From Chrysomallon squamiferum (lineage: Eukaryota; Animalia; Mollusca): a stretch of DNA of 64,000 bases. Made by a program: the position numbers and the translations under genes. The notes under the pieces were generated by a model. That model saw nothing but the letters and a program-made list of their open reading frames with translations, was not told the origin of the DNA and did not search any database. This document shows, in pieces, positions 1 through 64,000 of the stretch; positions within the stretch are counted from its first letter, which is position 1, and each line of letters opens with the position of its first letter. The DNA lies in the NCBI GenBank assembly GCA_012295275.1, contig CM022679.1:28520001-28584000 (forward strand). The letters are read 5' to 3'.

Positions 1-2365
1 TTACGTATTTAGAAGAGTAACTAATGTTAAACTGATATCTTTACTTAGAGCATTAAAATAAAACTGCGTGACTTGTCAAGTCTCTGAAGGTTTGTAGACA
101 ATTTATCAGTTTCTGGCAGCCCACTTTCATACTGGAACAAAAGTCTCAGACGTCAGTTTGAAAAACCAAACTGTTTCTTTCAATTAATACGCACATCTGT
201 TTGTTGCAAACACAGAGGAGCGCGGTGGGAGAACAGTCTATAAATACCAAACAGAATTCTTGTCATTCTGGACTGTGTGCTCAAACAGCCATGCATTACA
301 GTCGCGATTTTAAAGTTTTTCACTCCTGTATTCAGTCCCTCATCCATCCTTCTATTTATTCCTCCATCCCTTCATCCATACATCCTCCCTTCCATTGATC
401 CGTCCGTCCATCCACATATCCACCCTTCCATACACCCGTCCATCCACTGTCGTGAACTAAACGGGTGTCCACCCACACGTCTCTTCAGAAGTAATAATTT
501 TCTCACAAGTCAGGCGGGTCAAGTGTCTATCACAGTCACAACCGATATTCAATTAATTTTTGTTTACCGGTTCTCAAAGCCTGCGAGAGCAGAGATAAAA
601 AAGACATTTTTGTTTCGTTTTGTTTTTGTGTTACGCTGCAACAGTGTGTCAAGCGACAGAAATAAACGCGCCTGCTCCACACTTTGTGAGAGCCTGGAGT
701 AAAGTCACATCTTTTATTCGGTCGCAGTGTGTTTACATTTAGATGTTGGCGGCACATTGTTGCACGCGGTCGGAAGCCGAGTGCGGTAAACAGGTTTTTC
801 AAAGCGAGGCTGTAGGGTGGCGAGGCAAAGAATTTCGCACCCGGAGTCACAGACATTCGTGAGTTGGCCAGCAATTATTCGCCTCATAAAGCAGACGTAT
901 GAACGCCGTTTCGCGGGTTTCCTTCCCAACACCACAGCACAAAGGACGGACTGATATAAGGACGTCAAAATGACAAACAAATCTATCTCTGTTTTTTACA
1001 ATTTGTCACAGTCGTTTAAGCAGGGCTTGCCAGAGTCGTGAAGGAAAGAAAAAATTTAAAAAAATAAAAAAAAATGACAGAAAGAGCGTAGCTCTAAGAA
1101 CTGCACCCTGACGTACACACTCGTCTCTCAGCAAGTTGTGAAGAGGTTTACGCTTTTCATGGCCAAACAAATCCTTTTATCTGAATTGTGTAGCAAATAC
1201 TTTGGAGTTTTTTGTAAATTAGTTATGAATGTAGACGTAGACCTGTGACAAGCGAAGTAATTCTGAACATAAATTGTAATATTTTTGGCGTGTCAATAGA
1301 AATTTAATCTTCTTATACGCGGCATTCATGAAGAAAAAGGAGAATGTATTTGAGATATTTTGTTCTCGTTGGAAAAAATAAAAAATAAAAAAATCTTTTT
1401 ACTTTGATTCTAGATTTAAGATATTTTAATACTATTATTTCTATAGGACTTGTTTGCTAGAAAAATAATTTGCTTGTATTATTCACCAGAAAAAAAAAAA
1501 GAAAAAAAAAAGCTATACATATTTCTGTAGTCCTGTGTCTCCGTGTATTGCAGTTTGCTAATCACTGGTTTTGTCACCTGAGAAAATATTTATATCTTCT
1601 GTCTGACACACAGAAACATATACACTGCAATTTTCCTATCAATAAACAGAAAATATTCAAAAGGTTGTAAATGAAACGGACTTGTTTTTATTTTAATCTT
1701 CAATGGAAATATATTTTTAGATTTTGATTTTATGCTCGGCACTGTTATAGTACTTATACACTGAAATTGATTAAAATAATAGAAAATATAAGTGTAAGTA
1801 ACCCTCGATTTAAAAAACAATAACAGAAATATTTCTGTCACAAAATTAAACAGAAGACTGCGCTACATGTGGAAACATCGCACAACTTTCAAATAACACT
1901 TAACATTAAAAAACGTTAGTGACTAAAGTAACGGTCTGATGTCATATTCAGTAACTCGATATCAATATTGTGCTGTATAACGTTCGGGAAAGTGTATCGT
2001 TTGACAAGTGATACTAGCGCACACTCGACTCTGTGTTAAAAGCGATGCTGGACAGTGGAGTGGGGCTAACATTAAACTAATTGATAGATGTTTAGTGAAA
2101 CAACTTAATGTTAGGCAGACTGCCAGGCACATGACGTGTACAAATTGATTGTGTCAGACTTTCTTAACGTTTCCACAAATATGGTTCACATACATCTATA
2201 CTTTATATATATGAACTGTCATCTTGTGTCTGCCTGTTTGTTTGTCTGTATATATATATATATATATAAGATCTATTTTTCTGTATATATGTCTATACGT
2301 ATATATGTAGACTCTTTTACTTTCGTATTCACGAACTGTTGAAAAAGACTGTCTTCTGCCTGTAG

Positions 2366-2646
2366 GTGTGTGTGTATTATATGTACATGCATCATGAATG
2401 TACGTATGTATATATGTATGTATGTGTGTGCATGTGTGTATATATGTATGTATGTATATATATGTATGTATGTATATGTATGTATGTATGTATATGTATG
2501 TATGCGTATGTATGTATGTTTGTATGTGTGTGCATGTGTGTATGTATGTATGTATGTATATGTATGTATGTATGTATGTATGCGTATGTATGTATGTATG
2601 TATGTGTATATATTCATCTATGTTTGTATTTATACATGTATGTATG
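2366..2646. repeat. Compound (TATG)n/(TG)n microsatellite
   Basis: Directly visible. Confidence 0.9.
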
Positions 2647-3032
2647 AAATACATTTAAAATAAAATATTGTGAACATAACTGAAAGACGTATCACCAGGA
2701 AGTCATGAATACTTTAAATGATAGTAGCTTGTATTGTTTAGTAAGTTAATTTATTTCACGGTTTTAATAAGACAACTGCAGTGTTTGACTTAGAAGAGAA
2801 GTGATAAAACTTTACAAAATGCCGTTGTTTGAAGATAATCGTCCAAACATCTTAATCACGGGGTCGCGTTTGATTAATTGTACTTGTGCATGTTGAGGGA
2901 AGTGTGAAGACAGCGATAAGGCAGGCTTGAGCAGATAACATCACCCTAACACGGGCGATATCGGAATTCAACGAGGAATCTAGGGGTGGGTCTAGGGGTG
3001 GAGTCCAGGATGAGGACGTTCAGTAGCGCCTA

Positions 3033-3563
3033 ACAGGGGACTTGTTTTACAGGGACTTGTACTACTGGGGACTTGTACTACTGGGGACTTGTACTACTGG
3101 GGATTTGTACTACAGGGGACTTGTACTACAGGGGACTTGTTTTACAGGGGACTTGTTTTACAGGGGACTTGTACTTCTGGGGACTTGTACTACAGGGGAC
3201 TTGTTTTACAGGGGACTTGTTTTACAGGGGACTTGTACTTCTGGGGACTTGTACTACAGGGGACTTGTACTACAGGGACTTGTACTACAGGGGACTTGTT
3301 TTACAGGGGACTTGTACTACTGGGGACTTGTACTACAGGGGACTTGTACTACTGGGGATTTGTACTACTGGGGACTTGTACTACAGGGGACTTGTACTAC
3401 AGGGGACTTGTACTACTGGGGATTTGTACTACAGGGACTTGTACTACTGGGGACTTGTACTACAGGGGACTTGTACTACTGGGGACTTGTACTACTGGGA
3501 CTTGTACTACTGGGGACTTGTACTACTGGGGACTTGTACTACAGGGGACTTGTACTATAGGGG
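3033..3563. repeat. Minisatellite, 16-nt unit (A/T)GGGGACTTGTACTAC, about 33 copies
   Basis: Directly visible tandem units with TTTT/TACT variants and occasional 15-nt units. Explains the three overlapping ORFs at 3042-3598. Confidence 0.95.
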
Positions 3564-4589
3564 AGTCCCTTCGTAAAACTGTGCATTTTCCTTTCTAACC
3601 AAATAATAGTGATGATAAAAACTGGAAAGTACGTTTTCACTCTGGAGTACTATGTTGTGATACTCGTATTTTTATGAAATATTACAGTTAGATAATCATT
3701 CTGTCTCACTCTCTGTGTCTGTCTGTCTGTCTGTGTCTCTGAATCTCTGACTATATGTGTCTCATACACACACATATATATAGATAGATAGATATAGATA
3801 TATATATGTATATACGTGTGTCTGTCTGTCTGAAACTCATTATCTGTGTAAATATCCTAATTCTCGCAATCAGCGCCACTAAAAAACAAAACTGTTATAT
3901 GAATGAGAAAAAAAAAAACGACGTTTGATTGCTGTTAATACTGTCACAAATCTACAACATGATGAGAAATAAATGAAACCTGGGGCTTGGTTCACGCGGT
4001 GAAGCGGACAGTGGTGTAGACGTTGTTATCGCGTCTTACAAATCGCCAAACTTCGAGCTTTCCTGCCACATTGCGGCGTAAATTGCTTTTAAACATTTAC
4101 AATAAACACGAAATAAACACACAAACCGTCGTGCTGTGTTGTGTGGGGGGATAAGTGGGGCACTCGACAGTAGCGCTGGGGGATGGTATGTGGTCTACTG
4201 ACTTGAAATTCAATGACATCCGCCTCAAGTGGAATGCTTCGTAATTCTTTTTTTTTTTTTTTTTTTAAATTTGTTCTTTTTATCAAAATTTGTTTTGTGA
4301 CACAGAATAGTTGGTACTTGAAATCTTCGGGATTGGCAAAAACATTGATTTATCCTGACGTTTTTCTTACCTTTTTTTTAATTTCTGTTTTTCAGTTACG
4401 TCTTTATCTGCATTAATGTTTTTTTCTGTTTACTTTAATTTTTAGAAAACATAATGGAGTTTCTGTCGTGTTGAAAGGTTTTGATAAATTTGTCGATTCA
4501 TTAAATAATTCAATTATTAACTGCTCAACAAGCGTTTTTAGCATCAATTTTCTTTCATTCTCAGAACTCTGAAAGTACTCAAATACCCC

Positions 4590-4622
<33 letters not shown>

Positions 4623-4636
4623 AAACAAAAGTATTA

Positions 4637-4683
<47 letters not shown>

Positions 4684-4957
4684 AGAATGATCGCTCACAC
4701 ATTTACTCATTTATTTACTCACCCACTGAGTCACTAACGCACACTCACTCTCTCACTCACTCATTCGTTCACTCATTTACTCATCATTCCCTCATTGACT
4801 TCTCATCTCTATCTACCAGTTTTAGTCACACAACAAGTCACATGTGTCCTTCGCTTCCTGGTTTTGAACGCGTATCCTGTATTCCTGGTATGTTTTTAAT
4901 TAGATTATCTTTCCATTCGTTACCTACCTCATAAAATTAATATTCAGTTTGATGCCT

Positions 4958-5068
<111 letters not shown>

Positions 5069-7284
5069 GTTATTTGGTTTCGGACTTTTAATTTGTTGTT
5101 TTTTTTTTTAATGTTCATTATTATTATTCGTTGTTATGGTATATTTTCACGTATTTCACGTGTCGGAATATAAAAACGACGCCACGCTAACCGCTCGTAC
5201 AATTTTATATCAACACACACGCTATAACGTTTCAGCACCACGTGTTTTCGTTAGAAATAATCTACACATCGTATCGTTTCCGTACAAGCATTTCCTGGCC
5301 TGGCTCTGCAGAACTATCGTCTCTGCCTGCTATCTTGTCTCAGGCAAGTATAACAGATTACCATTTACCCATTCTTCAAGGAAAAAAAAGAAAAAAAAAC
5401 ACTTCTCTTATGACTGCACGTTTTCTTGCACCTGGAAAGTTAATTACACAGGCCGCTGAAAGAAACAGTTTTAGTTTTCAGTTAGGCTGCACAGGGAGGT
5501 TTGTGGCGATGAACCACCACGGAGAAAACTGAGACTGCACAGTGGATGAGCGATCGCTGGGTTGCTAGCAGTAATAAAACTCTCCTGATGAGAAATACCT
5601 GGCATTTCATTGTTAGAAAGACACAGGTGATGTGAGGATTACAGATAAACCCGTTCTTTCTTTCTCGCCTTACAAATCGTACAGCGAACGAGATTCCGGG
5701 GATGATCACTTTTCAAATAGTGGAAAACCTTTGTCTGTGTACTAGATGAGTGTCTTGTGGAGATGATGATGACGACGACACCGGCGACGGTAGGGATGAT
5801 GACAGTGATGACTCTATGATGATCATAATATGATGGCTGTGGTTTTTAAAGAAGTAATGATATTATTATGAAATGATAGTTATAACCGAGTTTTGGCCGA
5901 CACTGAAGGTAACAGTCGCCATATTGAAGATAATAATAATCATATCATTAATGATGATAAAGATATCAAAATTCCATTGCTGCTGCTGATGCTGATGATG
6001 ATGAATATGATACGGCGGCGGTACCTTTATTAGCAGGCCTATAATGTGATAATAATGGTGATGGTCCTATTATTAGTGGTGTAGATAAGAAAATTAAGAT
6101 AACGAAGATAATGACGTCACTGATCGAGTTGTTAGAGGCGGCAGTATTATCAGAGGTGCAAAGACAACATCAGCAATGTATGTTTAACATGCAGAGATTA
6201 CACAGTACATGACGAAAATCATTCAAAAATTACCTTTCTATCATCACCCTAAACATTCGACACAAATATCTGACAATGCATAAACACAGACGACTTGGGG
6301 CGTGGTGTGTAAGAGTCCGTACAGTCAAGGAAAATGTTATTTTTGTCGGTCACGAATTTCATAGAGAATTTTCTAGAGAGACTTGTACCACAACAAGAAA
6401 AAAAAGTTATATTCAGGGATGAATTATTATAGGGCCTGTAACGCTGTGAATTTTATTTTCTCTTTCATTCTTTTATTCATTTATTTTCTTCTTCTATCTT
6501 TTAATATTATTCATTATTATTATTATTTTAATTGAAAAACCAAATACAGCAATGAAATAAACATTTTTCTTTTAAGTTATTCATTTTAAACTTTGGACAC
6601 GTATGTTTTTGTGATGTATTGAATGTGTGTTTGAATGTATGTATATATTTATGTGTGTGTGTATCTTTTTATCGATCTATATCTATATCTATATATACAA
6701 ACTTACACACACACATGTGTATGTATATATTTCAAATGATTTAATGTGTATATTTGTGTGTGTGTATGTGTGTGTGTGTGTGTCTGTGTGTGTGTAGTGA
6801 CTCTGTATACCTAAAACTAAAGTCTGGTAATTATAACAATGACTATAAGTAAATGATAGGACAAGACTAATGAGTAAAGAAATGATTACGTGTTAACTAC
6901 ACTACTGATCTAAACTAATCACCATAACGAAATGTCTCGCGTCAGAACTCCCCACCTCCCGTGTTTCACGGTTGTTTGTGGCACGTTCAAAATGTACACC
7001 GCGTCGTTCGTGTAATGAGCATGCTCGAGACGCTCACGTGCACGTTACTCACCCACGTTCCATTAGAGTTGACAGGAGTTATTTCTGCCAGGGAGGTTCG
7101 CCCGCTCGTACACTCGTCTGCGATGAATTCGTACTTCGACAAAGATCGGATATTTTCGTAACTTTTCGTAATTTTTCGCATTTTTCTAATAGCCCCAAAG
7201 AAAATGTATGCTTTATTTGTTTGTTCTGTTTATGTTGTTTTAATTGTTTGTATACATTTAAAATAAGATTAGCCTAAGCATAAG

Positions 7285-7322
<38 letters not shown>

Positions 7323-7502
7323 CACAAAAGAACAAACAAACAAATATTATCATCTGAGTATGTTGCTGTTGGAGACAGAGAGACATTATGAGACTGGAGT
7401 AACAATTCATAACGACATGAATATAGTAATACATGTTCAAACAAACCATCACTACACACAGACACAGATACGCATAGACCCACATACACTCAGTGAAAAT
7501 TT

Positions 7503-7777
7503 AGCTATTAAACTATTACTGGATACAACAGTTAACTATGAAACTATTACTGAATACAACAGCTAACTATTAAACTATTACTGTACACAATAGCTAACTA
7601 TTAAACTATTACTGGATACAACAGTTAACTATGAAACTATTACTGAATACAACAGTTAACTATGACACTATTACTGAATACAGCAGTTAATTATGAAACT
7701 ATTACTGAATACAGCAGTTAACTATGAAACTATTACTGAATACAACAGTTAACTATTAAACTATTACTGAATACAAC
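7503..7777. repeat. Minisatellite, 31-nt unit GTTAACTATGAAACTATTACTGAATACAACA, about 9 copies
   Basis: Directly visible tandem units. Confidence 0.93.
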
Positions 7778-8543
7778 ATGTACAGTGGCGGCAGGACATG
7801 ACGTCAGAAGACGCGCGCGCGGTGTTTTTTAGACTGATGTCAGAGAGTGCTGGACAAGATCCAAACTTCTATCCAAAACCAGTCTAATTAATCAGCCAGA
7901 CACAGATTCCATTGTTTTTCTTTCTGTCTATCGTCTGTGTACGTAAAACGAGTAATAATGTGAGTGTTTGGTATGCGTTCAGCTCACGTGTGCGAGTGAA
8001 GGCGCAGGAACGGTTCAGAACTGAAGAAAAAGTGATTTTGATTAGATTGTAATTATCAGGAAGTTACAAAAGGTTATAAATAAAAACAGAAATAAATAAA
8101 TACAGAAATAAGCACTTAAAAAAATAAAGACAAAAAAAAAAAAAAAAATTAAGAAAGAAAGAAATATAAATAAAAAATAAATCAAATACAGACTTGTTCT
8201 CGTGTGAACATTAATATCCATCAGATGATTCTAAGACGTAATTAACATCTTTTAATGTAAACTGCAAACTCGTTTCTTGTCTGTCTGCTTCCCAGCACAT
8301 CACGTGTTTTATTCCTGTCCTGGGTTTATTGGTGTCTGTTTAAGGATATGTTTGGATAGCTGACAAAATGTACGTTCCTTTTCTGCAGCAGTTCCTTACT
8401 TACTTATCACTCTTGACGGGGATTGCTAAGTTAATTTCCGGTTATAAACGACTAAAGTTTATAATACCAACTTAATATATAAGGAAGGAAAAAATATAAA
8501 AGTATTGCTTTCAGTATGCAAATTCATTAATATTAGGATTATG

Positions 8544-8593
<50 letters not shown>

Positions 8594-11383
8594 GAAAATG
8601 TCACACTATATCATCATCATCATCAACATTATTGCCATCATAATAAATAAATAAATAAATAAAATTAATAACAGTCGTAATATTTGTGATAATCAAGGTT
8701 GAAATAAAGAAAACGCACAGCAAAACTGAATCTGATTTACTTAAAACGCAGTCACGTGTTGTATAATGACGTTTTAATCAGGAGTTTAATTCAGGAAGTT
8801 TGACAAGTGTACACGTCAGCGTCATCACAACGTCGGGCGAAGCGCTGACGTGGATCACCGGTGTTGACACGTCATCTTATAATATCGCCATAGCTGCCGT
8901 CACCATCGGAACCTGATCAATCAAGAGCGATTGACAAACATGACTGGTTTATTGGAAAGCAGTATGCGGTATTTTGGCCGCCATTGTGGTTGTCTGGCCG
9001 CCATTGTCGCTGTCTCATTGTTACACAAATGTAGCTTTTTTCTCTCTGTCGACGTCGTGAATGGTTTTATATGTGTGGCGATTTTCTTTATTATTGCTCG
9101 AGATCAATGCGTGTTATTTTCTTTTAATCTGCTTGTCGTGTTTGGAATAGCTTCTGCTGAGACGCCAATGTAAACAATAGCGCTGACTTGATGGATGAGT
9201 AAAAGAGAGCGATCTCGGTTGGGGCTGAAATTTTTTGATCTCCAGACAAGTTTTTTTTTTCTCGAGAAGATATTGTACAGAAGAAAGATCACCATCAGTC
9301 ACAGTACAATAATAAGAAATGACATCTAATAGAAAACACAGAGTTACTTACTCTGTACATTGTAGAGTCAGAACTTCTTAATAACTCGCACACGCTCTAA
9401 AAACATTCGTCACTCGTGTGAAATAAAATTAATGTCAAATATTTACATGCGATGTATTATTCTGTCATACTGGGTGTTGTTTAGAAAATAAATATTTCTC
9501 TTCATTCCACCCAGAAAGAACCACTCATCTGTAGTGCGTCGATCAATCAAGGCGAGATTCACGAGAAGAAGAAAAACTTCCGTTTATTGACGTGAATTCA
9601 GTTTAGATGTTAATTTTAAGCTACGTGTTAAAACGATATATATATATATATATGAAAAGAGAGAAAAATTAGATGAAATTCACTACTTTACTGATAGTAT
9701 CCAGAAATAATATTTACATGTCTGTCAGTTTCTCTTTTACTGCATGTCAGGATATGACGTCATCAACAGAATAACACGTCAGCAGATTGTAAATTACCAC
9801 GGTAACATACTGTCTTTCTGTTGATTCAAAGACATTCTATAGATTCTAAAGGGTAAAAATAAACATTTCTTTTTAACACTTGAATAAAGATGGTCATTTT
9901 TAATAGAACCTATATATTTAAAAGTAAGCAATAGCATTTTGAAGAAAGAAAAAAGAAACACAAAATAGTTACTGTCATTATTAATTTCTCTCTATATATA
10001 TTTTATTTTATATTTGCCTGCATTATTATTGTTATTATTATTATTATTACTATTATTATTATTAGTATTATTATTATTAATAAGAAGGGGAAGGAAATCA
10101 ATACTGTTTGACTAAAAGTCTTCCTGACAACATTACGAAATTTCTATTTCTGATTTGCAATCTGGCGATGGTGAACGCATCGTTCTAACAGTCTTTAATT
10201 GCAGCGACTGCAGCGACAAGTTCAACGTCCTCGGTCTCATTACCATTAAAACTTTCCATTTCCGTCTAGCGAAAGATAACCATCGTGACAGGGTCACCAG
10301 CCGAAGTCAATTTAACTCTTACGTGTAGCTCACCAGACTGAGATTCGTAATCCAGAAGATGAAACAAGCATCGTCAGTTTGAGTCACTTTTCAGTCTGGC
10401 TACCGAAACAGAGCTCCACGACCTACTCAAAATTTACTCAAAATCAGTAAAAACTAGTACAGTGTTAGACAAAATGCTTGAAAAGCCTTTCAGAAGTCAA
10501 GAAAGAACTCGAAACCTGAAATCCTTTTTATATTGAACGAAATAATAATCTGAAATAATAGTTTTCTGTCATTGCTTTGACACACACACGAACACGCACA
10601 CGCACATATACACACAAATAAATAAAACTTTAAAAGTTAACTGAAGTTTTATTCATTGAATAATGCCAGGGATGGCGAATACGAGTTGAAAAGAAAGTAC
10701 TGTGAATGTACTAGTATTTTACTGATAAATGAAATGTCGTGACACTGTTGCTTGTGCAGGAACATTTATAATTTGACTACGAAGTAATTACATCGTTTCT
10801 GACAGATCTTCTTCTCGGTTACATTTTGGGGTTGGAGCGCGGGTCGAAAGTACGCGCAGAAAACATTCCTAGTTAACTGTGTTATCTTCTCTTTAAAATA
10901 AACACGATCATTTATTTTCTTCATTTCTTATCTTTACTTTTTCGTTTTCTTTGTATTTCGTAATTCTTCACTATTTTTTCTCTCATTTCTTTATTGTATT
11001 TTTCCTTTTTTGTTTCATAACTCACATTTAGGAAATAGCACACTTAACAAGAATTTAGTTTATGTGCCATTTTATTTCTTTGCGTTAGATTTAAAGTGCA
11101 GAGCTATTCTTGAACAGGGAAAAAAAAATGAATGAATGAATTATGATACATAATATGTCGTTAGTAATGTGCCGAAATTTTTTTTCTGTCTTCAGTTATT
11201 ATTTATGTCAGTATATTTAACAAATGTTTGAGATTTTTTCTGAAAACTTTTATTTGAAATCTCTTTTTGTTTTTGTTCTTTTTGTCTCTTTTGTGCTTGT
11301 TTTGTCGATATATTTATTAATTTTTTAAATCTTATACCTTTAATTTGTAGAGATATGCTTTCTGGATAGAGGGGGTTATTAAT

Positions 11384-11426
<43 letters not shown>

Positions 11427-12168
11427 TTAAGCTCCTTATGTACGTTACTGATAGTTCACTCACTTATATTCAGTACCCTGGCAATACAATATCTTCGCTT
11501 ACTTAATTAACATTCCCATATTTTTATAACTAACATTTCAATGATTTTAAATATTCTATTTTTCATATATTTATACATATAGATATATTGTTCTTGTTGT
11601 TGTTATATGCCACCAGAGACTGTATTAATGTATTGTTTGATTTTTTTTTATTTCTCATTATTTCATCATACGACATTATGATGCTTTGAAGCAGACTGGA
11701 TGTTTCAAACAATTTTTATATTTTAAGCATGCAGAAATTATGTTGATGTTTTGTTTCAGATCACAAGGAGTCACTGCCTAATAACACCCTCAGTTTTTCT
11801 CTGCACTCTGATCCAATTTCAGATTTTTCTCTCTAACTCCATTTGAATTTCTTCTCACTTTTTCTACAAATATATACTAATATCATGAAAAGCTAAATTT
11901 CAGTTCTGCTAACAATAATCTGTATCTGTTAAAATCTTCTAAGCTTTCAGGAAACAACAAACTTTATTCCTTCCCATTTTTTAGTATATCTATTCCTGTT
12001 TCTATCAATATTAAAACACTTCTTTCAAGCTTACTAAACACTACGAATTTCGATCTACGCCATTTTAAATCATCTTCTTTTTCTTTTTCTCTGTATTTCC
12101 ACCTGTGTATCTGAGAGCACCACATTTTTCTCTGCTTTGACACTCACATCTTCGCCCGTCTCTTGCAG

Positions 12169-12357
12169 CGTGTAAATGCAACCTTCACGCCAGACAGTGT
12201 AGGTTCAATCTGGAGCTGTACCAGCTGTCTGGGTACAAGAGTGGCGGCGTCTGTGTGCGCTGTCGTCACAACACGGCAGGCAGGAACTGCCACTACTGCA
12301 AGGAAGGCTTCTACCGAGACCGTACTAAACCCATGTCTCACCGTAAAGCTTGCAAAG
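12169..12357 (+). CDS. NTN1: Netrin LE2 (laminin-EGF V-2) exon, copy A
   Basis: ttgcag|CG...AAAG|gtacgt, 189 nt, phase 1-1. Translates (A)[62 protein letters not shown], the netrin LE2 signature with 8 Cys. Candidate branch point CTCAC at 12143-12147. Confidence 0.93.
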
Positions 12358-12418
12358 GTACGTTCAGTGTTGTGAGAACCGCTTTTCACTCGCATGTCTT
12401 TTCTTGTTTCTTTTCCAG

Positions 12419-12607
12419 CTTGCAATTGTAATTTGCATGCACGCCGATGTCGCTTCAATAGAGAGCTGTACATGCTGTCGGGCGGGAGGAGTGGTGGGGT
12501 GTGTCTGGGCTGTAAACACAACACAGCCGGCCGCCACTGTCACTATTGTAAAGAAGGCTTTTATCGAGACTCCAGCAAGTTGATCACTGATCGCAGAGCT
12601 TGCAAAG
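12419..12607 (+). CDS. NTN1: Netrin LE2 (laminin-EGF V-2) exon, copy B
   Basis: ttccag|CT...AAAG|gtaggc, 189 nt, phase 1-1. Translates (A)[62 protein letters not shown], very close to vertebrate netrin-1 LE2. Confidence 0.95.
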
Positions 12608-12785
12608 GTAGGCGAGGCCTCGTGTCTCCTCAGCGGGTCCCTGGCGTCAACCCGTCGTACTTGTAGCTAGAAGATAGTTCCTAGATTAGAGCCTTTTCTC
12701 TTTTGTTTTACCTTATTAGCATGCTAGCATGTTAATCTACCTCTCACACACACATGTACATACTCGTACACATACCACCCATATG

Positions 12786-12819
<34 letters not shown>

Positions 12820-13269
12820 TATATCTACTTACAAATGAACACATACATACATACATACATACATACAAAAACGTTATATTTAATTAATGTTCCTTCTGAA
12901 TGTTGTTCTTGCTGTCTACATAGCAACAACAACAACATGATGATGATGATGATAGTGAAATAATTATAATCATGATGATGATGGTATTATAAGCTATTCA
13001 AAAGTATCATTAGGCACACAGTTTAATGTTCTGGTATCTGCTATTAGATAACAAAAAATTGAGTAGTAGAAGATATTCTTATCAGAGGAAACTGTATTAG
13101 TTCCATTAACAACAAAATATCCTCTCCAAGCACTTTCCTAGACTGAATGAAACATCATAAACCACAGACTCTAAAAGTACTCGTCTTTGGCTTGCACGTG
13201 CAGCTGAGGTACTTTACACGCGAGATATATTTATCCATGATGAATTTTCCACTGACCGAGCAGTCTGTA

Positions 13270-13384
<115 letters not shown>

Positions 13385-15940
13385 AGCGTACAGGTTAGTT
13401 GAGAGGACAAATAACAGACTGTTATGTTACGGAAAAGAGAAAATTAAAACGTAAGACTGACAAACACAACACCTGCTGGTGTATCTGGTATCAGAAGACT
13501 TTTCTGCGTCTCGTACAAGTCGAGCGTTATGATACAGCCGTTGTCATAAAGACGTCTTTCATAAAAACTCAAATAAAACAACAATTACGTCAAAATCCTA
13601 TATGAGTCGGAAAGCGTGATACCTTTATAGAGCAGATCGTTTTCTTCAAACAAAAATGACCAGGACAGTGGCACTGAAGATGATATCTCTTGAATGAATT
13701 ACATTCTTACGCTATTCGGATTTCAAAGGCAGGAAGTGCCCGAGTTGTCGTTCTTACTAGACTGGGCTACATGTCATAGACTGTCTAATTATTATGCACT
13801 CGAGTTTCGGGTCGCGATACGCGCGGTCTGATGTCAGTGTGATGGGTGAACTTTGTTTTTGTGGATGATATCGAATACAGTTGCACGTGTTTCTGAAACA
13901 AACGTTTTACTTATATATACATTTACGGTTGGCTGTGGTTAAGAAGCGGTTAGGGTTAAGTGTTAATTTTTGAAACCGAAATCTTTGTTGTACATCTGTA
14001 AATTAATATTTACGTCGTCATTAGAAGGAAACTTTAAACAGTAACCCGACGCCATCGGTTAGCGCTAATGACATATCACGTTAACAAGTGAATGAGCGAG
14101 ACGAGTATAAACAGACTTGTTTATTGTAACCAGTGAAACAAACTGTATACATATCGAATTGAGGTTAGAGTATAGGATCCAACCTATTTATTGTTGTTTT
14201 ATTCCGTTTTATTTTAATTAATTTATTATATGTACGTGAACGACGATTATGTCCTTGTTAGTCTCTGAATGTGTCCTTAAATGTCAATTTATAATAGACT
14301 GAATTTTAGTTAATAAATATCACGAGTAACACCCCGTTGTGTGTACAAGGACGCTGTGCCGAATCCAGAACGCTTCATAGAACGTTGACTGGAACACAAT
14401 ACCAGACAGGCTCGTGAAAATGCTGTTTTGACGTACACTGTGTTCCTCGTCCTCTCTGTTTTAAAAAGAATTAAATGAATTATCCACCGTGGCCCTGACG
14501 AAGAAGAAAGACCACCGAATATAACAAACAGTTTTCTAATCATTTAGAAATTTATTTCAACCGTTTTTTGTCTAATTACTTACACATGTGTTATAAAGCT
14601 TACAGTATATCATGACATTTTATCTAAGGAAAAAACATTATATCTAAGGAAAAAAAACATTTTCTTAGACAATAAGCGTTTCTAAATGCGAATTAAGAAG
14701 AAAGAAAACAGAAAAGCACGCAGTAACTAAAACACTCTGAGAAAGCCCGGCTTAGCCAGCCACCCACCCGATTCCCCGTAGAGTCTCCAATTACGTAATT
14801 AATCCCAAAGATGCCTTCGTACAAAGCCACTTTAAATAACGATCAATATCGTGCGGGTTTGTTTGCGGTTTGTCACGGGAGAAAAAGAAAGAATGCAGCT
14901 CTTTAAGAACAGCAAAAAACCGTACATCTTTTTATAACTGTTATTCTGTAATAATATCTCTCATCGTTACATATTCCGCAAATCTACTGCGAACTTAAAT
15001 TGAAAACGGTTCGTTCGACTGGTTTGGTGTGAGACACACCTTAAGATTATGACTCAGTGACGGTAATTTGGTGAACAGACGAAATTCATAGAATATCATT
15101 TTATCTCTGATTCACGCTGCAGACTGCTCTGCCTCCTGGGACGTCCACTTGCCGCTCTGCTTACGATACAATCTCAATGAGGAATTCAAGTTTCTATTTT
15201 TATTAAAGCAATCCAGCATGAGAACATTATTAAGTTTAGGAATCACCAGTTTAATTACACGTGTCATGTCTTTCAAAGCAGATAGAATAAATCACTTGGA
15301 AAGTTTTTTACCTTAGAATCTAGACTCATGTTCTGAGACGTGGTGGGTCGCAGGAACAGTTCTCCTCTCTGCTCCAGCTAAATCATTTCACTCCAGCCTA
15401 AACCCCCATGTCTAATTTTAAAAAAGACATTTATCACCATTCCCTGTTTATGGGTAAGTGTATGTGAGAGATCCCATTCTGCTACTCGATCACACTAGTC
15501 AAATGTACAGCAACATCGGGTTTCCTTTCTTGTATCATTAGAAAGAAAATAAAACGTTTGATTATATAACAGCCATTAATATACAAATCTGTTAGTGACA
15601 ATAATAATTTATAAACAACAAATATATTTTATTTTAATTATTCACCATTTTTGACAATTACAAATATTCATTCATTATTGTTGTAGATGTTGTTGCTGTT
15701 ATTGCTGTTGTTGCTGCTATTATTGCTATTGCTGTGTTTATTGTTATTGTTAATATTTTGTTATGAATAAAACAAGATGTACGACAGATTCTGTGATAAG
15801 AATTCAGAACATTTGATTTGCTGGTTAATTTTCTGTCATCAGCTACTGACGGCTCACGTTGATTTTAATACAAAATGTACATTTGTAGTTCCCATCATAC
15901 CCAGTTATATAGCTATGTTTGGAATGGGAAATAGCCATGG

Positions 15941-15997
<57 letters not shown>

Positions 15998-16017
15998 TTA
16001 TCTCAGTTTTATTATGA

Positions 16018-16200
<183 letters not shown>

Positions 16201-16311
16201 TAACAGTTGTAAAAATCAGTAACCTATGTGTGTGAACGCCTTTTTTCTTGCATGTGTGTGGACGTGTATGTGAAAGTGTCAGAGGGGGAAGAGATAAATA
16301 GATAGATAGAT

Positions 16312-16402
<91 letters not shown>

Positions 16403-19013
16403 CGCTGTGATAATAATAAAAACATAGAAGTCAGATACAGTGAAAGGGTATTGTAAAAGGAAAAGAAATCTGTGAAGACTAACATACAATAACAAGACAT
16501 GACAAATTAGAAAGAAGACAGGAAAGGTATTTCGTGTTCAAAGAATAAAAACAGAAACAGTGAGAGATAAACGTTAAAAAACTAACAGAGAAACAGATAC
16601 AGGTAACGAGAATAGACTTAGAATGAAAGTTATCTGGTACGTAACTTAAACAAGGAAGTATGAAAAAAAAAGAAGGGATGGTTAAAGATGGTGATAGAAA
16701 AAACTGTAGAGATATGAAACAGAAGCGATTGTGAATGATTGTGAAGGGAACTTGAAACTACGTCTTGTGAGAGGTGAAAGAGTGAAGGAGGAGAGATCGC
16801 AAAGATCGCTTTCAGAGGAGAGTGGCTGAAAAAAAATGTTCTTGGGAGGGACACTGTTAAAGAGGTTTCAGGGGAGGGAGAAAGGTATTACTGAGGGTGT
16901 AATAATGATGTCAGGAGGCAGAGAGAGAAAGAGAGAGAGAGAGAGAACGAAAGAGTGACAGATAACAATGATAACGATGCTGATGATGATGTATTTTTTA
17001 ATTACTTGTGTAAATAGTCGAGGCCAATGTTCAGTGACTGTTGTGTTTCAGAAATGAAGAAAGAAACAAATTCTACAGGTTCAAAAGTTGGAATTATTTT
17101 CCGCGCTAAAGAGAAAGAAAGTAATTGCGGCATGTTCACTTTGCATGATACACTCGAGTTATTTAACAGTCACAGTGTGCTCTCACATTCTGTCTCCGCA
17201 AGTCGCCGGATCATTTCCGATCTGCGCCGTTCGGCTCATTTCGGAACTTGTCACACTGTCTTGTTCATTGACATCTCTTTTTTCACACTGACGTTGTTCG
17301 TGAACGAGACTAGTGAGCATTTGTTCGGACTAATTTCTTGCACGAAATGCGGATCGAAAATAACATTTTTACTTTCTTTGTAAAAAGTTCTTAATAACTT
17401 TACAAGGATGTTACGTTTTTTTCGGTTCTGATGTTTATTTAATGTGAATCGTGTTGCAAGGCATGTTAAAATGTACTCGTGTTAAAACGAACATAATGTT
17501 TAAATATAACTGTAACTGATTACAAGCAACCAATCTTTTCTATCAAAAATGTATGACAATACGGTAACATACGGGGAAATACCATTTTTCCTTTCTTCTT
17601 CTTCTGTTGTGTGTATGTACGTGATTGAGTGCGTGTCACTATTTTCGTACAGGTGTGAGTGTGCAGGATTTCATATTTTATTTGGTTGATAACCTGGAAT
17701 ATTTGTTCAATCATTTATTCATTAATGTTGAAAATAAAGCTACATGAGTTGACGTCTAGAAACAGAAAACAACGAGCTGAAAATGTACAAAATAAATTTA
17801 CCTGTTTTCACAGGTTCAGTTTGACATCAACCTCACTGAGACTGAATTTAACCGAGAGAAAAAATACATATAAATATTTTAATTAAACAAATAAGTAAAG
17901 ATACTGGTAACATTGAAACCAAATTTAGCCATTTTCTTAAAATACTGAAAAGGATTTCTACTACTTTTCCTCTTTTTAACATCATCATGACCATCATAAT
18001 TAATTTCCTCTGTTTTGTCGTGTTTATTTCTTTAATTTTCGAATTACTTTTTCATCGTCGTCACATTTTCAATTTCGGATTATCCATTCCATCTCTAATT
18101 TTATTTCTTCTTCTCCTTTTTATTTATTTATTTTTATTTTTATTTTTTTCACTGTCAAATTGGCTTAATTTGGTTTTTAAACTGCTCAGAAAACAGACGC
18201 ACAACGAACCAATATTGACCAACACCACGCATGTCCAAACTTTATTTAGCGACGTCATTCTATTTTCATACTTTTCCTGACGTCATTTTAACCATGTGAC
18301 GTCACGGTATTCTAAAATTTAACAACAATGTTGTGCATGTAAAGTTTATTTTTTGACTAACCAGAAATCTAAGTGTCACAGTTTTCACACGCAAGATACG
18401 TTGTAAAAGCATGAGTGTGTTTGAAAAATACTTTCACGTTGTTACTAACGTCTCCGTTCACGAAATACTAAAACCATCTACGTTTATCAGACTTGTTCTT
18501 GTCAGACATCTTAAATCTTTTGTCTCATAACGTTACAACATTGATTTTAAAATTACCGTTTGAAAAATGAAAGTTTTGAATTTTAATTAAATATCATAAA
18601 TTGTAAATTTGGCATTTATTATAAGTAAATAAGTACTTGAAATTTATTTAGACACTTTAGCTGCGGAAAATATTTATAAAATTGTTATAAAAACGTAAAT
18701 AATTAAATATGTTATGTACTGAACCTGTGTGTGTGCTTTTTTAAAGCTAAATCTGTCGAGGTTAAAGATTAACTAGTGTTATGTTATGTGTAGTCATTCA
18801 AGTAAAGCGTTATTGGAATAACATTAGACTTTGTTAATACCAGTGGGGTTCATCACGAATAGACTGCTTTTCATAAATATCTTACTCTCACACGCAATAA
18901 AGACATCGTACGATTTGGTATCATTTAGCATATTATCTGCTGCAATATTGTATTTAAAAACAAATATAAACACTATTCAAAACAAATTTTTTTATATATT
19001 TTTTTAATTTCAG

Positions 19014-19058
19014 AAATTCCAAAACCAACCACCACAAGACCGCAACCCAAACCATCAG
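19014..19058 (+). CDS. NTN1: Netrin Pro/Thr-rich linker exon between LE3 and the NTR/C345C domain
   Basis: tttcag|AA...TCAG|gtaagt, 45 nt, phase 1-1. Translates (K)IPKPTTTRPQPKPS and continues the 'APCIKIP' motif typical of netrins. Confidence 0.85.
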
Positions 19059-19574
19059 GTAAGTGAACTATTTTGTTATTAACACAGTTAACTGATCTTT
19101 ACAGTTATCTGCTTAGTTATTACTTTCTTGTTAATTTGTTATCACTGTAATTTGTCGCGTGTTTTGAACACAGCGAAGTCATCTGATATGAACAGTCAAA
19201 ACTCTTCCTTTTGTCTGCGAGCAGACGTCACCATTCTCTCAACAGAACCACACCAGCAGTCGCGAGTCCTTGCTTCCAGCACCAGATTCACAAGCTTTAA
19301 CTTTAGAAAAACTCTGTTTAACAATTGCTGACTGAATAATAGTATGCTAAAATTGAACTGAAATTAACATAGGCCAGTTCTGATTCGGAGGCACAAAGAA
19401 AATATGTTTTGTTTTAGGGTTTATTTAAATCAGTCCTGCTTGTGTTTTCTAGTTCTGTTTCAGAGTTTCGTTTTTGTTTCTTTTTATTTTAATTCGTTCT
19501 TCTGTTTATTTGTTTGACATTGCTTGTTTTAGTTTGAATTGTAGCATTTGTTGCAGTTTTTCATGTCCATCTAC

Positions 19575-19611
<37 letters not shown>

Positions 19612-20825
19612 GTATTTATTTACTTTTTATTATTATTGTTTTTGTATTTGACTGGTGTATGCTATTAGTATGGGATAAGACACCTTGTCATTTCGTTATT
19701 AATTATACTGAATATCACACTTTTACATATGTATTATATCTGTAGCTATATAGGAATGGTAATTTTTAGAAAATTATTTCAGAATTTAATCTGTTGTGAT
19801 AAGTCAAAATCTGAATAGACCGCTCGACTATCAAAAAATATATGTTTGTTTATTTCTGTGTGTGTGTGTGTGTGTTTATAAATGTATGAATGTGTGTTTT
19901 TTCCCCTGTCTAAATGGGAAATTCTTATTCCCCCCCACCCCGAAGATCAGTTTTGAAAAAATGTGTCTTGTCATTGTGAACACACACGTTTTAATACCAC
20001 ATTATTAGATTCGTAAAACTCGATATGTTTACAAATTGCGATCCACGTCGCTTAGAAATTAAATTGACTGTATGTCACCGTTACTTTAAAATACATATCT
20101 AACACTATTATAACAACAGTATATACATATATAAAATTTAAAAAATAAATAAATAAAAAATAAGTAAATAATTAAATACCTTTTCTTTTTCGATTTATTT
20201 ATTTATTTATTATTTTTGTCATTGTTGTTGTTGCTGTCGTTGTTGTCGTTGATAATAATGTTATTTCTGCTGCTGCCATTGCAGTGGTAGTAAATTTAAT
20301 ATACGACGTAATAAATGGCGTAAGGTCATGCCAGCCATCTGCGTTACCACGTACTTGTTATCAGACGTACGAACTGAATATATGACTCGAATCTGGCGTT
20401 GACGGGTATGTTGTCGGCGGGCTGGGCCTCTTCACGAGATCACGTGACCTCTGACACGAGACGGTTTAAATAAACAACATCTCGTCGCTGGGCCAGAAGC
20501 GAACGGCGTAATAAAGAGACCGATACAAAGACGTTTGACGCGGAACGTGTGAAGAAGCGGTCTACGCGGATCAAGCGTTTTGATTAGATACATTCTGTTG
20601 TAAATTCCTCCAGTTTCAAAATCACCACCCTGTCAGTGAAATATTGCTCTTCTCTGCGTTATCTCTCGCTATCTCTTCTGTCTTTCTTTTCTCTTCTCTC
20701 TGCCTCGCTCAGTACTTTTGTTCAGAAACGTAGAGCTAAAAGAAATGTTTTAAATAAACAACATTAGCAGCAAGAACAGCAGCAACAGCAACAACAACAA
20801 CAACAACAACAATAATAGTAATGAC

Positions 20826-20907
<82 letters not shown>

Positions 20908-21994
20908 GTAATAAAAAGACGACGACGAGAATAAGAAAAACGACAATAAAGTTTAAAAAAAGAAGATTTATTTTGGTCGTACAGGGTATTGTTGTGACAA
21001 ATGAAAACAGCGAACCCGTCCTGTTACTTGACACTTTTATGTGAGACGCAGGTAAAAATCTGGTTCAGTTACACGGCAACACGAGGCTTGGTACAAAACT
21101 GTTCTACCCTACACATGACCGACAAAAAAAAAGAATTTATACATTTTAGGTTGAAACACATCTTTAAATCGTTTAGAAAGAATAAACGAGATAGAAATAG
21201 ATACAGATATACAGACAGACATGGAGATATACAAACAGTCAAAGAGACATGATAAAAACCATCATTAATTTATAGAAATAAAATAAACACGTCTATCTGT
21301 GCAGTCACTAAAATAATTCAGTAAAGTCACAGTGACGTATCACGGCTGTATCTAAATCCCGTCCCACCCAGAAAGCGTGACCACCCATCCCCCCAGTCCC
21401 ACCCCCCACCCAGCGGTCCCTTACCGTCACCATCTTGTTTTTATATGACTGCTGAATGAAGCGCTGCTGATAGCGATCGAGCTCTGCGAAGAAGAAAACG
21501 CTGATGTAGATCTCGCACACGTGAATGGCGATGCTAGCCTCGCTCTCCAGTCTGTGATTAGAGGGGCGATTCCAAACGACAATAAATCTGGCCGAGCAGA
21601 CGAGAGTTTCGTAATGAACTGCGCGTGACACGCTGGAGAGACCCTGCGAGGAGATTTCTTCACTATCGCCGATCTATCGACGACTCAGATAGCTCCCCAG
21701 TGTCCCGATAACATCACCCTTCACACGTCCTTACTCGCGTCGCTGTAACAAACGGCCATATTTCATTATTAACCGCGTTTTTCTTTTTTTTAAATCATAC
21801 ACTTTAGTGTAACAGTTATAAACCGTGAATTTTTAAACCACACACTATCACAAAAATCTCAGTTATTAACGGTGTATGTTTAAATTGTATACTTTAATAT
21901 AACAAAAATCAACATTTTCTATACCCACAATAATATAGTTTTAACAAAAAAATGCCCAAATTTCTTTATATTCATAGTCTTTTAATCCTTGTAT

Positions 21995-22090
<96 letters not shown>

Positions 22091-22757
22091 GTCTATCTGT
22101 CTGTCTCTTTCTCTCTACATCTTTATTTGAATACTGAAAGCGTCCAGTGTTAACTAACGAGCTATTTTCAGTGTATAATAATCTACACAGTGGCTTCAGC
22201 TCTGATTCGTTGAAGACCTGTTTCTTGCTGCTTGCCTCGTCTCGCCACCCGCGACTTTTCATTAAACCTTTCACACAATTTTGATGGCCGTCTAAAACAT
22301 CTCAAAAGCCTGCCATGACACCAGTTATTGGCACTTGTACTTATCGTAACGAGCCGCAATGAAGCCAATGTTTTTGTGACAGGGCTTCGCGAATAATCAA
22401 ACCTTTCCTAACACTCTTTACAACCAGTTTATAAGGACTCTTGATGAAATCTATCTTCATTGAAAAAAAGAGTTCTGCCCAAGGGAAGTTAATCAGGGTG
22501 ATCGCTGTAACCAGCGGCTATTATGTGGATTTCTATGGGATTCTGGGCAGCTGGGCTCATCATTTTGTCGTTATTCGTTAGGAGAAGCATTCAAGCTAGC
22601 TTTAGTTTGACTTAGTTTCCTGTAGGTGCAAAAACATTAATACATATAAACGATATGTTATCTGTCACTCTGTATCACTATCTATCTATATATCTTATAT
22701 ATATTATCTTTCTGTTCCCCTCTCTTGTTCTTGCTTACTTTCTATCCCCTCTTTCTG

Positions 22758-22852
<95 letters not shown>

Positions 22853-24911
22853 CTTTTCCGTATGAGTCTGTTTGTCTCAGAATCTCTTCCCTCCCTCACT
22901 TTATTTGTCAAACTTGCTATCTTTAAAAACATTCTGATCATATATATAAACAGAGAAGAAACACACAGATCACCAATGATCTGCCAAAACCGCATACTGT
23001 CTTTGACACTTTTTCTTTTCATTCTTTCTTTCTGTTTTGATTTTCTTCTTCTTCGTTTCTTGTTTTTCGGGAAACAACTTGCAAATAAAGTTGTCTAAAC
23101 CTATTTTGACGACAGTTGTACAATTTTTCAGATTGCGGTCACATTTTTAAGATTTATTAACATGTTACGTCAAACATCGTCTGCTTTTTCTTGAGCGCCT
23201 AATGTGCTGCGACTCGCAGTTTCGTGTCGTCACCTGGCGACAGCTGTTGACATGACAACGCACAGATACGTGTTAAATTCACATAGAAACGCGCCCGTAG
23301 CAAATTTCAGTAGGCAGAAAAAAAACGGGAGAAAACAAATAAAAATAGAACGAGGAGTTTTAGTTATTTCTCCAGTGCGTTTCGCCGTGGTTTACGAACG
23401 TGCACGAATGCTTGAAGCGCTGTCTTCTGCACGCTGCAGCTAATCCGCGCAGGATGACGCCGGCGCACGGACGTCAAAGAAACCACGTCGGGGTGAGATG
23501 GGCCAGTGTCTGATGTCCCCTTTACACCTGCTTATCCTCCCGTTCATTTAAAATATCACCGAATCTTCTGTGTTTATAGTGGGCGCGTCAGAACACAAGG
23601 AACAAAGGTTGCAGGTATCTTATCAAACAGTGCGATTGTGAAGAAAAACATCGTGTTCTGCTGTAGCAACTGTTTTTATTTATTTATAAGTTGCTTATTT
23701 TTAAACGATGTTTTGTATTTTTACGTTAAATGTAGCTGTTTTCAAATACTTCTATTTTTTTCTTCCTGATATTTTCTCGTTTTGTTTGTGTGTTTGTTAG
23801 TTTATTTATTTATTTATTGTTGATCTTTAACATTTCCGTTTACGTAAACTTTTTTTCTTCATATTTTAGTTTTAATTCACATTCTTGTTTTTCTCCTATC
23901 TATCTTTGTTTCTTTCTTTCCCTTTTTTTTTATATCATTTTGATTTTCCACCTTAGTCATTCAATTGTTTCCTTTGTTTGGTCGTAAACGTTACGGAAGA
24001 AAACACCAATTGCTTTTCTTTAGCGGAATACGAGGGGCTTAAGTTACAACCCAGAGGTGATACTTTTTACGGGAGCGCAAGGGATCAGTTCTGACTGCTC
24101 CTTGCTTGGCTGGGCACGGGAAAACAGCCCTGTCAGACGTGAAAATTGTGTTTACAAGTTACAAATCGGTGTTAGCCGGTTCGTTTGATCCCCGTTACAG
24201 AATTGCGAACCCGTGTCATCAAAGACGAGGCTTCGTTTAAATAGACGTGTGTTGGCGAATAAAAGATTACAGCGTGTAAGGAAATATGTTTCCAGTGTTA
24301 AGTCTGGAAACAGAGAACAGCTCGGACAACAAACACCGTGTTTATTGTATCAGTGTGGCAAACTCGTAGATTAATAAGAACACGTGAAATCTACGTTTAC
24401 AGGGACATGTGCTCCCCGAGACAAAGACACGTACTAACACAACGTTATCCTTACGTACGTACACACACATACACACACATACATTCACACACATACATAC
24501 ATTCACACACACATACATACATTCATTCACACACACACACAGAGACATACATACATACATACATACATTCATTTACACACACATACCTACATACATACAT
24601 ACATTCATACATATCAAAATACATACAGCCTGAAAGAAAAAAGATGGCGATTATATTACTTAAAACATAAAACACAGAGTACTATATAATATTTCTGTGT
24701 CAACTATCTCAAACCGAAACGAAATAAAGATAGTAAGAAAGAAAGAAATAAAGACAATTAGAAAGGAATGAATGAATAAATATTATTATTATTATTATTA
24801 TTATTATTCTTTTTGTTGTTATTATTATGTTGTTGTTATTATTATTGCTATTATGATTATTATTGTGTTGTTGTTGTTGATGTTGTTTTTATTGTTATTA
24901 TTATGTTGCAG

Positions 24912-24986
24912 GTGATGGTGGATGTAGAAAATGTAAAAAACGAAGTCGACGACTCAACATTAAGAAGTTCTGTAAGAGAGACTTTG
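24912..24986 (+). CDS. NTN1: Netrin NTR/C345C domain, first exon
   Basis: ttgcag|GT...TTTG|gtaagt, 75 nt, phase 1-1. Translates (G)DGGCRKCKKRSRRLNIKKFCKRDF, matching the netrin 'C..CK......N.KK(Y/F)CK(K/R)D(Y/F)A' pattern. Confidence 0.92.
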
Positions 24987-26342
24987 GTAAGTACAATCAA
25001 ATCTCAGTTAAAAAGTCAACTAGCAACTTCTCTTTTAACCCGAGTAGGGACTGAAAACCAAATTAGGTAAATATGTTGTTACTATTGTAGCAAAACAGCA
25101 GAAGTAACAGCACCAGCTGTAAAAGTTGTTGTCAGTGTAGCAGTGGTTCACAGTAGTTGCATGTTGTGTTGGTAGTTAACAGTAGTAGTATTGGTTGTTG
25201 TTGCTGATGAAGTAACGGTAGTAGACGTGATAGTAGTAATTGGTGCGGCTATTTTAATATCATTGGTACTGGAGATATCCTAATAGCGTGGTGATGGTTT
25301 CCAGAACTCGCTTCGTTGTAACACGCCTATATTTACAAAACTTGTGTAACTGTAATGCCATACATACATCGTCAGAGTTAATCAGTTTTCAGTGACAAAA
25401 AAACCCCCAAAAAACTGCACAACTTTCTTTTATGCGCGAAACAGAGGAGAAATAAGACTGTCATAGTTTACGTTGGTAAGGTGGCGAAGCGTCAAAGTGG
25501 GAAATTAGGTAATCAACAACTCGACTGCGATACGCTTCAAGTGTACGGCCTGTTCTTATCTTTACGATTTCTGTCCAAATAGATTCGCTGTCGATCGCCT
25601 GATAGGATCCGACAGGCGAACAAACCCGCGGTTTTCACCGTCACACCTCGCCTGCCAGACAAACCAGCGTTTTGCAAACACGTTGTGCCGGATCCCAGCG
25701 CTGATAACAGTATCGCTATAAACACTTTTCAGTGTCGCCTTTACCACGGTAATCTCGTTTAACAAAGACTCTTCTCACCTCCTCACAAAGCACGCGGCGT
25801 TGTCCTGTGTGCCTCTACAGCGCGAGACGTTCTGATTTGTTCAGTGAACGTCCCGATACGTTTCAAATAACACTCATTGTTTTGTTGTATGAAACTTCGT
25901 TGTTTGTAATATACGTTTGTGAATAGTTAAATAGGAAATATATATTTTGTTCTTACTTACAAAACTTAATGTACATACTGGAACAGTCAAACGTACTATA
26001 ATTATTCAACACATAGTCATTCTCTTAATACATTTACAAACATTTAAATGGTATTTCTCTTTAAAGTTACAGTAATTCTTTGAGTGTGTTTGTGGATGTT
26101 CAAGTAATCGTATATATTTTTATATATATATATGATACAAATATTAAAATATTCTAACATGGGTTTTGTTTACTGCGTTAGCAATATTTAAACACGGAGA
26201 GATGTTCTTACTGCAGTAACACTAATGATGACGACGACCATCATGGCGATGATAATAATAATAATAATAATGTAAATAATTTATGTTATTCTTGTGATAG
26301 TTGTTTAAAGGACACATTCTGTAGAAGGAACGAATACAATAT

Positions 26343-26443
<101 letters not shown>

Positions 26444-27725
26444 CAAAACGAATTCCCAGCACCCTTCCGACCTTGAACTTCTGTTTCTCGACAAGAACGA
26501 GGCTAACAATAACGACTGTTTCAGAGATTAGACTTGACTGTACTTGATTGTGATCAAAGAAACACGTCTTACTCTCTAAACCCACTCACCGCTCGTGTAA
26601 GTGACAGAAACGTTCATTACCCAGCCAAGCCGTGGATCGCTTCCTTATAAACCGCAGAGTAAGAGTCTTCAGATCAGACCCTTGAAACCACCAGGACCCG
26701 CACCTTTTGTCGCCGTGTTTACCTGGCCCTCAGATCCCTCCTTTGTGCAGGGGCGTTGCGGGTGTGACACAGTATCTTTATTTGTAAGCCTCCAGTGGGA
26801 CCACACATCCTCGGTGGCAATCTCGACTCTCGAGTACAGGACGTTGGAGGGTCACGTGATGAAGGAACTCCCACCGATTGCAGCCCGTGGGTGGCGGATC
26901 ATAACTGCACCCCATTAACGTGAAGTTTCCATTGATCTCGTCTGAAGCAGTGATTCATTTCTGCTAGTCACTTTTGTTTGACGTGAAAACACTTAGCACT
27001 GTACAAATTTGTACAAGATAGATTTCGTCAAACTGACGTACAAAGGATGTGAAGAAATAATATGATCTTTAGAGAGGGAGGGAGGGAGAAGTAGATACAG
27101 AGAGAGAAACAAAGTTTGATTGATAGATATATACAGACTGAGAGAGATAGACTGCTAGAGGGGTAGCGAGAGAGAGAAAGAGAGAGAAACAGACAGAGAG
27201 GGATAGGCTGAGAGAGAGAGAGAGAAAGAGAGAAACAGACAGAGAGGAATAGGCAGAGAGAGAGAGAGAAAGAGAGAAGATATCAGTGACAAATGTGATC
27301 AGTGTTTACACAGACGTTGTTTAAATCTCACAGCAGGTTATGTCTGTGACAAGTGTTTTTATCTTCTGTTACAGATCTCTCTTTATTCTGTTTTATTTTT
27401 TCTGTCTGACACGTTCAAATTCCGCTTCTAGTTACAGCCAGAGTAACATGTGACACGAAGTATTATAACTGATATCCGAACGAAGAAATAAGATTTCTAG
27501 CAAAATATTTAATACGCTGATTCAACTGTCTTATTATTAGTAGCAATAGTATCAGTGGTATTAGTAGTACTAATAGTAGTAGTAGTAGTAGTAATAGTGC
27601 TCAGTGTTGTTGCTCTGATTGTTGTTGTAACCGTTGTTATTGTAGTAGTTGTAATAGTGTTGTTGTTAGTTTTACTATTACTATAATAGTAGTTGTAGTA
27701 GTATATATTACTGTAATAGTGACAG

Positions 27726-27772
<47 letters not shown>

Positions 27773-27815
27773 TTATTATTATTATTATTATTGTTGTTGT
27801 TGTTGTAATTTTCAG

Positions 27816-28144
27816 CTATCCAGGCTCAAGTTGTGTCGCGAGAGAAAGTGGAGGACTGGGTTAAATTCACCATCAACGTCATCAGCTTCTACAAGCAGAG
27901 CCGCGGGGACCGCACGCGCCGGGGGGAGACCTACCTGTGGGTGCCTAAAAAGGACCTCAAATGCAAATGTCCCAAGATACGGCTGAGTCAGCGATACCTG
28001 ATCGTGGGCAAGTTGAAGAGGAACGGGAACAGAAGCGGCTACGTGGTGGACAGGACTAGTATTGTAATACGCTGGAAAGACAAGTGGCAGAGGCGGCTGC
28101 GTCGATTCGTCAAACACGAGCGAAGGGGAAAGTGTCGAAAGTGA
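27816..28144 (+). CDS. NTN1: Netrin terminal coding exon (NTR/C345C domain, basic C-terminus)
   Basis: tttcag|CT ATC CAG... to TGA at 28142-28144. Translates (A)IQAQVVSREKVEDWVKFTINVISFYKQSRGDRTRRGETYLWVPKKDLKCKCPKIRLSQRYLIVG...SIVIRWKDKWQRRLRRFVKHERRGKCRK*. Confidence 0.96.
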
Positions 28145-29950
28145 ATGGATGACGTCATCGGTGACGTCATAACCTAGATACCTAGAAAGTACTTATTTAT
28201 GGAAAGATGAAGAAAGCAGTTTTAAGAAAAATCACATGACGTTTCTTAAATAAAAAATAAAAACATTAAAAAAAAAGAAAAAAAACAAACACAAAGAAGA
28301 AAGAAAAAGATTTTTTTAAAAAGAAGAAAAAAGTTGTTAGACATATTTAAAGAAAAAGAAGGAAAAAAAAGTACTTCCAGTAAATAGATGGGCCATACGA
28401 TATTCTTTGTAAGGGCTCATCGTTTAGTTTGGAATTCGAAGAGATTTTCTCTCTTTAAGAATTGACAGTAGAACATGCTGTTAGTGCACAACGATTGATA
28501 TCATGTGATACTCGCGTATCTGTGAAAATACGAGAAATTTCCTGTTAATAGACACACATTAACTTTACTCTTTAATTCTACTGGTATAAATGACGTCATT
28601 CTATTATTAAATATTAATACATAAAGGTGACGTCATGTATATTACTAGTAGTTCTAGAGGTGGCGTCATAATTGTTACTAATAGTAGTTGAAGTGACGTC
28701 ATTCGCTCTAATTTAGTCATTTAGACAATTATTTACAAATCGTCGGATCGCTTGTTCGCTGTGGTGGAATTACTAGAACAGAACAGAATCCGGTAGAACG
28801 GTTTGCTGACAGTTTTGTATATTTTGCACAGACAAAGCTATTTTTGGTTTGTAGTGTTTAAGGCCAGAATTTTTTTATTATCTGTTTGTACATGATGAGA
28901 CTGTAGTAACAGTCTACCTCTGAATATGTATATTTGCGTTCTATGTTAACTATTTATTGGTTGTGAAGTAACTTGTTTGTTGGTACAAATATTTTAGGAC
29001 AGATCACGTGATAGATGTTACAGATGAAATTCGATGTCGTCTGATTTTGATAAATAGAGTTTTTCTATTGGATAGCTGAAGAAAACATCTGATTGGTTAG
29101 GAACATTTTTTCTTGCTTATGATTGGATGGGATGAGAACCAGGAGATAGTAAAAACAAAATGGCATATGTATTTTCGTTGACATTTCTAACATACCTCAT
29201 GGACACTTTTTATTAATTATCAATGTCCAAAATGTGTGTATAAATAAATGTAAGAAATAATAATAATTATTATTATGAACTAATAATAAAATATAGAACA
29301 ATTATGGGTAAACGTGTTTAATAGCAATATAAACAATAGCTTCAGAGGTTTCAAAACTAACTTGTAATTAATTATTTAATTAATTAATTATCAAATTAAC
29401 AGATCATGATAATTAGCTGTCTAGATCAAAGTTTATCTACACCTCCAGTAGCAGAGGAAGACTGACAAGGGTGTGGCTTGTAGAAGTTGTCAACTTCAGT
29501 GAGCGAATTTTTTTGTAAAATTAATAAATAAATTTAGTTAGTAAGTAATTAAGTAAATAAATAAACAAACAAATAAATAAATAAATAAGTAGCTAAATAA
29601 ATAATAAAGAGTGATAATAATTCCTCACCGGCTCATGACTGATATATAAATATTTTGAATAGTTCTGATATTTAGATTTGTTTCACTGATTTACAAAATA
29701 TAATTTAAGGTGTTGTTGTATAACTATTTTTATATTATTTAATTATACATGGCAGATGATCATTTATTATTGTAATGATGTAACAGATTTACATCAGTTA
29801 ATTATTTCTGATAGTTTCTAGAAATCGTTCAGTCTGAAAATCGTTACCGTTAATTTCTTGTCTGTACCAACCTTTATTAATGTTTCCGTTTCCATGGCAA
29901 TTAAGAAAATCAAAGGGATAAATCAGCGATTATCTAATGTTGAAGATTTT

Positions 29951-29994
<44 letters not shown>

Positions 29995-30435
29995 TTATGT
30001 TTTGTTATCATTATTATTATAACAATTTTATGTTTTTAAAGCTATAAACGTCAGTTATATTAATTTACTTCTTCATGCGAATTGTCTTCTTTGGCAGAAG
30101 TTTTCGTTACAAACTTCGTTTCTTGAACGTTCTACAAAGCCAAATGAATCCATTTCGTGCTGCAAGTGCTTGTCATTATCAAATTTACAGACTGGCTGAC
30201 AAGAAGAGAAGAAATCGTGTTCATAATTCTGAGGAATTTCTTAATAACCTCTGCCAAGAGTGAAACAACAGTTTATGATCTTCCAAACGATGACTAAGCA
30301 CACAGCACGTGTAACTTCTTCCTCAGACAAGAAAGACCACGCAGCGATGTTTGGAAGGAATAAGCACTTGAAAATAATAATAATAATAATAATAATAAAA
30401 ATAAATAAAAAAACAGTAAACAAAAAAAATAAAAA

Positions 30436-30571
30436 CAAAATAAAATAAAACATAAAATAAAATAAAATAAAATAAAATAAAATATAAAATAAAATAAAAT
30501 AAAATAAAATAAAATAAAATAAAATAAAATAAAATACAAAATATAAAATAAAATAAAATAAAATAAAATAA
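30436..30571. repeat. (AAAAT)n pentanucleotide microsatellite
   Basis: Directly visible. Confidence 0.9.
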
Positions 30572-30871
30572 ATTTTTAAATTTTTTTTCCTTCACGTCCT
30601 TCTCAGTTAAAACACACTATTTCGAGATTTTCAAACGGTAAATGTTTTATTTTTAATTTCTTCTTCTTCTTCTTCTTCTTCTTTTTATTATTCTTCTTCT
30701 TCTTATTATTATTATTATTATTTGCGCGTGTTTATATTATATATACTGCAGGTTTATTAGTTACGCTTAGTCGTTTGCCAGTCGACGAGGATTATCTGTG
30801 ACGTCACGATTAAAACAACACTGGTCCTTCAAATTGTTACGGGTAAATCCGATAATCAGGAGAATCAGACA

Positions 30872-30915
<44 letters not shown>

Positions 30916-31369
30916 GAAAAGGAACGAAAGAATTAAAACGATTTATGTTTTTTTATTTTAGGGGAGTTGTGTAATTAAGTTATTTATTAACAATAATAAA
31001 GAAGAAAATCAAGAAATTTAATTTAATTTACTTATTTATTTTTTTATTTTTTTAATCCCCCTAACGTAGTTAATGACATCACGGATAAAGGGGTAGCACA
31101 GGGTAAAACTGGGGTAAGTACTGTCAGAAGATTAAAAAAGAAAAAGAAAAAAAAGAAATCTCCGGATACAATTCAGCTTGGGAAAATATTTCTTAATAAC
31201 CATTCGAACAGGATGAACCTTTTTGAAACTCACTTGTTTATTCATGTATATTTATAAATACTATTTTTTGTCGTGTTTTTTGTCAGTTGTACATGTTTAT
31301 TTATATATTAAGAACCAACAACGGCGGACATGTCTGTATATTTCTGTTGTGTGCCGCTATGTCTAGTAG

Positions 31370-31372
<3 letters not shown>

Positions 31373-31462
<90 letters not shown>

Positions 31463-31489
31463 TCATTATTATTATTATTATTATTATTA

Positions 31490-31564
<75 letters not shown>

Positions 31565-31694
31565 TATTATTATTACTATTATTATTATGACTATTTTTTA
31601 TTATGACTATTATTATTACTATTATAATAATTATTGTTATTATTATTATTATTGCTATTATTATTATTATTATTATCATTATTATTATTATTAT
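31373..31694. repeat. Long (ATT)n microsatellite
   Basis: Directly visible. Confidence 0.95.
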
Positions 31695-32652
31695 CAGTCA
31701 TAGATCTCTGTAAGTAGAAATTGTAAGACATATTTTGAAGAAATGATTTTGTTAATATAAGTACTTGTACAGTTAGAAATGTATTAGCTGATGTATTTGC
31801 ATAATTTAATGTCTTTTAGATGATTTTCTTTGTTAACCACATACAAAAGATTTGTTAAATATTTTATCGGTATATAGAGAAATAAAATATGTATGTATTT
31901 GTGCATTTGCCGTTGTGTATGTTTAAACTGACGACGTTGCTGATTCCGTTTCGTTTCTTTTCATTATTATTATTATTATTAATTCTCCCTGTACTGATCT
32001 TAGCGTTGACCTCAGTTATAAGAATTTTAAACTTCCCATAAACTTTGTTAACGACATTTTTCAACCGTCTTTATCGTTTTTGTTAGACATTTTTTTTTTT
32101 TTTTTTAAATCAAACGAATAAACGAATAAATCAAAATAAAAAAAGGAATAATAATAAAACATAAAAAATAAATAAATAAAATAGAAATAAAAAATAAAAT
32201 GAAATAAAAATGAAGGAAAAGAACTTATATAAATTAGATTTTTTTTTTTTTTTTTTATTATTAGCGACAGCTGATCTGAAATCGAGATAAAACAGTTTAG
32301 TTGAAATATATATATATATTTTTTTTCATTATTTATTATTTTTAATTTTTTAATTCTGTTTTTGTACGTGTTATTTGGAGGTTACCTAAAACATTTTAAT
32401 GAGAAACAAAACCATCATCGTGATGTATTAGTCAATTCATTTTATTTCGTACGTTACAATTATACTTTAATAAAAAAAAAAAAAAAAAAAATTGAAAAAA
32501 ATGAAAAGTGATTTGGAAATATATAAAATAATTTTTATTTCTGGATTTTGGTATCAACAGCATACTTGCAAGTTAACATGAAATACATGGAACAATCAGT
32601 TTTAAAATCATCACATCAGATGGTAAGCATAGTAATAAACAACTAAAACTTT

Positions 32653-32695
<43 letters not shown>

Positions 32696-33535
32696 ATACA
32701 CACACACACACATACACACAACACACACACGCACGCACACATAAACACACATATAATCTGTGGCTAAGTTTGTGCCAGTGAGTAGTATGATCTTACTAAT
32801 TCTTACAAAGCGACACATTCTTGAAGCAACCCGCGATCCTTTGACCATCAGAAAAATAAAACGTTTCTCGTTACTAGCCAGCACACCTGGGTGTTTGCAC
32901 AGGAATAAAGGCGACTTGATTGTCCGTGGACACAAAAATGTGATTGAATCGTTCTACAAGCAAACAGGAAACGAACAAAGTTGCGTTGCTTATACACGTT
33001 AGAGAGCCGCTATGTTGGTCGTTCTATTAGCGAAGTAGCCCAAAGGAAAAATCTGTCAATGGGGGAACAATCCCACACCAAAGACGTTCGCTTTCTTTGC
33101 CGATTTTTATTGAAATTTTCCAACCATCTGTCATTTTGCGATCGCGTTGTTTCCAAACACGTCTGCTTTTGAAGAAAAGGCGCGAAATTGCGACTGTTTA
33201 TGATTTGTTTTCATCTCGCGGGAGAAAGTGTTTGTGTTCGCTTATTGCTTTTCGTTTTGCTTTTTATTATTCCAGTGATGATGGACTCGTGTGTCAAATG
33301 TCTGACCTCCACGAAAATTATTTCACACAGCTAAAGATCATTCCAAAAAAAAAAAAAAAAAAAAGTCTCATAACGATCCGTTTTTGAAAGAAGACCAGAA
33401 TTGTTCACGAATTTTTTTCACTTCATTTATTATTTTTCACACTTTTAATTTTGAAATCTCTTCTTCACGCAAGCTATTATTATCGTTGTTGTTGTTGAGA
33501 TTACTACTACTACTACTACTACTATTACTACTTCT

Positions 33536-33600
<65 letters not shown>

Positions 33601-33603
33601 AAA

Positions 33604-33790
33604 GAAACTGCAGAAAGTTTTATAATTTAACAGAGAATATTTGTGTAAAGTCGCCTAAAATATGAGATAAACAAAAGCAGATTTCAACATAAATATAAAG
33701 CAAACTGCAGAAAGTTTTATAATTTAACAGAGAATATTTGTGTAAAATCGCCTACAACATTTAGCATCGAACAAAAGCAGATCATTAACA
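33604..33790. repeat. Direct duplication, about 98-nt unit, 2 copies
   Basis: AACTGCAGAAAGTTTTATAATTTAACAGAGAATATTTGTGTAAA...CAAAAGCAGAT occurs twice in tandem. Confidence 0.85.
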
Positions 33791-34038
33791 TTTGTTGATT
33801 ATTATTTACTATACGTCAAATATTTCTTTAAAAAATCATGCAGTTGAAGAAAATTAAATAATTTTTACAGATTACTAAGTTAAAAATTAAACTTTCTTAT
33901 TACAAAAGACTTACATTGTTAGACGAAAGCAAATGGTGGATCTAGAAAAAAAATAATAATAATAAAAAAAAAATTAAAAATAAAAAAATAATAATACAAA
34001 ATATTAAAATATAATTAAGTAACAAAACAACAACAACC

Positions 34039-34077
<39 letters not shown>

Positions 34078-35749
34078 ATATGTGAACATCACTATGTTAT
34101 GTCTTCAGAATGATACAAATTTCAAAAAAGAAGAGTATATAAAAATAAATAAATAAATAAAATTAAAAAAAAAAAAAAAGAAGAAAATCATCTGGACAAA
34201 TGAAAAACTGTTTGCTTGTATCAGCCGTGTTCCCTGGATTCACGCATCAAATTCAGCTGCCTGTCCTGCTAATTTTGCAATTCGTGCCAAGGAAAATGTC
34301 TCGTAAATTTTCATATCGCTCGTTTTATCTAATCTTTTTCAGCAATTTGCTCCAGGTGGTACGTCTTTGCCCAGTGCATGTAACTGAGTATAGAAAACAT
34401 AAACAATCAGATGAATTTTAACTGTATGCTACGAGATAGGAAAACGTTAAAACGTCTAATTAACCTGCATGCGATACAAAACAAGACACGTGCATTTTTC
34501 TTGCAAGAAGTAGAAAGAAAAAGAAAAAAGAACGACTGTATGTATGTATGTATGTATGTGTGTACGTACGTACGAACGCATGTATCAGTATATATAAGTA
34601 CATACGTACTTACGGTATGTGTGCGCATGCATGCATATACACATATGTACCGTATGTATTAATGTATAAAAGTACGTACGTGCATTGATGGCTATGTATG
34701 CGAATACATAAACGTGCTTACAATTATACCAATGCGTATAACATTTACGTACATACCACGTATTGATGTATGGATATGTACATGCTTGAGTTTAAACATG
34801 CGAGTTCTTTTTATATTTATTTATTGAGTTGGGAAGAAGACAAATAAAAACGAGAAGAAGAAAGAAGACGAGGGTATAAAAACAAACGGCTCACCACACA
34901 CCTGCCGAAGTTACTTCACTCCGACATTTCAGCGTGTTTGCAAGCTCCTCAGAGCTGGCGAGTGTGAAGAGATAGATCAAGTAACTGCGATGAAAAACGC
35001 CGTTAATAAGTCTGAAGCATCTCATCTTGAAAACAAGAAGCTAATAACGTTTGCAGCAATTATGACAAACGTGGATTTAATACACGACACGATAATCGTT
35101 TTAGAAAGCAAAAGAAAAAAAAACAACCGCGAATGTAGGCGAGGTTGACTACCCCGTAAATCTGTCGGTGTCGGTGAAGCTGCAGTAAATTAAGAAAATG
35201 TTCTGACAGTCGCAATTAGAAGCAATCTGTTTTAATTACCCACTGCTTGGTCGGAGACGACGTACACTTGAAGCAGGATTCAGGTCGAGTTTGAGAAGCG
35301 AGAGAGACGAGAGCTTTCTGAAATGTTTCAGTGTCGTTCACCTTCGAGCTTTCATCACAAAATGTCCTCTTTTCCGAGTCTTCATTTCTTTATGTTCTAT
35401 TCTTTTCTTTTTTTAAATTTTTGTTCTTTCTCTCTCTGTTTTTTATTCACACTAAGATAATTTCAAAGTAAACTATTTCCAGTTTAAGAAGCAGTCAGAC
35501 AACGTCTTACAGAACAGCTCTGAGGATTTTGACTTTTACTCAAAATACTCGAATTAAAAACTGTTTAATCGCGTAATTACTGTACTGTACTATAACATAA
35601 CACAATTTAAAATTAACAAAAAATACATTTAAAAATTCCTGCAAAAGTCTGTCATACTTTATATTTTAATCGTTCCCAATCACTCGTCTGTTTCAGATCA
35701 TTTCACTGAAAGATGAGATGTAAACTGATTCAAAACATGGAGATTTAAG

Positions 35750-35805
<56 letters not shown>

Positions 35806-35817
35806 TAATAATAATAA

Positions 35818-35848
<31 letters not shown>

Positions 35849-36759
35849 ATATACAAACAAATAAAACAAACACAAATAAAAGCAGTCTGCCAACTCACTG
35901 GGGGTCTACGTCTAATACTTAGCTAAATGTTTTCTGTCAAATTTTCTCTACTCTTGCAATTTTCACGAAGCAGTTCAAGTGGATGAATGTAACAGTGACC
36001 TGAATTTTCTTGTCTTCACCAAACTTACTCCAAGTCTATCACTGAAATTTGTTTTATTAACTAGTTGAAACATATTAAAACGTCACTTTGATTCTCTCTT
36101 CAATAAAAAGAAACGTTTAGTATATCATTGCAATTCTTTCATAAACTTGTTTCACCGAGTTTCTCTTCAACAAAGATACGTTTTATTTTCACGGCAGTTT
36201 AAACTGAATTTTATGATCAACAAAGATATATTTTATTATTATTTATTTTTTTTCACTGCATTTTTTTTTATAAACTAGTTGAAACTTAAATGTTAGGGTT
36301 TTGACTTCAACAAAGATACGTTCTGTAAATTTTACTGCAGCATTTAAAAAAAAAATATATATATATATATAAAAAAAATTTAATACTAGTTAAATATTAC
36401 TAGGATTTTGTCTTCAACAGTTATGTTTGGTTATTATCAATGCAAATTTAAACTTTGTGATCATTTTTAAGTGAACTGAAAAATTTCCCGGATTCTTGTC
36501 TTCTGCATAGTTTTGGAAATTGAACCAAACATTTGACATTACTTCAGGTAGAAATTCATAACCTGATTTGTCAGACGTGAACAAATAAACAGTTCTGAAA
36601 GAAAGAGTTTTATTTACTGAACACCAAACGTTTGGTGATGTGTTAGATTAACTCTAGGACAGAACTGAGGAAAACCTCTTTTTTGTACACAGCTTTGTCT
36701 TAAAGAATTGTTCTTACTTTTGGTTTGTTAGTGGAATCACAGTTCAAAAACATTTGCTG

Positions 36760-36980
36760 ACAAATTGTTTAGTGTTTATTAGTTTTATATTTATAAATCA
36801 GCAAACAAAAAATATTAGTTTTAATATTTAATATCATAGAAGAAGAAATAATGTACAATAGTCATTAATCAAGTGGTAGAAAATAATAAAAATAAAACAC
36901 ACGCACGCACTCACACACACACGCACACACACACCAGAGACCCGCACATACAAAAATGTTTGTGTATATATATATATATA

Positions 36981-37050
<70 letters not shown>

Positions 37051-37390
37051 GCATATTTAAAATAGTGTGTTTCTTTGTGTGTGGTGGGTGTGTCTGTATA
37101 AAGTACGTGTGAGTGTGTGTTCAAATTTGTGACAAAAATATTTCCACACATTTATGAATAAACAAGCACTGACTTAAGTTAGAGTTTCATACACATATCC
37201 AACACCAAATGTGATTGGCTGAATTATAAAACAACGACCAATCGTTTGTTCTGTAATAAACAGGTCCATCCAACCAGCACCATCACAAGTTCTGTTGTAG
37301 TTTAATTAAATTACTGATCAACCATCCCGTTGTGGAATGTACACCAATTTGAAAATGGTCCAAGACATTCTAGTAAACCCAAAGAATCAT
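36760..37390 (-). other. Putative non-coding 3'UTR exon of STX8
   Basis: Consensus donor GAG|gtgagt 7 nt after the STX8 stop (intron starts at 39773). Strong acceptor atttcatttctctttcag| ends at 37391. Minus-strand AATAAA at 36780-36775. The pairing of these sites and the 3' end are inferred. Confidence 0.5.
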
Positions 37391-38068
37391 CTGAAAGAGA
37401 AATGAAATATAACTTTTTTTTATTCTCTTTTAATTAATTAATAGTTGGCTTTTAGACAGCTTCCTGTTCATTTTACTCGTTGTTTTTATCTCTGGTGCCA
37501 GATAACTAAATAAAACGTTATTTAATAATGATAAAAACAATAAAAGAGAGAGGATTTCTTCTTTTCTTTCTTCCTTTAAGAAAATTAAATAATAATAAAA
37601 AAATAAAAATAATAAAAATTAAATAAAATAAAAAATAATAATAATAATAATAATAAAAAATAAAAATAATAAAAATTAAATAAAATAAAAAAAATAATAA
37701 TAATAAAAAAAAAAATTAAAATAAAAAAATAAAAATAATAATAAAAAGAAACTCAATAATTTCCCTGTAGCTGTTACAGTTTCACGGTTTCATCTGCAAC
37801 CTTTCACACCTGAATCAGACATTTTACACATCCCCAGTCTGAACTGCACAGACAGTTTGATGAAACTACCACATGTGCTGAGTGAGAGAGAAGAAAAAAA
37901 GAAAAAAAAACAACAGAAAAAACAAAACGTGGACCAGATGAAACAAGGAAGTCTGGTGGTGTAGGACGCCAAGAGGAAGCTATTTCTGAACAGAAAAATA
38001 AATTGTGAATGTTCTTTGTCAAGTTTCATTTCCCACAACAACAAACAATGAAACTGAACAAATAAATG

Positions 38069-38123
<55 letters not shown>

Positions 38124-38233
38124 AGAAATGTTAGAGAAGATGGGGAGAGAGGAACAGAGAGGAAGAGAGAAGAATGAATTATAAATTAACAAATGTTTAT
38201 TAGTAGAAAAGAATTATGAATGTAAATATGACC

Positions 38234-38273
<40 letters not shown>

Positions 38274-38602
38274 TGAGAGAGAGAGAGAGAGAGAGTCATA
38301 ATTACAGAAGGTGGGAAAGAAAAAGTAAAACGGTGCTGTACAAGCTGATGAGAAGTGCTGTTTAGAAAAGTGAGATATGAAATGAGCTGTGAAGATGAAC
38401 AAATAAACAGAGAAGTTTATTTTCTACATCTCTGCTGCAGGATGTGCATTAACACGATGTTTATAAAGTGACAAAACCTGCCACGAGCTACAAGCAGTGA
38501 ACGCTTTTACACAGAAAGTGATGTTCTGAGGTAAGTCTTCTCTACATAGTCATTACATAGTTTTAAATGAAAAGTGCACATTCTGTAAACTATTCCTTGA
38601 CT

Positions 38603-38649
<47 letters not shown>

Positions 38650-39622
38650 CTTTTTAAGCATACTCTATATTAAAAAGTTATTTGTCTGCCTTTATGTTCA
38701 TTGTTATTTAAGTCAACTATTCTGTCAGTTGAAATTTTAACTCAGTCTACATTTAAAATCTAACCTCTGTTTATAACTCACTCTGCTTTGTAAATTACGT
38801 CCACTCATTTAATTCACTCATTTAATCCACACCACAATATTAATTCAATCTAGTCTTTTAAATCAATCTACATTTTTTCTTCTTTCTCTGCTTTTTAAAC
38901 TCATTGCACACTTTTAACTCTGCCCAGATAACACATTTTACTTCTTTTTTAAACTGGCCACTGCTGGTAATTAAAATCTTTATCAGTACATGTACGAGAG
39001 AGCTCATCAACTCCACACAACTGAGATAACTCATTTCACAACCACAGCCTGATTCTGTTTGCCCGGTGAAATCACAAAATTCTCATTACCCTTTTATTTC
39101 CCTTCCTATCTTCCCACCATCTGCAAATATTACTTTTTTCTATTCATTCTTTCTTTCTTCTCCTTCTCCTTTTCCCATCATTGATATTCAGCGTCAGCTA
39201 ACAAGAAATCGCTTCACTTTCAATCCCCACCCCTCCCTCCCTCCCCCACCCTGTCTCTCGCACCCAGTGTCAGTCAGCTGATGAAATCAAAGTAGGCTCA
39301 GTCTGAGAAAGCGAGTGAGTGGCTCTTTTCCACTCGTTGTAAACGCTTCAACATCAGTTTTATGACCAGCACCATCACAGGCAACCATAAATATTATTAC
39401 ACTTGTCACCATCTCTGTACACTCGACACTTGAATACCAGTCAGAGAGTTCAATACACAGTGTTTTCTAGTCAAATACACAGTTTCATCTTAGACACTGG
39501 TAATAAACCCTCTCTCTGTCTTTCTCTCATTCTCTCTCTATCTTTCTCTCCTTCTGTTTATCTTTCTCTCTATCTTTAAATATCTCTTTTACTCTCACTC
39601 ACTCTTACTTTCTCCCTGTCTC

Positions 39623-39715
<93 letters not shown>

Positions 39716-39780
39716 TATAATTTCATATAAATAAGGAAAATTCTATTTTTAGTGATAAATAAATAAAACTCACCTCTGAG

Positions 39781-39857
39781 TTATGCTTTTCCGTGGTAAG
39801 GCACAACAGCTATAATCACAATAGCTATAAGCAGAATTATTATCACCACCCAGTACT
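39781..39857 (-). CDS. STX8: Syntaxin-8 exon 8 (C-terminal transmembrane anchor and stop)
   Basis: tttcag|AG TAC TGG...TAA. Translates (K)YWVVIIILLIAIVIIAVVPYHGKA*. The eight exons sum to 711 nt = 236 aa plus stop. Confidence 0.93.
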
Positions 39858-39902
39858 CTGAAATATCACACAATAAAAATTACAGCAATACTAGTACCAC
39901 TC

Positions 39903-39958
<56 letters not shown>

Positions 39959-40325
39959 CAACAATAACAATGATGATGATAATTATAATAATAATAACAC
40001 AAAACACATTCAATCACTCACCCTTTAAACTGAAAAAAGAGAAACAAAGATAGAAGACAAAGATCAATAGAAAAGAGAATGAAAAGAGATATTATTATTA
40101 TTATTATTATTATTATTTAACATAACATTAATGAAGAAACATATTAGACTAACCAATCAAAACCTATTTTTATATCTTAATGCTCCAACGAAATTGAAAA
40201 ATTATTTTGTTTCTTATAACAAAAATAACCAATCAACAGACTAAACAAACATTTAATTAAATACACATTTAATAAAAACAAAGAGAAAGAAAGAAACAAG
40301 TAAGTAAGTAAAGAGATTCACTTAC

Positions 40326-40427
40326 TGCAAGATGCTGATTTCTTCTCCACTATTTTTATGTGTCTTGTTTCCTTGATCAGACGATCTCCAGTTCTGTCCA
40401 CATGATCAACTATGTCATCTATCAGCT
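40326..40427 (-). CDS. STX8: Syntaxin-8 exon 7 (Qc-SNARE motif, C-terminal half)
   Basis: ctacag|AG...TGCA|gtaagt, 102 nt. Translates (E)LIDDIVDHVDRTGDRLIKETRHIKIVEKKSASC; the KSASC ending matches STX8. Confidence 0.96.
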
Positions 40428-42214
40428 CTGTAGAAAACAGTTTAATATCCAAATCACTAAGCAATACAACAACAACAACAACAACAATAAATAAATAAAT
40501 ATATAAATAAATAAATAAAATATATCAAAATTTAAATAATATTTAATTTTCTTTTTGTTTAACTATTCTAATAAAAAAAAAAATCAATTCTCAAGTATGT
40601 GAATATTAAATAAAAAACAGTTTTGATTTTAATATAAAAAATTCAAATTAAATTGTTTTTCTAAATTTATTTTTTAATTTTCTGAACTGTAGTAAAAAGA
40701 AAAATTAAAGAATTATCACAGCATTCAATATTAAAAACACATCTCTTCAAAATCAATGAGACAAATCAATAAAACAGCTTTAAAAGTATCAAAAAAGAGA
40801 AAGAGAAAATACCAGAACAGGGATAAAAACAAAGATTAACACTAGAATATTTAAAAAATATTTTTTTAAAATATTTATAAATGATAAAACACATCAGCAA
40901 GTTCTATATTAGAAAATGGAGGACAAAACATCACACAAAATGGCCTACAGCTGTCAATACTAGAGTCTGAAATCCAATAACTCCACAGACAGAAAATAAT
41001 TTATCTTGCCAATTAAATCTCACAAGTTTTGATGAGTTGTTTGGTCACTGAAAGACTGGACAAAGACTCCCCCTGGACACACACAGATTATTGGACTTTG
41101 AGAAATAATTCTTCAAAGAGACTCTGACCAGTGATAGTAAATTTAATATTTCTCTTAGTGACCACAGCAATGTTAAACAAACTATTACTGTTAGTGATCA
41201 CAGATCAAATATTTCTCTTAATAATCAGTGATATTTAATAAAATATTACTGTTAGTTATTATAATAATATTAAACTTAGTATCAATACTAAGTTTGTGAT
41301 CGTAATAATATTAAATAAAACATCAATGTTAGTTACCATAGTAATATTAAATAAATTACAAGTTAATGATCAGAGTGATATTAAATAAAATATTACTGTT
41401 AGTAATCAAAGAAAAGCTAAATGATTACCATTAGTGATCAAATTAATATGAAATACTCTTTTTCTGAGAGAAACAATATTATATAGTCTCCAACTGCACT
41501 AAAACAACAAGTAATGTACTTTAAATATTCCATGTAACATAAAGAAACTTTTCTTTCACACTGTTACACGATCAGTTACATGAAACAAAGAGATGCATGT
41601 AACTGTTAGTAACAGCTCTGTGAAACATAGTAAAGATTTTCTTAGAAAACAAATGTGTTCAAATGATGAAGAACATATTCAAATTAATACAAAGAGAATG
41701 AAAAAGTTTTTATGATGCTCAAAGATTTTCTGATACAGTGATTGGACAAAAATCAATATTTTGCTGTTCAGTTTGATTTAAATTTTGAAATGTTTACTGT
41801 CATTACACTGAATTTATTTTTTTTATTTTTTATTTTTTTATAATTCTGTGTATGTGTTGTTACACACTAAAAATATTATATATACATCTAGATGATAGTT
41901 GTATTGTTTCTCTTGGAACAGTTTGAAGTGTATAAGTAAATATATTTTGTATGTTTTACATGTTTTGTTATTAAAGTGTGCTTCCTGCGGTGTAAAACTA
42001 AACTAAATGTATAATTCCTAGTGTTTATTTATCTGTCTTTAACTTGCTGGCCAACCTTTCCTAATAATCAAGGATTACAACAATAATTTTGAGTCTAATA
42101 ACAACACAGAAAATCATGTAAAAACACACTATCAAAGTATGTTATAAACAGAAAAATATTTCTCTGCTTAAAATAGTTATTACAATGATGTGAATAGCGG
42201 TTGTGAAAACTTAC

Positions 42215-42307
42215 CATTTTGGTCGTCAACTTCATTTCCAATGTCGACAGCCATCTGCTTTTGTCTGGAGATGACATGGGACAGAGCCTCCAACCCCTCA
42301 TCTTGTT
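42215..42307 (-). CDS. STX8: Syntaxin-8 exon 6 (Qc-SNARE motif, N-terminal half)
   Basis: tttcag|AA...AATG|gtaagt, 93 nt. Translates (E)QDEGLEALSHVISRQKQMAVDIGNEVDDQN, including the zero-layer Gln. Confidence 0.96.
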
Positions 42308-43224
42308 CTGAAAATATTCAACACAGACCTTTACACCAAACACTTGTTTACAAAAACTGTCAGAAAATACTGCAGTGTTTTGGTTTAGAAACAGTGGTAA
42401 GGAAATTAGTTCATATTTTATAATCATCTATTTTGTGTCAAATCTTTGATAATTTAGAGTCTTTTAAAATCATTTTCACATACAACATGTTTTTCTGAGA
42501 ACTACCTAACATGTGATAATGATAAACTGATTTAATGATGTAAACATTTTATCACTGGACACTGTCCTGACTACAGTTCTGAAACAAACAGAGTAAAAAA
42601 TAAAACATTTCACTGAACACAAATCTTTCTCAAGTATTACACTTTAAATACAAATTTTCACCTTCATTTCACAGACCTAACAATATCAATAAAATCAACA
42701 TTGTTCATTATTAGATAAACTCAAAAATGAGAAGAGTAAATGTCACTGACATCTAAAAGGTCAGAGTGACGTCCAGTGAAAGATTTGTAATAACCTATAA
42801 CAGCCTAACACACACACAGCCTGAAACCAATACATGAAAAACAATCTAATAAACAGCTGCAGAAACATCTTCATCTTCGTTTTTAAGTATCAAGATACAA
42901 AATTTAAATTTCTTAGACATGAAAGAAAAAGTAAATATAATAAAAAGTATTAAAACAAAAAGAAAAATAATAAAACACAGCTATATAAAATAAAAATTAA
43001 AAAAATCATAAAAAATAACTTAAAATATTTAACAGACAGAACAGAAGGAAAGTAAAAACAAAAAAGAAACAAAAATTTCCATAAAGATAAAATCAAAGAC
43101 AGAGAATTTAAAAAATTAAAAATTAAAGAGAAGAAACAAAGAAGGAAATTATAAATAACAAGCTGACAGATCACTTAAGTTAAATATTTGAGAGAAAAAC
43201 AAAAACAACTGAGTAGCACATTAG

Positions 43225-43964
43225 AAAGTTGTTGTATTAAAGAGGTGTACCTCTGATGACTGCCTGCAACACCACAAAACTAAAGTAATAAGTAGTGAAA
43301 TAACAGCAGTCACAGTATAAAGTTGTTGGATTAAAGAGGTGTACCTCTGATGACAGCCTGCTACACATGAAACTAAAGTAATAAGTAGTGAAATAACAGG
43401 ATAAAGTTGTTGGATTAAAGAGGTGTACCTCTGATGACAGCCTGCTACACATGAAACTAAAGTAATAAGTAGTGAAATAACAGCAGTCACAGTATAAAGT
43501 TGTTAAAGAGGTCTACCTCTGATGACTGCCTGCTACACCATGAAACTAAAGTAATAAGTAGTGAAATAACAGGATAAAGTTGTTGTATTAAAGAGGTGTA
43601 CCTCTGATGACAGTCTGCTACACCATGAAACTAAAGTAATAAGTAGTGAAATAACAGCAGTCACAGTATAAAGTTGTTAAAGAGGTCTACCTCTGATGAC
43701 TGCCTGCTACACCATGAAACTAAAGTAATAAGTAGTGAAATAACAGGATAAAGTTGTTGTATTAAAGAGGTGTACCTCTGATGACTGCCTGCTACACCAT
43801 GAAACTAAAGTAATAAGTAGTGAAATAACAGGATAAAGTTGTTGTATTAAAGAGGTGTACCTCTGATGACAGTCTGCTACACCATGAAACTAAAGTAATA
43901 AGTAGTGAAATAACAGGATAAAGTTGTTGTATTAAAGAGGTGTACCTCTGATGACTGCCTGCTG
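43225..43964 (-). repeat. Tandem array with 84-94 nt units, each containing the 3' end of STX8 exon 5 and its splice donor; 9 donor copies
   Basis: On the minus strand GTCATCAGAG|gta(c/g)acctctttaa recurs nine times, with plus-strand TACCTCTG starting at 43248, 43342, 43426, 43514, 43599, 43688, 43773, 43858 and 43943. Confidence 0.93.
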
Positions 43965-44070
43965 CTGAGTCTGCAGGTCTACGTTTGCTACCCCACGAAA
44001 CTGCTCCGGCTCCTCCCTCATCCCCCAGGGGTCATTCGAACTGAACGTGTCAGCCCCCAGCAGAGAACTC
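43946..44070 (-). CDS. STX8: Syntaxin-8 exon 5
   Basis: ttgtag|G...AGAG|gtacac, 125 nt. Translates (R)SSLLGADTFSSNDPWGMREEPEQFRGVANVDLQTQQQAVIR. Confidence 0.92.
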
Positions 44071-44362
44071 CTACAAATACAGTAGTAGTAGTAATAATAA
44101 CAACAACAATAATGATAATAATAATAAAGATAATAATAATAATAATAAATTAATATTTAAATAATAATAATAATATTAACAATAATAGTAATAACAATAA
44201 TAACTGATAATAACAATAATTATAATAATAATGATAATAAAAAAATAATTAAATAATAACTATAACAACAATATATATATATATTAATTTTTAAATGCAA
44301 TATTAATTATATGTTACACATCAAATCAACATAGAAATACACATATAAATACATACATATGT

Positions 44363-44417
<55 letters not shown>

Positions 44418-44423
44418 ATATAC

Positions 44424-44458
<35 letters not shown>

Positions 44459-45165
44459 AAAAAAAACTGAAAGAAAAACAAAAATCCTAGAAATGCAGGT
44501 ATAAACAAAGATTCTGTTAATTTATTAACATTAGTATATTTATGTAATTCTTTTATGTTACACAAGTCATTTTCAAATACCTCAAATAATTCTACCCACA
44601 CACAGAATACAGAATGAATTGCACACATTCTTTCAAAACTATTCATTAACAGAAAAAAAAAAAAAAAAAAAAAAAAAAAAGATAAGAAAAATTCCAGCAA
44701 ATATACCTTTACAAAATAAGCATGCCTCAAATATCACCGGAGATACAAGATTGTTAAGCATAAGAATAAAAACTAATAGAATCTGTTACTGTTGCCTTTC
44801 AGATCAATTCTTTTCACTGTGACAATGAATGAAAAGTAGCAACATTCATAAAATTGTCGATAAATCCTTTTCAAGCACTGTGATCACATTCCATCATTTA
44901 GTGCAATTAAGCTGAGGGTCGTGTGTTTGCCCAAAGGATCTGGTGAGCACACAGTCTGTGTTAGTTTTACACTGCGACAGAGCTGCAGAAAGAAAGGTAT
45001 AGGTATTTGTATAGATGTCAGAGAGACAAGTGTGAAAGGTAAAGTGTGTGAGAAATGACGGGTAATTCTGTCAGCTGCTTTCATTAGGGAGTGGAGCTTG
45101 TCACAACAAAGCAGACCAGAGCTGAGTGTTTAGTTAAGTTACAAGGGTAGAGGTGGTGTCAGCAA

Positions 45166-45450
45166 AAAAGACCTAGCACATCCAAATTTAGACTGTTTTA
45201 CTTTCTAGTAAGATCTAAAGGTAGATGTTATTTCAGTAAAAAGACCTAACATATCCAAATTTAGACTGTTTTACTTTCTAGTAAGTTCTAAAGGTAGATG
45301 TTATTTCAGTAAAAAGACCTAACATATCCAAATTTAGACTGTTTTACTTTCTAGTAAGATCTAAGGGTAGACGTTATTTCAGTAAAAAGACCTAACTGTT
45401 TTATATCCAAATTTAGACTGTTTTAACAAAATTTCTTAGAAAAGATCTAA
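45166..45450. repeat. Tandem repeat, 73-nt unit, about 3.5 copies, in STX8 intron 4
   Basis: GACCTA(A/G)CA.ATCCAAATTTAGACTGTTTTACTTTCTAGTAAG... starts at 45170, 45243, 45316 and 45389. Confidence 0.9.
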
Positions 45451-48400
45451 AATTCTCTGGGTTTTGAGAATACGTTTCATTTCAGTATAAAAGGTCTAAC
45501 AAATCCAGAAGTACCCAATATTATATTTTAGTGAATTCAGCAGAGATCCATCTTTGCTGAAAATATTCACAGACTCCAAAGGAATGAAGCCACTTGTGTT
45601 GAGAGAGCTTTCTCAGATTTTAGGGGTGGGGTTTTGTGTCAACAAAACATCTAGTGTGGCCAGGTGAGGGTGTTGTAGAGGTAGTGAATGTCAACACAGT
45701 GACGTAGCTAAGAGAGTTTTCACAGCTCCAGTGTCAACACGCTACCCTATCCCAGTCAGTGGACACAAACAGACACTTTCTCTCGTGTTTAACTTGCTGC
45801 CTGGCCGCCATTTTCCTTTCTTTACCTCCTTTTCTTCTCTCACATTCATTTTGGTCAATTTAATTAGATCCCCTTTGTGTACAAAAGCTTTTTCACACCT
45901 CTAAATGATGCCATTGTGTCTGCTGCTACTTGAACACTTTTGGTAGGAGTGATACACCCAATTATCATAATCCTGACAAATATTTATTGAACAGCTCAAT
46001 ACCCGGTTCACTGCCTCACAACAAAAGTCTTCTCAACTGTTACAAATAAAACCCAAATTATTGCTTTTCTGTCAAAATACCGTAATCATTCTACAACTCA
46101 CTTTGCATTTCAGGTATGTTGCATTCATATATTTAATTATTGATAGGTAATAATTATTTATTTAACTGTAGGTATTAGTATCATTATACTCCCCTGAAGT
46201 TATGAAATAATAATTATATTTAATTACAAGTATGTATAGTAATAATATATTTAATATGTGTTATATATAAAATAACAACAACAACAAGTAGTAGTAGCAA
46301 TTGTAGTAGACATAATGATTGATGATGATAGTGTTTATATATTACTGTTTTGCATTCTGCAATTTTTCCCTAATCCAAGCACAAGATGAGCAATATAACC
46401 CTACAGAGAAATTAAGAGACAGACAAATAAAAGTTTTACAGTTTGAGAAATATCCATCAGATCACCCACGATGAATTTTCATATTACCTGAACAAACAAA
46501 GTTCATTTTGAAAATTATTTATTTTAAGAAAAAGATTTTAAAAAAAATAAATAAAAAGATTAAAAAAATACTTCAGTGTCAATCTATGCAAATATTGTCA
46601 TAAAATAATTGTCAACCAGGAAAGATTTAATAAAAATAAATAAATAAAAAGTAATAAGAAAGAAAGATAAAGAAGATATTTTGTTAGAAGACTATGAAGT
46701 ACTTGGGAGGGATGTGTTTACAAAAGAGATAACATGCATGTAAGAGAGAAATTAGAAAAGAAAAAGATTTGTTTGACAGTAGTCAGGACCACACAGAGAA
46801 CAAGGCAGGAAACAGACTGCTGTCATGTAGGAAAACATTTTTATTAATGAGAAAGATCTTCCTGTGACACAGCAGTACATACCACAATCCTGATCAGTGA
46901 GTCATGAGACAGAGAATGGAACAGGTAACAGCTGGACAGGAAATAAGCCAGTAGAACAGATAATACAATAATAGAACAGATAAACCAATAAAACAAGTAT
47001 TAAAGCAAGTAATATGAGAAGAGAACAGGTAATAAGTCAGTGCAATATGTAAAACATACACCTAGATGACAACAAAGTCTGAGATAGACACTCACTGCTG
47101 CACCATCATGTTTTACTTTTACAGAGAACAGCAAGGACAGTTTTAACAGTTTACTCAAAGAAGCAAAATACAGTAGAACTGATTTAATGGTAAGTACTGA
47201 CTACAGTCTGTTCTATCACAGACGAGTGCTCTACCTACTGTGCCATAAGCCATTCCAGAAAGTAAAAAAAAGTAAAAACAGGTGAAATATTTTCTCGTTT
47301 TTGGCATTTTAATTAAACACAATTTTTTAACATCAAAATGAATAAGTACACTTTATGTTATCTGCAGATAATACAGTTTATATTTTTATGAGAAACTAAA
47401 AGAAAGCAAGAAAAATGAAGAAGGAAAGTAAGGAAAAGAAAGAAAGGTAAGGAAATTATGTTTCAGGGACTCATCTAGAAAGCCATGGATCTGGAAGATA
47501 ACTTCCAAGCACACTGTGAAGTGTTAATTTGAAGAAAAATGAGCAGACGTGAACTGGGTGACCTGTGCAATTGTTTTCTGTGACAGGTGAATATTGCAGC
47601 AGACAGAACAATTACAAGTTGAAAGCTCACACAGACAGTTGTAGAAACTCTATCAATATGTGATATTCATCAGCTGTTCGACTAATAGGAAAAACAACAA
47701 TGCTCGGTGAGGGCAATCACAGTACAAGCACTAAACAGCCTTCCAGACACTTTCTACTTTTTTAAATCTCTCTTTCTCATCAGCACAGTTTTCTCAAGTC
47801 TCAGGTTAGAATTATCTCAAAACTTTTCTCACAGAAACAAGCTGAATCCAAACCCACAACACCATGACACCTAAATATGCAGAAAAAAACTTTACATGAC
47901 ATCTTCAAAATCTGATAAAGAACCAGTTCACAAATATGGACAGAGGATACATGTATGTGATACAGTTGTTGAATACAGGAATTTTCTTATTAATAATTCT
48001 TTTCTAGGTTGTTATTTGTGTTTGAAAAAATCCTTATTTGAATATTTATACAGCAACAAATACAACAAAAAATGTAATAACAATAATAAAATAAAATAAA
48101 ATAAAATAAATATATTTTTTTTAAATTAAAGAAAGAAAAAAATGAAAGAAAAATAAATTTAATGTATATGTTTTAAATAAAACTATCAAACAGTATTATG
48201 ACTACTGAAATGTTGTGATATGACAGTCACAGTGTTCTTGTGTTACAACTTTACTTTACTCATGACCTGCAGTGTCGCCAGGCTGTAAGAGACAATGATC
48301 TACTGTAGATACAACACGCCAATCATGTCACGCTCAATTATTTTTATTGTTCCAGTCCAACAAGTGTTATCTCACTGATAATCTACACAACTATCTCACA

Positions 48401-49458
48401 GTACACTCATCATTAGTAACAATCTGAGTTTTATATCTTATCTGTTAACAAATAAAAATAAATACTCCTTTACATGTTATGTTTTAATGATAAAATGTCA
48501 TAGAAAATTATATTTTTATTATTTATTATGTTAACAAATAAATATTAACGAATGTTGTTTTACATGATTTTATCTTAATGATTGAAATAACTCATCACAT
48601 TTGTAATCTGTATGTGATTTATATTACCTATTACATTAACAAATAAACAATAAATATTGCTTAAATTTTTTTTACATGTTTTAATGATAACAGTTAAATC
48701 TGTAGTAGGAAGTTTCACTTATATCATTTATTATGTTAACAATAAAAATAAATAAATGTTGTTTTATGTTTTCTCTATGTGTTTTAATGTTTATGATTGA
48801 AGGTGGCAAAGGAAATTGTATTTATATTATTTAATTTGTTAATAAATGTAAACAAATGTTGTTTTACATTTTCTTTACATTTGAATGTTAACAGCTAAAG
48901 ATGGTGTAGGAAATAGTATTTACAATGTGTATATGAATAAATAAACATTACTAAATATTATTTTATGTTTGAATGTTAAAGATGTTGTAGTAAAAGTGTG
49001 GAGGATTATGGAGAGTGATTACATGCAAGCAGACAGGAATTACTCAAGTGTTAAAATGTGTCAGTTTAATTTGAAATAAAGTGTCACATAAGGTTGTGCT
49101 ATCTAAATAGAAATATTTACATAAAAAATCAGTTTAATAAATTAATTATAATAAAGAAACAAAACATAAATAAATAAATAAATAGAAATAAATTCATATA
49201 TAATTAAATCAATTTATTATTTTTAAGCTATTATTATAATTATTTTTTTCTTAAATTTTTATTTTACATGAAATTAATAAACTAATGAAGCTGTAATTGC
49301 TGTAAATCAGGTTTATTTACTAATATGTAACTTGTGACATACTGAGACAGGAAACAAAAAGAATAACTTACGTTACACCAACACGAGTCCTATACAGATT
49401 AGTGCAAATAAATACACACATTAATTTTTTGACTCTTTCTTACTTCCACCCTTTGTAA

Positions 49459-49493
<35 letters not shown>

Positions 49494-49981
49494 TATTTGT
49501 TTTTACAATTTGTGTTTTATTCATTACTTTTTACATCTATCAATACATGAATATATTTCTTATATATGAGCATTTGTGTGTACATCATATTACTATAAAT
49601 ATCTGATTTTATAAATTAATTGTGTTTATAAAAATACACACACACACACACACATGCACACATACACATTATATAATGTATGTTTTGTAAAATGACAGGT
49701 TCCATTCTAGATTTCACAACAGTTTCTGTATTAAACAGGTTTTCTCAACAACAGATTTTTTAACAGAAGGAATAAAATAAATTTCATAAACAGCTTATTG
49801 AAAAATAATTTCCATGTTAAAATAAAATAAAGATTATATAAGAAAGGTTTACATGCAAAAAAGGTCAACATTTACAACATTAACAGTTAACAAAAAAGAC
49901 AAAAGACAGATCAGGCACTACATACACAAGTGGATACATATAGTGTACTTTGCTACAACAAGATTACGCTTTGTCACCCAC

Positions 49982-50083
49982 CTGGAGGCCACACCCTCGT
50001 TTCTGAACGCCTGTTCAAGTTGTTTCTCTTTAGTTGTTAAGTTGTCAATCATGATCTGTCTTCTCTCCACTTCACGTTGAGTA
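49982..50083 (-). CDS. STX8: Syntaxin-8 exon 4 (non-canonical acceptor; start at 50083 or 50080)
   Basis: Translates (I)TQREVERRQIMIDNLTTKEKQLEQAFRNEGVAS(R) and ends CCAG|gtgggt. Resembles human ITQLEGDRRQNLLDDL. No in-frame AG is available at the 5' edge. Confidence 0.88.
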
Positions 50084-50591
50084 CCAGACACGTCAAGAAA
50101 AATCTACTCTTTCTTTAAACTTACTTGTATTAACATCTACAGACCTCTATCAATAATAATAATAATAATAATAAATAACAACAATAAATAAATAAATAAG
50201 TAAATAAAATTCTGTTCAGAAACATTCCACAAATTCAAAAACAAAAAAAAAACAAAAAAAAATTCTCAATTCACTGATGACTCAGTCTTTATAATATATT
50301 ACAATCCTCTCTTCTTCAGGCTATGATTATTATTATTAATTTTTATTATTAATATTTATTATCATTATCATTATCATTATTGTAAATAGTTTTATTTTTT
50401 ACCCCTGAGTTTAAGTTAAGAACCAATACAGCAAAGGAAAAATAGTAACAAAAAAATATATATATACTTTATTTACCTTCATATGGACAGAGATACAGTA
50501 ATTTGTTATTTTTATGTCTATTAATATTAGTGTTAGAATAAATAAATAGATAAATAAATAAATAAATAAATAAATAAAAACAAAAGGATAC
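50084..50591 (-). other. U12-type (minor spliceosome) intron, STX8 intron 3
   Basis: 5' end GTATCCTTTT (U12 consensus RTATCCTTT). U12-like branch sequence TTTCTTGAC at minus 50100-50092, directly before the next exon, with no polypyrimidine tract after it. Confidence 0.85.
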
Positions 50592-50686
50592 ATGTGGTAG
50601 GATGATGTTGCTCTTAACAATGACTGTCTCAGTTTGTTAACTTCACCTGAAAACTGTTTCATGGATGTCCTCACTTGAGCCGATAA
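50592..50686 (-). CDS. STX8: Syntaxin-8 exon 3
   Basis: atttag|TTA...CACAT|gtatcctttt, 95 nt. Translates LSAQVRTSMKQFSGEVNKLRQSLLRATSSYH(I). The donor is a U12-type consensus. Confidence 0.92.
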
Positions 50687-50739
50687 CTAAATGATTAAAA
50701 ATAATGATAATGATCATTTAACGATGATGATACAAATAA

Positions 50740-50782
<43 letters not shown>

Positions 50783-51323
50783 ACAAACAAACAAACATTA
50801 GGGCTTTAGTAATAGTAAATAAAAATTGTAATTTAAAAAATATGTATTTTTGAATGAGAGAAACAAGACAGACAGACACAAACTTTATTAAGATTGTATC
50901 AGAGAACAAAGGTACAAAATATGCTCTAGTTTGAGATAAATAAATAACAATATTATCAGTCTGGAAATAATTATAGTTAAGTCAGAAAGATTTTTAAAAA
51001 GTAATACCAATTATTAGTTGCCTCAAGATATAAGAAGTAAAAATTAACTTCAAAGACTGAGTTCCCATATTGTACTACATTAAGGTCTGTAAACAACTTA
51101 ATTTTTAGTATATGGAATCAAAAAATTGATTTGAAAGACTGAGCTTCCAAGATTGAATGGGTTTTTTTTTTTTTTTTTTTTTTGGATTCTTGAGGGACAA
51201 TTTGTTTTGTTTTATGTTGCATTTTCTTTTCTTTTTTTTCCACCAACATGAAGTTCTTGGCTCACATATCTTTTCCACTCTGCCTGTATGTTTATATATT
51301 TTCTTTCTTTTTTTTTTTTCTTT

Positions 51324-51361
<38 letters not shown>

Positions 51362-51707
51362 CTTTTTTTTAATCACTATGTAAGTACAAACCAATAATAA
51401 TTACGCAGTTTAACTACTTAGCATCAAACACTGAACAAGAGCAGTAGGCTGTATAATTGTAAATATTCTGAGATATTAACATATATACATATTTTCAAAT
51501 TAACTTATACTACCATGCAAAAACATATTATTAATGCATTCTGTTTTGAAAAAAAAAAAAAACCCAGTTGTAAATAGTGAATAATTTAATGCAAATCTTT
51601 TGAATAATTTTCTAAATTACAAAAAAGAAAAAAAAGAAATAAGAAATCATCAGAGTAATTTTTAACTTTTCAAAGTTATTAATGAGTACCTCTTAAAAAT
51701 GCTGTTT

Positions 51708-51750
<43 letters not shown>

Positions 51751-51900
51751 TTGAGATAAGTAAATACAGATCATAGAACTGCTAACTTGAAAACCAATTT
51801 TTTTAAATTTGTCCTGTAATATGTCTGATGTAAATAACACAGCTTGAACATAATTATAATTTTTATGACACAATGTAGATAAATATAAATAAATTAATTT

Positions 51901-51939
<39 letters not shown>

Positions 51940-52290
51940 TTATTATTATTATTTTAACAGTAGTAGAAGCAGTAGCAGGAGTAGTAGTAATAATAACAGT
52001 ATGGTAGTAGTAACTGATGTAATAATAGTAGTAGTTGTAGTAATAACAGTAGTAATAATAATAGTAATAGTAATAGTAGTAATAATAGTAGTAGTCGTAA
52101 TAGTAGTAGTTGTAATAGTAGTAGTTGTTTTAGTTGTAACAGTAGTAGTCACAGTAGTTGTAATAATAGTAATTGTAGTAGTAGTAGTAATAAAAGTAGT
52201 CTATGTATTAGCAGCAGCAGTAGTAGTATTTACATGGTCAGATTGTCATATTACAGCTGTTATTATATTTAAATATTGACAGTGAATCAC

Positions 52291-52390
52291 CTTGGTGTAT
52301 GTAGAACTAGTTCTTTGGTTTTTGTTTCGTTCAATGATTTTCTCCATTATCTGCTGCCCCAGCTGGGCACATTCATCATAGTCTCTCAAC
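52291..52390 (-). CDS. STX8: Syntaxin-8 exon 2
   Basis: ttacag|G...AAG|gtgatt, 100 nt. Translates (W)LRDYDECAQLGQQIMEKIIERNKNQRTSSTYTK. Confidence 0.9.
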
Positions 52391-52997
52391 CTGTAAAAAT
52401 ATACAATAACAACAAAGTTGTGATCACATTTTTGCTTGATTTTTTATTTAAATGCTATGGGGATACAGAAAGGTTTAAGTGACAGAACAGGCATATTTCT
52501 GCTAAAGACACAAATACCAGTTTCTTCTTACTTTACCAAAATTTCTTTACTGTTTCATTCACATTTTGCAAGGCAGATGCTCACACTTCTTCCCCCATTC
52601 ACCACTGAGTCATTACACATGTGAAAGGTTTCTCATTATTCAATAATAGCCAATAAAAATATTTATATTTTAAAATGTGTATAATTAGAATTAAAATAAA
52701 TATTCGCATTTGCTAGGCTCAGACTTTACCGCTTTGTTACGTTTGTAATCATTAGTTTTTGATTAAATTAAACTGTAATTCATCGGGTTCGCCGGTATAC
52801 GTGGGGGAAATTAAGTTTCAAAATTAAAAGGTAACTATACTTTTATATGTATATATATCTGTCACTAGGTCGATTCCTTAAATAATATAATGTCTTCTAT
52901 ATTTTTAAAATTTATTTTAAAATTAGGTAATTATCGAAAAGGACGCTTCAACTATGATCCTGCAGAAGTTAAAAATATAAAGAATATAAACATTTAC

Positions 52998-53014
52998 CAG
53001 GAATCACCTGCCAT
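52998..53014 (-). CDS. STX8: Syntaxin-8 coding exon 1 (start codon)
   Basis: Minus strand caagATG GCA GGT GAT TCC TG|gtaaat = MAGDS(W), 17 nt. Comparable to the human STX8 N-terminus MAPDPW and joins exon 2 in frame. Confidence 0.85.
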
Positions 53015-53160
53015 CTTGTTGACGGAAGTGAAATGGGAAGTCGCGTGATCTTCTCTACGCATGTGCATTGACCTTTGACATGTTTAGGCTGAAACTGGCT
53101 GTTTCCAATCTGTTTGATGACACATTCAGGTCATATATAATTGGGCGGTGCAGGTGTATT
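53015..53160 (-). promoter_or_regulatory. STX8 proximal promoter / 5'UTR of housekeeping type
   Basis: ETS-type CGGAAGTG at 53023-53030, a YY1-like AAGATGGC overlapping the ATG, a GC-box-like GGGCGG near 53143, and locally retained CpGs. Confidence 0.5.
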
Positions 53161-55268
53161 AAATTCTGCCCGCGTGACACATGAACAAAACATAGCGAAT
53201 ACAATATAAACATCACATGTTACACTTTATCCTTGTCAAATATATACAAATGTATTACAGTAACCGATTGGACATATTTACACAGAAACCCTTCGCAGAG
53301 GATTTTAGAATTTTATTAAATATATAAATAATTAATATATATATATAATATAAAAATTTAATAATAATCATAATAATAAATTAATTAATTAATTAATTAA
53401 CAAAATAAACATATTTTTTTCTCTTATTTATTATTCTTGTTGATTCATTTAGGTTGTTTACAGTAACTGATATAGTCTTTGAAAATGTAAATCAGAAAAA
53501 CGGACTAGTAGATTGTTCGAGATCAACACTTGATGGTTAAGTATAGTCTGTGAGGTATACTTCACCCTGCCTGGGTGTTTAGACAAATTCATTTTATTTG
53601 TGGTTAATCAAATAGAAGAAGAAAATACTGTAATTTGGCGCCGCTTGCTGGGGAAAAAAAGCTACGAGGCACGAATGATGGAAGTAATTGGATTCGAGAA
53701 ACATTGGATGATTTAGATAAACATAATTATCGCCTTTGTATTACATAAATTTGTAGAAAATCACGTTAAAGGATTGCTAAAATTTTAAATGAACTGAATC
53801 AAAATATCTTCTTCTTCTTCTTCTCATTCTTATTATTATTTTATTATCATTACTTTTTCTCTATTAAAATTCCTCCTCTTATAGTGAAATACACTCTAAA
53901 TTTCTTTAACTACAATGAAATATATATTTTTTATTTCTCAATGTATAAAAAAGTTAAATAACAGTGAAATATATAAAAGTAATTATTTTAAAATACTGAT
54001 CATACGTTCTTTATTTAATTTCAGCGCAAATAGTTCGATCTGATATTCTATTTGTACTAGTCTAGTATGATTTGCAATTTCGTATAGTTGCATGTCCCTA
54101 ATTCGTTTTCGTGATTTTGTCGCCGGATATTTCTTGTTTTGCTTGACAGTCGATCCTTTAATTAGGGTTGAACAACTATTTATATAATTTTGTAATTTTA
54201 TTTTAACGAACTTAGTTTGACTGTTTGAATGTAATCTAATATTTATGATGGTATTCTGGTTAATATTATACATTTTTATATCTTTTTATTTTTAATATAG
54301 CTTATTTTAATTATAATTTATTTATAATCATTTTGATATGGGTTAAACATTTTATTATTTATAGCTTTAACCCATAGCCTTGTAAAATTAGATATTTATT
54401 ACAAATTACCTGTGTATTTTAAATATTTAGAATGGGTAAAAGTAAATGATTATTATGTTTTATCTCTTTAAAAAATATACATTTTATCAGTAAATAGTAA
54501 AACTGAATATTATTAACGGTATTTTCTTGAGTGTATTACTCAGTAACAAAGGTAGATGATTTATATCACATGCGAGTGATATTATCATATTACCGATTGC
54601 ATTTATATAAGTATTTATGTTCCTATTTTATAAACTGGAAGATTTTGTTTCTCAATTTGTTATTGGGTGTGTTTATCATCCATATGTAGTAAAGAATTAA
54701 AAGATGTCCCGAAATTTGAGATGTTGTCCTATGTAGATTACATGATTCAACACAAATAAATAGATTCATTTGTTTTTGTTGGTGGTTTTTTTTGGCTTTT
54801 TGGATTTTTTTTTTTGTTTGTTTGTTTGTTTGTTTGTTTGTTTGTTGTTGTTTTTGTTTTTTCTCCAACGTATGATACGTTGATTTTAAATTCAAAAATA
54901 AATAAATAAGTTAAGTATGAATTAACTGACAAAATACAGGGAAAGGTAAAGGCCTTTCAACAAACAGAACGCGTAATAAATTTGTATCTTAATAAACATT
55001 TACAGATCTAAATAATACTGTAATAGTTGTCATATTTGTTTATAAAATGCCACTGATAAAAAAAAAAGAAAAAAAAGAAAACAAACACTGCTGAAGAGCA
55101 GTTTCTGAAAGAAGCATTCCTTTCTTTGCATTTCTTCTGACTTCTGCTATAGATCAGCAGTCTGCAAGCTCCCATTTGCAGTGTACCGCTACGTGACCCG
55201 ACCTTTTTAGTTGACCCGCAGTGAAATTCTATTTATATCTGTCAGCGGCAGGTCCCAAAGTTAAAAAG

Positions 55269-55276
55269 TTCCCACG
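55269..55276 (-). promoter_or_regulatory. Consensus Su(H)/CSL (RBPJ) binding site upstream of the fringe ATG
   Basis: TTCCCACG on + is CGTGGGAA on -, about 57 nt before the ATG. Motif match only. Confidence 0.4.
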
Positions 55277-55332
55277 AGTGTACAGCTATGCGGGACCTAT
55301 GTGGCGATCGATAGCCCAGCTTGGGTCAAATT

Positions 55333-55800
55333 ATGCGTTTTTCTGTTCGAAAATTGCTGAAACTTACAATAATAATCGGATCAGTAATAAGTTTGAACAT
55401 AATTTTGTTTATTAGTGAGGTAAAGATTTCGCAGAAGTGGGACATTGGTGACAGTTTTAGCCCGTCCGATAGAAGACATGGCGTTAGTGGTGAGAAACCT
55501 GTTGATACCAATATGGGTGCTCAACTTTCACTGCAGAACTTTCACAGAATTCAGAGAAGTGCAAAGTCGATGTCAGACAGCCAGAAAAGACCAGTGGTCG
55601 CTAAGATAGTGCATAAAACGAACTTTAAAAGTTTTAATAATAATCCTAGGAAAGGAAGAGATACGCATGTGACTGTAAATAACAAACACAGACAAACAGA
55701 ATTATCGGACGTGTTTATAAGTGTAAAAACGACAAAGAAATTTCATGAGTCCAGGATTAATTTGTTGCTTAAAACATGGTTTGCTCTGGCCAGCGATGTG
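55333..55800 (+). CDS. fng: Fringe (O-fucose beta-1,3-N-acetylglucosaminyltransferase) exon 1: type II membrane anchor, stem, start of catalytic domain
   Basis: MRFSVRKLLKLTIIIGSVISLNIILFI (signal-anchor) ... TELSDVFISVKTTKKFHESRINLLLKTWFALASDV|gttagt. The DVFISVKTT..FH..R..LLL.TW motif is diagnostic of fringe. Confidence 0.94.
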
Positions 55801-56975
55801 GTTAGTATTTATTTTATAGTATTCTGAATAAACACTTACTATAGTATTATTTAATTTATTATAATAATAATAATTATTATTATTATTATTATTTTGTTGT
55901 TGTTGTTGCTATTAAAACAGTAATAATAATAAATTTACTTTAGTAAAAGTTTAAAACATACATTAAATATATATTTTAAATATAAGTAACTTGTATGAAA
56001 ATTAACTTGAAAAAAATAAAATATTTTGTTTCTAAAAGATTTATAATATTTAATACCAAAAACCAAAACATAAAAATATAAATTTCTGATAAATGCATTC
56101 AGAAACTTAATTAAAGCAGTACATAAATTTCTATTAAAACTATGATTTAAAAAAAAATAAATAAAAAATTAAATCTATTCAGTGAAATATCTCAACAAGT
56201 AGCAGTATGGACAAGTTAAAAGTCCAGATTGGAGAGTGTTCTGTTTACTGAGTTTTAAAAATTTTTTTATTAACTTGATAAATGACTAGAAATCCTTTGA
56301 TTTGCAGAAGATCTTGTTAACTGTTGGTCTGTTTCAAGTTGTTTAAAATACTGTTAACAGAGTTTCTCTTTTCAGTTTAACTTTAAATAAATACTGATTG
56401 TTGTCTAAGTTATCTCTAACATCATTATTATATTATTCTGCAATGTTAATATTTTTTCTTTCTTATATAAAACAAGATAATATATATTTGTTATTATTAT
56501 TTCTAAAAACAAGAGTTGTTATACAAATTACATATAAAAATTAACATTATTATGAGCAAATATTTATATTTCAAGTTAAAATAGTTAAATGTTTGATTAA
56601 AATTTAAAAAGATATTAAAACAGATACACAGATACATATTTATCTGTATTTTTACAAACACACAGAATCATACATACAGACACACAGAAAGACTGCAATA
56701 TTACTATTGAATTAACTTGTAGATATTTAGAATTTTTAAACCTGATAATTAATTCTCTCACACTGAGAAGCTCTGTGTGATAAGATCAAATCTAAGATAA
56801 CTTACGAGTAAGCAGCAAGGCTGTTTTTCTCTCACAGAAATTCTTACATTATGTAATTTAAGTTTATTTACTTAATAACCATTAAGATAAGAAAAATCTG
56901 GAGGTTTAGTTAAAAACAAACATACCCTTAAAATCCCTCTTTTTAATTTTTAATTATTTAAAATTTTATTTTCAG

Positions 56976-57024
56976 ACTTACTTTTTCACAGACACAGATG
57001 ATGCTGAACTTAACAAATCATTAG
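56976..57024 (+). CDS. fng: Fringe exon 2
   Basis: tttcag|ACT...TTAG|gtgaga, 49 nt. Translates TYFFTDTDDAELNKSL. Confidence 0.93.
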
Positions 57025-57559
57025 GTGAGAGTTCAATATCTAATTAATTACATATTGTTAATTATCAACACTTGTAATTTCTAGGAATATTCTGTCACTG
57101 GAGACATGCTGGACCAATCCTCTTTTGTATCAGAAATATGGCTTTTTACCATTCCAACAAGTGCTCTGTGTTTAGTTTATCCGTCACTGTGTTCTTCCTG
57201 TCTCTGGAAAGGAGCACAATAGATATAACTTACAGCTAACTGATATATCTATCTGATAGAATAAAACCAGTTGTTTTCTTCATTTATATCATCTTTTATA
57301 TAATTATTATATAAAAAAATCTGACAGCTGATAACTAACTAATATTAAAATGTATTATTCATTCATTTGTCTGACATGTAATGGTTGTTTTGTTTGCTAA
57401 AAACCCCCACCTTGAGGCAGCCCTTTCCCTTGAAAACAACTCTCAGACTTGAGACACCTGACCAACCCTTCATTGTACAGATGTTAACCAACCATAACAA
57501 ATAGACAGTTAGAGAGGTTTGAAAACGTAAGTTCCTTAATTAGATGCAGGATTAGTGCT

Positions 57560-57625
57560 GGGTTTAGCACAGTGGTGGAGCAGTTCAGTAAGACATGACA
57601 GGTCATAAGATCAAATTTCCCCAGT
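57560..57625 (+). mobile_element. Possible degenerate tRNA-derived SINE head
   Basis: A-box-like TAGCACAGTGG followed about 35 nt later by a B-box-like AGATCAAATT. No complete cloverleaf or CCA. A similar head (TGGCACAGTAGGTAGAGCACTCG) lies on the minus strand near 47220-47250. Confidence 0.3.
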
Positions 57626-58124
57626 TTTCATCTCCCCAGTTTACAGTTTTCTGAACAGAGTGAGGTCTGTACGTTCACCAGTAACAGAAAAATCTGAGGT
57701 TAATATTCTTCTGTACCTTGCAAGGAGGGAATTGTTTAAGTCTTGTGAAAAATAATTTGGCAGCTGAACAAGGGTTTTCACCTTGGATCTCATCTTTTGT
57801 GGACTTACATCATTTTCAAAAACATACCTGCATGTAATCTTATTTACCTGCTTAAAGGTTACAGTTTTTCTCTAAAAAGCTTCTTTTTTTTTTAAAAAAG
57901 ACAGTGTCAGGTACTTATTTTATTTTTAAAAAAAAAAAAAATTTTACTTTTTTCATTTGGATTTACATTTCTTTATTCAGTTTATGCTAATGATTATATT
58001 ATCAAAATAAATGTTTATTAAATTTTTATTTTCTAAATGTAATCATTGTATTATTAATTGCCTGGATAATTTTGAAGAGTAGTTTTTTAAATAGACATTA
58101 CTGCTACTGTTGTTATTGTTGATC

Positions 58125-58349
<225 letters not shown>

Positions 58350-58353
58350 TCAG

Positions 58354-58396
58354 GAGGACATCTAATAAACACAAACTGCTCATCAACACACAGCAG
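58354..58396 (+). CDS. fng: Fringe exon 3
   Basis: tttcag|GA...GCAG|gtaaga, 43 nt. Translates (G)GHLINTNCSSTHS(R). Confidence 0.93.
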
Positions 58397-58634
58397 GTAA
58401 GATTTAAACTGAAGTAGGGCATTCAGAATTTAGTTATAAAATATATATGTATCTTCCTTTAAAACTAGTTGTCATTTTATTTATTTATTTATCTATTTCT
58501 TTGTTTGTTTGTTTGGTTATTTATTTATTTAATTGTATGTATGTCTGTCTATTTAGATATTTATTTATTTACTTACTTATTTATTTATTTATTTATTTAT
58601 CTGTTTGTTTATTTAATTAATTAATTTATTTCAG

Positions 58635-58694
58635 GAAAGCATTATGCTGTAAGATGTCTATAGAGTATGATACTTTCATTGCATCCAACAAACG
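58635..58694 (+). CDS. fng: Fringe exon 4
   Basis: tttcag|G...AACG|gtgagt, 60 nt. Translates (R)KALCCKMSIEYDTFIASNK(R). Confidence 0.94.
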
Positions 58695-61253
58695 GTGAGT
58701 GATACACAGCATGTATGTGTGTGTGAGTGTGTGTTTATGTGTGTGCATGCAGTGTATGCATGTTAACAGATGACTGTAATATAGGAAATTAATGTGACAA
58801 CAGACTGTTGTGATTTAGCTGTTTTAGACACACAACAAACATAGCAGCCGATCACTGCTGATATTTCATCCCTTGTTTTGTAAACTGTGTTAGTATTTTT
58901 GGAGTTTGTGTTAGTTTAATTGTTGACTTTATTTCTGAAGTTGTTCTGTTTGAGTTTGTACTGAGACAAAACATGGTGTTCAGCAAAAATCACATTATTT
59001 GAAAGATGTGGACATGTTAAATTGTTTTTAGAAAACCTCCCCAATCCTGAAAATGTACTGAACTAGAGAAAGCTGCTTTAATAAAATCCATCAACAAATT
59101 GTATTTGTCATTAATGACTTTCAGAAAACAGTAGCTTCAACTGAAACAAATTGTTGACAGTAATTAATTTCTTTACAAATGTAGTTGTATGTGTGTGTGT
59201 GTGCTTTTTTTTTTAAGAGTTTATTCGTTTAAAAACTTTTTTTGGGGGGTGTAGATGTGTTTAATAACTGCAGTATAATATTATCGTGAACTGCTCCTGT
59301 TTGTGTTAATTGCCTGAATTTATTACTGTGTGTTATTACAGACAGATAAAAATGTTTTTTCAGACAAGCTATTACATATTGTGCAGATGTCATTCATTAT
59401 ATGTAAAATTTATTACACATCTGACTGTCCTGCATGCTATAGACACAAATTATGTTCATTTGTGTCTTTGTAGAGATTGTATGTTTGTACATGTGTATGT
59501 TGTGTGTTATATATGTTAGTAGATGAAATCTCATGTCAAAGTTCACAAAAATAACTGGATTAAATTTCTTATGTCCTTTTTTGAAAATATTAACTAAAAA
59601 AAATATCCAGTAAATTAGTTTTCAGAATTCGGAGGTAAAAAACTGATGTCTAGAAATCTGAGAAAACTAAATAAAGTAAAAATTTCAGTGTTCATAGTTT
59701 AAAATACCTGTAACAGAAGTGATAAACCTAACTGAAGAAAAATTAATATTTACCAAACGTTACAATTTGGAAATGGATACCTAAGAAACTTACAAAAGCA
59801 AATGATGAAAGAAATACATTTTCAAAGACTAATAACTGTATTTTTCATGTGAGAGGTGGCTGCTTCAAAAGTAAATATTATCTTAGAAATGATAGGCCTG
59901 GCTATTTCTTGATACACACTGATAACAACCAGACTGACACAGAGATAGCAAAAATCGTTTCAGTTCTGACTCTTAAGACTTGAGGTAATTTAGTACACAA
60001 AAACTATAGTAAAACCATTCATATAAGATCTTCTCTTTTTATTATTTTTTAATATTTTATTTTTTGAATATTAAATATGTATAGCATTTTATTTTAAATT
60101 ATTTTGAAAACAATTTTCTTGTGTACATTTATTTCTTATATTTACATTTCTTTTATTTTATTATTATTATTATTATGATTTTTTAATAGTATGTTTTTTT
60201 TTTCATATGTTAAATTCAAATATTTTTTTTTTTTTTTTTTTAATTATGTGTGAATAATTTTTAAATGAAAAGTGACAGTTAAATGATGATACTGTTTTAC
60301 AACCTGTAGAATGTTTGTTAGATATGAATACAACAAAATCAACAAGTTAACACTCAGCACAGAAGTTTTATAGCAGACATAAGATTCTTTAATTATCAAT
60401 AATATTTACTCATTAATGAAGTAATTACTTCAAGCTGAATGTGAAACAGTTTAGGAGATTTCTGTATATAATAGATAACTTAGGAATGTGTGTGATCAGA
60501 AAAGCTAGTTTGTGGCTGTTTAGTGGTGTTACCCAAGATCCCCAACTCCGTAGTTTAGTTCAATGTACATAAATCTGCACCTTCTTCTGTTTTGTTCCAT
60601 ATTGTTAACATTAACCACCACCACCCTTTTAGCAGGCTCATTGTTGTCTTCAGACACCCTAGACTCCCACTGCCAATTCACTGCAGCAGTCAACAAGGCC
60701 CACTTGAAAACACCAGTATCAAGTTTTTGTCCATTCAGTGTGTTCATGTCTGTGGCAGTGAGAAAGCCTGTGTCCCTGATCCGTTTTCTAAGATTTTCTC
60801 TGATTCCCACGGTCCCTGTCAGAGGCCATGTTAGGGCTAACAGGGTCAGGTTTCACTGGGTTTGTATAAAAACCAGCAGTGATTACAGACTTGACACAAC
60901 ACATTTAGCTTGTTGTTCAAAAAATGTTCTCTGTAATTTTGAAGCGATACTGGGAATAGAGTGTCTTAATACATAATATTTTCTCAACTTGTTTTGTTGT
61001 TTTTTTTATTTAAGGGAAGGGGTAAATTAGACTGGTGTTAATTGTTGTTGCAGCCTGTGTGGACTGGTTGATTCATTTCCTGTGAAAATGTTTTTTATTT
61101 TTTATTATTTACTGAGAACATGTGTTAATCATTTAGATTAGCAGGACTTGTCAGAAAAATATTAAAACTCTTTATGTAGTTACTTTTTAAATATTTAGAA
61201 AAATAATTTAATTAATTTCTTTTGATTTTCATTCTTTTTTTTCTTTTTCAATA

Positions 61254-61288
<35 letters not shown>

Positions 61289-61527
61289 ATAAATTCTTAT
61301 ATTTTTTCTTGCTTTTTCATTTTACTGTTTATAATTCATAATTCTTTCACTTATTTTGCTGAGTTTTAATTTTTTCTGTCTTTCTAGAGTCAGTGACCTG
61401 ATTCAAAATACATTCCTTTCTTTCTTTCAGTTTTAGTTCAAAAATAAGAACTCTTTAAATAAAAAAAACAACACAACAAAACAAAAGTAGCAACAACAAC
61501 AAAAAGAACATACAGCCCCTTCACACA

Positions 61528-61565
<38 letters not shown>

Positions 61566-61577
61566 GTTTTTCTTCAG

Positions 61578-61725
61578 ATGGTTCTGTCACATGGATGATG
61601 ACACATACGTCAACGTGCCGCAGTTGTTGAAGTTGCTACAGAACTATAACCACCGTGAAGACTGGTATCTGGGCAAGCCATCCTTGAAACACCCCATAGA
61701 GATCATAGACAGAGACAAACCAGGG
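61578..61725 (+). CDS. fng: Fringe exon 5 (DDD metal-binding motif)
   Basis: cttcag|A TGG...CCAGGG|gtcagt, 148 nt. Translates [49 protein letters not shown]. Confidence 0.96.
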
Positions 61726-61732
61726 GTCAGTG

Positions 61733-62675
61733 CTGAAACTTCACACACTGAAATAACACTTTACACACACTGAAATAATACTTTAACTTTCTACACACAC
61801 TGAAATAACACTTTAACTTTCTACACACACTGAAATAACACTTTAACTTTCTACCAACACTGAAATAATACTTTAACTTTCTACACACACTGAAATAACA
61901 CTTTAACTTTCTACACACACTGAAATAATACTTTAACTTTCTACACACTGAAATAACACTTTAACTTTCTACACACACTGAAATAATACTTTAACTTTCT
62001 ACACACTGAAATAACACTTTAACTTTCTACCAACACTGAAATAATACTTTAACTTTCTACACACACTGAAATAACACTTTAACTTTCTACACACACTGAA
62101 ATAATACTTTAACTTTCTACACACACTGAAATAACACTTTAACTTTCTACACACACTGAAATAATACTTTAACTTTCTACACACTGAAATAACACTTTAA
62201 CTTTCTACACACACTGAAATAATACTTTAACTTTCTACACACACTGAAATAACACTTTAACTTTCTACACACACTGAAATAATACTTTAACTTTCTACAC
62301 ACTGAAATAACACTTTAACTTTCTACACACTGAAATAATACTTTAACTTTCTACACACACTGAAATAACACTTTAACTTTCTACACACACTGAAATAATA
62401 CTTTAACTTTCTACACACACTGAAATAATACTTTAACTTTCTACACACACTGAAATAATACTTTAACTTTCTACACACACTGAAATAATACTTTAACTTT
62501 CTACACACTGAAATAATCATTAACACTCAAAATACTTTAATTTTCTACACACTGAAATAATCATTAACACACAAAATACTTTAACTTTCTACACACACTG
62601 AAATAATCATTAACACTCAAAATACTTTAATTTTCTACACACTGAAATAATCATTAACACTCAAAATACTTTAAA
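61733..62675. repeat. Minisatellite, 28-30 nt unit CACACTGAAATAA(C/T)ACTTTAACTTTCTACA, filling most of fringe intron 5
   Basis: Directly visible tandem units, alternating AATAAT/AATAAC variants, changing to a unit of about 50 nt after 62510. Confidence 0.95.
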
Positions 62676-62789
62676 CTGATTTAGTGACCACCATAGCTGT
62701 CACAGTTTTGATATCCCACCTGTTTTAGAAATTATCAGAAGTGTAACAGAATTTTGTTCCTGTGAAATGACTTACTTTGTTACTTACAG

Positions 62790-62875
62790 CAGAGATTAGC
62801 TTTCTGGTTTGCAACTGGAGGAGCAGGATTCTGTATCAGTCGAGGTTTGGCTTTGAAAATGATGCCATATGCAAG
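62790..62875 (+). CDS. fng: Fringe exon 6
   Basis: ttacag|CAG...GCAAG|gtacaa, 86 nt. Translates [28 protein letters not shown](S). The acceptor is a CAGCAG tandem. Confidence 0.96.
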
Positions 62876-63016
62876 GTACAAATTTTAATAAATATTTGTA
62901 AAAGACACAGAAAAATTAAGAAACTTGAAAATTAATACTTGTGATATTTATTTTTATCAAGTTCCATTATTCAGCTTTTGGATTTTTTTTTTTTTTCTTC
63001 ATCATTTCTTTCTGAT

Positions 63017-63051
<35 letters not shown>

Positions 63052-63358
63052 TTTTTCTTAATTTCAAACTTTTTGTTTTCTAATTTATTTTTTGTTTCTT
63101 TTTTATTTAACTTTTTTCTTGTTATTTGTTTTTCTCTAAATGATGACCAGAATGTCACTGCATAACTAATTTTAATATTTCTAAACTAATCTTATTAAAA
63201 TTAAAAATACCAAGTTAAAAGGGATTATACTGTTATTTATTTTTTTTAATGTTGGTGGATATGAATGTAAAAAATCCACCAAAATCTTTTTAAAAAATAC
63301 AATTTTTTAAAATATCACTAATTGAAAATTATTATTATTTTTTAAATTTTTGTTTCAG

Positions 63359-63429
63359 TGGGGGTCGTCTGATGACAACAGGAGAGAAAATCAGACTTCC
63401 TGACGACTGTACCGTAGGATACATAATAG
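63359..63429 (+). CDS. fng: Fringe exon 7 (LPDDCT catalytic motif)
   Basis: tttcag|T GGG...ATAG|gtgtgt, 71 nt. Translates (S)GGRLMTTGEKIRLPDDCTVGYII. Confidence 0.94.
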
Positions 63430-63810
63430 GTGTGTATCTTACAGTTTATAATAGTTATATTTTTATTTTAATAATAGGATACATAATAGGTATGTATCTT
63501 ACAGTTTATAATAGTTATATTTTTATTTTAATAATAGGATACATAATAGGTGTGTATCACTCAGTTTATAATAGTTATATTTTTATTTTAATAATAGGAT
63601 ACATAATAGGTGTGTATCACTCAGTTTATAATAGTTATATTTTAATTTTAATAATAGGATACATAATAGGTGTGTATCTTACAGTTTATAATAGTTATAT
63701 TTTTATTTTAATAATAGGTTACATAATAGGTGAAATGTTACAGTAGATGATGTAACAATGGTTATATTTTTATTTTAATAGTAGGTTACATAATAGGTGT
63801 GTATCTTGCA
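63417..63810 (+). repeat. Tandem array, 60-nt unit containing the end of fringe exon 7 and its splice donor; 7 donor copies
   Basis: GG(A/T)TACATAATAG|gt recurs with exon-side ends at 63429, 63489, 63549, 63609, 63669, 63729 and 63796. Confidence 0.94.
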
Positions 63811-63939
63811 GTAGATTATATAACAACAGTTTTATATAATATTTAAAATAAAAATATATAATAATAAAACATTTAAAAAAAAAAAATAAAAAAAGAAAAT
63901 CAAATCGTATAGCATCTGTAGTTAAGTTTGTGTTTTCAG

Positions 63940-64000
63940 ACTATGTGTTGAAGAAACCACTGACTACTATAAAAGAGTTTCACTCACATTTGGAGCCGTT
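63940..64000 (+). CDS. fng: Fringe exon 8 (truncated by the window end)
   Basis: tttcag|AC TAT... translates (D)YVLKKPLTTIKEFHSHLEP, containing the conserved FHSHLE motif. Confidence 0.93.

Follow-up and report, generated by a model that had tools for sequence, protein, structure and literature searches.

Exons that arise by tandem duplication and are then used one at a time are well known. The IIIb and IIIc exons of FGFR are mutually exclusive and originated by such a duplication. The exons 4a/4b of OGDH and, in C. elegans, 5A/5B of egl-15 and 9/10 of let-2 are likewise pairs of homologous exons, equal in length and phase, of which each mRNA carries one. In molluscs, the isoform pair AOX-A/B of the oyster alternative oxidase reportedly results from alternative splicing of a duplicated exon, although that gene is unrelated to the one described here and encodes a mitochondrial enzyme. 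Here, we describe an exon pair of the same known splicing mode; unlike in OGDH, egl-15 and let-2, it swaps the repeat with which a secreted guidance ligand binds its receptors. Secreted netrins of the netrin-1/UNC-6/NetA-B family share the order LE2-LE3-NTR with our locus. They differ from it in that the LE2 exon (also termed V-2 or EGF2) is duplicated here, which was the case in none of the listed arthropod and deuterostome proteins (a comparison of protein records). The choice between attraction and repulsion by netrin is usually ascribed to the receptors of the responding cell (discussed in PMC10084454, PMC10871540). The gene contains two intact tandem LE2 copies and, taken as a whole, the data make it probable that these are spliced either/or, trace to a single spiralian origin, and encode a pair of secreted netrins in which the UNC5/heparan-sulfate site is remodelled.

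We analysed a stretch of 64,000 nt of the Chrysomallon squamiferum genome (hereafter the window), which contains the 3' half of the gene (Table 1). The N-terminal LN and LE1 exons lie beyond its limits. The LE3 start proposed in the initial annotation was confirmed. The NTR (C345C) domain is present after LE3, so that LE2, LE3 and NTR follow one another in the usual netrin order, and the same stop codon is reached in an open frame with either LE2 exon. The A form assembled from the window is identical at 255 of 261 residues to the C-terminal part of the netrin of Gigantopelta aegis. Except for the duplicated exon, the gene is an ordinary member of the netrin-1/UNC-6 family in every feature tested. 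Its other introns within the window span 2.8–5.9 kb. Abalones have an optional 25-residue linker after LE3, and the isoforms of limpet, mussel and scallop vary in length by 13–21 residues. The linker stretches that we tried had no match in the window (16196-19013, between LE3 and the following exon). A minisatellite-like repeat at 3014-3595 of the window forms an open frame made up of repeated units.

Table 1. Features of the netrin gene in the window (positions counted from the first nucleotide of the window).
Feature	Position	Strand	Remarks
Netrin LE2 (V-2, EGF2) exon A, upstream copy	12169..12357	+	189 nt, phase 1-1
A-B intron (spacer)	12358..12418	+	61 nt, normal GT-AG ends
Netrin LE2 exon B, downstream copy	12419..12607	+	189 nt, phase 1-1
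LE3 exon, common downstream exon	16046..16195	+	150 nt
Linker exon	19014..19058	+	45 nt; joined to LE3 in RNA contig X3
Exon with start of C-terminal NTR (C345C) domain	24912..24986	+	75 nt
Last coding exon of NTR domain, including stop codon	27816..28144	+

Re-inspection of the sequence confirmed the initial description of the pair: the two exons have the same length and phase, each is preceded by AG and followed by GT, both encode eight Cys without a stop codon, and the separation between them is as stated. The 17 residue differences were also recovered, and correspond to 17 of 62 whole codons (the earlier count over 63 included the split codon). At the DNA level 60 of the 189 nt differ, of which 34 at third codon positions, and 24 of the 45 residues shared by A and B are encoded by different codons, in line with the many synonymous differences reported before. 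Between the two copies, the NG86 estimates were 0.225 for dN and about 2.4 for dS, the latter near saturation. Read-through of the spacer meets a stop codon. We found no third LE2 copy in the window. Comparisons of orthologous exons, the check suggested for each copy, gave dN values far below dS for both A and B in pairs of loci, e.g., 0.028 versus 3.2 for B and 0.035 versus 1.4 for A. The proposal of an old duplication with both copies under purifying selection is thus supported, and the age of the pair reaches back to rotifers (see below). Judged by these substitution patterns, both copies are conserved under selection.

The identity of the repeat as a netrin LE2 was upheld by full-length matches of exon A to the LE2 of netrin-1 and of UNC-6. 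All 62 residues of exon A aligned with the solved netrin-1 LE2 (E 6e-33); matches to UNC-6 (E 7e-30), netrin-4 (1e-18) and laminins (8e-13 or weaker) were progressively less significant. The best named matches of exon B were also netrins. Exon A is the same as the A isoform of Haliotis at 56 of 62 residues.

Sequences matching the locus were present in four public runs (X1–X4), of which three are RNA from one study with a contig depth of about 2.4. In X1, a 303-nt contig covers exon A exactly and joins LE1-A-LE3, thereby skipping B: the loose end on its 3' side corresponds to the start of LE3, and the one on its 5' side, translated by hand, to the end of LE1 as in protein P0178. The X2 contig contains A and 12 nt of LE3 without B, and the X3 contig ends at 12357. 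Exon B was not covered in any of these three RNA runs, and no A-B joint was listed among their contigs, at the same depth of about 2.4. At such depth the contigs show that B can be skipped, but say nothing firm on the use of B, and a minor B isoform is compatible with the missing coverage. The initial annotation had proposed to count junctions; those from LE1 to A and from 12357 to 16046 were seen, those of B were not seen at this low depth, and no listed contig joined 12357 to 12419. In X4, a 1387-nt contig spans 12100-12700 unbroken, with both exons and the spacer, which speaks against an artefact of joining. As X4 is possibly the source sample, it does not count as independent support. Matches of 33 nt at 16084-16116 in X2 and X4 depart from the window further on; we took them for another gene and disregarded them. 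The X3 contig keeps 25 nt of intron before LE3 (16021-16195) while being joined to the next exon; it looks like a part-spliced precursor from which the LE2-LE3 intron is removed late.

The RNA contigs could be explained if B were a silent, intact relic in this species and A alone were used, since only A appears in the three RNA runs and the single listed protein of Gigantopelta aegis, the closest named relative, is also an A form. We consider this very improbable. Exon B is the same at 55 of 62 residues as the abalone (Haliotis) B isoform and at 56 of 62 as that of Littorina, while synonymous sites between A and B are near saturation, and a close relative (P0015) keeps B at 98%. The RNA depth is also low.

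Isoforms of relatives indicate how the pair is used. We collected isoform sets using exon B and the A isoform of abalone as queries, complemented by three cluster look-ups. In all 20 of the 20 pairs of equal-length isoforms, which come from 19 species, there are 9–21 differences inside LE2 and none outside. The species are three abalones, Patella, Littorina, Biomphalaria, four oysters, three scallops, two mussels, the nemerteans Lineus and Tubulanus, the brachiopod Lingula and the annelid Owenia. Among the 66 spiralian RefSeq proteins listed, whose isoforms are model predictions, a single LE2 is present in 65 and two copies in none, the remaining protein being truncated. A single LE2 was also seen in 16 of 16 full-length proteins from short Logan/JGI contigs, which probably represent transcripts: 12 are of B type (nine with the oyster B exon), three of A type, and one is identical to the scallop A form. 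The expected layout with three LE repeats is therefore found both in the LE1-A-LE3 contig of this animal and in 65 of the 66 RefSeq proteins. The suggestion of either/or splicing is supported by the B-skipping contig, the 20 swaps restricted to LE2 and the lack of any RefSeq protein with both copies, and we regard the mutually exclusive use of A and B as very probable.

The opposite situation, i.e., frequent inclusion of both exons in a four-LE netrin, would be compatible with the length of the exons, a multiple of three that keeps the frame on inclusion, and with the normal ends of the A-B intron. Furthermore, A is joined directly to B in seven GenBank/UniRef models (P0007, P0008, P0010, P0168, P0299, P0401, P0402). 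None of these shows a RefSeq accession, and we read them as probable gene-finder output. Besides the RefSeq and transcript-like proteins, of which none among 66 and 16 has both copies, the X1 and X2 contigs of this animal skip B. Hence, a four-LE netrin is most unlikely to be a frequent product of the locus.

The duplication was not found outside Spiralia in our control set. Among 88 listed proteins from ten arthropod and deuterostome clusters none had two LE2 copies; 59 had one and 29 were fragments without LE2, and each gene has a single LE2 sequence in these protein records. In a tick model (P0014), a stretch of LE2 recurs in identical form before the model breaks down; we put it aside as a separate artefact or recent copy. 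Isoforms that lack LE3, encoded by a 50-residue exon, occur in amphioxus, horseshoe crabs and a spider (P0342, P0345, P0377, P0378, P0331). Deletion of LE3 is reported to abolish netrin-1 dimers (PMC13759497).

Mutually exclusive use requires some means of avoiding double inclusion. Since 189 nt is a multiple of three, a frameshift cannot remove transcripts with both exons. The last adenosine before the terminal AG of the A-B intron is at intron position 37, so by sequence any branch adenosine lies 37 nt or less from the donor, and the best match to yTnAy predicts it at position 31. A distance between donor and branch site below 50 nt is the steric criterion applied to human exons (PMC5740500, PMC7969005), yet C. 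elegans is reported to splice introns as small as about 40 nt (PMC4165533). These small introns, together with the longer A-B introns found elsewhere, leave a steric block plausible but uncertain, and we give a slightly better than even chance to the idea that the short intron prevents double inclusion in this species. The initial annotation had suggested a check of the conservation of the short spacer, and the outcome was mixed. Short spacers recur, with 49–79 nt at five other loci (L001, L002, L003, L007, L035) and 45–81 nt in eight read-through ORFs, among which short spacers are over-represented. Spacers of 108–188 nt occur in some lineages: further read-through ORFs have 108 and 129 nt, P0022 has 181 nt (counted by hand) and bdelloid rotifers have 169–188 nt.

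Bdelloids may use another device. A duplex of about 30 bp is predicted to pair their A-B intron with the intron after B, thereby bracketing exon B. It was found in four of the four tested loci with an intact A (L045:1701-2210, L049, L051, L012), with z between −7.4 and −8.4 and none of 40 shuffles as strong, and was missing from all four loci with A decayed or absent (L043, L048, L034, L022; z from −2.0 to +1.3). The bdelloid loci are kin, and the absence of the duplex may thus reflect one loss event. The search for an intronic duplex in the window gave z of −1.3 to −1.9 at best, and intronic pairing at the five short-intron loci named above never reached z below −2. The feature that enforces exclusivity appears to differ between lineages: a short intron would probably block double inclusion in this animal, whereas in bdelloids, with their long A-B intron, the predicted duplex would loop out B instead. 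RBFOX-type GCATG motifs occur three times near the exons of the window, against 0.53 per kb across it, and are also seen after B in bdelloid copies with intact A. Their positions are not conserved across short-intron loci, and we did not use them as regulatory evidence.

The differences between A and B can be placed on the known LE2 structures. We numbered LE2 via named residues, with 342 to be added to a position for the chicken number. In the crystal structure of netrin-1 with UNC5B, LE2 touches Ig2 of the receptor through its loop-b helix; chicken R350, R351 and R374 were the largest contributors to heparin binding in simulation, K360 was called critical, and H383, which corresponds to position 41, is a dimer contact (PMC13759497). 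Positions 9, 18 and 32 are chicken R351, K360 and R374, i.e., named residues of the heparin or UNC5B site (PMC13759497). The heparin residues reported for UNC-6, including R355 and R378, map to positions 8, 9, 11, 32, 58 and 59 (PMC10871540, PMC13617976). The initial annotation took LE2 as the UNC5/heparan-sulfate site and part of a DCC site; EGF2 also serves DCC binding (PMC10871540, PMC13617976). Its emphasis on repulsion has to be qualified: UNC-6 EGF2 is reported as necessary for both dorsal and ventral guidance (PMC13617976), and LE2 is thus not a repulsion-only module.

We counted residues in 28 complete pairs, leaving out four of 32 in which A was truncated. Position 14 is basic in 23 of 28 B exons, three of 28 A exons and none of 19 outgroups. 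Position 18 is L, M or I in 21 B and two A exons, and Lys in 16 of the 19 outgroups. Asn occupies position 39 in 22 of the A exons and one B exon. At position 9, 13 A and three B exons have Gln, against a basic residue in all 19 outgroups. Neither A nor B keeps the whole outgroup pattern. The heparin motif of the window reads Arg-Gln-Cys-Arg in A and Arg-Arg-Cys-Arg in B. Leu, the residue introduced by the mouse K358L mutation (PMC13759497), stands at that site in 14 of 27 B sequences. Positions 9, 14 and 18 are within the loop-b segment (chicken 350-366), where the A/B pattern holds across phyla. By these comparisons, the A/B divergence is located at the putative binding site, and it is on this location that the two receptor-binding surfaces suggested in the initial annotation are based. 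The differences in charge are small. Over the six heparin positions, B is more basic in 15 of the 28 pairs, less basic in three and equal in ten, in a set where kin pairs are not independent. In loop-b, B carries the higher charge in 18 pairs and A in five, with five ties; no p-value is given since the pairs are related to one another. The net charge of LE2 in this animal is higher for A than for B.

We propose that B tends to keep the Arg-Arg motif while the basic residue of the loop-b helix would have shifted from position 18 to 14, the trend in A being loss of the second Arg and replacement of His39 by Asn. With these shifts, the isoforms would differ in UNC5 and heparan-sulfate binding, and we somewhat favour a true difference in binding to one or the other. 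The isoforms might instead bind receptors alike, the exons being mutually exclusive and the pair being kept for LE2 dimer or filament formation, for stability or for regulation of expression. No binding role is given to the diagnostic position 39 in the relevant parts of the structure papers; at position 41, the dimer contact, several gastropods have Asn in exon A and His in exon B; the ten ties in the heparin counts would also fit, as would the loss of one copy in several lineages. Against equal binding, positions 9, 14 and 18 fall in the loop-b that contacts Ig2 of UNC5B and their pattern holds across phyla, so we think this explanation possible and rather unlikely. A functional difference need not be a clean split between attraction and repulsion, which is one possibility among others given the roles of EGF2 in DCC binding and ventral guidance.

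To date the pair, we scanned metagenomes and found 58 netrin loci, of which 18 have tandem LE2 pairs in genomic sequence. Bdelloid rotifers carry the pair; exon B of one such locus (L045) is 100% identical to the netrin of Adineta steineri. A tree built from 64 spiralian LE2 rows places 31 of the 32 B rows, rotifers included, on one branch (98/92), in a data set of just 62 columns for which the bootstrap had not settled. This branch holds exons of rotifers, annelids, nemerteans, brachiopods and molluscs, including exon B of the window. Adding 19 outgroups, with eight near-duplicate rows left out, kept 27 of 28 B rows together (SH-aLRT 90), and a constraint holding all 28 together was not rejected (p-AU 0.84). 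The exception is the fast-evolving pair P0013, whose copies group with each other; this tandem pair (P0013/L035-L042) has a 79-nt intron. Of the two clades for which the initial annotation suggested a test, B exons do group with B exons across phyla, and A exons are not separated from the outgroups as a resolved clade. The B-type exon is the downstream copy in 12 of the 13 pairs of known order (leave-one-out scoring). No cephalopods or flatworms appeared among the named matches.

These results point to one duplication before the split of rotifers and lophotrochozoans, in an early spiralian, and we consider a single origin shared with rotifers to be likely. Several independent duplications in molluscs, annelids and rotifers would be conceivable given the 62 columns of the tree, its unsettled bootstrap and the P0013 copies that pair together, and convergent tandem exon duplication is documented (PMC9741552). 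They are improbable in view of the nearly uniform order of the copies, the single branch with B exons of five phyla, which persisted with outgroups, and the constraint that was not rejected. We take the split of rotifers and lophotrochozoans to be more than 500 million years old.

In the scenario that we favour, the LE2 exon would have been duplicated once, in tandem, in an early spiralian. One copy would enter each mRNA and both proteins would keep LN-LE1-LE2-LE3-NTR, the A form being seen in this animal and the B form deduced from relatives, with a choice between them that would be made by cell type or stage. The most specific version adds to a switch older than the split of rotifers and molluscs, enforced by a short intron in molluscs and some worms and by the duplex in bdelloids, that one isoform favours UNC5-dependent repulsion or tight binding to the matrix while the other lacks this preference. 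We put this forward tentatively, with doubts that it is right in its entirety.

A switch at the UNC5/heparan-sulfate site on the side of the ligand, present in at least five spiralian phyla, would tune the cue itself; flies, nematodes and vertebrates appear to lack it. If the most specific version is true, the cell that sends the cue sets the sign or range of netrin. A and B would also provide natural variants at the residues highlighted by structural work, and the pair could serve as a rare genomic character that joins rotifers with lophotrochozoans. In snails, oysters and annelids, netrin probes and knockdowns may have targeted two isoforms at once. The isoforms are already in automated annotation: the RefSeq entries “netrin-1-like X1/X2” of molluscs, nemerteans and Lingula are the A and B forms, as unlabelled gene models. 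In the open literature, the scope of our search, we found no description of a duplicated netrin LE2 exon, and the statement that no earlier account was known held within this scope. “Netrin” and “NTN” had no match in the main text of two human surveys of mutually exclusive exons, and the alternative-splicing passages of a review on netrin evolution make no mention of the LE2 exon pair (PMC10084454).

One of the two copies was lost in several lineages. Some bdelloid netrin copies (L034, L043, L048, L022-L025) have only B, with A containing a stop codon, truncated to a remnant or absent, and other bdelloid copies retain both exons; the former may result from the sorting of isoforms between duplicated genes. 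At L009:107-1048 and L019:489-1505, LE1 is followed by a B-type exon with no detectable A in between, and about 15 loci share this B-only type. Conversely, the clam-like L046 and L047, which come closest to Ruditapes and Dreissena, carry a divergent exon of A type, with no B in the 1.5 kb that follow. The proteins P0192, P0317 and P0322 also belong to this divergent clam-like group. Finally, the full-length netrin frame of L005:67-1869, whose LE2 is A-like, is uninterrupted and represents a transcript or an intronless copy.
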